Assembly (NCBI GenBank): GCA_021613535.1
Contig: CP075492.1
Location: forward strand, 2,852,001-2,916,000
Direction: 5' to 3'
Origin: Adineta vaga
Taxonomy: Eukaryota; Animalia; Rotifera
DNA: 64,000 bases
The position numbers and the translations under genes are program-made. The notes below the pieces were generated by a model, which searched no databases, was not told the origin of the DNA, and was given only the letters and a program-made list of their open reading frames with translations. This document shows, one piece after another, positions 1 to 64,000 of the stretch. Numbering within the stretch: the stretch's first letter is position 1; each line of letters begins with the position of its first letter.

Positions 1-521
1 AGTTCTTTTAGAGCATTCATTGTTTCTTCAATTGGTACAGTCCTATCGATACGATGAACATAATAAAGATCGATTGAATCAACACCGAGTCTTTTTAAAC
101 TTTTTTCAAATGCTTCATGAACATATTGTGCATCACCACGAACTGAGAAAGATTTGAAATCAGGACTGACTACACACGCGAATTTTGTTGCAAGAAACAC
201 CTATAAATTAGAAAATGTATTCAAATGACTATAATTTCATTATAGACTATCTTTCAGAATCTGTTGTTTTATCAAAATTTATATATTAACCTTTTTACGT
301 TGTTGTGGATATTTCTTGAAATACTTTCCCAATAAATCTTCATTATCACCATAAATGTCGGCACTATCAAAATAAGTACTACCAAGTTCAATAGCACGGT
401 CCAAGACTTTGAATCGTTCTTCATCGGATCCATGAGTTCCATAGGCTGTTGATAAACCCATTGCTCCATAACTAATAGCTGATACTTTTGGACCATTTTT
501 ACCTAATTGCCGTTCAGGCAT
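1..521 (-). CDS. Aldo-keto reductase (YakC/AKR13-like), 3' end runs off the window; exons 521-291 and 200-<1
   Basis: Exon 1 reads MPERQLGKNGPKVSAISYGAMGLS...FDSADIYGDNEDLLG. After a GT-AG intron (290-201), exon 2 reads VFLATKF...SLKRLGVDSIDLYYVHRID. The AKR catalytic D/Y/K/H tetrad is present. Confidence 0.9.
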
Positions 522-1191
522 TAATGGACGAGTAGATAATCGATTACACATATCGACTTTCACAAAGAGAAATAAACAATTTTTATACAGAAATATAAAA
601 TAGTTAAACTGAATTTACACTGCAAATCAATTATCAAATATTCGCAGTATATATACTCATATAGAATACGTGGTAAAATAAAAAAAAAGATGAACGCATT
701 TTCACTATATACTAAAAAAAGAAAGGTGAACGCATTCACACTCTATAGGAAAGAAAGAAAGAAAGAAAGGTGAACGCATTCGTACTATTCTTCAAAATAC
801 GAGGTATTATTACAAAGAGTAAGGTAACTGATTACGTCATTAATGCTATTCGTCAAATGCAATGCAAAGTTTGTCACTACCCAGAAATAACTGATACTTT
901 CTGGCTTCCTAGTGTCACTTTATGGAAATATAAACATGTGTAACCAATAAGCGACGCAAAAGTCTTTGAAAAAATGTCAGATCCTGTTAATTCTTTGAGT
1001 ATTAAGGCTCTGAATTTGAAACGCGCCTTGTCACTTCCTTCATTGTTATATTGGTCTTGAACACAGCAAGATATCGAGGCTAGTTTTCGCTACCACATAG
1101 ACGACACTTCAGACTATACATTTATTCTAAAACTACAGCACTGAAAAGATCTCACACTCCGTAGGCTTCATAGTTTTCTCACAACCGCCTA

Positions 1192-1266
1192 GAGGGTGAG
1201 GATGATTGGAGCATCGTGCGGGTGTAGGTGAAGGCTGAATACCCACACCCACACCTTCAAGATGCA
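1192..1266. repeat. Telomere-like hairpin element (family member)
   Basis: GAGGGTGAGG...GGGTGTAGGTG...CCCACACCCACACCTTCAAGATGCA. Confidence 0.75.
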
Positions 1267-2192
1267 CTAAAAGATCTCCAATTGATTATATATTTATAAT
1301 TGAACATGTATGATTTCTTTATTGTAGAATGAAACAGTTCCATTAAATACTAATCAAACTATTAATCGACTGTTAAGAACAGCGATATGTTCATCAATTT
1401 TTCTAATTGTGATCAAATATATGTTTTTTCCTTGTGTCTCTTGTAATGACGTTTGAAGAATTATTAAACAGTTTATTTCTATTTAACATTTACCATAGCT
1501 TTCTATTAAACGAATAAGATAAAATCATGCCGAAAAGCATTTGTAAACTTTTGGAACAAATTATTTACTCAATTTCACTGTCTACTCATTCATTGATCAA
1601 CATTTTCTTTCTGTTGTATTACATACTTTATCTATTAATGAAATATTTAAAATTAATTAAAAAAAGGAAATTCTAAACTTTTTGTAAATCTAAGAAGATG
1701 TGCGAGCTTGGATAGTTAATCATTTTTTCTTCTGATATAACATCGGACAGACATTAATAAAATGCCATTATTTCTCTAGTGATAGCCCGTTTACAATGCA
1801 TCTTATAGAGAAATTTAAAAAGTGACATCAAAAAACATTTTATCTTTTTTGTATAAGAAGATGACATGAAATGATAAAACCTTGTTGTTTCTAAAAATCC
1901 AACGTAGAACTAATTATCTTTCCTTGTGTAATAATCTTAGTGTCAAATTTTCTCAGTGAGAGTTTCATGCTGTTTTACATTTTAATTTTTTTTATTGAAT
2001 TAAACTGAAAAGATGTTGTTTTATACGAGATGATTTCAATTGTCTAGGAAATCTTTTTTTTTGTAGAAACGGTAATTGAGGCATGTCAAAAACAGAATTC
2101 GACATTAGATTAGGAAATTTCATTTAACTATATACTATCTGTAAGATAGTTAGAAAGTGCACAAGAGAAAAAGAACAATATCCATTTTAGAA

Positions 2193-3217
2193 ATGATCGA
2201 CTATGGACAAGGAATAGTTGGTTTTATTCTAACTTTAATTACTCTAATCCATGGTTTATTTGCGTGTATTATCTCATTTATAGTTATCTGTATTATTATT
2301 ATTCATTATCAATATAATGATCGTTTGAAACGAGAAGAGAAAATTACTCTTTTACTTTCTACTAATATTTATTTATTTATTTTTCTTTATATAACATCAT
2401 TAATTCCATTCAATATACAAGCAATAATTGGCGATATTTATGGATATAATTTTGAGTCATCATGGTGTATATTCAATGCATATTATATTATTGCAATGTG
2501 TTGTGGTCTTTATCATGCCTTTGTTATTCAGGTAAATATTGATCAGAGAGAGAAATTTCTAATAAAATACTAATATCTTTATATTTTGTATTATATACGA
2601 ATTTTTAGGCTTTATTTCGTCTGAACCGCATTGTTTATTTAAAATATCGGTGGACTCAACTTTACTCAACCTATATAGTTGTTACACCTATTCTATTAGT
2701 AGGAGCTTTTATTCTTTTATCTCCTGTTCTCATTTGGCATAGTGTAATCTATTTATCTAACGATCATTTTTGTTGTGTCTCATTCAAAATAACTCGTGGT
2801 GTTCTTTGGGCTGTATTTGTTTGTTATGGTCTTCCTCTTATTTATTTATCTCTTATATATATTCGTATTACACTATTTATTCGCCATCAATCGAATATCG
2901 TAACAATTGCAATAAAACGAAGACAACAACAACATTTACTCGCTGTTCAACGTATTTTCATTAATGTTGGTCTGTTGATGACAACGGGACTTCCAGCTAT
3001 GGTTCTCTTAGTTATTCTGTTCGTTACGGGTGTAGAACATCCTTTACTTTACCGTATCTTATGGATTGGAGCTGAAGTATCTATAGCATTATTGAGTATA
3101 GAAATGCTTTTCATGACGCCTCAACTAAAAAATATTGTTATGAAAAGATGGCGACCAAATCAGAGGAATACTATTAATCGTTCTATTCGAGTAGAACACA
3201 TAACAACTGTTCACTGA
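2193..3217 (+). CDS. Orphan rhodopsin-like 7TM GPCR; exons 2193-2531 and 2609-3217
   Basis: Splicing cag|gtaaat...tttag|GCT joins ORF 2157 to the 2975 frame with no stop. It has about 7 hydrophobic segments, a WC before TM3 and QALFRL at the DRY-equivalent position. Confidence 0.8.
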
Positions 3218-3611
3218 CTTCATGATATTTTATTAATTCTTTGGCCGTCGACATACTAGAGAGAAAAGAATACTTTAGAAAATCAATATAGCTGGGTGTG
3301 GGTGCGGATAGTATATTAAAATAATCAATCTCACTCACAGCCACCCTCCAATCTAGATTCGAAACTATAGCAGATTAATATGAGTATTCAATGGACAAAC
3401 CAGTGTGTTTTTTATCAGTTTATTCTGAATAAAATATAAGATTTTAGTTTGAAAGAAGCAAAACTGGTGAAAAGCAGATTAAGAGAAATACTGAGAAAAA
3501 AAAAGAAATGTGCTTGATTATGAATAATTTAAATGATTTTGAAAAAAAATGTATTGAGTAGTAGCATGCTCAATCATCATGTCATGATAATGAGATAGCC
3601 GTAATTAATAA

Positions 3612-4486
3612 TCAGCCGAGAATCAGCTGACAACTGCCTTGTTGATAATTAATTGCTGTACAGTCATCGTTCATCAAACATGATTTAGAACAGCTCAGTA
3701 ACGTTGTTTGTCCCATGTTGACTTGTTGATATACAGTGGTGCGTTCTTGTTTTCCAATCATGTATGCATGTTGGATATTATTGTTTTCACTAGATATGCT
3801 TCGTCTCCATTGATAAGGAATATCTAGATAGGATTCGCAGACAAAATGAAATAAAAGTGAACAATTTGCGGCTTTCCATTGAGCACCAGTGTTGTTTTGA
3901 GAAATAAAACACTCCATTGAAAGTAAACAATCGTCAGAAGGTTGTTCTAAAATGAGCAATTGACGAAGAGTAATAAAATTTGATATGAACGAATGTATAT
4001 AGAAACGTTTGATATCATATTTACATTCATCCTATGTTGTTGTTACTATCTAACCGAGCTCTGCGACAATCCGTCAAAAATCTGATCAGCTACCTATTTA
4101 ACTCAATGAGATTTATCTATCAACTTGATTCTTCTGAAAAGTCATATAACCATACCCAAGTTACTGAATGTAATTGGTTTGCCTGAGAGCCATACACTAT
4201 AATTGTTAATACCACATGATCGAGTAAGTCCAATGAAGAAAGGAGTCTGTATAAGCGTGGGTATATTCAGTATGCGTTTTTGTTCATTAGCTGACTCGAT
4301 TTCTACAAGAGTCATATTCATTGATTGACAACACATTTGAGCACTAGCAAAATCCGCTTTGTTTTTTGATACGAGATAAGATGAATAATTGCTGAAACTG
4401 CAAGTTGAGCTATTTACTACTAAAAATATTAATAGTATAAGCCACTTTATGTTTGAAAAAGGGAAAATATTGAGCAAAACCATCAT
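3612..4486 (-). CDS. Secreted C-type lectin with a C-terminal PAN/Apple-like domain (multi-exon, internal junctions uncertain)
   Basis: Signal peptide; A..CC...M.LVEIESANEQ, FFIGL, W....C...HFVCE (CTL motifs); then CSKSCLMNDDCTAINYQQGSCQL (Apple-like). Confidence 0.7.
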
Positions 4487-5064
4487 TTACTTTTTAAAGA
4501 TTGTGGAAACAGACTTTAATTGATAAAAAAAAACGAGTGTTTTCAAAGGAGTTCTCTTACTACAAAATCACTTCGTCTCGATCAAGCTTTTATTATCTAA
4601 TAAATTTATGAATGTAGAAAATGTTGTTGATAGACGAAGGGTTAAACGCCATACAAATTCAAAACCTTAATATGAAATAACATCCTACATGTTCGTTAAA
4701 TCCATCGGTGTAAGGAATTATTGGAAAAACTTCAATCGACTACTAACTTGCATTACGTTCGTTGACAAACTTTTAGAGAGTTAACTGAGGAATGGAATAG
4801 TTTAGAATGAGATCCAATAAATGCATTTGAAAAGAGAATACACTTTGATGGATATTTATTGTTTAATTTCATAAAACACACTATCGACATTTCAGTTTAT
4901 AGATAGTTTCAATAGAAAATCTTTTCATAGCCGGATCGTTAACAACGATAGTAATTGTTTCTTTCAATTAATATCATAACTTATCACTGATTTCAGTGAT
5001 GTTTGTCAAAATATTGGATAGGAAATTCTCTCGTAGATTAAATATATACGAACACTCTAATTAC

Positions 5065-5682
5065 CTGAGTGGTCGGTCGTCGGTAATGATGCTTCTGCTG
5101 TTGTTGATGATATTGTCGATGTTGATGTTGTCTTTGTTGTGGTACGTTGACGTTGATGTTGATGTTGTCTTTGTTGTGGTAGTTGATGTTGATGTTGTTG
5201 ATGTTGATGTCGTTGATGTTGATGTTGATGTTGATGTTGATGTTGACGTTGATGTTGATGTTGATGTTGACGTTGATGTTGACGTTGATGTTGATGTTGT
5301 GGTAGTTGATGTTGACGTTGATGTTGACGTTGATGTTGATGTTGATGTTGTTGATGTTGATGTTGATGTTGACGTTGATGTTGTTGATGTTGATGTTGAT
5401 GTTGATGTTGATGTTGTCTTTGTTGTGGTTGTTGTTGATGTTGACGTTGATGTTGATGTTGATGTTGTCTTTGTTGTGGTAGTTGATGTTGATGTTGTTG
5501 ATGTTGATGTTGATGTTGATGTTGATGTTGTTGATGTTGTTGATGTTTGATGTTGTTGATGTTGATGTTGATGTTGTTGATGTTGATGTTGATGTTGTTG
5601 ATGTTGTTGATGATGTTGTTGATGTTGATGATGTAGTTGATGTTGTTGATGTTGATGTTGTGGTAGTTGTTGTTGTTGTGTC
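5065..5682 (-). repeat. (GATGTT)n/(GTT)n low-complexity tract; on the minus strand a Thr/Ser-rich mucin-like exon, probably part of the NHL gene
   Basis: Minus strand reads ACA TCA ACA (TSTS...). It is bounded by an acceptor (~5682) and a donor (~5064). A 1-nt phase slip occurs near 5547 (gatgtttga). Confidence 0.75.
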
Positions 5683-6633
5683 TGAAGAAAATAAATTTTT
5701 TTTAGTTTGTTAAATCAAGTTATTGATAACTATCAATTCGAATCCTCAAAAAGAAAGATTAATACCGTATTATAATTAGTTAAATTCAAAGATTTGTGAA
5801 TTGTACTAAAGTTTAAATTTCAAGAATATATGATTTATTTATAGAAGAAGAAGAAGACAATTGACTGCGATAATTCTGTTTTACAGATTAGCATAACATT
5901 CAATGCAAAAAAGTTTTGCTTTTTCTACGATATTCACTTACACAGAAACGTCAACAGCAAAACTTTCTACTAAAATATTGTTTGTATTGATTTCAAGATT
6001 GAAATGAGTGAGTGCAATGGTGATAAAATGTTGTCTGGAGCAGACTCTTTAAATTGTAGTAAATGAGTTAAGAGTTATTCATTTTCACAAAAAGCTGATA
6101 GAATTTATGAAAAATTACTTAGACTCGTCAAAAGTGACGGTAATTCTTTGGAATACAACATGATTCTCAAAGAAATAAGAACATAGATCCTGGTGGATAT
6201 TAATCTTGTCGGATCCTCATGCCTCGTAGGATTCGCTTTATCCACCTTAAATGAGTGTAACTATGACTGTTTTCGTGTGTCTCACGAACATGCATCCAAA
6301 GACATATCCTTAAATCTTTATTTTCTCAATTTTTAATTATTAAATACTTAATCTACTTGCATACACATTTAGCGATAGGAAAACATTTTAGTCTATATTT
6401 ACGAATTCTTGCATTGAAATGCTTTGAAATTAATCAAATATCATTATAGAAAACAGTTAATTCAGTTTTCTGACACAAGAATAGAAATTTCGAACTATTT
6501 AAAGATCGCTTTCATTTAAAAGATGTTAATGAAAGTCATATAGTGTCAGTCTCATCAGTTAAAAGTGAAACTATCATAGAGAAAATCTTTTCGTCGTTTT
6601 CTATTGCTCGAGTAAAGATATTAGTGAAACTTA

Positions 6634-7508
6634 CCGCATGAGTTACTAGTGAGAGTATATTTCATGATGCGATCATTTTCTCGATCGCTAACATATAAGT
6701 TCCCATAGGTGTCGAAAGCAAGTGATCGTGGACCCTGTAACTGATTGAGTGCTGAGCCACTTCCAGAACAACCAACTAAACATCGATATCCGAATGGTCC
6801 TGATCCTACGATTCTATTATTTCCTTGATCCACAATGAATAAATATCCATTACTGTCAAGTACAACACCCATTGGACAAAATAGACTGATTGTTCCCGAT
6901 ACCATGCTTCCAACCATCCTCTGTTCCATTGAACTCGCCTCGTCTAAAACAGATTATTCTAGATTGTCCATAATCAGCTACATATAAAGTAAAATTATTA
7001 TCAACGAAAATTCCATGAGGATTATTAAGCGTGTTTAATCCTGATCCAGAGGTGCCATTGCCTGCGACTATTGTTGCATTATTTGTACTTGAACTCAGTG
7101 GCCTTTTAAGCACTGTATGGCTATTGCTCGCACTGCAGTAGAGAGTATCGTTGATGTCAACAAAAATCCCCATACATTGTGCAGTGACAATCATCACGTT
7201 GGTACCACTTGTTGAGTTAGAAGACCACATAAGGACGTTACCACTGCCACCGTTATCAATATAAACATTACCATTACTTGTAACAAAGATAGCAGCTGGA
7301 TTATTGATACTAGATGACGCCGTGCTAATTGGATTACCACCTGCACTAGACCATACTTGAAAACGGTTGGTAACTTGTTCAGCGACATAAATGCTATCGT
7401 TAGTATTAATGAATAAACCGAAAGGCTTTGAGCTAGCATTGATGAAATAAGTTCCAGTTGAATTCCAAGTTGCACATGGAGAAAAGTTCAGTTGGTTAAA
7501 TGATAGAC
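6634..7508 (-). pseudogene. NHL-repeat beta-propeller exon with a frameshift near 6920
   Basis: Reads LSFNQLNFSPCATWNSTG...PFGLFIN..., LNNPHGIFVDNNFTLYVADYGQSRI, then shifts frame to PMGVVLDSNGYLFIVDQGNNRI and GPRSLAFDTYGNLYVSDRENDRI. Acceptor at 7509 and donor near 6633. The frameshift could be an assembly error. Confidence 0.7.
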
Positions 7509-7782
7509 CTATTAAATCAAAGATAGTTTTGTCGCTTTTAATCAGTAATGTGCTTATGTAGAAGTGTATTTCATCTTATTTTAATTTTGTTTCTGATTAC
7601 CAGGAGATGCTTAATTCGATTTGTCATATGAATGAATTTTTACAAACTTCTTCTGACTTCAAAAATAAACGATAAAACAAACTTTTAACGCATCAATTTA
7701 GAATATTTCGCGTATTAATAAAAACATCCTCTTTTTGTTTCTTTTCCTGAGTTGGCAGGCAACTATTCATTTTATCGTCTCT

Positions 7783-7970
7783 GTCTATCTATATAAGGAA
7801 GAAATTTTGTTTATCCGTATGTTCGCTATGCATTCAGTCCCTTTTACAGTTATAATGTCAAAAAAACTTTTCACAGTGGTAGCTTAGGTCTGAGGGTAGG
7901 TCGACGGGGGTTTGGTATGGTCATATGGCGGTGGGGGAAGAGGGTACAAATTTACCCAGGTGGTTCTGAG
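7783..7970 (+). mobile_element. Non-autonomous repeat copy 1 (Helitron/Helentron-like 5' end), truncated by a hairpin element
   Basis: Begins TCTATCTATATAAGGAAGAA. It shares GTTCGCTATGCATTCAGTCCC and the TAGGTC...ACCCAGGT.GTTC blocks with 8913-9240. Confidence 0.55.
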
Positions 7971-8015
7971 ATGGGTGTGGGTGTGGGTGTACTCATCTTA
8001 CCCACACCCACCCTA
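7968..8015. repeat. Telomere-like hairpin element
   Basis: GGGTGTGGGTGTGGGTGTACTCATCTTACCCACACCCACCC. Confidence 0.8.
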
Positions 8016-8466
8016 GAGGAAACTATATGAGAAGATCTTGCATCAGAAACTGTCAGGAGACGGGTGAATTTGGAATGCTACATAATATAAGTTGTTCTAT
8101 GTTAGATATCTGCGACAGGATGTGTTGTGGTATAGATGAAGAATTTCAAGGACAACCCTATGTGCATCTCCTGTCGTTTTCTGATACACGAAGTTTTCTG
8201 TATGGAAGGTTCTCGACCATCATTGGATACCTCCGCTGGTTTATGATAAATGATACATGAATATAGACATTTTGATTTATAAATAGTTAGGTCTTTCCGT
8301 ATTTTTTCTATACACTTTATTCATATTGTAAGTGAAATTCGGAAAGTGGTCCTAATTAAAACTCATTTTCTTTTTTTCTTTCATGCTGAACAACATCTCC
8401 GACTGTTTCCAGAAATAGCATTTTATTTATTTAATGGAGAGCGTTAAAGTCACTGAATAGAAGATT

Positions 8467-8894
8467 TGATGCGTTATAGCGTTTTCCGGGAAACTCGATT
8501 TCTATCAGGGAAATTAGGACCCTTATAGACTTTTGTTTATGACTGCCATAATGGAAATAATCTATAGTATGTCCATTTTAAGATGTTGGACTGGTTTCGA
8601 CAGAACAGAATGAATCGTACATCCACAAAGATAGGAGTTCTTAAAGTTCCCTCAAATTTTTTTGAAAATAATTTCGACTGTGCTAGGAAACAAATCTCAT
8701 CACCCTTCGTGCACCCTCACTAAGATAGAACCCTCATCACCCTTCGTGACACCGTCAATAAAAAGTTTGTGTATTGGACTTAGAATAACCACTTCGACTA
8801 TCAAGAGTTTTTGGAAAATGTTTTTTTTTATTTCCGGGAAATTCATCTTACTTCCGAATACATGTAATTTCCGTGAAAACGCTATAACGCATCA
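8467..8894. mobile_element. MITE with ~27-bp terminal inverted repeats
   Basis: TGATGCGTTATAGCGTTTTCCGGGAAA at 8467 pairs with TTTCCGTGAAAACGCTATAACGCATCA ending at 8894. A related solo end lies at ~10921-10946. No clear TSD. Confidence 0.75.
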
Positions 8895-8912
8895 TATGGA
8901 ATAGAAATAAGT

Positions 8913-9240
8913 AATCTATGTATATACAAAGAAGAATGCTTGTCTGTTCGCTATGCATTCAGTCCCAGTAATAGCTGATGTCACCAAACTATCCACAATG
9001 CTTCCCTAGGTCCAGAGGAAGGTCATAGGGGGGTGGGGTGGGCGGCGTGGGTGAAATTTCACCCAGGTAGTTCCGTGATAGATAACATCCCGAAACTTTC
9101 CACAATGCTTCTTTAGGTCCACAGGAAGATCGACATGGGATTAGAATAGTCATCGGAGGGTCGGGGTGGGGGGCGTGGGTGTCTGCATCCAAAATGCACA
9201 ATTGTAATGTCTGGGTTGGGTTCTAAAAAAACTGAATCTG
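8913..9240 (+). mobile_element. Non-autonomous repeat copy 2 (Helitron/Helentron-like)
   Basis: ATCTATGTATATACAAAGAAGAATGCTTGTCTGTTCGCTATGCATTCAGTCCC, with an internal duplication CCACAATGCTTC...TAGGTCCA and G-rich tracts. A similar start occurs at ~62712. Confidence 0.55.
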
Positions 9241-10151
9241 GAGTAAAATGACTACTCTAATTGTATGGAGTCGAAGTGAAGTTTATGAATTAGAGAATGA
9301 CTTGCAGCGAGCGTCTGAGAATAGGCAGATCAACCGAGGGACTGGAGTTGCAGCGGGACGGTAGGAGTGAGTTTTGAAAGGAACAGCGCTGTATGTCGCA
9401 TACATAGCGAGACAAGACCAGTAGGAAGGAACTCATGAAGAGATGCAAAAAGTTCTGAAAAAAGACCTGATGCATGATCTGAAAAAGGATATAGGGGGGT
9501 TTCAGTACGGACGTGAAAGACAAGTAACTCGCGCTAGAGTGGCGACCTGAAGGATTACAGTAGCTAAGGCAGAGCATGAAAGGAGGGTGTGAGGGTTTTT
9601 TTGACACACGACGGGTAAATACCAAAGTAGAGGTCCGGTGGGTGATCAGAGAAGCACTGTTGTAGATGGAAAACGTAAATTGAGTCCTCTTTGCAGCGGG
9701 TATCTCCGCTAGTAGCTTTACAAAACACGACTGATAATGGGGATGGATGGTGAATAATAGACTTTCACAGATGTACATAATACTGTTGTGCAACACTAAA
9801 AAGCGGCAAAAATATTTCGTTTTTTTGACAAACTAGTCTTTTTCCCAGTATCTAAATTGAGTTTGTCATCTAAACTGTTGGATAACTGTTAAAGTGTTTC
9901 TGTTTTGTCCAATTATTTTAAGTTAAAAAAAAATTACCTGTACTGAAATGCAACAGAGTTGAAATCAACAGCCATATACCAATATACGAAAGTATCATTA
10001 ATAATCGTCTTCTGAAATTATCTCCTAGATTAAAAAAAGACAAATGAATCAGACGAAATGATCTAAAACTCCAATGGTGAACAATGTAAAACAGAGATGG
10101 GCAAGTCAAGTCACATTAAACAGATCATTTGAATCCTTACTAGAATATTCT

Positions 10152-10228
10152 TTGAGGGTGTGGGTAGGGATGAGGTATGGGATGAGTGTGGATAATACAT
10201 GTATCTAACATCCTACACCCTCAAGATG
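10152..10228. repeat. Telomere-like hairpin element
   Basis: TTGAGGGTGTGGGTAGGG...CCTACACCCTCAAGATG. Confidence 0.78.
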
Positions 10229-11153
10229 GTTCTCTTTTTCGACGACATCGTGCTAAAATGTCTAGGAAAACGTTGCAAATGTTAACCATGTTGAAATGCA
10301 ACAAATAGTTTATATGACTTTTTTCTCATATATAAATAGTTGTTCAAAGTAATTATAATTTTTTTTGCAGGTCATGACTTGCCCATCTCTGATGTAAAAT
10401 CTAGACTTACTCGAATGAAGTAGTTTGACTGTTTGCAATCAACTAATAATATGTCAAACAAAACTAAAAAACGTAAAAAAGTTATTGAAGAAAGAATAAT
10501 ATAATAGAAAGCTTTATTTTTCTCCTAAAGATTTTTTCAAAAACTACCTTTTTCTTAGATATTTCATCGATTAGTTACATACGCTTTCATGTTTTCTAGT
10601 TTTAATTAGGATAAAAATATTTACTATCGTTTTTTGAATGGTTACAAGTAGTTGTAAACAGATAGTGGATATGTTTTAAAAGTATATCATAAATCAAATG
10701 CAGAAATATCGGGTTCATATTTGAGTATTATATGAACTGCAAAAGATAAAGCAGAAGGTATGGGTGTGGGTGATGGTTGTGCTTTATGGTTAGCATCTTG
10801 GTGCAAACCACGCACACGCGTTTTGTGTAGATGTTGCTTAATAATGATATGATTTTCTCATGGAGGTGCATATCCTGCGAGATCATGACACTACATCATC
10901 ACAGGCGTTGTAAAAGTGATTTTCGCGGAAAACGCAATAACGCATGAAATGAAGATATAAGTACAGAAAGTAATGTCAAAATGAACTCTGATAAATAAAT
11001 AGCAAGTAGAAGTAAATTAGATTGTTTCATACGCTGTTGATGAAGTGAAGAAAAAAATGTGTTGTCTAGAAATGGGATGGAAAAGGAAGTAGTATCTATA
11101 GAACAGCAGTCCCCTACAAAATTTTCACTTTCAAATTTACATTCTCGTTAGTG

Positions 11154-13550
11154 ATGACATCGAAACGTGTATCTCTCTTGCTTTTATGTATATGGTTCGT
11201 ACCATTAGTGGCGGAAGACATGCAATCATTTCAAATGTCATTAATGACCGTTTGGAAGTTTTAGTGTGTTAATACAACATGTCCATCACTCATCACTGTT
11301 GTAGTACCAAATATTCGCAGATGTCAAATGGCTTGTTTAAAACAAGTGCAATGTAAAGCAGGTAGTTTTCATCAAGTAACTCCGAATTGTAAATTGCTTG
11401 GTGATATATTGAATCAAAACATGAGCATGTTGCCGGACAGCAGTGTTATTAGTATGGTTATCATAAGTGAATCAAGATTTTCACCAGCTAAATAGCATCA
11501 ATAGAACGAACATAAGAAGGAATTCGATCGAAAATATCGATGAAGATTATGTCACTTTCAGTAGTCTCACAGAGGTGTGGGTGAAAAGATGGTTCTAAGA
11601 ATTGATGTACAACGGCGTTCAGATACACATAAACTCACACTCATATTGTATCTTTAGTCAGTATATTGTTATTTAAAAAAAAAGCAGCATGCACACGTCT
11701 CTATGCTAGTGTATCCATAATGTCAAAGATCTGTCCACCACCTATCGGGCCACGGACCGATGTTGAAATAAACATCTAACATAGACACGCATTTACAACC
11801 ATACCCTAGGTTGCTGCGGACTTTCTTCCTGTATACGATAGGTTAATAAATAAAAAGCATGTAGTGGTAGGAGATGAAAAAGATTAGATGGAGAAAAATT
11901 CCTTTGACGGATACTATGTAATGTTCAGATAAAGAGACGACAGTGACCACTTTGTCGTCTGGTTAGTTTGTAGTATAGCTTTTTATTTAGCAATGCTTTG
12001 GGCACACTAAATATTTTCCTTTCCTTAATGCAACTTGGAATTTTACTCGGGCAAACCAGTTAGATAAATTTTCCATGCTCAACGTATGGTATAATATATC
12101 AGATTGGTATGATTTAAAAATAATCGCCACTGATATAGTTATGCTAATTGTATATTTCATAATGTTAAAGATTCAACTGAATATCTTCTGACTATCTCTG
12201 AAATAATATATTCTCTTAATCTAGAGTCTCGCATGAAATAAAACAAGACATTCATTTCAAATTATAAAGTGTATTTCAACACAGACTAGAAAATAGGTCA
12301 GATCGACATTATTTTTTATCCAAAAACTTCATTTAATTGCCATGCATATCTTTTTAATAGAACCAACCACATCGGGGACATCTTCGCCACCAACATCCTC
12401 GTCAACATCAACAACATCGCCAACGTCATCAACATCGTCTACGATGACATCACCAGCTAGTTTGTTATATGTTGCTCGATTGTTATTCGTTGACCTATCC
12501 ATTTCTAATCGACAGTAGATTCGAGCGAGTAGAATGAGAAGCTTTAGTCTGCATCTTATGGTTATATTGTATCGAGATAATTTGATTTAGAGAACATCTG
12601 AAGCGTCTAAGCGATGAAAATAGGTTTATAACAGAAATACTTAAATACATATTCTTCATTTCGTGTAGGGTTGCCTACTTTCACATACGTAACTCTCGCC
12701 ACTTTATAGTCACATTCTCGAGTTTGTCCTGTGAAACGTTATTTTGAGTTCCGTTCAGTAGAAAGAGGTTGCCTTGAACATACAATATTTATAGAGTTTC
12801 ATACTAAACCCTAACTAAATATTGAGGTTTAGCAGTGAGCTATCAAGGTCCACTACTAGAGTCTACAAACTTGGTTCTTTTTAGGAAAGTATGTTTTTAC
12901 TGTACAGAAATTAGAAGAGGATTTTACTGTGCGTCTGGAACCTAAAATAAATGTGCTACGAGCCGTAAGTTGTAATAATATATAGTTACTGTAAAGTTTC
13001 TCCTAGTAATAGATGGTGTTGTTGATTTAAATTTAGAGAGAAACATACCTGCCCGTTCTTTTATTTGGAATAGTGAATCTTCTTGACATTATTCCTTCAT
13101 GATACCTACAGAGATTTCGAGTCACGTTATAATGCAGATACTTAAGGATGTAAAATAGGGTGTTAAGTATAACTTATATTTTAATATTCATATCCAGAAT
13201 GTAGCAACCAACTGATCTAGTAAAGAAATTACGCACATGACTATACATAACGGTATAGAAAACTACACATTCTTTGATTCTTACAGTAATATTTTTAGTT
13301 CTTTATTTGTGCTATTTAGTATGGAGACTTACAGCAGATATGAATATTACACGAGAATCGTTTACAGCATCGGTGTTAGCAGATGGAAGGGTGCTAGTCA
13401 CAGGTGGATTGGCTAGTAGTGGTTCTCTCAACAGTGCTGAACTATACAATCCGTCGACTGGCACCTGGACAGCAACAGCAAATATATGAATACTGCACGA
13501 CGCTATCACGCAGCGTCGGTCTTGCTAAATGGAACAGTGCTTCTCTCAAC
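11154..13550 (+). pseudogene. Signal peptide-Apple domain / Thr-Ser linker / Kelch-repeat gene, disabled; exons ~11154-11487, 12361-12459, 13320-~13550
   Basis: MTSKRVSLLLLCIWFVPLVAED...WKF*CVNTTC...CQMACLKQVQCKAGSF...NCKL has an in-frame TAG at 11262 and a non-GT donor. A linker exon reads EPTTSGTSSPP. The Kelch exon (SVLADGRVLVTGG...AELYNPSTGTW) has a frameshift near 13486 and is truncated. Confidence 0.7.
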
Positions 13551-13958
13551 AATCCTGAGTTATATTAATGGAACTTCAATTAAAAACACTTTCTTTCATA
13601 AGCTAAACGATCAAATCGCATATTGTAACCACCTTATTTACTCCTCACTGCTTTTAGCTATTCAGCTTTCTATAAATAATGTTCTACAAAAATAAAATAT
13701 ATGACATATTGTATCTTGAGGGTGTAGTAACGTTAGATATCCCTGGTTCATCCTCGCCCAAACCTACCTACCTTCAATTGTAAATATTGAATAAATTTGC
13801 CTGTCTTGATAATACCTGTATAAGCAGTCGCAATATTGAAAAAAATATTAGTTTAATAATTGAAATTTTTGCCTTTGAATATATTAAATGTTCTTTTTTC
13901 TTCTATCAATTGAACATTAAAGTAAAACTGAAAATAAGCCGAGAAGAGAAAGAAATGT

Positions 13959-16083
13959 CTATGATGAAGATATATTGGTTTGATTGTCATAAAAGAATTG
14001 AATATGTTCTTCATTTTTCAGTAATCGACGAGGTTTGATTTGAACAGCACTTATTTGATCATTCATTATTTTTTGTTGATGAAAATTCGAGAATGTTCCA
14101 TTTCGAACAAGAATACAAGTAAGAGGACTAAGTTTTCCCGCCTCTCTAATATATTGGTACATATTATTTGCTTTACAAAGTTGTTGTTCGATCTCTGAAT
14201 CAGCAAGATCTTGAAAATTTTTCAGTGTTCGATCTTTATCTTTTTGTTGTTGTTGTTGTTTTTCATCAGTTAATTCCAAAAAGATGACATATCTAGGTGG
14301 AAAAACATCTAGTTTTGGATATGATGTGAAATCACATAGATCAACAAGTAGCTTTTGATTTCTCCATTGATAGATGGTTTCTTTTAGAGCATACATAACA
14401 TGTTGTTCAGTTGTTTTCTCTCCAAAAATATCTAAAATACTTCCAAGACGATAAGCAATAGAAACCAGAGGAATACGAGATGTGTTGGTTAATTCTGATG
14501 GTAATGAGACTAAATCATTTGTGTGAGAATAAAATCTTGTGCAAATGACTATATCACCCATTCGATATCGGACTAAACCTTCTTGAGTTGTACAAACTAA
14601 TTCATATCGATTTCCTGGTTCGATTTCTGAGATAAGATACGTTCTTGGTTGTTCCTATAAAGAATAATCAATAAACAAAGTCCAGTCATCTGTTTTAGAG
14701 TTTATAATTACATACTTGATGTATATCTTGTTCTTTAATAAATTCATAAAAAGCAGATGCTGGTGATAGAATATATTCATCTGTATGAATACTTGCCAAA
14801 ATACCAAAACATCCTTCACTAGCACTATAAAGTAGTTGATTGATTAAAGGCAATTTTTCTCCGCAGTAAAATTGAATTTCTTCTTTATAAGTTGCAAAAG
14901 AACCTCCTAATGCAGTCGTTGCAAACACTAATTTTGGCCATAGACGATGAAGTATACCAGGTAGATTAATTTTATGACATTGTTTTCGGATAAATTCAGC
15001 CCGTTTCACACAATATGTTAATCCTCCATATTCAAGACTAACTTCATTTAATGTTTGATTCAATTTTCTTCGAAATTTCATATCATTTATATTCTTACAA
15101 ACAAGAGAACTATGATCGAAATCGGTTGAAGATATGCAAAGACACATCTCTTCAAAATATATCTCAATCATTTTAATCGTATGAACGAATGCTGGTGCAA
15201 AGATGATTGAATACGAATAAATATCAGGAACCATCAATGCAAAAACCAATTGAACAAATGTATTCGTTTCAAAATCGGTAATGTTTTCGATCAAGTCAAG
15301 TCCAATGACATGATAAGCAGATGTTAATATTCGCCTTATTGGATTGGATGGAACAGCTGACAATGTTTGAGAAACCTGACCAATGCATATATTGTCTTTC
15401 GATTTGGCAAACATTTCTCGTTTCTTTCCACCTTGTAAAAGAAACCATCTTTGTTCAGATGATGGAAATGATGTTGGAAGGCTTCTCCAAATTACAGATG
15501 ATGCAACTGATGATAGCATCATTGCAGATTTTAGAAAGTGTGATGTCATTGGAAGAATTTTATTCGTCCCCGTTGTTCCAGTACTCATGGGATAGTAGAT
15601 AATTTTCTCAGAACAGATTAGATTTTTTTCTCCATTATCAACCATTCGACCGATATAATGATGATAATCGTCATATGTGGATAATGGAACTTTGTCACGA
15701 AATTCATCAACTAATGTTTGTTCTTGTTTCGTAACAGAAAAAGAAAACGATTCGAACGTAATCGATCGATCCAGAAAAAATCTGCATGAACAATTCTTTT
15801 GAAGAATCGTTCTCAATAATTCATTGTTAACCTTCTGTTGATGACAGAGAAATTTCCGATAGAATGAGACAAATGAATCTCTATCCGATTTGCGAGATTT
15901 TGGATCAAGTACAATTTTTCGACATAGAATTCGAATCCATCTTTTGAAAACACATTTAATATATGCCAAAGAAAAATACCAGATTATAATAGCAATACTA
16001 GTACTGAGAAGCAATGAATAAATAAAGAAAGTTCGATCTTGCCCAAAGATACTATTTTGTAGATAAACCAGTATTGATTGCAT
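13959..16083 (-). CDS. GH3-family acyl acid amido synthetase-like protein (GH3/GHDC) with an N-terminal hydrophobic segment; exons 16083-14716 and 14654-13959
   Basis: Motifs FRDKVPLSTYDDY, STGTTGTNK, LYSASEG, FYEFI, YELVCTT..GLVRYRMGD and QIKPRR. The GT-AG intron keeps the frame. Confidence 0.88.
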
Positions 16084-17692
16084 GCTTCTATTATCTCTAT
16101 GAGATTAAAAATCTGAAACACAATAAAGCTTGGTATACTTTTAAACGTATGTATAGTTGAGGGTGTGGGTATGGGTGACAGAAGATATGAATATCCACAC
16201 CCATCCTACGTATGGGATATTGTTGCGACGTGAATTTGCCAACGAAATAACGAGATTAGGTTTCTCACCTTTATTGAATGTTCTTGATTTTATTCTTGTA
16301 GCTACTTTGATTAGATGTGAGCAATCGAACTTCTATTACATAGCATACATTACATGAAGTAGACTAAGTGTATTATTTCTTAATTAAAATGAGCCCACAC
16401 AACTTTTACCTGCACAAATAGCTTTGATTACAGATTTGAGTGTCTGGATCAACAAATTAAAAGAGTAAAATCAATATGCTGGAAATAAGTATTTCATCTG
16501 AAGAAATAAGAGAAGGTCACGAGAAGGTTTCTGTATTATAAATTCGGGATACTATACAAATCGCGATTCTTTAATTAATTTTCTATCCGATACATTAACC
16601 AGTTGGAATATTCCCACTTGAATTTTGATAGACTACGCTAATCAAACAGAGAGCAATAAGAAACTAATAAATCATCTACTTCACTCTTATAACGAAAAAC
16701 AAAAGACATTTTCCTTCACAGACAGAACAAAACGAATTGCTGTAATAACCACGAAAACAAATTTCGAAAAAAAAGGATCGAATACGGCCTATCTTGAATA
16801 GCTTAAATTCCGACAGTAAAATGCCGGAAGAGATCCCACAGTTTTGGTATCTCCATCAGATAGTCCTAGGTAAATAGGTTTCCTGCAGATCACCTCGAGC
16901 GTATTTGCCGAAACTTTTTCTGGACAGACCTTTTACCAGAGGCTATTTAATAGTGATAGAAAAATTCTGGGAACTTCAATAGAACGGTGTCGCAAGTCAG
17001 CTTTTCTAAGTGTTATTGGGAAAGCAGACGAGTATCGAGATAAATATCCTAGATTCTAAGTAGATCATCGTATTCTTTCACCTGTTAACGAACAAAAAAT
17101 TATGAGAAAAGGGTGATGAGTTTGCATATAGTCACAAAACTTACCGTCTGACTTCTGAGCATCTGTTTGGTGAAAAATTCGTTTTCAGAATGTACGTATC
17201 TCTACCAGGGAACATGTGGTAAAGCTAAAAATTAGGTTTTACACCTAAAGCAATGTATTCTATAAGATGATATATGTCTGACATGAAATTGAGAACTTAA
17301 TTAAGCTGTCCTCTATGGTGCTCGATCGTGGCTCTCGTGCAGCCACTTAAAGACATGTTTTCATCAGTTTTGCTCTATTAAATATCGTCTATAGCATCCC
17401 TATCATTTATTTACGCTTATTTATACAAACGAATTTCTTTTTATGTATTATTATATCCGAATTTTTTATTACTTTAATTTTTGACGCCGGTTTTTTTATA
17501 AATATTTTCTAGGGGCTGCTGCGACAGTTCAAGAAAATAGTGTATCGGTACGTTTTTTTTTCTCGTCTGCCTATGTGACTAAACAGTGTGGTGGAAAAAA
17601 TCAAAAGGAAAAATGTCGAAAGAGAAGAAAGCTATAGTCTGATTGGATTGTGTCGTCAAACTTGCTTATTTGTTCAAACGGCATACACATAT

Positions 17693-17880
17693 GGCTTCCC
17701 ACTTCCTCGTTTTCCTCTTTTCTTTGATTTTATTTTAAATTTTCTTATTAACCTCACTACTTCGCATTTTTTACAGACTTATATTAGGTGATGTTTAAGT
17801 TTTTGCAAAAAAAAAGGGAAAAAATACGTCAAGAAAATATTTTCTCGAAGAAAAAAGAGGAAAATAGGAAGTGGGTAGCC
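17693..17880. mobile_element. Short MITE-like foldback element
   Basis: GGCTTCCCACTTCCTCGTTTTCCTCTTTT at the left pairs with AAAAGAGGAAAATAGGAAGTGGGTAGCC at the right. Confidence 0.65.
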
Positions 17881-18145
17881 GCGTATAGTTGTATACGTAA
17901 GACTACAACGAATTCATATTGAGTATTATCGTTTAATTTACTTTTCATATTGTTTTCTATATTTCATATATGTTAACTACACATTTTAACATCATCTTTC
18001 AATAAATCTCAAAAGGGTGTTGAGATAAAGAAAAAAAAATTATCATCATTAATTAATATTGTCAATTTTTTCTGTCGGGTATTTGAAGTTACTGTATTTA
18101 AAATAGATGAAATTATTGAACATCAAATAAACGTTCTATGACAGT

Positions 18146-21100
18146 TTAATATGTAAAACATTGACATGGATTTGATAAAATAAATAAAATATTATTGACA
18201 AAATTAATATCAATTATATTTTGGCAAGAATTATTATCGAAATCATTTGATGAATCATTAACATTGTTCGAATAAATCATTTGTTTTTGAAAATTTCCGT
18301 GACCATCTCCTAAAAAACCGTAAACTTCATCTGATGAAAATGAACCAATAACAATATCCAAATAATTATCACCATTTAAATTATGTATAGTTACTGAATC
18401 TAACGATAGACTAGATTCCATGATAATTTGTTGATTAATATAAAAAGTATCATTGAAATAGCGATAGAACATTGACACTGTGTTTTTCCAATTGTGAAGA
18501 AAAACAATATCAGATTGATAATCATTATCAAAATCAGCAACTATCATTTGAAATTGAGAAGCATCGAATGCAGTGTAAAACCATTTTTGTGGTTGAAAAC
18601 TTCCATTCATATTTTGAAAAAACACATGTATATGAAGAGATCGACTATTGAATACAGCAATATCTAATGAACTATCATGGTTAAAATCAGCCACAGCTAA
18701 TTTTCTTGGATTACTAGTTAATTCTATAAATAATGTTGATTGACTTGAAAATGTTCCATTACCATCTCCAAAATATATATAAACTTCATTAACATATTGA
18801 GTTACAACGATGATATCCAAATTACTATCATTATTAAGATCTATTATACTGATATCAGTTGGAAAATTTAAAATATACAATGGTTCAATATTTTGTGCTT
18901 CATATGTTCCATTATTATTGCCAAATAAAACGTCGATCCTTCCTATAAAACATCATATGTACAGGATGTTAAAAAACCTTTACGCCCCCCCCCCTCGCCG
19001 TCAACGACCTAATGGATCAAGGACATAATCAACTATTTTATACGACATTTAAAGCCTGTCAAAACAGATACATTAGACCCTTGCTTAGACGCAGATTTTG
19101 ACGGGCTTTCATGCCGTATAAAATATTTGATTATAGCAGTTTTCATTTGAATATTTTCACTTCAATTTATATTTTTCTTAATTTCGTATATTTCTATCTA
19201 TTGGATAGAATAAAACATGAAGATTTTTACCCGCGGATGAACCAATACTACATAATACAATTAAATCGACTTGACCATCATTGTTTGTGTCACCAATAAG
19301 AATTCGAAGCATATATGTTAAAAATGGTAAATTAAATAATACTGGAATCGTTTCATCAAATGAACCATTAGAATTGGCATATAAAATATTTATTATAGTA
19401 CCATCATCACAAGAAAAAATAAGATCAACTCGTTTGTCATTATTTAAATCGGCAACAAGATATGGACCAGAAATTGAATTAGAACATGTTGTATTTATTG
19501 ACAATTGTTTAACTTTTAATTGACATGATGATTCTAAAAATAGAATATTAGTTGATATTATTCAATACTATCGACTTAATTTCTAATGATTTTCATGAAC
19601 TATAACCTGATGTGTTTGAGGTTATTGTTGTGCTTATTATCGTACTTAAATCATTACCGATTGGTATGTTCATCGTCGAACCTATCAAACAAACAATAAA
19701 ACTTCGTCTGTATATTAAGTCTTACCCTGTCGAGTATAATATATTGAAAAAGTAATAACACCCATTAAAAAACATAATAGTAGAATAAGTGCAAATATGA
19801 TCTTGAAAATTGATCGATTGATACGTGGTATAACATCTATTGATCGATTCAAATTAGTATTAAACCGGACTTCGATAGAAACAACAGGATGAATTGAAGT
19901 GATTCGATTTTTTCGACTATGATAAATCTTTAATACAATTCGAACAAGTTTTGGACAAATCCATTTAAGAACAATTGTTAAACCACCTTGAAGACCAAAG
20001 ATAAGTGTGATTATATAAAGAATATTAAATCTTTCAATATAAGTATAAAAACATATCGAAGGTAAACATTGTTCATAATAAGAGGAATAATTCCTTTCTA
20101 TTGACCATTGTTCAAGAAATAAATTCTGTCTAAGTTCGTCTATTGTTGTATTTTGGGGAAAACGACTCAATGTTGTCGACAGAGGAATTAGAGAATTTTC
20201 ATAATTTGTATATTGTTGAATAAAATCAAGACATATTTGATCATAAAAACATTCAAGAGTTGAAGCAATTAGTGATTCACTTGTTGTACATCCTATTTTC
20301 ATACCTTTAACAATAATATTTTCTGATGAATTTGTTTCAATAAAAGTTGCTTGAGTTGTACAATTTGGAGATAAGCCACATGAACATTCATCATCATAGA
20401 TTACAGGTTTTGTAGGCGTAGTGAGCCTATCAGTTCCATCCATAATATAAATATATACGAAATTTGTTTCATATGTTGATATAAAAGCATTTCCATGTAT
20501 CATACTTTGGATGAAAAAGAGAAGATTAGAAAAAAAAATGGGAGCATTGAATTTTCTCTGTTCAATTGAAATATTGAGACGATTTTCGAAATTATTTTCA
20601 GATAAAAGTTCATTTGTAATTAATAATGATCTAAGAAATTCATTAATTGAATTATTTACTGTTTGAATCGAAAGTCGACATAAACCTTGAAGATATTGTA
20701 AATGAGCTGAAAGAAATCGTCGATAATCTCTTTGTTCATAAATTGATAAATTAGAAACAAGACCATTAGTTATATTATTTCGCCATTCATCTGAAACAAA
20801 TTGACTTGAACAAATCTTGAAATAAAAACAAAAACAAAGTTCATTAAACAAACGTGCGATTCTATTTATAACTTACGGAATGAAATATTGGTTGAATATT
20901 GACAAATTGTTGATATGTTGATGCTATTCTTGAACATGAACATTTTAATTGATCACCATAGATTGTTCTCAATTGTTTATAATCAATAAAAGATGGTTGA
21001 TTAAAATTTTTTCTTAATTGTTGTGGTTGAATAATTGTATAAAATATAAGAATAGTAATGCAACTAAGAAATAAAATGATATAAAGACGAGTTGACCATT

Positions 21101-24100
21101 GACCATAATATTTAGCTGTAATTCGATCAACATTACTTCCAAGATCACGTGTTGAAAATAGATTTAATTCAGTTAATGTATTACGTACAAATTTCATTTG
21201 ATTTTGTATCATAATTGTTACTCGATTGAGACAAGTACGTTGAACTAAAACTACAGAATTACTTTGTTGTGTTTGATTTGATTCTTTCTTGAATATTGTT
21301 AAGAATGTGAAAATGAATTTGATGAGACGAGGTGTTAAAATACGTAATGATACTATAATTCCACCAATCATTGATATTAATATAATCATAACTCCAAGAG
21401 TATTTTGTTTACGAACAGTTTCTGAATAAGAACAATAAATTGGTGAACAAGATTTATAAAATTGTTTATAAGATAAAACAGGATTCCATTTTTCAATCAT
21501 CAATTCTTTAACAATCATTGCAATTGTTGTATTAGGTGGAAAACGATTTATTGTTGAATTGTAAACAAGAGGTTGTAGACGAGATGATGATGATTGAAGT
21601 GATAATTTATCAGTATTTGTTTTTATTATATAACTTAATAAAAATGGAAAACAATTTGATTCTGAATATAAGCATTGAAGTGTTGAAAATAGAATTGAAT
21701 TACGAGCAAGACAACCTTCAATCCAACCAGTTAAATTATGATTATATTCATTTCCAGACATAAAATTCCAATCATATATCGAATCAGAATCCGAAATAAA
21801 TGCTTGCCTTTGACAATATGGATTGACAGCACAAATACATGTTATTAATCCTGTATTAATATCTTCAATATCATAGAAAATAAAATTGACCTATAAATAA
21901 AATTTGCTCACGATTTTAGTCATTACTATAGATTGTGTTTGTTAATCAGACCTACCTGTGCTATTGAATAATTATTTATTTGAGTGTCTAAAATACTAAT
22001 TGGAAGAACGGGATCAGGATTATTTCTCATCATTTTGACTATTCCTTCGTAAAATTGATTAACTTGTTGAACAAGTTGGATGATATCTTTCATTAAATCA
22101 AAATTATAAGCTGTTGATTGATAAAATTGATTGAGATTTGCATTAAATTGTTTATTAAAATTCATTTCATTGATTGCAAAAGAAGCAATAAAGAATTGTG
22201 AAAGAAATTGATCCATCCCTGTTTGAACAGTTTTATTGGCTAATTGACAAAAATCAGATAAGATTTGAAATTGTTGATATGCTTTACTACGCCAATCAAA
22301 AAGATTCATATTAGTCATACTATTTATCATTATAGTTATCCAATCATCCTGAACAAATCCACTTGAACATATTTGATGAAAAATTGGAGAAAATGAGATT
22401 AATGTTCGATAAAGAATTGTTTTATTTGCACATGGACATTGAAGTGTTGTTGAATATCGAGTTTCTAATGAATTATAAGTTGTTAACGATGGATTTGGTA
22501 CAGTCTTTGTTACTATTTGACTGTCTAATGATGTGAAGAGGCAAAGAACACTTGTTGATCCTAAAAATTTTGAAGAGTATGATTATATATATAAAAGAAA
22601 TAAAAAAAAGCTCTCTTTAGTATGAATAATTTTACCTATTAATAAAATAAAATAGACACGAGTAATAATTCTTTGTTGTTTAATACTGCGGTCTGTTCGA
22701 TTATGAATATCTTTAAATAAATTAATTTGTTTGATTGATTTAATTAGTTTGAACGTACATGCAATTTGTTGATCTGGAAATAAACAAAATATTTTGATCG
22801 ATAAGAAGAATTGAAAAGGTGAATCAACTTACTCGAATTTTCATTTGTATGATTTGAATGATGTGTACATTTGAAGAAAATATTGATTAAATTGGATGCC
22901 ATTAAACGAAGTACAATGACAAGACCACCATAAAGACTAATTAGAAGAGCAATTGCATAAGAAAAATTTCTTCGATTTATTATTGTATATGTACATATTG
23001 ATGGCGAACATTGATGAAAATATATCGAATAATTTAGATTTGATAACCAATTTTCAATAAAAAGTTTTTGAAAATAATCTAAAACAGATTTATTATCATT
23101 CTTCGAAGACAAAATCGAAGTATTCCAATTGAAGTTTATCTAAACAAAAAAAAAGAAATAAATTTCTAGAAAATATTATGGAGAATTCTACAAACTTGAG
23201 TTAGATTTGGAAAATATTTGAATAATAATTGAAGACATTCGAATTCATATAAACAATCCAATGTACTTTCAAGAAGTGCATCAAGAGGCGTACATGTCAG
23301 AAAGAAACCTTTCACATCTGTAACATTGGATGTTGGCATTTGTGTGAATGATGGAACAAAATCACTTGAATCATTTGATGGAAGAGGAAGAACAGCTACA
23401 ATTACTCCACTAGTTTGACCACATTGTATTTCTAATGAATTATTGTCATAATACTGTGTTTGATATCCAACTGGAGTAGGATCATAATCATTAAACAATG
23501 TACTGACCATCCAGTTTGTACCAAAAGCTGAAACTAAATAGTTTCTTTCAATAGTTGTTCGCCAAATATTCAAGAATGATATCATTCGACGGAATATATT
23601 ATTCTTCTGAGACTCAATTGTATTATCCATTTCTAATTGAATTTGCATTCTGGAAAGAAGATTAATGGTAATAAGTTCAGTATTATCGACATCATTTTGA
23701 ATTTGAGATCTAATTTCTTGAGAAAGTGAACATAATCTCGATAAAAGTTGAAACTAAAGAAAAGTACATTAGTACTTATATATTCACTAGCGCTTTCGTT
23801 TTCTGTCATACGTCAAACTTTTCTTAAGTGATTGATAATTATAATATTAGTTTAAAATGAGATAAATCCGAGTTAGACTCTTCTTAAAAATCGAATTCTG
23901 ACTAACCTGCCCATAGGCTGATTTTCGAAAATCCCATACACTATACAGACTTTCATTTCCAAAATATAATCCTTCAATCCATTCTTTACTGATGAAAATA
24001 CTTGAACATACAGGATGCATCGTAATATTGTGTGAAATAAAATTTTTGTACTGTATTATGATTGTTGAACATGGACATGAAAGAGCTTGACCATGTTCAG

Positions 24101-24584
24101 CATACAGTTGATCAAATATATCAGGAGTGATATCGTAAATAATCAGTGTTTCAGATTCTGTTTTTATTAAAGTTCCATAGAACAATATATAAAGACATGC
24201 TAAATTGAAGAAAACAATTAATGAACAATATTACTTTTAATAGGATGTGGGTGTGAGTGTATTCATCTTACCCACACCCTCGTGTTGAATATTCAATCTG
24301 ATATCCTCTTGTGCATAAGTTATACGATGATTATAGATGCTTGAAGGATAAATAGTCTGACTTAACTAGTTAAATTTGAATACTCGATGTAATGAGATTA
24401 TGGTAGCACTCTTACCTCCGAGAAGTACAATATACAACCAAGTTTTACATTTTTGTTGTTTACGAACAACAGCTGGATCGTTGATTGTATCATCATCATC
24501 GTCATAATCATTTTCTTCCAACATAAAAAGATTATAATTAGACACATTTTTATAAATCCAAGTAAAAACAGTTCTTAAATTCAT
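18146..24584 (-). CDS. Large multi-exon membrane protein: three Cys-rich modules each closed by TM segments, plus C-terminal FG-GAP/VCBS repeats
   Basis: Recurrent L.C.CS...Y..F...P.FH.VCSS.F...W, STL.C.Y...C, IE.W...Y..Y...C.P..C.Y followed by TM (ISLYGGL, ISMIGGI, FGLQGGL). The C-terminus has ADLNNDKRVDLI, DLNNDSNLDIIV, ADFNHDSSLDIAV and ADFDNDYQSDIV. Intron 19230-18943 keeps the frame. Confidence 0.8.
24243..24284. repeat. Telomere-like hairpin element, intronic
   Basis: GGATGTGGGTGTGAGTGTATTCATCTTACCCACACCCTCGTG; nearly the same spacer as the 7968 copy. Confidence 0.78.
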
Positions 24585-25760
24585 TATGTTGAATGAATCA
24601 TCACACTTTAATGATAATTGTAGTATTTCGTTCCTAAAATGAAAATGTTTTCCAATAAGAAAATACACTTAATAATTATACTATGTTTATCGTTTTTGAG
24701 AGTCTTTTTCGAAGTTTATCTCTACTAATGACAAAATTAAACAAATAAGAAAGAAAAAGAAAATTTATATGTTATTTATGTAGAAATATTTTGCGTTGAA
24801 TTTCTCGAATGATTTTCAACGTTATTTAAATAGTATTTTACCTTGAAACTTTGCATAATTAGCAAACAATGCAGATGTTTCTCTTCAATATTCTCTACTA
24901 TGAAAGCGTTCAAAAGTATAATAAAACTATCTGAAGATTGCATGAAATTTATAGCGCAATATCTTAATAAAATGTTTCTGAAATTCAAAAGTTCATATAT
25001 TCTATTTGAAATTGCAGTTTTTATTATTCTTATTCTTTTTTAACTAAATAACTTAAATTAAGAGATAAGTTAGTTTTTGAATGATTCTTTTATTCATTGT
25101 GATTATGCAGTTCAATTGTAACAAAACAAATAATCAATATAAATATGTTGTTCATTTGAAAGAAATAGTTATACAGATTATGTCACAAGAGTGACTTTAC
25201 TAAGAAAAATTTAATATTTTCTTTATGACTGAAGAAAAGGAACTGGTTCTTTTTTAACCAATGACAGAGATATACCCGATGAAATTCTTTGTGAACTATT
25301 ACTAATGATCTTAACAGAATACGATTTCTCTTTTTCCCAGGTAAAAACAAAATAGTGTATGATAAATGATGACCATTTTCTTGAGAAGAAATGCAATTAA
25401 TTATATAAACTTACATAGAACAGATATTATATATTCATATATATTTCTTTCTTTCTTCTTTATTACCACATTACACATTCATATCTCACATCATGCAGAT
25501 ACACTTTTCAATAGTGATAGAAAAAAAACTTCATCTTGTTTCAAAACACGCTCGCTTATTTTCGATATCACCTTTAAACATTTTTATATTTGAGGAATTT
25601 TCAAATGATAAATTGTCCATGTCATGTTGAGGAATGTGCCCTGGAATCTGGAGAGTGAAAGCTCGGAAAAGAAAAAGTCCGGAAAACTCTAATATCTTTT
25701 TAGCGAAGGAGAAAACACAATATTCTTCAATAAATGTTTTCTGTCGTCTGTGTGAACCAT

Positions 25761-26000
25761 GATCTTGAGGGCATAGGTGTGGGTGGGTGTTAATTAATAA
25801 GAGTCTCTCACGCAACCTCACACCCACACGCACGCCGTCAGATTAATTGTTTTGCTTAAAACTAGACCAATCGGTTTGGGTGTGGGTATGGGTATGGATG
25901 AGAGTGAGAGGGTGGGTCAGGGTGAGGAGATTCTTATTTTCTTCATCTATCCTCACCCAAACCCTCACTCTCATAAACCTTCGCCCACACCCTCGTGCAT
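25761..26000. repeat. Two adjacent telomere-like hairpin elements
   Basis: ATCTTGAGGG...GGTGTGGGTGGGTG...CACACCCACAC, then GGGTGTGGGTATGGG...CCCACACCCTCGTGCA. Confidence 0.75.
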
Positions 26001-26058
26001 CTTCATATTCAAAAGATTTTAAATGGTTTTCTCTTTCTAATCACTATATGAGAATTAA

Positions 26059-26461
26059 CCCTTTGGCTACCGGCTTTTTTTTCGAAAATCAAAGATTGTA
26101 AAGATAAGGTTCGAGTGTAATTTTTATTTTTTGAAGGAGAAACTACATTTTATACAAGGGACAGAACTGACTAGAATCTTACATAAAAATGACGCATTCG
26201 AAAGAATGTAGGAAAAAATAAAATATAATGGATCTAAAGATAAGAACGAAAAAAATGACTATACTGAAACAAACTAGAATGAGCAGAAACATGGATGCAA
26301 TGTACACGAGTGAAAATATCAACAGAAAGAAAAAATATATCAGTATGATATCATTTAACAAACGATAAGAACCTTTTCTAAACGGCTAAAAAGTATGCAG
26401 TTGCCACTTTTATTCAATAAATATGTTCGGACGCATATATGCGTTCCCGGTAGCCAAATGG
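26059..26461. mobile_element. piggyBac-type MITE, 403 bp, TTAA target-site duplication
   Basis: TTAA|CCCTTTGGCTACCGG ... CCGGTAGCCAAATGG|TTAA: 15-bp TIR with 1 mismatch, and a subterminal palindrome ACGCATATATGCGT. Confidence 0.85.
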
Positions 26462-26908
26462 TTAAGAAATGCCTATCAATCATGAATATCATGCAGAACT
26501 TACGCTTCAATGCACAGAATTAATACTGTTCTAGAAAGCTTGTCGGTTTGTCTCTTTTTTTTACGGATATCGTTGACTGATACTTTCTGAATGGTTCAAA
26601 ACAATATATGACGTCTTGGCGTCAGAATTGTCGCTGAATCATAATGCAGAAATATGTCTATACGCTAAAATGATGCGAACAAACGTTTGAGCGTTCGTAT
26701 GCTTGTGATGCACGTTCAAATTACTTTCACTCGAGAGTGCTCTTATAAAGAGTAACAAAAAATTCAAATTTGTAGGTAAACACATTACAAACACAAGCAA
26801 CTTCAAAAGAAAATTTTTCGAGTGCAGGTAAGTAAAAAAAATACACTAGAACAAAGTTGTTTTTATATATTTTATTTGTTTTTTATGGTGACAATTTTCG
26901 ATAAAGAG

Positions 26909-27021
26909 AAGGGTGGGTGTGGATGTGGGTGAGGTTGTGTATGAGGGTGTGTTAGAGTGTGGGTGGGTGTGCAGTATGGGTGTGAATTCAAAAGAGGGAT
27001 ATGCACACCCACACCCACAGC
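26909..27021. repeat. Telomere-like hairpin element with a long G-rich arm
   Basis: GGGTGGGTGTGGATGTGGGTGAGG...CACCCACACCCAC. Confidence 0.75.
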
Positions 27022-27360
27022 CTATATTGTTGTAACTGGTGAATATTATCATTGGAAAATTCTTTTCATTTTTCTTTTCAGTTGATGATCTTTTGTAGGT
27101 GATGTTTTAGTTGCTAAAATGTCTTGTTTACATCCAGGTGATTTTCGTCGATTAACTGCTGTTAATGTACCGGAATTGAGAAAATTATTCCTCTCTTTAA
27201 CAGTCTACTAGTATACACGCATTCCTTTCATACCCGTCCTCTCTTCCTTTTATCTGGTTCCTTTTATTTTTGTTTCTTTTTCAATCTTTTTACTTTAAAA
27301 ACCAAATTAAACCTTCAACATTTCCTTTACCACTATAATTAATCTCTTCCAAAGCTCATC

Positions 27361-29273
27361 ATGAGCGAGGAACTAAAATTATCTAGAGGTAGTAACACTA
27401 CTCAAATCATCTTTGACACAAGGTTATGTAAATGGTACTCGGTTCAAACAAATACGTCTTCACCTCGTACGACAAACTGTATCCATCGAACAACGAATGG
27501 TAACCGCGATTATTATTATGAACAAACGTCGTTAACCTCGAGATCTTCTCCTGCACGAGCAGTCGCAATAGATAAACAAAAAACTCAACAATAGATAGAA
27601 CAGGTCCGAATCCTCAACACGTAAATCAAAAACAAGCTACCACGTGGCAAAACAATGCAAGCAAAGATAATCCACAATGTATTTCAAGAACAGAACAAAC
27701 AGAAGAACAAAACAGTACTCCAATACTAACAGAACAAGAAGAAACACTAGTACGTGATGATATTAATAATAAGGATGACGCATGCTTAAAACGGAATTTA
27801 AATGACAGTGATGATTATACCCTTGTACAATCAAATAAGTCAAGAAAAAATGAACATAGTATCGAGAATAACTTACTGAATTCAAAAGCGATTAACTCAG
27901 AAACTAATATGAAACAAGATCCATGTAATATCCCGCTGGAACAAATATAACGTGCTGTTACGCATAATTTACCGTGTTTCACAATTAATTTCACTAATTA
28001 TAATCAAATTCCGTCAGCAGTAGCTGTATCGGATGCAATATACGCCCATCTCGAAAAACAAAACGTAAGATTATTGAATAGGTTCTCTGTAGTACGATAT
28101 ATTGGCAATCAACTCAAAATGGGAGTGAAAAATAAAGAAGATTATCAGAAATTATGCGACGTTAAGGTGTGGCCAACAGAATTACTAGGTCAAAAAATCT
28201 CAGTGACGATGCTTAAATTTACTCCTGATCAATTTACGCTGGTCGTTCGATTTGTGCTTCATGAATTTTCTGTAGAACATGTCGCTAAGGAAGTGAGAAA
28301 ATCAGCAACTACAGTCGATAACTTTCGTGAAATTGTCTATCCATATCCGCGTGGAACAAATGATTTCCGTTTGAATGTCTCAGATATGAAGGAATATAAT
28401 GGATTATTAGGTTTGGGTCATATAGGGGTAGGAAATAAGTTATGTACAATAACTCCGTATAGACCAGCGAATAAATTAACCTTCTGTAACAAATGTTGGT
28501 CGGTTGGCCATATCCGCAGCAAATGTAGTTATAGCATACAAAAATGTAGATTTTGTCTTGAAGACTTCAGTGATGGGCACAACGAAATATGCACGAAACA
28601 ATACAAGTGCGCACAGTGTAACCACAAGCATTATTCACTCGATGCAAATTGCGAAGTGATTCAAGAATATCGCGCAAATTTAAATAAAGCAGTAAAACAA
28701 GCAACAATGGATGGCATAATTAAACCGACACAAACTAAAGCACAAAGAACGACAGCGCCGCAACACTTTAAACCCAATATGGATATGTTCCCACCACTTC
28801 CTGGTGCAACTACTCAACAATCGTATAAACCAGCGCCATGGAAGATCGTGACGGCACCAGCTCAAATGCAATTATCAAATCAGAATAAATCGACAGATAT
28901 CACGAATCAACAACTACTCGACAAATTCTGTCTACACCTGGATGATAAACTCAGTAAAATAAAGGATCAAATAACTAGTCTAGAACATAAATCAAATCAA
29001 AATGATAGAATGGGAGTAGAACTTCGTCAACACTTAACGAATCTGCTGGGCCTTGTGAAACGCCTAGTTACAGACATCGTACCTCCAATCGTGAAATCTA
29101 CCTTCACTAAAGACACTAAAACAAAAAAATCGGTTGAAAAATCAACATCGGAAATCAACGATCAGATCGAAGCTATATGTATGGATATAGGTTTAAATAA
29201 TACAACAGCTGAAACGAAAAATAAAGAAGGTGATCAACTTCAGGTAGAAAATCTAAACAATTCAAGAACTTAA
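27361..29273 (+). pseudogene. LINE ORF1 (gag-like) with three zinc knuckles and a coiled coil; stops in its N-terminal part
   Basis: CNKCWSVGHIRSKC, CRFCLEDFSDGHNEIC, CAQCNHKHYSLDANC. Stops at ~27592 and ~27948. Confidence 0.85.
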
Positions 29274-29398
29274 ACTATCAAAATGCTTCTGCTTTTGCAT
29301 GTGCCTATGATAAGAATTCAAATTCAATCGAGAAAGTAAAAGAAAGACTTAGTAAGTGTAAAGTAGCAGACAAAGATAAGAAACAGTTAGTTCACCTT

Positions 29399-32232
29399 AT
29401 GACTGAATGGTATACAGCCCCAACCATAAATTACATCCTGACGAAGTGGGAAGAGCATAACAGAAAGAACGAAAACGAGTTAAGTAAACATGTGGTTCCC
29501 ATGACCTTTGTGTTGCATAATGTGGAAGGATTAGGCACAAGAAATCTAGAAGTGATTGAACTCATAAACAAAACCCAAGCATCTTTTGCTATATGTACAG
29601 AAGTAGGTGGAATTTGGAACAAGTACCAGATTCCAGAGTACAACATGTTTTATGAGAAAGGTACAAACAAGAATGGAGGAGTTGTAATTGTAGTAGGAAA
29701 ACATCTGAAAGCAACTAAATTAGAAACGAATATGGCTAAAACGCTTATTATAGATATATTTGGCCTAAATGAGCCACTGTGTGTTATAGGAGTATACTGG
29801 CCCGATAGTCAGAAAAGGGATATAGAAGAAATATCTCAATTTATTACGAAGAATACCATAATCGCTGGGGATTTTAATGCATCTGTGAAACAATGGAACA
29901 GTCCAAATACCGATAAAAGAGGTGAAATTTTAGAGAAATGGTGTACAGAAAATAACTTAGAGTACATAGAAGGTACAATGAATTCATCAAAACGGTCTAA
30001 ATGTAACATCGACTTTAGTTTCACAAATTTTCCGGGTATTACAGGAGAAACTTTGGAATTCGGAACTAGTGATCACTGGCCTCTAATGTATAAATCTGAG
30101 TATGTAATGTTCGAGACAATGAATCAATTTGAAATAGTATATTGGACACAATACGAATTAGCACTATGCTTACTACAAGACTTCTGGATTGAGCAACAGA
30201 AGGAAATGAAATCACTAGAATGGTATAGACTCTATATTAAATTTCTAACGGCTCTCAAAAATAGGCTAACAAAATGGCTAGATAAAGAAAAATGAGAAGG
30301 ATAAAAAACAGATTTCATAGAAATTGTCGAGAAGAAGATAGGCTACTGCTGCGTCATTGGGCCAGAGAAGTAAGGAAAGAAATAAATGAATATAGAATAA
30401 ATAGATGGAACGCATTTCTCGGCAATGTTCAAAATAATTATGGAAGAGATACATCAAATTTTTGGAAATTTCTATCTAGAATATATAGACCATCTGCGGT
30501 ACCGTTCAATAAACTAACAGTTAATAATAAACAATTAGATTCTTCTTCGGAAATAGTAAATGAACTGTCAAAATACTATGAAAATCTCTTCACACAACCA
30601 TGTGTAAGTCCAGCCGACCAACATACAACCCAAATAGAACAAGAATTTGATGAAATGCAGATCCAACTTGATACATGTAAAATGAAAGTAAAGCCTACAA
30701 GTATAGCCGAGATAAAGGAGATAATCAAAAAGTTGAAACCAAAAAAGTCGGCAAGAGTAGACAACATATCGAACTTCATGATAAAGAAACTCCCTCCAGG
30801 GTATATAGAATGTCTCTGTGTATGTTTTAATGAATGGATAAAGAAAAGTCTATTTCCGGAAGATTGGAAATTAGCCAAGGTGGTTCCTTTAAATAAACTA
30901 AAAGCTGGAATACCAACCAGCGAGCAAACTAGACCTATTTCTCTACTCGCAACACATTCGAAAATATACGAGAAAATTATATTAAACAGAGTCCAAGAGT
31001 GGGCGAACGTAAATAATATCGTGCCGCAAGAACAATCCGGATTTAGGAAAGGTTGCCAGTTGCAAACAAGAGTGTTATCAATTTTTCAAGAAGTTAAAAA
31101 CAATCTAGACGGTAATGTTCCAGTCCTAGGACTGTACGTAGATTATAAAAAAGCGTATGATTTAATGTGGCACAAAGGACTAATCGTGAAACTACATCGA
31201 ATGGAAATTCCGCTAGAACTGCTAAAGATTCTAGGTAACTGGCTAACGAACAGAAACGCGTATATAAGTTTTGGTAAGACCAAATCGAATATGTTTCGCA
31301 CCCAAATAGGTCTCCCACAGGGTAGCGCACTTAGTGCTTTTGTTTTTATAGTATATCATGCCGACCAAATCAAAACGACGAATGCCTTCTCTACTCATAT
31401 TTTTGCTAACGATCTATGTACACTGATAGTTCCACCAGTCTATAAGCAATATAAAAAAATGATGGAATTCATCGAGATTGAGAGGACAAGAATATGTCAG
31501 AATCTGTATGACTATGCCTGTAAATGGTATCAACCTATAAATGTGACGAAAACAGTTTTCCAGATGTTTCATACTCAAGTGAAGGAAAAGGAAATTGAAG
31601 TCTCGATGGATGTCAAGAAGCTTGAAAAAGTTAAACTCTTTAAATATTTAGGATTTACCTGGTCAGATAGATTGTCATTAAAACCTACAGTCGATTTATG
31701 TTTGGAACAGATCCAAAAATCTTATAGTAAACTAAAATGGTTAGAGAGAAATAAAAATATATCAACAAAAGTACTAAGAACTTGGTTTTTCGCATACTCT
31801 TTTCCTTTTTTTACGTGGATGTTCTCCTTTTTCCCCTTACTGCCAAAAACACAACAAGAGCTCATCCAGAGAAAATATAGAGTTTGATTGAGATTAATAC
31901 ACAGATGCCCGTTCGTAAAAGCAACTGATATAATCAAATTCACCAAAGAGAAAACACTTGAACAAGACATCAGTAAATATCTGAGAAAAAGATTAGCAAA
32001 TGCACATAAAACTGATCTGGGAAGATCATATTTCTATGGAGATCCATTTCATTGGAATACTTTCATTAGCCATAAAACAAAGAGCAACAATAAAGGAAAC
32101 TCCTTAGGAGTCGGGCACTTATATAGATTAGCCCGGATAACAAAAATGTGTCAAAGACATGAGTCATACGTAATAACATGGATCAACTTTATAGATACTC
32201 ATGAGAAAAATTTGAGAAAGAGAAAAAAATGA
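29399..32232 (+). pseudogene. LINE ORF2: AP endonuclease plus reverse transcriptase, disabled
   Basis: Endonuclease motifs HNVEGL, GGVVI, IAGDFNA, IDFSF, SDHWP. RT motifs QSGFR, VDYKKAYD, GLPQGSALS, FAND (instead of FADD), KYLG. Frame break near 30292 and TGA at 31885. Confidence 0.92.
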
Positions 32233-32404
32233 GTATATAGATAAGAAAGAACGAGAAAAAAAATACATAGAACTAAAACAAGAGGAAAGAACAAAAGAAA
32301 AATAGTACAAATACACTCAGCAACGAGTATGATCTCTCACAATCCAAAAACAGAAAAACAGAAACGGGGTACTAGCTGCACATATCAAAACACATCAAGC
32401 ATAA

Positions 32405-32791
32405 ATGGAGCAGCTCCTGATTTGTATCGTAACAATCAGTTTGTGTTTTACATGGGTTACGTGCATATCTATTTTTGGTCATGAACAAACCTGTAGGGTA
32501 CAGATTGACAATCATCAGGCCGAAATAAAAGCAATGTTCGAGAAATAGAATCAGTTCAACCTGAATAACTGGTCACATTTGGCGAAAATAGTTATTATTG
32601 GAATTATGTGCGTTTTGTTGATTACAATATGTTGCTATATTCGAGTAAAATTTTGGAAGATCCTAAGAATTTCTCAGAATCGGATGTCCCACTCTCAAGC
32701 AGCGCAATTTGATAACAAGGAAAAACCTTTCATCATCTTTACAAAGGATAAACATAACCAATTCATTAAGGAAGAATGCCAAGAAGTATAA
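32405..32791 (+). pseudogene. Putative LINE ORF3: small signal-peptide plus single-TM protein with one internal stop
   Basis: MEQLLICIVTISLCFTWVTCISIFG...MFEK*NQFNLNNWSHLAKIVIIGIMCVLLITICCYIRVKFWKILR..., all in one frame, with TAG at 32546. Confidence 0.5.
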
Positions 32792-35376
32792 GGACTAATG
32801 GTTTAGCTTTCCAGGCAGGTAATTAAAGTAATTATTCAAGATTGGATTCGAGAAACTTTAGCTTTGCTAGCATAATATAAGAAATATGTTACCGCATTTT
32901 TGTCTGTTTTGTTTTTCTCTCTCGCTCTCACTCTTTGGTTGGCATGTGTTAGCCTTGTGCTGTGTCTTCGGTATACATTCTTTTCATTTTTCACTTTTCA
33001 TTTTTCTTTTTATTTTATCTTCAATTTTATATGCTTATCGCAGTCTTTTTCAAGACTGTTTCATACTTTTATGGTAAAGCATGTTTCAGGGTTCGGTGTG
33101 CTACGCCTTCCTATGCTCAATGTCATGTATGCAATCAACCTAGTATTACAAAAAGTCTCGAGCGCTTCCGAGCGATGGGACTAAAATAAAGCATAATAAA
33201 AAAAATTGAGAAAATGTATACGTGACTGCATTGTCTTTCCACAAAAAGGACATCGACCACATCCAAATGAAATGTCCGGATCGGATTTGGATGGTGATCA
33301 ATATTGGGTAAAATAATTGTCTTAGAATTTCATCAAGCATGTCTTTTTTCTGCTTCTCCATAGGTGTATTGGAGTAACTTACTGAAAATTAGACAAATGG
33401 ATGAGCCATTCTCGTATGACACTGCAAAAAAAGCAGTAGTACCCAATGTAACTCGAGCAATTATTGTTGATCATATCAATGATTCATTTGATGCTGCATC
33501 TCCGGGTATTATTTGTAGTGTTCATTTAGCTATTGCTGATTCTCATCCAGCACATACGAGATCCAATGAATGTAAATATCTAGCAGAATTATTTGCACGC
33601 GCTGTTGATGCACCAAAATCAGGTGAAAAGATTGATTTAGAACGAGTTTATGAATTACGATTAGAACATATTGATGGATATGGATATCCGTTATTTATGA
33701 AATGAACAGATAAAAGAATACGCGATTCGAATAGTATTTCAAATAAACTATATATAGCAGCGAGACATCATTTCTTTTCAAAAATAAATCTATAGAATCA
33801 CCACACGCATCATCGCCAATAACTAAATCACTAGAACAAGGAAAATTAAAAATTAATTCCCAAGATAAAGAATTTGAACAATGGCTTGCTTTACATGACG
33901 TTGAAATATCAAATGATAACAACATTCAATCAAAACCTACTGTAGATAAGCCACGTAGAACAACTGAACTCACTCAAGATTCAGATTTATCCGCTCTTAC
34001 AGTAGATCCACTAAAAAGGAAAATCAAGATCATCTGTAAATTCTCGAATTTCCGAAGTATTACCTAATACACATGATATATTCGCTAGAAAACCCAAATC
34101 AACAAGAAGACGACAAGCTTCGATAGATTCACGAACAACAACTAAGGATGTAGTAGCACCAACTTCAGGCGCGGCTTTTCTTGGTTTACAAACATCAGAA
34201 CAATTAGAAGGTCGAACAAATACAAACGCTAAAAAACAAACAAAATTAGAAGCATCGAATACTCCACGAAAACTCATTATGTCTGCTGCATCATCTGACA
34301 TTCCATTAGCGCCATCAATGAATTCATCTTTATTCAATAAAACAATCTATCGAAATCTTGTTTTAAAGGGTATGAAAACATTAACAAATCGTATTAAATG
34401 GACTCCGTCAAATAATGGTTATTTCATTGTTGATCTTGATGCAAAAGATTCAATTGAAAATAATACTATCGATAAATTACTTCCACTATTACTTGATTTT
34501 GGTAAAACATCTTCATTTCCTACAGATGCTAAACTATAACTAATGTGGAAAAGATTACAAAAGAACGAGTAAGTAGAATTGTGTAGTGAGAGGAGGTGAA
34601 CAATCTTACGGTAATACTATAAAAATTTATCATACAACAAAGGAAATAGATTCTAAACATGCATTATTTCCAGCATATGTTAATTCAATATTTGAAAATC
34701 CGAATGGAATTGATCTGTTCATTAGAACTAGTGCACGACTTACTATTGAATATGATTTATTAAAACCTACAGTACGAATTATTTCATTCAAACGAATGGT
34801 TCTTTATAAATTTTTACAATTAGAACAACAAAAATCTAATCTTTCTCAATTTGATACATTAAAAAATATAGAATTGACTTTCTATGAAGTAACATATATT
34901 TCAACGGAGAAAGTCGATGGAGAAGTTCCAGTATGTGAAACAATTTCAAATTGCAAAGAAAAATGAACAAGATTTCAAACAGTTAATGAAATTCTCAGAA
35001 GAATTTTATAATTGAAACTCTTATCGAAATTATATAACTAACTGTGTTTTTGAATTTATTGCACTATTTAAAGATTGTTTCAAGAACTTTTTCTCTCTCT
35101 TTATCTTCATACATATGTAATTTAAGACGAAGAATATCATAGCTATATCTGAATACAAAGGATAAAATATCAAACAAAATTTTATTAAAATATTTTTCAA
35201 TTAATTTAAACATTTACTTAGACAATCTAAAATGAAACTAGACAACTATTGGGATTTTTTCTCACTATAATGAATAAAAAAGAGATCAAATCAAGATGTA
35301 CATATACATCTCGAGAATAGTTCAACTAAAAATAGTAACTAAAATTTCAAATGTTTTAGTTTATTTCAAGTAATTT

Positions 35377-37179
35377 TCATTGTTTGTTTCGTATGCGAAA
35401 TACAAAGCAACAAAGAATAACTGCATCGATAATATGAACGATACAAATAATTCCTGTAAATCGATGTAGTTTCTTGTTACAAAATGTCTTTGATTCTTCC
35501 ATTCGATCGTATTGAATAGTTTTGAGAATATTCAATGCATCACGAAAGAGAGAAAACAAGAATAGAATTAGAAGAACATGAGTAACAACCAAGATAATAC
35601 GTAGAATTTTTACCATGATGGTTAATTCTTTGGAATTTTTTATTTCTTTCAATGGTATCACACTCAAAGCCACTGATGTAACGATGGAAAGTGCAGTAGT
35701 AAATATAGTAATTATTCCAGCTAAATATAAATGAGTTGGAATATTAGGATTAGCCGAGCATTGATTGTGATATCTAATGCCAAAAATGATTTCAAGAATG
35801 GAGATTACCAATGCGATGGCTGCACAAATAAGAATTGGAATCGCAGAGTATAATGTTTGAAATTTGTTAGAACGTCCAGGCGTTGACGAAGAAGCAATTC
35901 CGCTGCCATGACGTTTACGTTTTTGTTTAGGTGATGAAATATTTTCTGTTGTCGTCGGTGTAGCCTTTTGATAACCTTTTTGTGTTCGTTGAGAATTGTC
36001 AAAAGTATATGTGTTACCTGCAGGTTCTGCTGACGGAGTGTTTGGAGGTGTTCTGGAGTGTGGTGACGCGAAAGCAGGTGTTGATGTTTTAGTATCAGTC
36101 ACCACAGGTGGATCTGCTGCTGTGGACGACAGCACAGGTGGTTTCGATACTGATGCTTCCTTTTCTTCTATAGACTGATGAAGATCAGCCGTTGTTGGTT
36201 CAGTTGATTTGATCGGGAATTCTATTTGTGGTTCTGATTTGATAGCGTCCGAATTTTGCGGTGATATTGTGCTATCTCTTATAATTAGCGGATTCTGAGT
36301 CACTAATGATGCAATTGTCTTACTATCCGATGTTGCATGTTGTTCTGGTTCTACTACGTTCGAAGGTTCTAATGATGTTGCTTCATTATTTTCGATTGGT
36401 AAATTGTCAGTACCTGTTGGTTCTGATGATGTTGCTTCATTATTTTCGATTGTCGAATTATCAGTACCTGTTGGTTCTGATGATGTTGCTTCATTATTTT
36501 CGATTGTCGAATTATCAGTACCTGTTGGTTCTGATGATGTTGCTTCATTATTTTCGATTGGTAAATTGTCAGTACCTGTTGGTTCTGATGATGTTGCTTC
36601 ATTATTTTCGATTGTCGAATTATCAGTACCTGTTGGTTCTGATGATGTTGCTTCATTATTTTCGATTGTCGAATTATCAGTACCTGTTGGTTCTGATGAT
36701 GTGGCTTCATTATTTTCGATTGTCGAATTATCAGTACCTGTTGGTTCTGATGATGTTGCTTCATTATTTTCGATTGTCGAATTATCAGTACCTGTTGGTT
36801 CTGATGATGTTGCTTCATTATTTTCGATTGTCAAATTATCAGTACCTGTTGGTTCTGATGATGTGGCTTCATTATTTTCGATTGGTAAATTGTCAGTACC
36901 TGTTGGTTCTGATGATGTTGCTTCATTATTTTCGATTGTCGAATTATCAGTACCTGTTGGTTCTGATGATGTTGCTTCATTATTTTCGATCGTCGAATTG
37001 TCAGTACCTGTTGGTTTTGTTTGAGATACGTTATTTGTTTCTGATTCTATTGGAATCGAAGCCTGATATGGTGATGTGTCTACTGCCGATGCAGATGGCG
37101 ATGATTCGATTATTTCAGACGTTGCATCTTGCTCTGGTGTTACTGAATTTAAACTCTGTTTTGATGCTGTTTCAGCCAT
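35377..37179 (-). CDS. TMEM272-like 4-TM protein with a long acidic repeat N-terminus
   Basis: C-terminal TMs with the pattern QCSANPNIPTHLYLAG and FCNKKLHRF. Likely start is MAETAS at 37179. Intronless. Confidence 0.72.
   Translation of the reverse strand: MAETASKQSLNSVTPEQDATSEIIESSPSASAVDTSPYQASIPIESETNNVSQTKPTGTDNSTIENNEATSSEPTGTDNSTIENNEATSSEPTGTDNLPIENNEATSSEPTGTDNLTIENNEATSSEPTGTDNSTIENNEATSSEPTGTDNSTIENNEATSSEPTGTDNSTIENNEATSSEPTGTDNSTIENNEATSSEPTGTDNLPIENNEATSSEPTGTDNSTIENNEATSSEPTGTDNSTIENNEATSSEPTGTDNLPIENNEATSLEPSNVVEPEQHATSDSKTIASLVTQNPLIIRDSTISPQNSDAIKSEPQIEFPIKSTEPTTADLHQSIEEKEASVSKPPVLSSTAADPPVVTDTKTSTPAFASPHSRTPPNTPSAEPAGNTYTFDNSQRTQKGYQKATPTTTENISSPKQKRKRHGSGIASSSTPGRSNKFQTLYSAIPILICAAIALVISILEIIFGIRYHNQCSANPNIPTHLYLAGIITIFTTALSIVTSVALSVIPLKEIKNSKELTIMVKILRIILVVTHVLLILFLFSLFRDALNILKTIQYDRMEESKTFCNKKLHRFTGIICIVHIIDAVILCCFVFRIRNKQ
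36368..37015 (-). repeat. Coding minisatellite, 12 x 54 bp (PTGTDNSTIENNEATSSE)
   Basis: Near-identical units with NST/NLP/NLT variants and a 54-nt period. Confidence 0.95.
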
Positions 37180-38262
37180 TTTTTGCTTTGAAATAATGTA
37201 AAGTAACAGAAAGAGACCTTGAGAATGTTTGATAATCAGGTAAAAGAACAAAAGAAACCTTTTTGACTAACCACCAATGCTTTTTATATGTGTATGAAAG
37301 AAAAGAAGAAGAAGTAGTAAATAAACTACTTAAAAGTGTTTTAAATTTTTTAACATACAAAAAGACGCAGGTAAAGTTAATAGCAAATACGAATTATTCT
37401 TGTTCATAGTTATTTCAGAACTTTTATTGGACAAAAAATTCAGTAGAAATTATCGAGAATAAAATCTACTATATTAATTGCGATTAGTTATATTTGTTAA
37501 TGATACTACAAGGATTCATGAATAAAAATTGTGTTTTTGAATAATGTAGAAATTTACGAGTATGAGAAAAAGAGACTTCGATTATAATCTATCTCTATAA
37601 ACATCATTAAAACGTCGTGTCTTGAACATATAAGTTTATGAAAATACACTTTCGAACATTATAGTTCTACCAACAAACTTGGAATATGAAAAATAATAAT
37701 ATGAAATTCAAATATTCTCAAAAATTGAAAGAATTAATATTAAGATTAGAAAAAAAGAATAAATTATTGTTTGTTATTGATAACATGATAAAAATCCCAT
37801 GTGCTTATCAGCTACTAAAAATACCCATAGAAGAGTAACTCTCATACTACGAAATTATAAAACACAAGAAATATTCTTCACAGGTTTAAAAGAATGAGAA
37901 TAAACATAAATTCAATGTTCTTATTATTCTACTCATCTTATAGATAATTATTTTCTTTCGTTATTCAACATATTTTCCATGACCGAAAAAAGGAAGATTT
38001 TCCTTCGAATTGTTATTTTAGCTATAAGAATAAATAATTTAATAAAAAAAGTAAGAGGGTGTGGGTGTGGGTGAATACAAGAGTCCCACACTCTCACTTA
38101 TCGGAATTTTTCACGATTTATCCACTTTTACCGTAAGAAATGTCAATATATATCTAACAGTCGAAACATGAAATGCAAATATTAGTAAATATTAAAAGAA
38201 TTTGGTTTTTTAGTCTTTAAAAATTTTTGAAAGCAACGGAAGTCTACAATGATGATGATAAA

Positions 38263-39480
38263 TTATTTTTGTATAATCGAAAACTTGCGTATTTGCATAA
38301 ATTCGTCTACAGTGCCGATTACGATAATATTACCAAATTTATCAAATTTCATGACTGTTGGAAAAAAAGACTTAGTTTTATGGAAACGATTTTTATCACC
38401 AATAATCCTTGTTTTCTCATTAGTTTTCAAATTTATTTGAGAAATCGATTGATCGTACGTGTCAGTATAATAAAGATGTCCATTACAGCCCATGGTTAAT
38501 CCATAAATATACGTTAAATTACTTACAAGCGTCATACCTTCAAAGGCATTAAATAACCATTTTTGAATTCGTTTATTTTGAAAATCAGCAATAAACAATG
38601 TCAAATCATTGTCAATATAAAACGCAAAGGGATCATACAAATCACTTGATTCATTTCCACGTTTATCATTCTTTCCTGCCACAATCACTCGTTGAGTATA
38701 ATTGCTCGTTGATAACCATTTTATTATATGAAATCTAGTTCCAACATAAATATTCATTTCTTTATCTAATGTTAAGAATGTTGGATACACTCCAAATCCA
38801 TATTCGCCTACTTCACTCAATAATATTCTTCCAAGTTCATCATTTTTTTTCCATAAATGAACACGATAGGTCGCGCCATGTACTGGTTTCGTTATTTCTG
38901 TTCAGTAATCTAATATGTACATATCTTCTGTTTGAGTATCAACAAATATACTTTGAGGTTGAATAAGACCTTTCGAAGCAACAGTTACTTCAAATGCACC
39001 TTGGTGAGGATCAAATGATTGAGTTAATGAATATTTTCGAATACGATTATTCTTTGTATTGACAACATAAAGATTATCATGAAGGTTATCAACAAATAAT
39101 TCGTGTGCCCCGCAAAGTCCACTTCCATTCGAAAGACATCGAACAGAAGAATTTACTAAAATAATACTTTCTTGATTCCATTCGGCATTCATCATTGGAA
39201 TAGGACAAGATGATGATATTACCATTTGAGTTTTTGATACGAATTTATTTGTTGTTGTGTTATATGTGATGTATGTAGTTTGAGTGTATGTTTTTAATAA
39301 AACTATTATAATCACAACCAATAATAGAACTATCACTGTCAATACAGATAGTAAAGTAGCTAAAATTTGTTTGTACGTTACAACCACATAGTTTCTATTT
39401 ATCGGATTATCTTCATTAGGAAGACGAACATAACCAATTGAGAAAGAAGTCGTCGGTTGATCTACTGTGATATTATCCAT
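38263..39480 (-). pseudogene. Type II membrane NHL-repeat protein with a single in-frame TGA at 38902-38904
   Basis: TM segment near the N-terminus and NHL motifs (NLYVVNTKNNRIRKY, PQSIFVD, DNDLTLFIADFQNKRIQKW). The two ORFs share a frame and the 27 intervening codons are open. Confidence 0.75.
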
Positions 39481-41265
39481 CTAAAAAATTGAAAAAAAAG
39501 TAAATTGATATGTATAATAGAAGTATCTTTACGAATTTATTTATCTAAATATTAATCATTAGTTGAAAACAAACAAAATCAAAAGTATACTTTCATTAGA
39601 AATAATTATTTTATTCCAAAGAGTTTATGAAATAAGATTGATCATTTAAATGAATAGAATCATTATTAGACATCAGTAGATGAAAGTGTTCATCGATGAT
39701 TGGATCTTGATCAAAAGATTTTTCAATAATATTCATTTTTTTAAGTTTTTTATAATAATAAAGAGCTTTCAAAGTATCTTCGATAGCTTCATAATAATTC
39801 GTAATACGCATTTTCAGATCACCTATATAATCATTATAAAATAAACAATTCGTATGAATTTATTTTAATAATGTTTGAATATATAATGAATTAAATGAAT
39901 CTTCATTACATGTTTGATCTAACCATATTAATGTCGAAGGATTGAAATTTTCTTTACTATCGATTGAATAAGATCTGATGAAAGGAAGTTGCTTGTATTC
40001 GAATATTTTGTATTCATAAAATGAAAAATAACGATGTCAATATAAATCTCAGATACGCTTCATTAATTACCTTTTCATGGTAAATGAAAGTAAATATTGA
40101 ATAAGCAATCCTTATGAAATAAAATAAATAATAGTCACTCACTTCCTTCGTTCTATTACTGCTTCTTATAGTATCTATTTATCGAGAATCAGTAACAAAA
40201 CGAAAAAACTGCCTATACAAAGTCAATGACGTACGACTTTTTCTTTCATTCCTTTTAAAAACTAACACGTAGTGTCACTTTATGTGATGGTAATTAATAA
40301 CTGTTTTTCTTATTCTATCTTCTAATGATTTATATTTTTCATATATCGATTTATTTTATAGATTATGTTATGTCACATTATTATAGTACAATGAATTCAC
40401 ATGTTCTAAATGGTAGCGATACTTTAATTGTAAATAGTAATCTTCAAAAAGAAAGTCGATCGATTAAAAAAAACTAATGTTGAGACTTACTATTTGTACA
40501 ATGATCTTTTTTTATTATGTTATTGATTAGTAGGGTTTGGATGAGGGTGTTTCAATACTAATGCTCTCACACCCATCCTCATGTCTGAAGGCCAATGCTC
40601 TTTCGGAAGTTAACCATCCCATGCAACCAATAGAAGGTTCCAATGCTTTTACACGAAATTGATCTTTAAATCAACTCTTCTGTACGTCGATGACTTTGAA
40701 AAATATTCGTCAAGTTCTTTGGCTTGTTTGAGGCAGTATTTGACATCGTCATTAATGGTCTGATTACCGCTGCTCAAGAAAACCGCTAAAAACTGTATTT
40801 TGAAGTACCGCTTCAAAGCACCACTTTTTATAAACAACCAGATCTACATTGAATCTGGAATTATTCAGTTTTTGATTGATATGTGACAATGAAAGTGATA
40901 TTACTTCAAGATATGCATGCATAAACCGAATATTGAATACTGAAAATCATGAAAATTACACTAAAACGCTATATATACCGGATACTTAATTTCTGCTAAA
41001 AATATATATCGGAAACAATAAACATCATTGTAGAGTGTTGTCCGACTCGAAATTCATCGATGTATATAAAAATAGTTTCTAAATGTTCCTGTCGATAGAA
41101 AGTGAGTACGCCGATATACGGCCTTGAAGGCCCCCGTCCTTTCATGTTCTTAAAATTGTATTGATAATCATGAGAACGAGTGCAATCTGGTTATCACAAT
41201 CGATAAAAGCCATCACACACAGAATATTATTGAAGTAAAAGACAGATAGAAAGAAAGATTCGAAA

Positions 41266-42421
41266 ATGCAAAGCAGTCGAGTCAGTATCACTATTTTAAT
41301 ACTCATTATTATCTTTGAACAGGCTTGGTGTCACGCACCGCCAGTGTCCAAAAATGGTAAGTGATCTTTGCGAATTAAGAAATGGTCAAATGCTTGTATT
41401 TTTTTAAGCAATTGCATTTTAATATTTGGTTTAGATTGGCTTTACACTGGGAATATGATCTGTAACCGACTATGTCACACTGCATCTGTATTAACCGACG
41501 GAAAAGTTTTAGTCGCTGGTGGAACCAATGAGACTTCAACCTGGGATAGCGCAGAATTATATGATCCTTCAGTAGGTCGTTGGACAATCATTGGCAATAT
41601 GAGTTATAATCACGCCTTACACACGGCATCTGTACTAAAAAATGGAAAGATACTAGTCGCTGGTGGTGGCACTACTACAGCTGAATTGTATGATCCTAAA
41701 ACTGGCCAGTGGACCTCACTGGTCGTATGAAATAGCAAAGATCTTTACATACAGCATCCGTATTAAATAATGGGAAAGTGTTAGTTGTTGGTGGTCTAGA
41801 CATCGGCAAAAGTGAGAGCTGTATGATCCGATGACAGAACAGTGGACTGAAACTGGAAATTTGAACTATGATCGAAGCTATCATACGGCTACGGTTTTAG
41901 CGGATGGGAGAGTTCTGGTAGTGGGTGGCAATAATAGTAACGCAGAAATATACGATCCATCTACCGGTCGGTGGACTCTCACTGGTAGCTTGAATGAAGC
42001 ACGACTACAACATGCAGCAACTATTTTAAAAAATGGTAAGGTATTGATCATATGTGGTTTCGGTCAAACGGTTGAATATCCGACTACCACCGAGGTTTAT
42101 GATCCATCTACCCATAAATGGACTATAACTAGCGATGGACTGGTAGCAGGACTCTTTCTTGAAGCAGCTTTGTTGCATGATGGCAGAGTGCTGGTCGCAG
42201 GTGGAGAGTTTTTGGATCCTGAACAGATGCTTCATAGTTCTACCAATGCTGCTTACATTTACGATCCAAGTACAAGTAATTGGACTACTATTAGCTGCAT
42301 GCATACTTTTCGATCGCAACATACACTAACTGTATTGAATGACGGCAAAGCTTTAGTAGCCGGAGGAATAGATACGTATGCAACAAATAGTGCTGAATTA
42401 TATGATCCAACAAAAACCTAG
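41266..42421 (+). pseudogene. Secreted Kelch (galactose-oxidase-type) repeat gene, disabled
   Basis: Signal exon 41266-41356, then repeats of [15 protein letters not shown]...AELYDP..G.W. Frameshifts near 41714 and 41815 with a TAG between them. Confidence 0.8.
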
Positions 42422-42470
42422 GGCATGATATTTTACAAAAAAAACTTCTAGATCATGTAATATATATGTA

Positions 42471-42538
42471 TGCATCTTGAGGGTGTGGGTGTTATTGTCG
42501 ATGAGAAACATATCTTCATCCATACCCTCTCCTCACTC
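42471..42538. repeat. Telomere-like hairpin element with a complete left terminus
   Basis: TGCATCTTGAGGGTGTGGGTG...CATCCATACCCTC; the left end is the reverse complement of the right end of the 1192 copy (1 mismatch). Confidence 0.78.
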
Positions 42539-42759
42539 ATATATATGAGTATATGTTATACTTGTGTGCGTATGTTCTCCTCCTACCTTCTTTCTGATCT
42601 AATAAAGTCATCAAATGAATATTTGTCAATCTTATGAGATATTATGTTAAGAATGTAAATTTATAGGAGAAAAAGACTGAGCAAAAATATCAACAACTTA
42701 TATTTGTCATAAAAATCTAAAGTATAGCGCGTTCAATTTATTGGTAGAAGAAAATTTTT

Positions 42760-43681
42760 TCAATTGATTTTTTCGTGTAGTGATTTAAACGGTGGTATCC
42801 AATCAGGCTGAATGAGTTTCCCCGAATATTCGAAAGCGACAGATTTATCATCGTTTGGAATTAAATTTGGATTAATAGATCCATTGTTATGTAGATCAGC
42901 CTTGCGAATAACTTGTCTTATTTCAGTTAGAATATTTAATTCACGTAAATTCTTAAATTGATCATGTGAATTGAAAGCAATGGCTGGTGTAATGAATTGT
43001 CGAGCTTTACGTGAACTATTTGGATGTAGACCAACGATGAAAAAAGCACGTCCACCAATACTAAAACCTGTTTATCCACAAAGATGTTTGTCGATTAATA
43101 AAATCGATAAGATCATGCCATAATAATTCTGTTGTCTCTTTACTCGTTAATATATCATAAAAACCGAAATTAAACGCTTTTCGTCGAAAAATGATTTTTG
43201 CATTCAAACAGGGAAATTTTGTACTCAATATATACTGCCTAAATAGTTCTTTCATAATGGATTCTTCGTCAGAAGATATTGTCTTAGGTTCATTGCAATC
43301 TGGTACAACTCGATGTATCGAATTTGTCTTGAGGAAATAACCAAATTCTTCTGTTTTTAATCCATCACGAACAATTTTACCAATCCAACATTTACGATTT
43401 AAATATTGCTTGTGTTGATCTGATTTAAGATGCACTTCATGAAATATTCGAGTAACATCTCTACCTGCTAATTGCTTGAATATCTCAAGACCACCAGAAT
43501 GATTCTTCATCAATGCAAGACAATATACATCATCATCTATAATAATCCATCCATCATTTTTATGTTGTTCTACTTCGATGAGTGTGATCGTGCGATGAAA
43601 GAAACCAAGTCCAAGTATAAAACGAGACAGAAATCGTCGAAAAAGAGATAGAAACGATACCGTGAATACCAATAAAGGCAT
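42760..43681 (-). pseudogene. Cytochrome b5 domain fused to a YqcI/YcgG-family (GntA/DcsA-like) heme protein; frame break and apparent deletion near 43068
   Basis: b5 part: WIIIDDDVY...HSGG...AGRDVTRIFHEVH. YqcI/YcgG part: FRQYILSTKFPCLNAK...FGFY, then in another frame FSIGGRAFFIVGLHPNSSRKARQF..PAIAFNSHDQF...GSINP...EYSG...W.PPF. Confidence 0.78.
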
Positions 43682-44335
43682 CTTTTTTCGTGGCGAATCT
43701 AAATAACATACATGAATTGGTTGAGCTTGAAAAAATCTAAAAAAACATTTTATATAATGCACAAATTTCGTTTTATTTAGCGAATCTCATGTTTCGATGA
43801 GAATCTATTGAAAAAACGAAATCCTTTCAATTTTTTTTCTGTACTAAGAATGGGAGCTTAAGGTATGCAAATACTCATTGTAATCAATTCTTATCATACT
43901 TGTTAAGAGATAGCTCTAATCTTCTCTTTCTAAAATGTTTATCGAACTAAATGAAAGAACTTTTTTTCGGAGTAGCAATTAGATTCATATGGATTTATTC
44001 TATAAATAAAATAAAAAAAGTTTTTGAAGTTATTTCGCAATATAGATGTTTATTATTTCCTAAATGAGACATTCTGTTTTAAATGTTTCTTTTCTCGTTC
44101 TCTCTTAATTGTTTTTATTAGGGATTGAAGAAATAAAAGGCACTCAGCGGCTCTTTCATTCTTTCATGTTTCTGTATGTTATATTTTGTTTTTCATATGG
44201 TTGAGCATCGAAAGAAAGAAAATAAGAACGAGAAAAAGAGAGTACGAGATACATAATACAATTGAGTCCATACAATCAAAAACTTCAATAAAATGCTTGG
44301 TGTTGTTGTGGATGTATATTTATTTAAAACTCAAA

Positions 44336-45814
44336 TTACACGTACAAACTAATATAATCATCAATGTCAGTTGATTCAAATCCTGGTTGTGATTGCTCAA
44401 GTATCTTCTGCACTCTTTGTCCGTCAAATCTTCCACGAAGATGCTGCTCAAATTTAGCCATAAGTAGTGGTTTTCCTTCTTCACGACGTTTTCTATGTCC
44501 AATTGGATAATTTACTTCGACTTCATCTAGTTCTGTGCCATCGTTGAGAGTAATTCTGAGTGCATTACCAATATAGCGCTTATTGGGATCATGATATTCT
44601 CGTGTGAAACGAGTATCTTCCACACAGGTAATTTTCGTACGCATATCATCGATTCGTGGATCGGAAGCAATGGCATCTGTGTAGTCGTCGGTGGTCAAGC
44701 GGCCGTAGATGAGCGGTATGGCTGCGATGTATTGAATGCAATGATCACGATCAGCAAAGTTGTAGAGTGGACCAGATTTATCAATGATACGCATTGCAGC
44801 TTCTTGGGTACGAATACGAACGGATTTAATATCTTCAGGAACATTTACTCCTTTATCTTTAAGCAAGTTATGACAGATCATGGCAGCTTCAGCAACAGTT
44901 TGTGCATGAAACTCGGCTGGATAAGAGATTTTAAATAGTACATTTTCCATCACATACGATCCAAATTCTCGTTGAAGCTTAAATTCTTGTCCTCGAAAAT
45001 GCACGTCATAGAAACCCCAAGTATTAGCAGTCAAAGCAGATGGTATACCACTTTCACCTTTTTGAACCAATAATGCCAAATTTACAGCACGCATGCAGGC
45101 ATCACCAGCTGCCCAGGATTTTCGTGACATAGTGTTAGGTGCATGTCGGTACGTGCGAAGACTTTGCCCATCGATCCATGCATGTGAAATAGCATCTATT
45201 GTTTGTGATTCAGTCAAACCTAGAAGTTTAGATACGACTGCGGTCGTAGCTACTTTTACCAATACGACATGATCTAAGCCTACTCGATTAAATGAATTTT
45301 CCAAAGCAAGTACACCTTGGATTTCATGAGCCTTGATCATCGCTTCAAGAATATCCTGAACCTTGAATACTTTTGCACCTTTGGGTTTATCTATGGCACT
45401 GGATGAAGATGAACAGGAATACTTAGCAGTTTGAGTTAAATAATCAGTCACTGCCAATATACCTCCAAGATTATCGCTTGGATGTCCCCATTCAGCTGCA
45501 AGCCAACAGTCATTGTAATCCAACCATCGAATCTGCGTACCAATACTAAATGCTGCTCTAACAGGATCTAGAACATGATTTGTACCCAGAACTCGTGCTC
45601 CATTAGGAATCGTAGCTCCAGGTACGACTGGACCGATTAATCGAGTACATTGTGGATGTTTGAGTGCTTCTAAGCCACATCCAAGTGTGTCGAGAAAGCA
45701 TAATCTCGCAGTATCAAAAGCGAGCGAAGATGTAATAGTATAGTTGTGTACATAAGATGCAATGTCTCGAAGTATCTTATCGACGATTGGGCGCACATTC
45801 TGTATTTTATTCAT
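44336..45814 (-). CDS. prpD: 2-methylcitrate dehydratase, intronless, 492 aa
   Basis: DTLGCGLEAL, RWLDYNDCWLAAEWGHPSDNLG, LRTYRHAPNTMSRKSWAAGDA, FKISYPAEFHAQT, ADRDHCIQY, YPIGH. Confidence 0.96.
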   Translation of the reverse strand: MNKIQNVRPIVDKILRDIASYVHNYTITSSLAFDTARLCFLDTLGCGLEALKHPQCTRLIGPVVPGATIPNGARVLGTNHVLDPVRAAFSIGTQIRWLDYNDCWLAAEWGHPSDNLGGILAVTDYLTQTAKYSCSSSSSAIDKPKGAKVFKVQDILEAMIKAHEIQGVLALENSFNRVGLDHVVLVKVATTAVVSKLLGLTESQTIDAISHAWIDGQSLRTYRHAPNTMSRKSWAAGDACMRAVNLALLVQKGESGIPSALTANTWGFYDVHFRGQEFKLQREFGSYVMENVLFKISYPAEFHAQTVAEAAMICHNLLKDKGVNVPEDIKSVRIRTQEAAMRIIDKSGPLYNFADRDHCIQYIAAIPLIYGRLTTDDYTDAIASDPRIDDMRTKITCVEDTRFTREYHDPNKRYIGNALRITLNDGTELDEVEVNYPIGHRKRREEGKPLLMAKFEQHLRGRFDGQRVQKILEQSQPGFESTDIDDYISLYV

Positions 45815-45974
45815 AGTATATCTAAAAGGTATGCAATTTATATTTATTCAAATTATTCAAACATTACGTAACAATAAACCATCCAGTTATTATTGTTTAT
45901 TTTTATCATTTTTTTACAATAGAAAGTTCAACGTTTTTGTTCTTGAGTTTACTGCACATTCCTTCTGACTAAGT

Positions 45975-47474
45975 TCATTTTTTGAATTGATCAGCTTCTG
46001 TAGATTCAGAAAACGCAGTTGTGCTTCCTTCTCCTCCTAAATTTTACTGCTAAAAGTGACTTAATATTTAGTCTTTAACGTTATTTTACCTGTTATAGCC
46101 ATGTTCACCAAATCGAAATATCCAGTTCCAACTTCTCTTTGATGTCGAATTGCTGTATAACCATGCTTTTCAGCTTCGAATTCTGCCTGTTGCAACTCTG
46201 AATAGGCAGTCATTCCACGATCCTTGTAATTCCGTGCAAGTTCATACATCGCATAGTTCAATGAATGAAATCCGGCAAGTGCAATCAATTGAAGTTTATA
46301 ACCCATTGCTCCGAGTTCCACGTGAAATCTTGCAATTGCTTCTGGGCTCAAATTTGCTTGCCAATTGAACGAAGGAGAACAATTGTATGTCAACAATTTT
46401 TCAGGGAACTCCTTTTGTATTGCCTCTGCGAATTTCTTCGCTTGTTCTAAATTTGGTGTTGATGTTTCCCACCAAAGTAGATCTGCAAATGGTGCTGAGT
46501 TGAGACTTCTTTTGATGCAATGTTTAAGACCAGTTCCACTTTTTAGTCGAAAAAATCCTTCGGAAGTTCGACCAGCTGTCATATCAATGAATTCTCTATC
46601 TCGTTCATCGATATCTGAAGTCAATAGTTTCGCTGATTCGGCATCTGTTCGACTGACAATTATGGTTGGTACGCCACAAACATCTGCTGCCAAACGAGCA
46701 GCATGTAAATTTCGTAGATGAGTACTACTTGCGATCAAAACCTGAAATTGTTTTTGTTTTTTTTTGAACGATGAAATGCTTATTTTTCTTACCTTTCCAC
46801 CTAAATGACCACATTTCTTCTCCGATGCTAATTGATCCTCAAAATGAATTCCAGCCGCTCCAGCTTCAATAAAAGCTTTCGTGATTTCAAAACAATTCAA
46901 TGGGCCACCGAATCCAGCTTCAGCATCGGCAACAATTGGAACAAACCAATCACGTTTTCTTCCACCTTCAGATTGTTCAATTTGTGAAGCACGCTCTAGG
47001 GCTTTGTTGATTCGACGAACCATTTCTGGTCCAGAATTTGATGGATATAAACTTTGATCTGGATACATTGATCCAGCTGTATTTCCATCTGCTGCAACTT
47101 GCCAACCTAAACATACATTCAATATTTTTCTTGAATAGAAAAAAACGAAGAGATTTACCTGACATATGAATGGCGCGTAAACCAGCACGAACCATTTGCA
47201 TTGCTTGATTTCCTGTGACAGCCCCTAGTGCTTGAATATATGGTTCCGTATGTAACAAGTTCCATAATTTGTTCGCACCGAGTGTCTAAAAAGTGAGTCA
47301 CTTTTTCTACCATTAAATTGAACAAGATATCTTCAAATTACTTACCGCTAAAGTGTATTCAATTTGGATGGTACTGCGCAATCGATGTACTACATCAGGT
47401 GCATAAATCCTTTGAATTCCATTCCAGCGACCTTTGGGTGCAGTTCGCACCAGTTCATAGAAAACTTTATTCAT
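45975..47474 (-). CDS. aceA: Short bacterial-type isocitrate lyase family enzyme, possibly acting as a methylisocitrate lyase; exons 47474-47346, 47285-47159, 47106-46793, 46741-46090, 46036-45975
   Basis: [19 protein letters not shown]..., [83 protein letters not shown]. All four introns are GT-AG and keep the frame. Confidence 0.95.
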
Positions 47475-49249
47475 TGTGTTATTTTTTTATATAACGAAGA
47501 GAAAGAGAACGAAACAATTCGATATCTTAAAAAAAGAAAGTTTCCACCTATCAAATCACTTTTTCAATGAAACATACTTCTGAGTCGAAAATTTTAGAAT
47601 ATTCTACCTACTAATATATGTGTCTGTGACAAAATCTCAACTGCAAATATCGGCATTTGATGTTTTGGTATGTATTCTATCATAGACCAAATTTTCAATA
47701 AAATACCTATAACTTTGCGCAAATAATCTAAGGGCATTTCTGATGTTCATATTCGGTATCAACACAGTTAATAGCCCATAGTATGTTTCATTGAAAAAGT
47801 GGTTTGATAGTTTGGAAGATATTTTAGTGAGTTTATTTGTTTAAAACAATAACATTTTCTTTGTTAGGTATATTAATACTATTTATAATTGTGGTATGAA
47901 GTGATCAATTTTCGATAATATCAAATGACAGAGAATTCCATGAGCTCTCGAAATACATATTTGGTTTTGAATCACTCATTTCTATATTTACATTATTTCC
48001 GTTCAGTAAACTGTACAATAAACATTCTCAATATGATAGAATCATAAAACAGTATAGTAATTGGATAGAATAGCAAGCTAATAGAACGACAAAGACAGTT
48101 ATTCTGACTTTGAATTAACAAAGAAAAAGCGATGTCGCCAGAGATCGATATCCTTTTTTCGTAATTTATGAACTCTATCACGGTGCCATAAATTATATGA
48201 AATAACAATTAATAATATAGATAATAAAAGGTAGAACTTCATATTCAAGAAATCTAACAGAAAAAATGATTTATTGAGTATACCTTGATTTAAAGTAGAA
48301 GATATGATCGATTGACTACCTCATCAATTGGAGATCGATTACAATTATAAGTAGAATTTTGACACGATATGAATCTATCATCCATAAACAAGATCATATC
48401 TTCATTATAATTCATTAATATATTCGTTTATATGAAAGAGAACACATGCTCAATAACACAGAATAAGTGAGTAACAAAAACTCGTTTACATCAGTATATA
48501 TTATATATTCTTCAGTGATGATATATACGTATACATAAACATATATATCGAGAGATATATAACGTTTTCAGTTGCATCTCTATATCTAATCTGTGTAATA
48601 AAATGACCCTAAATGGTTGGAGTCTAGCCTTTACAGTTATAGTATTTGTTAATTTTTATATATATTCCAATGATATTTCATCATTTATTTAAAAGAAAAT
48701 GAATATAAGAACTCAAATAGAAACAGGTATGTGTCGAATTCGAAATCAACTTGATCTACTTTACTTTTCTGTTCACTTTGGAGATAAATTACTATATAGA
48801 AGTAATTAATTATTAAACTGATATTGTCTGTCTTGTTTATTCCTATTTAATTTTTCAATTTAGATTAATATCTTTGAAAGGAAATGCGTTTTAAAATCTC
48901 CAAAATTTACCAATACAATTAACTTCTATACTGACAGCATTTTAAGCCTAAGAAATTGAATGAATCCTTATTTAGAACATAAAGATATTATTTAAAGATA
49001 GTGTACCATTTTCTAATAGCAATATTACGCCCTAAAAGTCGAAATAGATAAAAGATAGAATGTTTAATGCTTTGTTTCAGTTATTCTTTAAAAAACAGTC
49101 TACAATTTCTAATTCTGATAAGATCGAAATTAAATTATCATGCATTTTATTTTCATAGGAAATCTTTGTAGATTATTTTAAAGGTTTTTTTTTCATAGAA
49201 AGATGTTAACAAGAATATATTGATCTATTATATATATTAAAGTGAAAAA

Positions 49250-49555
49250 TTAAAATCCATAAGTTAAATAATAAGCAGTAACAAGAAAAAGAGTAATAAT
49301 TGAAAAAATAAGACAAAGAAAAAGAAAACAATCAAGACAAACAGGAGAAAAGAATCGATTTAAACATTGAATATTTGATAAGATAGAAGAATGTTCATAG
49401 TAATCATTCTCATCATATTGTTTCCATGAAATTGAAGAATAAATTGATTTTGATAATGGTCTATGCATTCTTTTAGCTTTTCGTATAACTTGTTTACTAT
49501 AAAAACCAATTTTATTCCAATTATTCTTCATTCTTGACATATCTTTACAATTCAA
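49250..49555 (-). CDS. Small hypothetical protein with a C-terminal TM segment (5' end uncertain)
   Basis: Open frame ending in a hydrophobic stretch. No family recognised. Confidence 0.3.
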   Translation of the reverse strand: MNCKDMSRMKNNWNKIGFYSKQVIRKAKRMHRPLSKSIYSSISWKQYDENDYYEHSSILSNIQCLNRFFSPVCLDCFLFLCLIFSIITLFLVTAYYLTYGF

Positions 49556-49798
49556 TATCTTTCCAAAGACATTTTCTATTGAAATTTGAAAGAATTATCG
49601 ATTACTTTTCTTTTTTCATTTATTTAAAATGTTATTTCGAAAAAAAAAAATGTTTCGTTTTTTTCTTCAAAAAATCGATTCTTTTCGAATCACATGTTTC
49701 ATGTTTTTTTTTCTCTTCCGACAACATTTTCAGTACAAGACTATAGTCCATTAAGAAAAAAAACTTTTCATTTGTAATTCTTTTTCAGATGAATTGTA

Positions 49799-50911
49799 TT
49801 AAAATATCGAATAATTAGAAAGATAAAAACTATAATTTGAATAAAATTCAAAAAGATTTTGATAAAACCATTTTGAAGACATATCTTGTTTAAAAACTTG
49901 AATATAATTAATGAAATTTTGTTTATCTGAAGAGGAAAGATTCTTTGAGAGAAAACATTGAAATTCTTCATTGAAATTTCCTTTGAGAATTTGACAAAAA
50001 GATTTTCGAAAGATTTGTTCCATAAGAAATCGTTTTTTCTTCCATAATTGTTTAACATTATGAACAATAAATTGTTTTGTATGAAATAATGTTTGAGAAT
50101 AGGGTGCTGGTTGATAATTTTTTGGATATGATCGTAATTTCCAATATCTTGGTAATTTATCAATTCCATTGAATGGTTTTGCAAATTGTTCATATAACCA
50201 TAAGTATCTTTGCTCAGGATTATTAATTGTTAATCGAATAAATCGATTCAAAGTATCGGAAAGACCAAAACCAGTTATATCAATTAAAATTCGTGATGAA
50301 ACATCATAAAAAAGTGTATTTGTTGTATATTCATTAACATAAATCGGAATATCTTTTCGTAATTGAAATGGATAACTTTCAAATGTATTATTGAATTCTT
50401 TAGGACCTAAAATTAAATGACCAGTTGAGAAAAAATAACATTGACCGAAAAGATTTTTAAGAATTTGATTTTGACATAAAATTTTCATTTGAGATTTTTT
50501 ACAAAAATATTCAGCATCAATATCGTTTGGTTTTAAATTAAGAATTAAATCTCGAATAGCTCCACCATGAATAAACATTTCACAATTTAACGAAGAAAAT
50601 ATTGAAAATAGATTTCCAAATGTAAGTTTATTTAAACCAGGAGCTTGTTCATCTTCAATAATATGTTGAAATAAATTTGAAAATGTTTTCGATTGATAAT
50701 ATTTTGTTTGATTATAAAATTCTTTTTTATCCTTTCCTTTTCGTTTAGAATTAAAATATTCTTGAGAAACTTCTCGAAATTGTTCTAAATCTCGTTTATC
50801 TCTTAATAAAAATTCATCGGAATTTTCATGGCGAAATTTCAGTTTTAATCGATAACAATCAATCAATTGGTTGATTAATAAAAGGAATAAAATCAATCGT
50901 TTTTCTTTCAT
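49799..50911 (-). CDS. Predicted secreted protein with a class II nucleotidyltransferase (PcnB/CCA-like) head domain
   Basis: Signal peptide MKEKRLILFLLLINQLIDC; MFIHGGAIRDLILNLKPNDID (motif A); EYTTNTLFYD (similar to DFTINALYYD); IDITGFGLSD. Confidence 0.75.
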   Translation of the reverse strand: MKEKRLILFLLLINQLIDCYRLKLKFRHENSDEFLLRDKRDLEQFREVSQEYFNSKRKGKDKKEFYNQTKYYQSKTFSNLFQHIIEDEQAPGLNKLTFGNLFSIFSSLNCEMFIHGGAIRDLILNLKPNDIDAEYFCKKSQMKILCQNQILKNLFGQCYFFSTGHLILGPKEFNNTFESYPFQLRKDIPIYVNEYTTNTLFYDVSSRILIDITGFGLSDTLNRFIRLTINNPEQRYLWLYEQFAKPFNGIDKLPRYWKLRSYPKNYQPAPYSQTLFHTKQFIVHNVKQLWKKKRFLMEQIFRKSFCQILKGNFNEEFQCFLSKNLSSSDKQNFINYIQVFKQDMSSKWFYQNLFEFYSNYSFYLSNYSIF

Positions 50912-51229
50912 TGATCAATTTTCTAAAAAAAGAACAAAAAGAAAATCTAGTTCAAGTTTTGTGATTTATTTTCGAAATGATATTAAATAGTTGAATGTGC
51001 ATTTATATTCGAATTCGAAGTAGAACGATTATCGTTTATTTTGTCGTTCACCGTTCTACTTCACTGATTTTTTTTCTCTTTAGATTAGTTTATAACTTTC
51101 GATCAATTCAAATATACTTTTTTTGAAAAATGACTCTCTTTTAGTTATTTGTCTTCGTTCTAAAGATCGAGATATTGAATAAAGAAAGAGAATCAAATGA
51201 TTTTTGCTTTTTTTTATTTAATAAATCAA

Positions 51230-52192
51230 TTAAGGTTGATTTGCAACTCGAATATTTCTTTGACATTTGAAAATCTTTTTCATCTTTGATCGAAATTCTG
51301 GTAATGAAGATAAACAAACAAATGGAAAAAGTAAAGGAGTTAAATAAATACAAGTTGCAAAGAAATACATTATTGAATCTATACCATATATTGAAGTAAA
51401 ATAAAGTAATATAACACAAATTGAATAAGGAATATTAACCCAAAGATAAATAATTGCAATTAAAATCAATTGAAATATCATTGTTCGATATTTTCTCCAG
51501 TTTGTCAATTGTCTTAAACGTCTTTTCGATCGATAAACTCGAAATACAAGTGCACAATTTAATAATAAAATACATATTGTAGGAAATAATGAATGACCTC
51601 CTAATTCCCACATACCAAGTGTGATATCAAAGAAATAACATGGAAATGGACAAACATTACTTTGTTCATCAACGATATTTTCACATGGATAAATAATTAT
51701 TGTAAAGAAATAAAATATGAAAATATAAAGAATAATTAATATTGGTGGAATATAATAAAAGAAAATTTTCTTAAGTTTTTTATTAAATATATTTGAATGA
51801 AATATTAAAAGATGTCGTTCAAATGAAGACCATGCAACTAAGAGAGACATAGCTAAATAACAAGAAGTTGCAATATACCACCAAAATAAACAAGATTCTT
51901 TTGTTCGTTTAAGAATTGGATGATCAGAATATGAATCAATTCGAATTGGAAGATCAATTGATGTTGTTATAAATGAGATAAATAAGATTATTATTATACT
52001 ATAATTATTTGGCATTGTACGATGAATTTTAGTGAAAAATATAAAACCAATTGCTACAAGATAAGCAAGAATTGATGGAATTACTAAGATTAATAAAATG
52101 AAATATTTTGATCGATTGGAAAGAATTGGAGGTGAACTTTTAACTTCGACTGTTTTTGTAAAAAAGAGAATTTTAGATATATTGAAATTCAT
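51230..52192 (-). CDS. Orphan rhodopsin-like GPCR, single exon
   Basis: Seven hydrophobic segments, C at TM3, SFERHLLIFH (DRY-equivalent), PFVCL in TM7. Confidence 0.85.
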   Translation of the reverse strand: MNFNISKILFFTKTVEVKSSPPILSNRSKYFILLILVIPSILAYLVAIGFIFFTKIHRTMPNNYSIIIILFISFITTSIDLPIRIDSYSDHPILKRTKESCLFWWYIATSCYLAMSLLVAWSSFERHLLIFHSNIFNKKLKKIFFYYIPPILIILYIFIFYFFTIIIYPCENIVDEQSNVCPFPCYFFDITLGMWELGGHSLFPTICILLLNCALVFRVYRSKRRLRQLTNWRKYRTMIFQLILIAIIYLWVNIPYSICVILLYFTSIYGIDSIMYFFATCIYLTPLLFPFVCLSSLPEFRSKMKKIFKCQRNIRVANQP

Positions 52193-54079
52193 TTGAAAAT
52201 TAATAAAAAGAAGAATAACTTTAGAAACTGAATATCAAAGATGTTATAGTTGTTTTTTTTTATTATAATTATCAAAAAAAAAGATAAATTAAGAGATTTT
52301 TCTATGACACTTAACAATTTCAGAAGAAATTAATCATGCTTAAATACATCTGCTCATTAAAATAATGTCATTTAGAAATACGAATGACGTTAAACTTTTA
52401 GTTTTTTCGTCAAATTGTTCATTCAAATGAATTTCTTAGGGCCAATTTGAGAAAATAAATTGAGAACATTAACAAATGCTTTTAACCTTTATGTTAGATT
52501 TTGAAATAAGCATAAAAAATATTCCAGATCTTTATAATAAGAAAGTACTTTAAAAAAATATAGAGTTTATTTAATTATGTTAATATTACTTTTATGAACA
52601 TTTCTCCAACTTGTTGTTATCTAATTAATCTTTCATAATGATACAAAACGAACATCATTATGTTATTTACAAATGAGTTAAATGTCAAATTATCATTTTA
52701 AAGAAAGAACTGAATTCATAATTCTTTGTCGATATAATTCTAGAACTTGATCTCGCCAATTAAATCGAAATTTCGAGGTTTTACATGAAAATTTGCTCAT
52801 AGTAACATTTCAATTAGAGTATAGTTTATCTACAAAGTTTCAAAATTTCTGATTGAAACATTCCCAAGATATCGTGTTTACTGTATACAGCATTATTCGT
52901 AAAAGGTCGCGATGTCTCAGTTAAATCTCAACTTGCGCACGAACCATCTTAGAACATATCACTCCTAGACATCTCTATCTAATCATTATATCCAAGATTG
53001 AAAAGCTTTTTAACATCTTGAGTAGTTTCATCGTAGGTTAAATGAATTCTAATAAAAGAAAACTTATGAAATTTACTGTTTACTATCGATAATGATCATG
53101 AAAATCCATCTATATATTCTGTAATATTCCTAACGAAAAATAGTTGATATTCTTTATATAAATATATAACAAGTAAGTAAATTCTCAAAAGATCATATCT
53201 ATAGAGTTGTTTTTTCCACTGTTGACTTATTATTTTATATTCGCTCGGCAAATCAAATAGATTGAAATAGTAGAGAGGAGAAGATGAACTTCCTACATCG
53301 TTTTATCTTAGAGGTGTATGCCATAGAATATACATATCTATTTTTTCATTATCATACCCTCAGAAGATATCTATTTATCAGTATAAAGTATTTTTAGTTC
53401 TTGTTCTGTATGTTTTAACATATTTTCTATTTATATGGCTTTTGTGAAAACGAGATTATTCTACGTCATGTGTTTACATGAGCAAAAACTGAAATAATCA
53501 TTTTCGATGTTTTCTAACACGTCATAATACATTATTTCTTATTTTATGATCAATAAATTATGTAAAGAATTTAATCTCATTGTAAATATTCGTCTATTTA
53601 GAATAAAATCTACGTCATACATTTGAATTTCTCAAATAATCTTTGAATAAGAAACAAGGGACAGAGTGACATTCAAGACATTATTATGTGAAATATTCAG
53701 AAATAAATTCATAGAATCCTTTTCTTTACAAAATATGTCGTAGTTCTATAGTTTTCTTAATTTGATGTTCTTTTTCTCTTTCACACGAAAATATTCGGTA
53801 CTTTCCACATCTTTGCCATCATAGGCATTATTCATAGAAATTTTCTTGAAATATATAATCATTCCTGTATGCTTTTTCTTTCCATATTGTCACATCAGAT
53901 ATTCATTCAAAATTCTTGTCTCTTTCTTTTAATTCTCTAAGAAGAAAAAAAAATGTAATAAGAAACATATTAATGAAACATTTTCGATATGCGAGAAATT
54001 TCTTTTCAAGATATTTGACTTCGAATAACATTTTGTAGTTTTATCCTTAAAGTTCAAATTGATACAATCAATCGAGATC

Positions 54080-57000
54080 ATGTCTCATACACAACAACAA
54101 GTACAAGAAAATGTCAATCAAATTAATAATATGATCAGACAAGAACGTACAAACATTAATCTTTGGCCGATTACTGATATGTCTCGACATGATCAAGATA
54201 TTCATATAATTTCATTAGAAAATGTTTTACAACGTTTTCATTCGAATCAACGAACTGGTTTATCAACAAATTTTGTTACCGATGCAAGATTACATTATGG
54301 CAATAATCAATTAACACCACCTCAATTACCAAGTTATTTTTGGTTATTATTTAAACAATTATTCATGGGTTTTAATTCAATTCTTTGGGTTGGTAGTGTT
54401 CTTGCTATAATTGCTTATCAACCACTTGGAGGTTCAAATCCATCGATTACAAATTTAAGTCTTGGTATTGTACTTTTTTCGGTGATTATATGCAATGCTT
54501 TTTTGAATGTATATCAAACGTTAAAATCGATTAAAATTATCGCATCATTTTCGAAATTATTACCAAAAGCTGCTACGGTTCGTCGTGAGGGTGTAGAACA
54601 ACAGATTCCTGTTAATGATCTCGTTCCTGGAGATATTATTATTATACGAATGGGTGATATAATACCAGCTGATTGTCGATTTTTAACTTGTGAAGGATTA
54701 AAAGTAAATTTTATTTTTATTCTTTCTATTTTTTGAATATATATATATATATTTCTAGATAAGTTCAGCAGAATTAACTGGAGAAACCAAATCTATCAAA
54801 ATGACAATTGAATGTACTAGTCAAATTTTGATGGAAACAACTAATATCGGATTTTATTCTTCATCAGTTGAAGAAGGAATTGGTGAAGCAATAGTTATTG
54901 CAACAGGAGACAATACAATTTTAGGCACAATGTCTGGCACAACACAAGAAAATTCCAATAATCAAATTACAAATCTACATCGAGAAGTGAATCGTTTTGT
55001 ATTGTTTGTGATTGTTGCTGATATCATTAGTATTATCATTCTTTGGATTACTTGGGGAGGATGGTTACAATATAATCATCCAACATTTATTACTCTTACT
55101 GGAAATATTATCAATTCAATTGGTATGATTGTAAGTTTTTTACCTGTAGGTTTACCATCGGCTATAACACTTGGTAAATTACATTTGAATATTTTAATAA
55201 AGAATATTTTAATTATTTCTTTTCAGCACTTGTAATAGTAGCTAAACGAATGAGTCAACAAAAAATATTAGGAAAAAGTTTACAGATTGTGGAAAGTTTT
55301 AATTCAATTTCAGTAATAACGACAGATAAAACAGGTACATTGACTAAGAATAAATTAGTTGTAACTGACGTTCTTTGGGATATTGATGAAGAATGTAAAG
55401 TATTTGAAAATAACGAAGAAAAACCATTGAAAAAACAAAAAAAACATCGATTATCTATTATATCTCGAGAAATCTCTCATCATTCTCCATCAAAAGTCTT
55501 TCCTGCTATAGAAAAACCATCAATTAGTCAAAATAATTCCGAATCTCACAATCAATTTCGAATTGATGTATTCGATGATTTACTTCTCGGTGCGGCATTA
55601 TGTAATAATGCTAAAATACAATATGTACAAAGTTCACAAAATAATCGTAATAAAATGAGAAGAGATTCAGAATTACATGTTATTGGTGATCCTGTTGATG
55701 TTGCTCTTTATAATCTGTGTGTTTATCAATGTTTTATGTATATTGATGAAATACGTTGTTTAAATCCACGTTTAAAAACTTTGCCATTCAATTCAACGAA
55801 TAAATTTATGATTACAGCTAATCGAATTGAATTAAAGCGTAGAAAAATTGTTTTAATTACAATGAAAGGTGCACCGGAAATTATCATTCAACGTTGTTCG
55901 TCATATAAGACGAATGATGGTCAAATTTTATTATTAACAAATGAAATGAAAGAGAAATTAATCAATCGACAAGAAATGTTATGTAGGAAAAGTTATTTTA
56001 TAGATCAAAAGTATTCAATTGAAATCTGTTGTTTTTGTTTTTCAAGGTAAAAAAGGTTATCGTATAGTTGGTATGTGTCAACAAAAGTTTACGGAAATTC
56101 GTTATGATCAATCAATGGAACAATATGAAGAAAGAAAACGTTCGCAAATAATTCCTAATGATGATTTATATGGATTTCCAAAAGATAATTATTGTTTCAT
56201 GGGATTTTTCACTTTATTTGATTCTCTTCGATTTGATGTACCAGATTCTATTCATAAAATTCGTCATGCAAATATTCGTGTTGCAATGATAACTGGTGAT
56301 CATCCAACAACAGCAATAGCTATTGGTGAACAAGTTAATATCTTTTCAGAAGAAATTTCTAAACGAAATGGTATTGATACATTTCAAATAGAAGAACATG
56401 AAAATGATCAATCAATCTTTCGATTATATCGTAATGGATTATTCTTAAATGAACATGAAATGAGTCAATTAACATCATTTCATTTAACGAATAAAGCAAT
56501 AGGACTTACTGGAAATCAATTTACGGAATTGAAACCGATTTTTGATGAAGAAAAAGAAAAAGAAAAGATTCCTTATGCAATTCTAGTTTGTATCTTTTTA
56601 TTTTTCTTGTTTGATATTTAGAAATATATTTAATTGATTAGGTAACTGGTTCTCAAATCGATTTTCTCGATGATTTTATGTGGAATTGGATTTTATCTCA
56701 TCAAGAATTAATCTTTGCTCGAACATCACCAGAACAGAAATTACGAATTATCATGGAATTTCAACGACGTGGAGAAATTGTTGCAGCAATTGGTGATGGA
56801 ACTAATGATGCTTCATCATTGAAATATGCTGATCTTGGTATTGCAATGCAATCGGGAACAAATGTTTCGAAAGAAGCGAGTGATATGATTTTACTTGATG
56901 ATCAATTTTCATCGATTATTTCAGCGATTGAAACAGGTCGTCTTTTAGCAGATAATTTAAGAAAAGTTGTCATGTTTTTATTACCTGCCGGTTAGAGATT

Positions 57001-57814
57001 TCTTTTTTTCTTATAGAATAACAAAGAAATAAGATTCGATATATTTATTATAGGTTCTTGGTCAGAATTTTGGCCGATTATGTTAAATATGTGGTTAGGA
57101 ATTCCTTTATCACTAACAGCATTTTTAGCAACAATTCTTTGTGTTTTAAATGGTAAAGATAGATTTATTTAGAATATATCGAATATTTTATTTATAGATG
57201 TTGTGATATCATTGGCATTAGTTTGGGAAAAACCTGAAACAGAAATTTTATCTCGTCCTCCATTAAATCGAAATAAAAATCATTTATTAAATTGGAAATT
57301 ACTTCTTCATGCTTATTTATTTATTGGTAATATAGAATGTTTTACAGCATTTTTTTGTTATTTTTATTATTGGATTGATCATGGTATATCATTTTATTCA
57401 TTTCTATTTACTTTTGAATCATTTGGTATTAATCCTCGTACAATTTATGATCAAAATCAATTAAATCAAATGATTAATATATCACAATCAATTTATTATT
57501 GTTCATTATGTTTATTTCAAATATTTAATTTTTTTTCAATACGAACAAGATATGCATCAATTATTCAACATAATCCTTTTTGGGGTAAAAATAAAAATTT
57601 ATATGGATTAATAGCAATTCTTATTTCAATTAGTATTCAATTAATTTTTACACAAATCCTTTGGTTTAATCAAATATTTGATACAGCTCCTGTACCAATC
57701 AAATATGTAATGCCAACAATTGGATTTGGTTTCATTTGGTTATTTATTGATGAATTTAGAAAATTTTATATTCGAAAATATCCTCATAGTCTTATTTCGA
57801 AAATTGCTTGGTAA
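54080..57814 (+). CDS. P-type cation ATPase, type IIC-like (Na/K- or H/K-like), multi-exon
   Basis: YGNNQLTPP, LVPGDII, IPADCR, LTGE, DKTGTLT, MKGAPE, MITGDHP, FARTSPEQKL, GDGTND, MILLDDQF. Confidence 0.92.
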
Positions 57815-58427
57815 AATTCTTCTTAATGTGTCTATTTTTTCCTCTTGTTACTTTCATTATATATTGTGAATTATGAATTTCGACGAGATGAATTCGAAAC
57901 AGATATCCTCACGACATACAAACTAGTTTATATATCATTTTCTATCTATTCACTTCGTTTGTTTTTTGTATTCTACTATAATAAAAACGAATATCCGACA
58001 ATGAATAATGTCCATCGCTTCAAACGGGTACGAACATTAACAATATGTATATACAATTGATTGAATACCATAGAACATAAGAGATAGTAATTCTTCATTA
58101 TTTTCATACAGAACGCAAGATTTGCTGGGTATTAATCGATGAGGTTGATTGACGTCATCTGTAAAACGTTGTTAAGTTAGTAAAACGATCTATTAGGAAT
58201 AAAGAAAAAGAGGAGATTATACGTCTTTATTTTGTTAGGTTAGATGAAATGAAAATATTTGAATAAGAGAAATCGACCTCGATATCGTTTTTAATAAATT
58301 CGTCATGATGTTATACCTAAATATTTGACTAAAGAAAGCTGATAAGTGTGATGATTACTCATTTGTTATATATAAATATATTGAAAATAATCTTGTTATT
58401 TTGAAAATAGGTCAAAAGTAAAAAAAA

Positions 58428-60873
58428 ATGTTAATTCAAAGAATTGTTTTATTATTAATCATTGAAAACTGTTTATCGATTTCAAGTCCAATTAAACCAT
58501 TTACAATTTATAAATATTCTACAGAACTTCAAAAGAATGTTGCTGATCTTTGGTGGAATATTGATGAAAATGAAAAAGAAATTACATTTGAATATCATGT
58601 TAATACAACTGGTTGGATTGCTTTAGGAATTAGTTCAGGTTGAGATTGAAAATTTCATTTTGAAATTTATTTTATTCAATTTCATTTAGCCGGAGGTATG
58701 AAAGATGCAGATATTGGAATTGGATGGATTGATAATTATGGACAAGTTCATTTTCAAGTAAGATCAAATCGTTTTTTTCTTTTGTTTTCAACTTTCTCTT
58801 TTAAAAGGATCGATATTCATTTGATTTTATTCAACCAATTATTGATAATACAACAAATGATTGGATACCAATTCAAGGTAAAGAATTCAATGGATGGACA
58901 GCTATTCAATTTAAACGATTACTCGATACATGCGATACAATGGAGTTCCTATAAAAGTATTTGAAAACAATATTTTGATTACTTTTTTTATAAATATTTC
59001 ATCAAATTAGACTGGAACAAATATTTTAATCTATGCTTATGGTCTTACCGATCCAATAAATTCTGAAATAACTTATCATGGAACTCGTCGAGGTACGCGT
59101 ATAATTCCTCTTCGATCTTATGGTCAACCACCATCTGAAGATAAATTTCATAATATGGAATATTTTGATCTTCAATTAAATAATGTTTGTTTAACTAATT
59201 TGGTAGAATAAAATAAAATTTCAATAAATTTTAGTATATTATTCCATCTGATGATACAACATATCATTGTAAAATATATAAAACACCGACAAAATATTTA
59301 ACAAAACGACATGCAATTGCGGTATGTTTAAATAGTTAGAAAAAAAGAATAAGATCTTTTAAATTAATTTCATTTGAAATAGTATAAAATTTTAATTGAT
59401 AATGAAAATCTTGATGTTGTTCATCATTTACTTGTTCATGAATGTGATCCTTCATTTGAATTTAATGATACAAATCTTCCTCATGGATTATGTGATCATA
59501 TAACTGATCAAATTGAACCTTGTGCATCAAGAATTTCAACTGGATGGGCAGTTGGTGGTGATCATGTTAGATGAATTCTGAATTTCATCTTCATTCTAAT
59601 CATTTTCTTCTCATTTAGATTGTAGAATTTGCGGAAGAAGCTGGTTATCCCGTTGGTATTCATTCTCCTAATAAATATTTTATGATTCAAATGCATTATG
59701 ATAATCCAAAAAGACTTTCAAGTTAGAAAAGAAATCTTTTCAAATCAATACACTTCTTTTTTCTTATTTAGATCGTCGTGATAATTCAGGAATTCGATAC
59801 TATCTAGGTAATCAACTTCGTCAACATGATCTTGGTTATTTATCATTTGGAACTGTTTCAAATCTTCTTGGAATTATTATTCCACCTAAAATTGATCGTT
59901 TTATAATTGATTCTTATTGTCCAAGTCAAGCAACAAAAGTATATATATGAAATTATCTATCGTACTAATCATATTTCCTTTTGATGTAGAATATTCCTCA
60001 ATCTGGTTTAACAATTTTATCTGCATTTCCTCATACTCATGTACAAGGTAAATTCTAAGAGAGATTTTCGGATGAAAATAGAAAATGATTTCTTCTTCTT
60101 CTTATAGGTTTTAGTATTTGGACAAAATTAATTCGTAATAAAACAGCGATCAATTATTTATTTAATGCTGAATCATATAATTTTAATTATCAATTTGAAA
60201 ATCGTTTAGCAAAAAGAGTTCAAATTTATCCCGTAAGATTTTTCTTTGATTAAACTATTTTTTCTATTGAAGATTTTCATTTGAAATAAAAACAAAGGGT
60301 GATGAATTTGCTACAAGATGTATTTATAATACAATGAATAAAGATAATGTTACTTTGGTAAGAGAAATATTTTGTTTTTCTTTTATCAAATATAAAACCG
60401 AAATCTTTGTTTATTAAGGGTGGAGAAAAAACATCGGAAGAAATGTGTTTACATTTCTTTACTTATTATCCGAGAATGGATGGAGATTTATCTTCTTGTT
60501 ATCGAATGAATTCATATCAATCATTACAAGAGAAAATTAATGCTTCGTAAATTGAATTTCTTTTGTGATTAGTTTTGAAATCATTTTAACAAATTTTAGA
60601 GCACCATTTAATTATTTGATTGCAAAACAATGGTTATTAGATCGAAAATGGACGAAAGAATCGGCGAAAGAATGGCAAACATATCTCGATATTGTACCAC
60701 GTACAGCTGTTTTTGCTAAAGGAAATAATTGGGAAGGTGAACCTCTTGATCCTTTAGCAACTTATAAAGATTTTGAACCAATTGTTTGTCAAAAATCAAT
60801 TACAAATATTGCTGCTACTTTGATTTATCAAAATACATTTCTTATCATCTTTTTATTCAAATATGTAATATGA
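58428..60873 (+). CDS. MOXD1: DBH-like copper monooxygenase (DOMON plus Cu type II domains), many short exons, probable C-terminal anchor
   Basis: DOMON GWIALGIS..GGMKDADI; VVHHLLVHEC; IQMHYDNP; FPHTH; YNFNYQ; EEMCLHFFTYYP. Confidence 0.85.
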
Positions 60874-61074
60874 AATAAGTTCATCGAGTTAATTGAAAGA
60901 ATTAATAAATATCATTTCGAGGATGCAAATGCATTACCCCACCTACATCCCACGTCCTTCGTTTGAGCGAAGTCACAGTATATAAAGATGATGATAGTGT
61001 ACTTTTTCATGTTTATTATTAGTTCAATAAAAAAAGATTAATGTATTGTCAGTAAGCAACCCTAATCAAGAAAA

Positions 61075-61920
61075 TTATATGAACTGTATTAAGAGGAGAA
61101 AAATATTGAATGATAGGATAGATATAGAATGGAAAATAAACGAAGAGGATGAGGAATAAAATTGATTAAAGTCAAATTCTAATGTACTCAATTTATAGAT
61201 TCGATCCAAGTTTTCCAGTGAATTACATGCGTTTGTTGTACATCGGAATGTTGTCGTATCGGCTAGTCGTGTTCGATTTTCGAGGAAAAAGTAGACTTGA
61301 CGTGTTATCATGTTCTTGTATATAGATGAATCCATTGGACAACGAGCACAAATTTGATGTGGTGATTCCGTTGATAAAAGAAAACAATTGGAGCACGTAG
61401 ATAAGGGACTGGCCGTCGAAGGACAATCTGCATGAGATGAATTTGAAAATTCAAGACATGAAGTTTGTTCTGTAAATGATATGTTTTCATCGCCAAATTC
61501 AACATCTAATTGTGCAAAATTTTGTACTAGATTTAATGCTTGAAATGCTCTTAGTAGATTTGCTCGATTATTGCATTTATCTGTCGTGCAACTGTAGATA
61601 AGACGTCGACTGGAGGCCAAATGAGTATTACGTTCGATGTCAACGAAAACATAGGAGAGCGAAGAATCCCTTGGACGATATTCTTCACTAACATCATCTT
61701 CATATTCAACTAGACTCTCTTTCAAATCCCCGAGTGTTAACCATATAATTACTGCGCTACATTGTTTTTGTGATTCGACTACAGGACAGTCATCCAAAAA
61801 AGGTGGAACATTGTTGGCATCGATCCAAAAATCAACACGGTTTGAATCACATTTGTAACATTGTAAAGAAGAAACAGCATGAAATGTACCAATAAATAGT
61901 ATGTAGATCACGAACAACAT
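61075..61920 (-). CDS. Ly6/three-finger-like Cys-rich protein, probably GPI-anchored
   Basis: Signal peptide followed by LQCYKC; CTTDKCN and CTTNACN motifs; hydrophobic C-terminal tail after a Ser run. Confidence 0.7.
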   Translation of the reverse strand: MLFVIYILFIGTFHAVSSLQCYKCDSNRVDFWIDANNVPPFLDDCPVVESQKQCSAVIIWLTLGDLKESLVEYEDDVSEEYRPRDSSLSYVFVDIERNTHLASSRRLIYSCTTDKCNNRANLLRAFQALNLVQNFAQLDVEFGDENISFTEQTSCLEFSNSSHADCPSTASPLSTCSNCFLLSTESPHQICARCPMDSSIYKNMITRQVYFFLENRTRLADTTTFRCTTNACNSLENLDRIYKLSTLEFDFNQFYSSSSSFIFHSISILSFNIFLLLIQFI

Positions 61921-63762
61921 TGTTAACTGTAATAAGTTTCGTTTTACTTTTTTTCTGTGGGTTTGTCTTCTTTTTATATTCAACTGATAAACATCACTTA
62001 GATAAAGATGTGGACATATATGGTTTATACCCCACCGACAGGTCGTTCTCTCCTCTTACTTTTTATTGTATGCGAGTTTGTAAAACATTTATTGCGAAAT
62101 ATAAATGCGTATTAAGAGTTTTATTTCAGTATAATATACATACCGTGTTGAAATAAAACTCTTATGTTCTATCTAGTGACATAGACAGTAAAACATTTAT
62201 AGGTTGGATTTCATCCCCGAATAATGTCTAGAGAGGTGAACATAGTGGCGAACCAGGCAGACATATGCTAAAAGATTTTATTCTAGAGTGTGGAAAGAAT
62301 TAAGTCGCTCGACAATATCATAAAAAAACTTGTTCATCTATGGATTTTGTAGTAAAGTAAGTTATTGTGATTCAATTGAAAATAAATGCGGAGACTTCGA
62401 ATGAAATCCGGTAGTTATATATACTTGAAAAGTTAAAAATAATTAAACAAAAATAGATTTCGATCAACTCGTCTAAAAACTTTCCTGATCGTCGAGAGGG
62501 TGAGTTTACTAGAATATTATTCCAAGCTTCTTACGACGCGTTACGGTGTTTTCTCAAGAACCATCGTTGGGTAAGTTGCGAATGGAGTGTACCTGTGTTA
62601 ACAAAGGAAAATAAGTAAATAATTGTTTCTTCGACGTATGTGTGCCGAAGTTAAAAAAAGCATATTAATTAAATGAATTACGTTAAATGGTGCGAAGAAT
62701 ATGAAAGAATGATCTATCTATATATGTAAAGAAGAATGGAGTCGGTGGTCTATTATGTTTCAAACTAAATTTTAAAAAAAATTAGATTATTTTTATTCAT
62801 ACGCTGGTGGGATTAGAGGGACTTCATACGCGAAACCTCTCCAATTGTGAAAAGAGCTTAACTATCTTCATTGCAACTAACAATACCAATTGTAACAAAA
62901 AAGTATAACACTTCTTATACTTCAAGTTATTTTCTTTATTTTCATACGCGATACCCTTTCTTCCTTACCTCTTCAATTTATCTTCATACTCTACACACAA
63001 GATGTATTTCATTTATATGCATTATCGTGTCACTCTCGGATAGTTGTGTAACCTGGAAGACTTGAAGGACTAAGGGTGACGGGTGGGGGGGGGGCTGAGG
63101 AAGACAATATAAATTAAGCGAACCATTGGAATGCAATTAATAGTTGAATCATTTTCGCAAAAACTTGATCCTTCAGAGCGCTCTCAATACATTGTTACAT
63201 AATAGTAAATTTTAGTATCAAATAGTATTAAATAGTTAGGTCCCTTAAGTCTCTCTCAGTCACCAAGCCCACTTTTATCTAATGTTTCTTTATAATGAAA
63301 AAGAGTGATCATAAGTTTCAGAATATACGTCGTAATATATATTATATTCTAGTACTTCTACTCCCATCATTTTGTTTCTAATTGAAATAGAATGGATCAT
63401 TGTATGTTTTCATTGTGTAATTTCGTATGATCTTCAGTGATATTCATATTTTTCTTTATTTGTCCGACTTGATTGTGAAGGTTTGCGTTTGCAGATGCGC
63501 TCTATCTTCGGCGAATTTCATATATAAGCCATTTTCAGGCAATCGACGACCAATAATAAACGTATCGTCTTTCATAACAATAGTATTAGCAATCGTAATT
63601 GAAAAAAAATGGGTATTAACCAGAGATTTCTACTTATTCTAAACATATATATATATAATTGATTCATTGATAGTATCGTTTATAGTCACGAAACAAGTAA
63701 GTAGAAGCGATACTCTACTACAATATTTTACTTTTCAATTCTGAATAGTTCATCACATCAAT

Positions 63763-64000
63763 ATGATCCAAGCTTCAACTATTGCTTTTCTTGCATTTGT
63801 TGTAGGAACAGGTAGTAAAAGATTATTTAATTAAATGCAATATGACGATTTTGGTTTTCTTAGTCAATGCTTTCACAACATTTGAACTCCAATATCAAAA
63901 TATAACATTAGAACATCATAATTATTTACGTGGCCGTCATTGTGCACCACCTCTTAAACTTGATGCTCAACTAAATACAATTGCACAAAATTATGCTGAA
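63763..64000 (+). CDS. Secreted CAP/SCP-domain protein, 5' part; exons 63763-63811 and 63864->64000
   Basis: Signal peptide MIQASTIAFLAFVVGTVNA, then HNYLRGRHCAPPLKLDAQLNTIAQNYAE. Confidence 0.8.

Follow-up and report, generated by a model that had tools for sequence, protein, structure and literature searches.

A cytochrome b5–YqcI/YcgG gene for a putative two-heme enzyme, probably acquired in fused form, in the rotifer Adineta vaga

The locus and its gene

The window analysed here is a 64,000-nucleotide stretch (C3:2852001-2916000) of the six-contig, AT-rich 100.8-Mb assembly of Adineta vaga, and the relatives described below fit a bdelloid source. Its minus strand carries, at positions 42760..43681, a gene in which a cytochrome b5 domain is joined to a YqcI/YcgG domain and which we call b5-YcgG. 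The ATG lies at 43681 and the stop codon at 42760-42762, and as assembled the gene is 170 nt shorter than the form derived from public reads. The protein begins with a hydrophobic, basic leader (residues 1-29, 43595..43681, MPLLVFTVSFLSLFRRFLSRFILGLGFF), which is followed by the cytochrome b5 domain (residues 36-103, 43373..43576) with the heme ligands His61 (HSGG, codon 43499-43501) and His84 (EVH, codon 43430-43432). The YqcI/YcgG domain comes in two blocks on the same strand. The N-terminal block (43070..43243) covers positions 1-52 of the Pfam profile PF08892, continues onward to ...QTSLWIN and holds Cys158 in an FPC motif (KFPCLNAK, codon 43208-43210), while the C-terminal block (42763..43068, PF08892 positions 112-209) reads GFSIGGRAFFIVGLHPNSSRKARQF...FNSHDQF...GSINPNL...YSGK...WIPPF. 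At the joint between the blocks (43068..43069) 170 nt are absent from the assembly, that is 57 codons less one retained base. The elements listed in an earlier, sequence-only reading of this DNA, namely a hydrophobic N-terminus, a b5 domain with both histidines, the FPC motif and the C-terminal YqcI/YcgG block, are all there.

That reading had also placed the gene just downstream of prpD, and indeed prpD (44336-45814, minus strand; MmgE_PrpD_N with E 4e-93 and MmgE_PrpD_C with E 3e-57) lies 655 bp upstream on the same strand. Beside the Adineta ricciae copy of b5-YcgG prpD is absent, NHL/EGF genes being the neighbours there, and no synteny was found. The mRNA 3′ end of the window gene falls within 42703..42742 (minus strand), between an AATAAA signal at 42742-42737 and the end of an RNA-type contig at 42703. 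Elsewhere in the window, exons of a P-type cation ATPase (Cation_ATPase_N, E1-E2_ATPase, Cation_ATPase and Cation_ATPase_C) occupy 54059-57811 on the plus strand, and an ORF with a poly(A)-polymerase/nucleotidyltransferase head domain occupies 49802-50911 on the minus strand.

The b5-YcgG gene is flanked by eukaryotic genes and its GC content is 33%, compared with 31% for the window. Contamination as the source of the gene was ruled out by the chromosome-scale contig, the eukaryotic flanking genes, the host-like GC content and the poly(A) signal and tail. According to genome-wide searches with PF08892 and with our A2 profile, this locus is the only clear PF08892 member in the 100.8-Mb genome. 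A third, looser genome-wide search returned one extra weak PF08892 match, below the cut-off and on another chromosome. This match is a 139-aa ORF (G000:C1:7819831-7820079; L125:1315-1734, minus strand) that covers PF08892 positions 77-153 with a sub-cut-off score of 22.8 bits (E 0.003) and is very distant from the b5-YcgG fusion.

Domain architecture and predicted fold

The broken gene was searched as two separate pieces: piece 1 (window:43064-43681:-) of 206 aa and piece 2 (window:42763-43071:-) of 103 aa, the latter one base out of frame relative to the former. Piece 1 matches the Cyt-b5 profile PF00173 over residues 36-103 with an E-value of 3.8e-11 and 43.3 bits, above the cut-off of 23.7, which confirms the b5 assignment made earlier. 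For the YqcI_YcgG profile the outcome is divided, since piece 2 (positions 112-209, E 6.4e-16) is above the cut-off of 27 with 59.3 bits, while piece 1, whose match to positions 1-52 includes the FPC motif, stays below it with 20.1 bits. Intact relatives match PF08892 over positions 1-211.

The axial b5 ligands H61 and H84 are kept in 18/18 fusions, and together with G64, G73 and F80 they are invariant in an alignment of eight fusions from three kinds of organism. Likewise, the FPC cysteine (Cys158 in the window protein) occurs in each of the 61 aligned sequences and lines up with the YPC motif of AglA, in which Cys44 serves as the heme thiolate ligand according to the first crystal structures of the family (PMC12866846). 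In AglA the heme propionates are bound by the basic residues Arg166, Lys196 and Arg200 (PMC12866846). The arginine of the motif SSRKAR aligns with Arg166, and the profile alignment stopped short of Lys196 and Arg200; the arginine columns 280, 283 and 315 are invariant or nearly so.

The structural comparison was made with an AlphaFold model of the intact relative P0001, not of the window protein (pLDDT 90.5, pTM 0.83). In a Foldseek search with this model the top five PDB matches were all AglA (target TM-score 0.66-0.71, E 5e-8 to 2e-7), the best being 9ubb with a target-normalised TM-score of 0.71 and an E-value of 5e-8, and the beta-sheet/helix “sandwich” fold of the AglA type is found in the model. 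Its b5 part matches rat and bovine b5 with a target TM-score of about 0.8, and further matches include Ncb5or and flavocytochrome b2. It was the fold search that settled the relationship with AglA, which the A2 profile had reached at only E 0.007; a PDB sequence search with the YcgG domain of P0001 alone gave only spurious ETV6 matches, and an ESM Atlas feature search gave no usable match. The order of leader, cytochrome b5 and YqcI/YcgG (GntA/DcsA/AglA-type) heme enzyme proposed from the sequence therefore holds on both domain matches and ligand residues, and the predicted structure, which resembles AglA crystal structures as well as b5 structures, agrees with it.

P0001 also passes the NCBIfam equivalog model for GntA, the pre-guanitoxin N-hydroxylase (NF041366), with 219 bits against a cut-off of 145; the two pieces of the broken window gene reach 35.6 and 112.1 bits on the same model. 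Because NF041366 also names Flavobacteriaceae proteins outside any shown guanitoxin cluster, the specific substrate was not taken from it. No guanitoxin genes were found near the b5-YcgG gene.

The leader is conserved among the bdelloid relatives and forms a helix in the P0001 model (residues 2-25). Its best Kyte-Doolittle mean over 19 residues is 1.41, and it is therefore not a clear transmembrane segment.

A fused subfamily and its origin

When 1.84 billion representatives were searched exhaustively and without a profile, 879 matches came back, and the best 150 were checked with Pfam. Among these best 150 of 879, b5 and YcgG domains occur together in P0033, P0035, P0037, P0104, P0149 and a bdelloid cluster. 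A b5-type motif is also present in P0153. The named carriers of the fusion are the rotifers Didymodactylos carnosus (CAF1542241.1 and CAF1404463.1) and Adineta ricciae (P0193) and the fungus Metarhizium acridum (J3458_020651, P0194). These proteins have 339-368 aa; identity is 47-64% for the bdelloid ones and about 28% for the fungal one, and all are named automatically as “Cytochrome b5 heme-binding domain-containing protein” or “hypothetical protein”. The hydrophobic leader of the bdelloid proteins is missing from the fungal and bacterial ones. The Metarhizium fusion encodes 339 aa in a single exon, and P0035 lies on a 191-kb eukaryotic contig with a gene for a 60S acidic ribosomal protein. 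The fusion is also found in many rotifer-like metagenome contigs and in contigs of bacterial type. P0104 has TetR, MFS, thiolase and sigma-70 genes as neighbours, and P0149 is flanked by a histidine kinase gene on one side and an arginase/agmatinase-family gene on the other, the genes overlapping or being 19 nt apart; both neighbourhoods are of the bacterial type.

The relatives, too, have b5 and hydroxylase joined in one protein, and the architecture is not peculiar to this genome. We conclude that b5-YcgG belongs to a rare fused subfamily, present in databases with automatic names, rather than being an invention of this genome alone. No description of it was found in the literature: a full-text search for YcgG with cytochrome b5 returned only an unrelated E. 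coli promoter paper, and a paper on horizontally transferred biosynthesis genes in bdelloids makes no mention of YcgG, b5 or a hydroxylase. The view of the enzyme as foreign stands, the nearest unfused relatives of the YcgG part being bacterial proteins, uncharacterised and about 40% identical.

Subfamily signatures were read from alignment A4, which holds 61 sequences (18 fusions and 43 unfused relatives). None of the 18 fusions has lost either b5 histidine or the FPC cysteine. Directly ahead of the TT(F/Y)VA strand, 18/18 fusions have a three-residue insertion with an invariant tryptophan (Q-x-x-x-W), which is absent from 41 of the 43 unfused relatives; the other two have different insertions, neither with a tryptophan. 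Conversely, the cysteine of a C-terminal CPF motif (the W-x-C-P-F column), kept in 36/43 unfused relatives, is gone in 17/18 fusions, where it is mostly replaced by proline. The family's “FPC/CPF motif” owes its name to this cysteine, which may be linked to the way in which stand-alone enzymes interact with their redox partner. The window gene bears all marks of the subfamily, with its b5 domain, the tryptophan of ...RQTSLWIN and WIPPF, which has no cysteine. In a maximum-likelihood tree of the YcgG domain with 54 rows, one branch (SH-aLRT 81) parts all unfused rows from all fusions, and the backbone support is weak to modest. Two more rows fall on the fusion side: P0086, where the insertion is present too, and P0085, which has a long branch. 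The YcgG domain of Metarhizium is sister to that of the bacterial-type P0149 (49% identity, SH-aLRT 97).

The shared insertion and the loss of the CPF cysteine suggest one old fused subfamily, spread by gene transfer and not fused in this animal. On the strength of the 54-row tree and the insertion, we think it quite probable that the gene was acquired already fused, contrary to the idea that the enzyme was joined to its electron donor in the rotifer; if so, the leader, which the bacterial and fungal members lack, would be a rotifer-side addition. An origin of the fusion within the rotifer lineage, from a transferred bacterial YcgG gene and a host cytochrome b5 exon that supplied a membrane anchor, has some appeal in that the leader is specific to bdelloids and that eukaryotes commonly have b5 fused to redox enzymes. 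Moreover, the rotifer b5 domain scores alike in BLAST against the host b5 L092 (36.6 bits) and against the b5 domains of other fusions (35-39 bits); judged by such sequence comparison, the b5 domain alone is uninformative about its own origin. Such a local fusion is nevertheless unlikely, as fused genes stand in bacterial-type contexts (P0104, P0149) and in Metarhizium, the fusions have the tryptophan insertion and the cysteine loss in common and fall on one side of one branch, and no close b5 paralogue was found in the genome.

The gap in the assembly

As assembled, the gene has no counterpart of PF08892 profile positions 53-111 and at 43068|43069 its reading frame is displaced by one base. 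Intact relatives with the middle segment and both domains were found (326-370 aa), and in the alignment with them the window protein is without exactly 57 codons. The missing stretch spans ...W-x-N | N-H-M-F-T-T-Y-V-A ... D-P-N-F | G-F-S-I-G-G.... The assembly still has one base of the first of these codons, so 170 nt are expected to be missing.

We compared this prediction with public reads over 41800-46000, using contigs from four runs, each of a different study; DNA was read in two of them and apparently RNA in the other two. In 4/4 runs one contig crosses 43068|43069, each time with exactly 170 extra letters, and this contig accounts for all depth in both flanking bins (54.9, about 175, 6.71 and 7.02 in the four runs). 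By their exact length and by comparison with the relatives, the 170 letters appear to encode the missing YcgG segment. The deleted form is found among none of the listed contigs of the four runs. Heterozygous sites near the gene show up as paired contigs in the same runs, so that a second, deleted allele would probably have been visible; contigs can drop a minor allele, which leaves some probability of a heterozygous or clone-specific deletion. Metagenome contigs were scanned by exact pattern for an allele in which about 170 nt separate the two flanks, and none was found. Both DNA runs also differ from the assembly, at full depth, in single bases inside the gene at 43538, 43630 and 43638, and therefore the assembly near the gap carries consensus errors or clone-specific differences. 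Further full-depth single-base differences between both DNA runs and the assembly occur at sites between 43258 and 45749.

An intron was rejected as the cause of the break, because sequence is absent and not added, and because the RNA-type contigs follow the genome collinearly once the 170 letters are set aside. Of the two apparently RNA runs, X11 covers 42749-43629 of the gene and X17 covers 42749-43414. Depth in these runs is zero over the intergenic stretch 43633-44196 and coverage resumes over prpD. The end of one RNA-type contig, at 42703, consists of 16 consecutive T and lies 34 nt past the AATAAA (42742-42737, minus strand); these T are a poly(A) tail read from the other strand. The coverage pattern fits an intronless, polyadenylated b5-YcgG mRNA, the RNA type of the runs being a guess.

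As all four runs carry the 170 letters and none the deleted form, the gap and frameshift most likely arose in the assembly, or else belong to the assembled clone as a private variant, and the gene in the organism appears to be intact, intronless, transcribed and polyadenylated. The missing middle segment and the frame break near 43068 that had been noted from the sequence are real in the assembly, but the reads contradict them for the organism. A true pseudogene, in which a 170-bp deletion removed the YcgG core and shifted the frame so that the locus would be a decaying remnant of a transfer, was also considered. The deletion and the frameshift are present in the assembly, and since the deleted segment holds 13 family-invariant columns, the assembled form cannot be active. 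We nonetheless regard decay as quite improbable: runs from four studies show only the 170-letter form at full local depth, the 309 remaining codons hold no other stop or frameshift and keep the conserved family residues that were checked, and the locus is transcribed and polyadenylated. Gene-loss calls from this assembly consequently need a read check, because an apparent pseudogene here is probably an assembly defect.

A second length difference was seen at the kelch-repeat ORFs at 41368-42421 (plus strand), where one contig in both DNA runs skips 343 bases (42042 to 42386). Contigs that match the assembly are also present, along with many paired single-base variants, which suggests that the repeat-unit length of this kelch-repeat gene differs between alleles.

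Proposed function and comparison with known systems

Taking the evidence as a whole, we consider it reasonably probable that the locus holds a single-copy, horizontally acquired and intronless gene for a two-heme b5-YcgG enzyme, with a gap that is most likely an assembly defect or private variant, and that the gene was probably acquired in fused form. The protein is likely a b5-fed thiolate-heme N-hydroxylase of a guanidino substrate, a putative function in which the substrate is deduced from the family only. According to the mechanism we propose, host NAD(P)H-dependent reductases (b5 reductase or P450 reductase) would reduce the b5 heme, which would pass electrons within the chain to the Cys-ligated heme. 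The latter would activate O2 and N-hydroxylate a guanidino (arginine-like) substrate, and in relatives the product would probably feed a neighbouring enzyme of NRPS or arginase type. A role of the b5 heme as a built-in relay is argued by the conservation of both b5 histidines across three kinds of organism. The potential of classical b5 is too high for delivery of the first electron to a thiolate heme; the b5 domain might supply the second electron only, or might need a lower potential than usual.

The characterised heme-dependent guanidine N-hydroxylases of the same Pfam family are AglA, DcsA, GntA, ChmN, AmbT and Mhr24. These characterised members N-hydroxylate guanidino groups of arginine derivatives and require an external ferredoxin/reductase (PMC12866846). 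The likeness to AglA consists in the alignment of FPC with Cys44 and of SSRKAR with Arg166 and in the predicted fold of P0001, at an identity of only about 16%, and the likeness to GntA in the NCBIfam match of the same intact relative. The enzymes characterised so far are bacterial, comprise about 230-270 aa and stand alone, with ferredoxin/reductase as separate proteins. In contrast to them, the window protein has a leader, a b5 domain and the three-residue tryptophan insertion and is without the CPF cysteine, and its gene lies in an animal genome, outside any recognisable cluster.

Engineered fusion to a reductase raises the activity and turnover of a family enzyme (PMC12866846). The AglA-PDR/VanB chimera of that study likewise combines a YqcI/YcgG enzyme and a redox partner in one chain, but it is artificial and carries a C-terminal FMN/Fe-S reductase (PMC12866846), whereas b5-YcgG is natural, has its b5 heme domain at the N-terminus and would still need an upstream reductase. 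In the eukaryotic b5 fusions (front-end fatty-acid desaturases, sulfite oxidase, nitrate reductase, flavocytochrome b2 and Ncb5or) the in-chain b5 hands electrons on to a catalytic metal or flavin centre or receives them from it. None of these has a thiolate-heme YqcI/YcgG partner, and b5-YcgG occurs in bacteria as well.

Could the b5-like domain instead be a regulatory heme- or ligand-binding module or a heme-delivery module, or the chemistry be something other than guanidine N-hydroxylation? The redox potential of b5, the fact that only six members of the family have been characterised (PMC12866846), and the roughly 40% identity of the bdelloid proteins to their nearest, uncharacterised unfused bacterial relatives leave some room for this, but both histidines in all 18 fusions, their invariance along with the glycines and the phenylalanine in the eight-sequence alignment, the fold match to true b5 proteins and the arginase-family neighbour of P0149, which echoes the DcsA/DcsB pair, make it very doubtful.

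As non-P450 thiolate-heme N-hydroxylases that serve antibiotic and toxin biosynthesis, the YqcI/YcgG enzymes have been recognised as a class only recently. How they receive electrons in nature is poorly known, and the authors of a 2025 study had to build a reductase fusion. A natural b5-fused subfamily with signatures of its own would be a ready test system for heme reduction in this class.

Gene neighbourhoods

In three rotifer-type contigs (L002:682-4467, L003:9322-10839 and L005:1991-3440) the b5-YcgG gene adjoins an NRPS of the Pls/PosA type with AMP-binding and PP-binding domains, terminal hexapeptide repeats and a partial match to TIGR02353. Loci of Pls-type NRPS number at least 14 in the A. 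vaga genome, and with about 14-20 of them per 100 Mb chance adjacency in three contigs is very unlikely. Beside the gene in this window there is no NRPS or arginase neighbour, and the window as a whole contains no Pls-type NRPS. These observations suggest that b5-YcgG and the Pls-type NRPS are a conserved gene pair that was lost in this window. P0033 adjoins an adenylation domain, and the Metarhizium gene is divergently adjacent to an A-T-C NRPS of 1136 aa (L122:5475-11020, JAGRQK010000030.1).

The neighbourhoods point to arginine-type, NRPS-linked chemistry. We put forward, tentatively, that a partly self-sufficient b5-fused subfamily has moved between bacteria, fungi and bdelloids, and that in rotifers it could act with a horizontally acquired Pls/PosA-type NRPS partner to make a peptide or polymer defence metabolite with N-hydroxyguanidine (hydroxyarginine-type) groups. 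With the gene present and expressed in an animal, the foreign NRPS repertoire of bdelloids, which is reportedly used against fungal pathogens, gains a tailoring enzyme.

The DcsA/DcsB pair makes and cleaves N-hydroxyarginine in D-cycloserine biosynthesis. In the bacterial-type contig that encodes P0149 (L088:181-4516), the histidine kinase gene, b5-YcgG and the arginase/agmatinase-family gene are packed on one strand, a layout reminiscent of the DcsA/DcsB pair with the b5 fusion added.

Follow-up and report, generated by a model that had tools for sequence, protein, structure and literature searches.

A linked pair of a yeast-type prpD and a residue-altered, bacterial-type isocitrate lyase gene in a bdelloid rotifer, with a predicted role in the methylcitrate route

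In the genome of an Adineta-type bdelloid rotifer, an intron-bearing gene of the isocitrate lyase (ICL) family is followed on the same strand by an intronless prpD gene, and the two form a genuine unit that is integrated into the host chromosome and transcribed. Trees and gene structures indicate that the pair is made up of a yeast prpD and a re-tooled host duplicate of a bacterial ICL. We consider it probable that this yeast gene and the duplicated, residue-switched lyase together supply both methylcitrate-route-specific enzymes. Such enzymes are normally absent from animals; that bdelloids take up foreign genes is in itself well established.

RESULTS

A transcribed two-gene unit in the rotifer chromosome

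The window, that is, the whole 64,000-nucleotide stretch that was analysed, is contained in a host genome of 100.8 Mb in six contigs. Both genes lie on the minus strand, with the lyase upstream and prpD downstream, and the features of the locus are as follows.

44336..45814, minus strand: prpD, intronless gene for a predicted 2-methylcitrate dehydratase of 492 aa; single open reading frame, stop included
45815..45974, minus strand: spacer of 160 nt that separates the stop codon of the lyase from the ATG of prpD, from the sequence
45822..45828, minus strand: acceptor-like CTTTTAG, a candidate site, 7 nt 5' of the prpD ATG
45901-45896 and 45848-45843, minus strand: two AATAAA hexamers in the spacer, from the sequence
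45975..46036, minus strand: lyase exon 5, with the stop codon at 45977-45975; splice joint 46036/46090 in runs X8, X13 and X17
46090..46741, minus strand: lyase exon 4, with the NCSPSFNW motif, Leu at 46288-46286 (E. coli F349) and Ala at 46282-46280 (E. coli T351); RNA splice joints
46793..47106, minus strand: lyase exon 3, with the catalytic KKCGH loop and a V-to-I change (46849-46847) within GIHFEDQ; RNA splice joints
47159..47285, minus strand: lyase exon 2, with Y89H (codon 47168-47166) within the AIHMSG motif; RNA splice joints
47346..47474, minus strand: lyase exon 1, with the start codon at 47474-47472; an RNA contig extends to 47481

The lyase coding sequence (47474..45975) thus has five exons with 427 codons plus the stop, and its four introns (60, 52, 51 and 53 nt) are all GT-AG. 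These models agree with a sequence-only reading of the same DNA, which had placed an intron-bearing lyase ending at 45975 and an intronless prpD starting at 45814 on one strand, 160 nt apart. The N-terminal lyase peptide quoted in that reading is encoded by exon 1, and the peptide PNTMSRKSWAAGDAC is located within PrpD.

Contigs from three RNA-type runs skipped exactly the four modelled lyase introns, and none of the four splice joints was present in the contigs of the DNA run. Transcript evidence for prpD came from an RNA contig over 44391-45779. The RNA contigs of the lyase end 3' at 45888 and 45821, each just past an AATAAA hexamer. We had taken the end at 45821, in run X17, as a candidate for read-through and dropped it; lying 22 nt past AATAAA, it may be a poly(A) site.

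The best matches of both genes are non-animal, as would be expected if the locus were a contaminant or an assembly chimera. This explanation has practically no chance of being correct: the spliceosomal introns of the lyase are spliced out in RNA, the DNA run covers the locus at an even depth (163-230) and contains two alleles across 45814-45930, GC3 is host-like (0.28 for prpD), the same pair is found in the independent assembly of A. ricciae, the stretch occurs in the runs of nine studies, and the neighbours of the pair are eukaryotic multi-exon genes (a P-type ATPase, kelch and NHL genes). Read coverage had been proposed beforehand as a check for a chimera, and its evenness contradicts one. 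Non-metazoan placement in trees, introns or host-like GC3, eukaryotic flanks and normal depth together mark the genes as horizontally acquired and host-integrated.

PrpD nests among budding yeasts

The window PrpD passes both NCBIfam equivalog cut-offs (NF006943, 753.7 bits against 575; TIGR02330, 711.9 against 458) and contains both Pfam MmgE/PrpD domains (PF03972, 311.6 bits; PF19305, 193.5 bits). The gene is single-copy in the genome. Its product is a predicted 2-methylcitrate dehydratase, which would convert (2S,3S)-2-methylcitrate into 2-methyl-cis-aconitate; a look-up of the exact protein returned no record. PrpD is 84% identical to its A. ricciae counterpart and next 72-74% identical to proteins of Saccharomycotina, against 59-64% for the best bacteria (betaproteobacterial and Bacteroidota PrpD).

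The PrpD phylogeny consisted of a quick PMSF tree and a separate LG+F+G4 bootstrap tree; in the latter the printed labels stand one node off along the re-rooted path, and supports were read accordingly. Rotifers and Saccharomycotina were joined with an SH-aLRT of 99 in the PMSF tree and with 99.8/100 in the LG+F+G4 tree, and Tortispora was the sister of rotifer PrpD with 91 and 95.3/94, respectively. No Rotaria PrpD was among the best 120 PrpD matches, and the JGI metagenomes yielded no further rotifer PrpD contigs, the best match there having 66% identity. The earlier description of PrpD as fungal-like is therefore borne out by its nesting inside Saccharomycotina and by its higher identity to yeasts than to the best bacteria, and the trees point to a Saccharomycotina-like budding yeast as the donor of prpD.

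Fungal Pdh1/McdA (Saccharomycotina, for example Tortispora caseinolytica, and Sugiyamaella Pdh1p) is similar to rotifer PrpD over its full length and has the same two Pfam domains. In contrast to these enzymes, rotifer PrpD has its gene on an animal chromosome, its codon usage is AT-rich, and the protein lacks an N-terminal extension, so that a mitochondrial location is not evident; neither protein of the pair has such an extension or a C-terminal peroxisomal tripeptide. Rotifer PrpD also resembles bacterial PrpD (E. coli prp operon) in exceeding the two equivalog cut-offs named above, but its gene lies outside any prpBCDE operon, in a genome with no detected prpC or prpB.

The lyase is a host duplicate of an older bdelloid ICL

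For database searches the lyase was represented by an open frame at 46061-47188, which comprises exon 3, intron 3 (in frame) and exon 4, and trees were built per exon. The exon 3-4 frame belongs to the ICL family (PF00463, 249.6 bits; TIGR01346, 410.2 against a cut-off of 275.9) and contains the catalytic K-K-C-G-H loop; the NF011645 score was 537.8 against a cut-off of 562 for a query that is without exons 1, 2 and 5. Identity is ~80% to Rotaria ICLs and ~73% to Alphaproteobacteria. With alphaproteobacterial AceA (Brucella ICL, PDB 3E5B/3EOL; Pedomonas, Sphingomonadales) the lyase shares the short architecture of ~430 aa, KKCGH and NCSPSFNW. It differs from these enzymes by its four spliceosomal introns and by F349L, T351A, Y89H and the V-to-I change, at sites that are invariant in the bacterial enzymes. 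Fungal ICLs in the PDB belong to the long type (538-563 aa), and their matches to the lyase query are far weaker than those of the short bacterial enzymes. Family and identity matches thus agree with the sequence-only assignment of the lyase to the short alphaproteobacterial type, not fused to malate synthase; no malate synthase domain is present in it.

In the per-exon trees all 10 bdelloid ICL copies formed one clade (99/97, 100/97 and 98), nearest to Alphaproteobacteria. The three prpD-linked lyases formed a subclade within it, supported by 100/96 for exon 3 and 91 in the exon-4b quick tree and recovered in part for exon 4a. The window lyase and an ICL on contig 5 have intron positions in common after EYTLA, MSG, HLGGK and ITG, and the AKFQ intron is also kept in the environmental prpD-linked lyase. 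The contig-5 ICL adjoins malate synthase, as does ICL in Rotaria. On the evidence of trees and intron positions, the window lyase is a host-made paralogue of this older bdelloid gene, and the contig-5 ICL represents its parent paralogue. Of the proposal that the lyase is foreign, alphaproteobacterial ancestry stands; its arrival from a donor at this locus does not, given the host duplication and the shared introns.

The contig-5 locus (compare Rotaria sordida model P0128) and the nematode ICL-malate synthase fusion are precedents for an animal keeping foreign glyoxylate-cycle genes next to each other. However, the ICL on contig 5 retains F349/T351 and is paired with malate synthase, whereas the window copy has a Leu/Ala pocket next to prpD.

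The common strand and the short spacer (160 nt; 75 nt in A. ricciae) would fit the capture of both genes from one donor in which they were already adjacent, as an operon or a fungal cluster. We judge such a capture to be extremely improbable. PrpD falls within Saccharomycotina, whereas the lyase has the short form of the alphaproteobacterial enzymes, sits inside the bdelloid ICL clade and has host intron positions in common with the malate-synthase-linked copy. Moreover, PMC10534831 relates fungal methylisocitrate lyases to fungal ICLs, whose PDB representatives are the long type that matches the lyase less well. No single donor lineage with the two genes adjacent was found for the pair, and trees and shared introns led us to reject the single-donor operon. 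The phylogenies of the two proteins uphold the suggestion of different donors, with fungal ancestry for PrpD and alphaproteobacterial ancestry for the lyase; assembly of the cluster within the host, as opposed to capture of an operon, is likewise supported, the second partner being a host duplicate.

The pair is conserved and under purifying selection

The synteny check among bdelloids that had been suggested showed the same tandem pair in A. ricciae, on the same strand with a 75-nt gap. Two environmental contigs also carry prpD and a lyase next to each other, in convergent orientation. The adjacency is not due to chance, because it recurs in A. ricciae and in both environmental contigs. When the A. 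ricciae locus was compared with the A. vaga-type one, the pair was the only shared block, with flanks lacking homology, and in tblastx the homology of the two Adineta loci ran on to ~35 nt 5' of the prpD start codon. The R. socialis and R. magnacalcarata ICL loci had no PrpD alongside. Both genes are under purifying selection, with dN/dS values of 0.08-0.09 for PrpD, which says only that the protein is maintained, and 0.03-0.12 for the linked lyases.

The CTTTTAG motif and its spacing to the prpD ATG are the same in A. ricciae. The A. ricciae spacer measures 75 nt, and in the window the poly(A)-proximal contig end of the lyase abuts CTTTTAG, as might be seen in an operon-like arrangement.

The prpD-linked lyases are altered at both specificity sites

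F349L and T351A (numbered as in E. coli AceA) are present, together with Y89H and the V-to-I change, in all three prpD-linked lyases, those of the window, of A. ricciae and of an environmental contig. The contig-5, Rotaria and E. coli ICLs have F and T at sites 349 and 351, as do 119 of the 120 best other matches (FxT). Residues private to the linked lyases occupy 4 of 321 columns, three of which are invariant elsewhere; site 89 is Tyr in 117 of 119 database matches, and Y89H could point to a different substrate. The window lyase therefore has Leu and Ala in place of the Phe349 and Thr351 of a canonical ICL.

According to a review (PMC10534831, citing Muller et al. 2011), ICL of fungi and of E. 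coli becomes a 2-methylisocitrate lyase when F-to-L is combined with T-to-S or T-to-P, and the E. coli F349L/T351P enzyme has the catalytic efficiency and characteristics of one. The review also reports that F-to-L abolishes ICL function, so a plain ICL role of the window lyase is unlikely. By the residues given there, the window lyase has the Leu of a methylisocitrate lyase, with Ala at site 351 against Ser in fungi and Pro in bacteria. Our literature search found no published experimental test of T351A.

Fungal methylisocitrate lyase (Mcl1/Icl2) likewise goes back to a duplicated fungal ICL (Muller et al. 2011, cited through PMC10534831), with both active-site positions altered and an identical F-to-L change. 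The rotifer event differs in being independent, in its short bacterial-type backbone, in its occurrence inside an animal, in its physical linkage to prpD and in its second position, which is Ala where the fungal enzyme has Ser. Bacterial PrpB belongs to the same PEP mutase superfamily and presumably catalyses the same predicted reaction; its match to the lyase query is nevertheless weak (~50 residues, E 1e-5 to 1e-7), and the window protein scores 49.9 against the prpB equivalog cut-off of 354.

Pathway context in the genome

Genome searches with PF00285 and TIGR01793, whose counts are lower bounds, returned one citrate synthase locus only and no 2-methylcitrate synthase (PrpC/McsA). That sole locus (C2:10278930-10280520) is of the eukaryotic type; no bacterial type was detected. 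Aconitase-family loci lie at C2:4.48 Mb, C5:12.92 Mb and C2:11.40 Mb and are predicted to hydrate 2-methyl-cis-aconitate. A strong PEP_mutase match on contig 2 was considered as a separate PrpB and rejected, being a PEP mutase equivalog, and no other PEP-mutase-family lyase was found in the genome. Of the "methylcitrate cycle" claimed by the sequence-only reading, the dehydratase, a lyase candidate and aconitases are thus in place, and a dedicated 2-methylcitrate synthase was not found in these searches. The genome retains methylmalonyl-CoA mutase and with it the canonical propionate route, so the idea that the pair was acquired because the B12 route had been lost is unsupported.

The two genes might instead be neighbours without a common pathway, the lyase still acting as a glyoxylate-cycle ICL or having drifted to another 2-oxoacid-lyase substrate, and PrpD working on its own, for instance as a minor dehydratase with aconitase-like activity. 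The failure of the genome searches to find a methylcitrate synthase, Ala rather than Ser or Pro at site 351, the additional Y89H, and the annotation of E. coli-type PrpD as a bifunctional 2-methylcitrate dehydratase/aconitate hydratase (NF006943) are all compatible with this. We nonetheless regard it as unlikely, although deserving of weight, since the changes hit both experimentally defined specificity sites, which are F and T in nearly all other matches, the adjacency is preserved in three lineages with differing flanks, and F-to-L is reported, in PMC10534831, to abolish ICL function.

DISCUSSION

Our favoured reading is that the pair provides the two methylcitrate-route-specific steps; the enzyme activities and the physiological role are predicted from sequence. 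An alphaproteobacterial ICL had entered the bdelloid lineage earlier and stayed beside malate synthase elsewhere in the genome. It was duplicated within the rotifer lineage, one copy now sits beside the yeast-derived prpD, and this copy acquired F349L and T351A after the duplication, at the sites that discriminate isocitrate from 2-methylisocitrate. The substrate, 2-methylcitrate, is presumably a side product of the single host citrate synthase. PrpD would convert it into 2-methyl-cis-aconitate, a host aconitase would rehydrate this to 2-methylisocitrate, and the modified lyase would split the latter into pyruvate and succinate. The role of the pair may thus be the B12-independent disposal of 2-methylcitrate derived from propionyl-CoA.

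A further-reaching proposal is that the Adineta lineage has a working B12-independent 2-methylcitrate disposal and a further independent methylisocitrate lyase from an ICL scaffold, in addition to that of fungi and with an identical F349L and a replacement again at T351, encoded in an operon-like unit in which prpD would be released from the lyase transcript by spliced-leader trans-splicing at CTTTTAG; we offer this as speculation that is rather improbable as a whole.

Our literature searches found no mention of methylcitrate enzymes in bdelloids, and the supplements of Boschetti 2012 contain no methylcitrate or ICL entry.

To our knowledge, few documented cases exist in which an animal has brought foreign genes from unlike sources together in a linked pathway module and has re-engineered one of them through duplication and changes in the active site. 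The duplication of ICL followed by F349L and a change at T351 parallels both the events in fungi and the prediction from mutagenesis, which makes this locus a clear-cut natural test case of convergence between enzymes. The predicted metabolic capacity, the handling of propionyl-CoA or 2-methylcitrate without vitamin B12, would be unusual for animals.

Structure and transcription of the lyase-prpD pair

The two genes share the minus strand, with the lyase upstream, and exactly 160 nt separate the end of its stop codon at 45975 from the prpD ATG. The coordinates, strand and quoted peptides of the sequence-only reading were correct when checked against the sequence.

47474-47346, 47285-47159, 47106-46793, 46741-46090 and 46036-45975, minus strand: ICL (isocitrate lyase)-family lyase, 5 exons, read from the sequence
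45901-45896 and 45848-45843: AATAAA hexamers in the spacer, each shortly upstream of a lyase RNA contig end (45888 and 45821)
45814..44336, minus strand: prpD, uninterrupted frame of 492 aa with N- and C-terminal MmgE/PrpD domains

The four lyase introns (60, 52, 51 and 53 nt) are all GT-AG. The stretch was found in runs from nine studies, and three RNA-type runs and one DNA run were compared over 44200-47600. Exactly the four modelled introns were spliced out in the RNA contigs (CT..AC on the plus strand), and none of the four joints was present in the DNA run over this interval. Coverage in X8, one of the RNA-type runs, was limited to the two genes, with prpD under a single 1389-nt contig, indicating that both are transcribed. 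DNA depth across the locus was even (163-230), and the DNA run held two alleles of the spacer (5 of 117 positions differing over 45814-45930) and a 24-nt insertion variant at 47534, just upstream of the lyase. The neighbours are eukaryotic, among them a P-type ATPase gene with several exons, genes with kelch or NHL repeats, and a cytochrome b5 fusion. The ORF immediately downstream of prpD (43061-43762, minus strand) encodes a cytochrome b5 domain together with the beginning of a YqcI/YcgG domain. The window corresponds to C3:2852001-2916000 in an assembly that comprises 100.8 Mb in six contigs. Spliced introns, even depth, two alleles and eukaryotic neighbours together exclude contamination or a chimera, a concern raised by the sequence-only reading.

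In both Adineta species a CTTTTAG acceptor-like site lies 7 nt upstream of prpD's start codon (window 45822-45828; 9987-9993 of the A. ricciae locus L016), and no such site precedes the ATG of the lyase. The two genes stand very close together, with a spacer of 160 nt in the window and 75 nt in A. ricciae. Rotifers are listed among the groups with trans-splicing and operonic transcription (PMC12460157). CTTTTAG is a possible spliced-leader acceptor, and the pair may be co-transcribed with trans-splicing.

A fungal prpD

PrpD scored above both NCBIfam equivalog thresholds for 2-methylcitrate dehydratase (753.7 bits vs 575; 711.9 vs 458). Its closest relative is from Adineta ricciae (84% identity). 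Among the best 120 database matches, two rotifer-type clusters came first and the named proteins after these were all fungal, headed by Saccharomycotina at 72-74% identity; the best bacterial PrpDs of 599 loci reached 59-64%. Two trees were built, one with 57 taxa (C20-PMSF, quick search) and one with 42 taxa (LG+F+G4); the file of the latter was rooted on the window sequence, and each of its supports was therefore taken to belong one node higher on the re-rooted path.

Support for the placement of rotifer PrpD (57-taxon tree, SH-aLRT; 42-taxon tree, SH-aLRT/UFBoot)
Three rotifer PrpDs together: 100; 100/100
Rotifers with Tortispora: 91; 95.3/94
Rotifers with Saccharomycotina: 99; 99.8/100
Rotifers with Ascomycota: 97; 97.5/99
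Fungi and rotifers vs bacteria: 100; root branch

The two trees agreed, and the placement of rotifer PrpD with Saccharomycotina in both identifies a budding yeast as the prpD donor. The fungal-like character proposed for PrpD is thus upheld by trees and identities alike.

A lyase duplicated in the host

The lyase was searched with the open frame 46061-47188, made up of exons 3 and 4 and the in-frame intron 3 between them. Among solved structures the short isocitrate lyases of Brucella matched it best (E 7e-147), and its top database matches were Rotaria ICLs (~80%) followed by Alphaproteobacteria (Pedomonas, Sphingomonadales; ~73%), consistent with the short, alphaproteobacterial-like type initially recognized. 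The genome contains just two ICL loci, the window gene and a copy on contig 5 (C5:3843347-3845100) directly followed by malate synthase; the latter two constitute a glyoxylate-cycle pair (C5:3843347-3846722; L015 7347-9142, L010-L012). This malate synthase contains introns and lies on the same strand within ~0.8 kb of the ICL, which retains F349/T351 (E. coli AceA numbering). ICL and malate synthase are merged in the Rotaria sordida gene model P0128. Two more malate-synthase-family genes (C2:2959546-2960286 and C5:14385134-14385874) have long uninterrupted frames of 537 and 517 aa; they were probably acquired separately from a foreign source and maintained as a pair.

Each of three lyase segments was given its own tree: exon 3 (104 aa), exon 4a (140 aa) and exon 4b (77 aa), the last from a quick search with SH-aLRT supports alone. 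All ten bdelloid ICLs united against 38 alphaproteobacterial sequences (99/97, 100/97 and 98, respectively), and the three prpD-linked lyases, from the window, A. ricciae and an environmental contig, formed a subclade (100/96 in exon 3, 91 in exon 4b, partial in exon 4a). Introns after EYTLA, MSG, HLGGK and ITG are common to both paralogues; that after AKFQ occurs in the contig-5, Rotaria and environmental linked copies and is lost in the two Adineta linked copies. The single bdelloid clade and shared intron positions show that the prpD-adjacent lyase arose by duplication within the rotifer lineage, once host introns had been gained, and was not imported a second time; the trees allow either order of the duplication and the Adineta-Rotaria split. 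The maximum-likelihood phylogenies did not recover one donor lineage for both proteins, so that the two-donor proposal stands, with a fungal PrpD and a lyase whose nearest relatives outside bdelloids are alphaproteobacterial.

Conserved linkage and selection

In A. ricciae the two genes are in tandem, and two environmental contigs, assembled independently of each other, have them side by side in convergent orientation, ~1.07 kb apart. These 4.3-kb ENA metagenome contigs (L023, L024) carry PrpD and an L/A-type lyase tail to tail in a bdelloid-like organism, with far higher GC3 (0.46 vs 0.19-0.28) and a lyase intron missing from the Adineta linked copies. By tblastx of the 21-kb A. ricciae locus against the whole window, homology was confined to the pair; the A. 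ricciae flanks (L016 1-7343), two multicopper-oxidase genes upstream and a urea-transporter gene downstream, had no counterpart in the window. No PrpD lay beside the Rotaria ICL loci examined, no Rotaria PrpD was among the top matches of the window PrpD, and a scan of JGI metagenomes yielded no further rotifer-type PrpD. A fungal PrpD next to a host-duplicated lyase with introns common to its paralogue bears out the suggestion of a cluster assembled in the host rather than a captured operon. Pairwise Nei-Gojobori dN/dS was 0.08-0.09 for PrpD, and the linked lyases gave 0.03-0.12, with dS near or above 1; both genes have therefore retained their function over a long period.

Specificity residues and pathway context

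Alignment of E. coli aceA with bdelloid ICLs showed that F349 is replaced by Leu (46288-46286) and T351 by Ala (46282-46280) in the window lyase, as in the A. ricciae and environmental linked copies; the contig-5 and Rotaria copies have F and T, and F-x-T occurs in 119 of the 120 best database matches. Of 321 aligned columns, just 4 have a residue that all three linked copies share and none of 45 others shows; elsewhere, three of these columns are invariant (V-to-I in GVHFEDQ, F349L and T351A). Exon 2 carries a fifth change, Y89H, and 117 of 119 matches have Tyr at this position. According to the passage of PMC10534831 summarising Muller et al. 2011, fungal methylisocitrate lyases have L/S at the two positions, an ICL becomes a 2-methylisocitrate lyase when F-to-L is combined with T-to-S in the fungal enzyme or with T-to-P in that of E. 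coli (F349L/T351P), and F-to-L abolishes ICL activity. With L/A in place of F/T, the window lyase lacks the sequence signature of a canonical ICL; it matches half of the methylisocitrate lyase sequence rule, with Leu present and Ala where Ser or Pro is expected. The main rival, a lyase with another substrate or two uncoupled genes, is a minority possibility, with a chance of roughly a quarter; the residue changes and the conserved pairing speak against it.

Genome-wide, PrpD is single-copy, aconitases and methylmalonyl-CoA mutase are present, and no PrpB was found. The other PEP-mutase-family gene (C2:1855283-1855933; L113 1372-2121, minus strand) is a true PEP mutase by its NCBIfam equivalog score (341.5 vs a cut-off of 319.55), with an upstream exon carrying an N-terminal extension; phosphoenolpyruvate mutase is the first enzyme of phosphonate synthesis. 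The citrate synthase family gave one locus only (a lower bound), of eukaryote type. Of the proposed methylcitrate cycle and its partners, the pair would supply the two steps that animals lack and aconitases exist, but a dedicated entry enzyme, methylcitrate synthase, was not found. The module coexists with the B12-dependent route.

The structure, expression and ancestry of the two genes were established directly, as were the paralogy of the lyase, its residue changes, and the selection on the pair and its linkage. For the biochemical role we favour, with somewhat better than even confidence, a route that salvages or detoxifies 2-methylcitrate derived from propionyl-CoA. PrpD would dehydrate 2-methylcitrate, host aconitase would then form 2-methylisocitrate, and the L/A lyase would release pyruvate and succinate.

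A literature search found no paper connecting bdelloids with methylcitrate enzymes; the one mention of an A. vaga ICL was in a spaceflight study (PMC12220480), where the gene was differentially expressed. Horizontal transfer into bdelloids is already a known kind of event, and so is the origin of a methylisocitrate lyase through ICL duplication. What is new here is that the host is an animal, that the ancestry is part fungal and part bacterial, that the physical pairing is conserved, and that convergent residue changes fell on a bacterial-type lyase scaffold.

Follow-up and report, generated by a model that had tools for sequence, protein, structure and literature searches.

A gene pair encoding an isocitrate lyase (ICL)-family protein, here called the lyase, and a 2-methylcitrate dehydratase (prpD) was identified in a 64,000-nucleotide stretch of DNA (the window) from the bdelloid rotifer Adineta vaga. 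The genome measures 100.8 Mb in six contigs, and the window falls on contig 3. The lyase gene contains five exons separated by four GT-AG introns of 51-60 bases and encodes a protein of 427 amino acids (Table 1). No targeting presequence is evident at the N-terminus of the lyase, encoded by exon 1. All four exon joints were found in the contigs of one run presumed to be RNA, and one joint was found in a second run (runs X8/X17). A bacterial window or contamination was ruled out by the presence of the four introns in RNA-derived contigs, and also by the size and six-contig structure of the genome and the existence of orthologues in bdelloids. The closest relatives of the window genes come from Adineta and Rotaria. 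Directly downstream of prpD, positions 43061-43681 (minus strand) encode a cytochrome b5 domain and, after it, a YqcI/YcgG (GntA-like) domain. Positions 49799-50911 (minus strand) hold an intronless open reading frame with a predicted signal-like N-terminus and a weak match to a poly(A) polymerase head domain (PcnB-like).

Table 1. Positions of the lyase, prpD and associated features in the window, and of the paralogous gene on contig 5
Feature	Position	Strand	Remarks
prpD, 2-methylcitrate dehydratase	44336..45814	-	Intronless, 492 aa; TIGR02330 712 bits (cut-off 458)
Intergenic stretch, 160 bp	45815..45974	-	TTTTAG resembling a splice acceptor, seven bases ahead of the prpD ATG
Lyase exon 5 and stop	45975..46036	-	Protein ends at the point where the paralogue runs on into malate synthase
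Lyase exon 4	46090..46741	-	R221, W280, E282, N310, S312, S314; specificity positions L342 and A344
Specificity motif (13 residues)	46265..46303	-	L342 = 46288-46286 (TTG); A344 = 46282-46280 (GCA)
Lyase exon 3	46793..47106	-	Metal-binding D146/E148/E175; catalytic loop KKCGH at 46819-46805
Lyase exon 2	47159..47285	-	His83 (47168-47166) replaces the near-invariant Tyr89 of ICL and PrpB
Lyase exon 1	47346..47474	-	ATG at 47474; splice 47285/47346 present in an RNA-derived contig
ICL-malate synthase gene, contig 5	about 3843346-3847190 (L004:5347-9192)		159-base intron joins ICL in frame to malate synthase A

The prpD gene is present as a single copy in the genome, and its product is 72-74% identical to the yeast enzymes. 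The bdelloid prpD genes form one clade nested in the Saccharomycotina (support 98) next to Tortispora (90), and the named non-bdelloid sequences among the top 120 matches are all fungal. The TTTTAG sequence is also found seven bases before the prpD start in A. ricciae (L058, about 7985-8003), in which 75 bases separate the two genes. This sequence and the short spacing may mark spliced-leader trans-splicing of an operon-like lyase-prpD pair. Position 45821 is the end of one RNA contig that covers the 3' end of the lyase. In a metagenomic bdelloid PrpD (P0122; L059/L134), the N-terminus is extended by a short Arg-rich stretch that resembles a mitochondrial presequence; both Adineta proteins lack it.

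The family of the lyase was examined with profile and homology queries consisting of single exons or of the open reading frame that naturally continues across intron 3, and the joined model was compared with stored sequences by local scripts. The best profile matches of exons 3 and 4 are PF00463 and NF011645 (short AceA-type isocitrate lyase). Exon 3 scores 48 bits on TIGR02317 (PrpB) versus 191 bits on NF011645, and the lyase departs from PrpB proteins (about 295 aa, KRCGH) in its length of 427 aa and its KKCGH loop. The predicted model of the A. ricciae orthologue, which speaks to the fold of that protein and not to the specificity of the window lyase, superposes on Brucella ICL with a TM score of 0.96 and an rmsd of 1.2. 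Apart from the specificity positions L342 and A344, the residues listed in Table 1 for exons 3 and 4 (W280 corresponds to W287) and the catalytic Cys184 are retained relative to E. coli AceA, and the KKCGH loop, metal ligands, Arg232 and succinate-binding Asn/Ser residues of the short AceA-type ICLs are all kept.

The preliminary description had reported a change of specificity residues in the motif LQLIAL, and this change is real. In an alignment with E. coli AceA (58% identity), L342 and A344 of the lyase fall on Phe349 and Thr351, respectively; the solved ICLs read FQFITL or FQFVTL at the same place, without gaps. Two other details of that description did not stand. The first L of the motif is not meaningful, as F occupies this site in the orthologues and L is found at it in Actinomarina ICLs whose specificity Phe is unchanged, and KKCGH does not mark an ICL, as a Saitoella protein annotated as 2-methylisocitrate lyase also contains it. 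A further active-site change, which had not been described earlier, replaces Tyr89 with His (His83). Phe349, Thr351 and Tyr89 of ICL are thus replaced by L342, A344 and H83 (the H/L/A set), and each change requires one base (TAT/CAT, TTT/TTG and ACA/GCA for Tyr/His, Phe/Leu and Thr/Ala, respectively). Sequencing error at L342 and A344 was ruled out, since contigs of two independent runs (X8 and X17) cover both codons with no other letter, and the same L and A are shared by A. ricciae and a metagenomic bdelloid.

The effect of substitutions at these two positions has been described in other enzymes. In a fungal review (PMC10534831, reviewing Muller et al. 2011), F455L and T457S of A. fumigatus are reported to raise methylisocitrate lyase activity and to lower isocitrate lyase activity, and E. 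coli AceA F349L/T351P is reported to behave like these fungal changes. The same review singles out Phe to Leu as decisive for losing ICL function and Thr to Ser (T457S) for the gain of function. The Leu at the F455 position is present in the rotifer lyase, in which QLIALAG aligns without gaps to QLISLAG of Saitoella, whereas the Ser at the T457 position is absent and Ala is found in all three bdelloid lineages. The combination of a smaller Leu with a small, hydroxyl-free residue at these positions suggests room for an additional methyl group. The characterized changes at the Thr position are Ser and Pro, and the rotifer Ala would to this extent count against a methylisocitrate lyase. By descent, as judged from its sequence, the lyase is an AceA-type ICL that lacks the specificity residues of ICLs and belongs to neither the fungal methylisocitrate lyase family nor PrpB.

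The replacement of Tyr89 lies outside the known recipe, because Tyr89 is kept in PrpB and in fungal methylisocitrate lyases and the change Y40F strongly lowers the activity of Coxiella PrpB, in which the Tyr is nonessential (bioRxiv 10.1101/2025.01.06.631558). Y89H adds uncertainty to the assignment of methylisocitrate lyase activity. A metagenomic clade of long-type eukaryotic ICL-family proteins (P0512, P0523 and P0536; L133:6001-7908) has His at Tyr89 together with Ile/Ser at the specificity positions and is possibly another independent methylisocitrate lyase. This unrelated clade, as a single independent case, hints that His may accompany a widened pocket.

The frequency of such motifs was determined in 185,579 prokaryote genomes and the JGI metagenomes using a DNA pattern for Phe or Leu at the first specificity position and any non-Thr residue at the second, a pattern that did not extend to Leu next to an unchanged Thr position, to AGY-encoded Ser or to motifs with differences elsewhere. 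The scan gave 28 stretches in the prokaryote genomes and 70 in the metagenomes, mostly F/S of Ca. Actinomarina with a few F/A and F/P. Every one of these keeps Phe, and the pair of Leu and a non-Thr residue matched by the pattern was found in neither collection. Within the limits of the pattern, QLIA is thus not common among true ICLs, a possibility raised in the preliminary description. Among representatives at 50% identity, Leu/Ser with an intact loop is found in fungal-type methylisocitrate lyases, and Leu/Ala is also found in one degenerate cluster without the catalytic loop (P0438). In the Ca. Actinomarina ICLs, Ser stands in for the conserved Thr and Phe is unchanged; the two genomes checked have no other ICL. 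Short copies with F/P and F/A are found in Janthinobacterium and Duganella, in addition to a longer second gene of the ICL family.

A second ICL copy that is 80% identical to the window lyase was identified on contig 5. This paralogue shares all four intron positions of the lyase, has one more, and reads YMSGWQ, KKCGH and FQFVTLAG, with the canonical F/T pair. The fusion to malate synthase matches bdelloid proteins of 982-990 aa and the bifunctional ICL-1 of nematodes, and similar fusions occur in other eukaryotes among the matches listed. The window lyase does not contain the malate synthase half. Because the glyoxylate shunt is served by the contig 5 fusion gene, the window copy was freed from this role.

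The origin of the lyase was investigated with quick trees with SH-aLRT support and with the AU test, in a sample containing two fungal methylisocitrate lyases. The three H/L/A proteins form a clade with an SH-aLRT of 99, or 90 when the five diagnostic columns are removed. This clade sits inside the bdelloid ICL clade (support 100), which clusters with the ICL-malate synthases of nematodes and of other eukaryotes and, further out, with alphaproteobacterial AceA. A scenario in which a fungal methylisocitrate lyase arrived along with the fungal prpD was rejected, as the joint clade gave a p-AU of 7.4e-7 with the diagnostic columns removed. The nesting of the lyase in bdelloid ICLs and of prpD in yeasts indicates that the two genes have different origins. 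Judged from these trees, the parent of the lyase is the rotifer's own ICL family, of the nematode-like ICL-malate synthase type, duplicated inside the bdelloids. The nearest rows to the H/L/A clade are stand-alone F/T copies of Rotaria and other bdelloids (support 81-84 only), which suggests that the malate synthase half was lost first and the pocket was changed later.

The H/L/A set and an adjacent prpD are found in three bdelloid lineages: A. vaga, A. ricciae and a third bdelloid known from metagenomes. A. ricciae contains a QLIALAG lyase 75 bases upstream of prpD, and the metagenome contigs of the third bdelloid contain a QLIALAG lyase tail to tail with prpD. The arrangement is thus tandem in two lineages and convergent in one, and the genes flanking the pair differ between the A. 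vaga window and A. ricciae, which indicates that the pair stayed together through changes of place and orientation. Among the matches listed, all Rotaria lyase copies carry F/T, and no prpD of Rotaria appears. Five derived residues at near-invariant columns are common to all three lineages (Y89H, M172T, V183I, F349L and T351A in E. coli numbering), of which the clade-specific T161 and I172 of the lyase lie in exon 3. Y, F and T are invariant in the other 254-255 close homologues, and none of about 255 close homologues carries the H/L/A set. Since F and T are invariant in all 255 close homologues covering the site, the L/A pair is not considered a chance occurrence. The dN/dS of the lyase is 0.105-0.145 at a dS of 0.74-1.23 among the three lineages and that of prpD is 0.09-0.10; by these ratios, the H/L/A lyase is under purifying selection. 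An A. ricciae annotation (P0260, 901 aa) describes an ICL-PrpD fusion. A true fusion is not supported, as the other A. ricciae assembly has two genes and the RNA-derived contigs of the window splice exon 5 with its own stop and 3' UTR.

The gene had been interpreted at first as a bacterial-type AceA that had convergently turned into a methylisocitrate lyase, in keeping with the neighbouring prpD. Convergence is well, if indirectly, supported by the positions of the changes, the canonical paralogue, the linkage to prpD and the selection, and no Leu/non-Thr pair was matched in prokaryotes. However, the lyase is an intron-containing animal gene from the rotifer ICL family and not a bacterial gene in a bacterial operon. 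The prpD gene is indeed adjacent, with a linkage conserved in three lineages, but its origin is yeast and not bacterial.

Other genes related to the methylcitrate pathway were sought in the genome. Homology searches found no PrpB, the only other family member being a PEP mutase, which leaves PrpD without another dedicated lyase downstream. The PEP mutase gene (contig 2, 1855283-1855933; L015) contains an EDKLFPKTNS loop and points to phosphonate synthesis. No dedicated methylcitrate synthase (PrpC, McsA or Cit3) was found in searches that a highly fragmented gene could escape, and the cycle is therefore incomplete as classically defined. The single citrate synthase locus is of the animal type and has Ala where fungal McsA has Gly. 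Mammalian citrate synthase forms methylcitrate when propionyl-CoA accumulates (PMC6710289); human citrate synthase is without methylcitrate synthase activity according to a fungal review (PMC10534831). Three aconitase-family loci are present. The genome also retains methylmalonyl-CoA mutase and a propionyl-CoA carboxylase beta-like gene, so that the lyase-prpD route is not obligatory. No paper on a methylcitrate pathway in bdelloids was found in a search mostly of sources outside subscription journals. A 2012 survey of foreign genes in bdelloids does not mention the lyase or prpD enzymes in its text or in the supplements searched, and the literature refers to a bdelloid malate synthase and an ICL-annotated gene only in passing.

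The window gene is probably a bdelloid ICL duplicate that was convergently specialized as a 2-methylisocitrate lyase and that works with PrpD on 2-methylcitrate. The predicted activity (EC 4.1.3.30), which forms pyruvate and succinate from 2-methylisocitrate, rests on residues and context. With the smaller Leu and Ala, the glyoxylate pocket would gain space for the methyl group of pyruvate, and isocitrate turnover would fall. In the proposed route, the ordinary mitochondrial citrate synthase would make 2-methylcitrate from propionyl-CoA as a side reaction, PrpD would dehydrate 2-methylcitrate, aconitase would hydrate the product to 2-methylisocitrate, and the window lyase would cleave the latter to pyruvate and succinate. 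Because neither protein has an evident presequence here, the lyase and PrpD are probably cytosolic. The pair would serve as a 2-methylcitrate clean-up and a B12-independent propionate overflow beside the normal carboxylase/mutase route. The glyoxylate shunt would fall to the F/T paralogue with its malate synthase fusion.

An alternative is a dual enzyme that keeps substantial isocitrate activity, like wild-type M. tuberculosis ICL1 and P. aeruginosa AceA, with the changes tuning the ratio of the two activities. Many ICLs cut both substrates (PMC6788997, PMC11982470), the fold and all other active-site residues of the lyase are ICL-like, and in 28 prokaryote genomes, including two Actinomarina in which the variant is the sole ICL, the enzyme keeps Phe and has only its Thr exchanged for Ser, Ala or Pro. 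However, these variants all keep Phe and Tyr, PMC10534831 attributes the loss of ICL function chiefly to Phe to Leu, and the retained canonical paralogue removes the need for isocitrate activity. A dual enzyme is thus considered unlikely. It is also rather unlikely that His/Leu/Ala confers a different or wider substrate range, such as another methylisocitrate stereoisomer, a larger 2-alkyl-isocitrate or another 2-alkylmalate-type compound, with a diverged PrpD. Y89H is located on the side of the substrate hydroxyl, and characterized ICLs, PrpB and the two fungal methylisocitrate lyases compared all lack it, the same His is paired with Ile/Ser in the unrelated long-type clade, and without a dedicated methylcitrate synthase the incoming mixture of isomers may differ from that of the classical cycle; PrpD, however, is a typical 2-methylcitrate dehydratase whose close identity to the yeast enzymes argues for the standard intermediate. 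A catalytically weakened or non-catalytic duplicate, linked to prpD by incidental clustering of foreign genes, is very improbable: three changes at near-invariant active-site positions could be damaging and other foreign-looking genes occur in the neighbourhood, but dN/dS is about 0.1, the catalytic Cys loop and metal ligands are intact, the same three changes were held over a dS near 1, the gene is expressed and spliced, and the linkage was kept through changes of orientation and flanking genes.

Some bdelloids may run a working chimeric methylcitrate pathway composed of host citrate synthase, yeast-derived PrpD, host aconitase and the ICL-derived H/L/A lyase as a methylisocitrate lyase, the lyase and prpD possibly being co-transcribed as a two-gene operon; the likelihood of this is put slightly short of even. 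Such a pathway, if true, would be the first in an animal so far as the literature search found. An animal would then have assembled a new metabolic route out of one gene gained by horizontal transfer and one remodelled duplicate, would possess most of the microbial route for clearing toxic propionate by-products, and would dispose of 2-methylcitrate, a compound that builds up in human propionic and methylmalonic acidaemia. The lyase itself would show that the fungal and engineered switch from ICL to methylisocitrate lyase has occurred once more in nature, independently and on the short AceA scaffold. As the unswitched parent is present in the same genome, the specificity code is testable residue by residue.

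At the level of sequence, the H/L/A solution is unseen in characterized enzymes, and with it an animal has most likely arrived independently at a third way of cleaving methylisocitrate. Like Mcl of A. fumigatus and Icl2 of S. cerevisiae, the lyase originated from an ICL duplication, has 2-methylcitrate dehydratase as its partner, and has Leu in place of the Phe and a small residue in place of the Thr. It differs from these enzymes in its separate origin (41-42% identity), its short AceA type (427 aa, whereas the fungal proteins are 567-594 aa), its Ala instead of Ser and His instead of Tyr89, the absence of a presequence, and its animal host. The nematode ICL-1 and the bdelloid ICL-malate synthase belong to the same lineage as the lyase, which is 65% identical to Caenorhabditis ICL-1 and 80% identical to the contig 5 paralogue; the lyase has the intron positions of this paralogue, and its catalytic residues are those of the lineage. 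In contrast to these proteins, the lyase has no malate synthase domain, has H/L/A for Y/F/T and is linked to prpD.

Bacterial PrpB (EC 4.1.3.30) shares with the lyase the superfamily, the predicted reaction, a prpD neighbour, and Leu with a hydroxyl-free residue at the specificity positions. However, the identity is 34% over 230 residues only, PrpB is a protein of 296 aa with KRCGH and Tyr, and neither prpC nor prpE lies beside the rotifer lyase. The engineered E. coli AceA F349L/T351P, as described in PMC10534831, has the short AceA scaffold and changes at the same two positions, and the rotifer gene resembles a natural version of it with Ala instead of Pro and with Y89H, M172T and V183I in addition. 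[quoted passage not shown] Toxoplasma has the full enzyme set with PrpB, whereas the rotifer lyase is home-made and the synthase is apparently missing.
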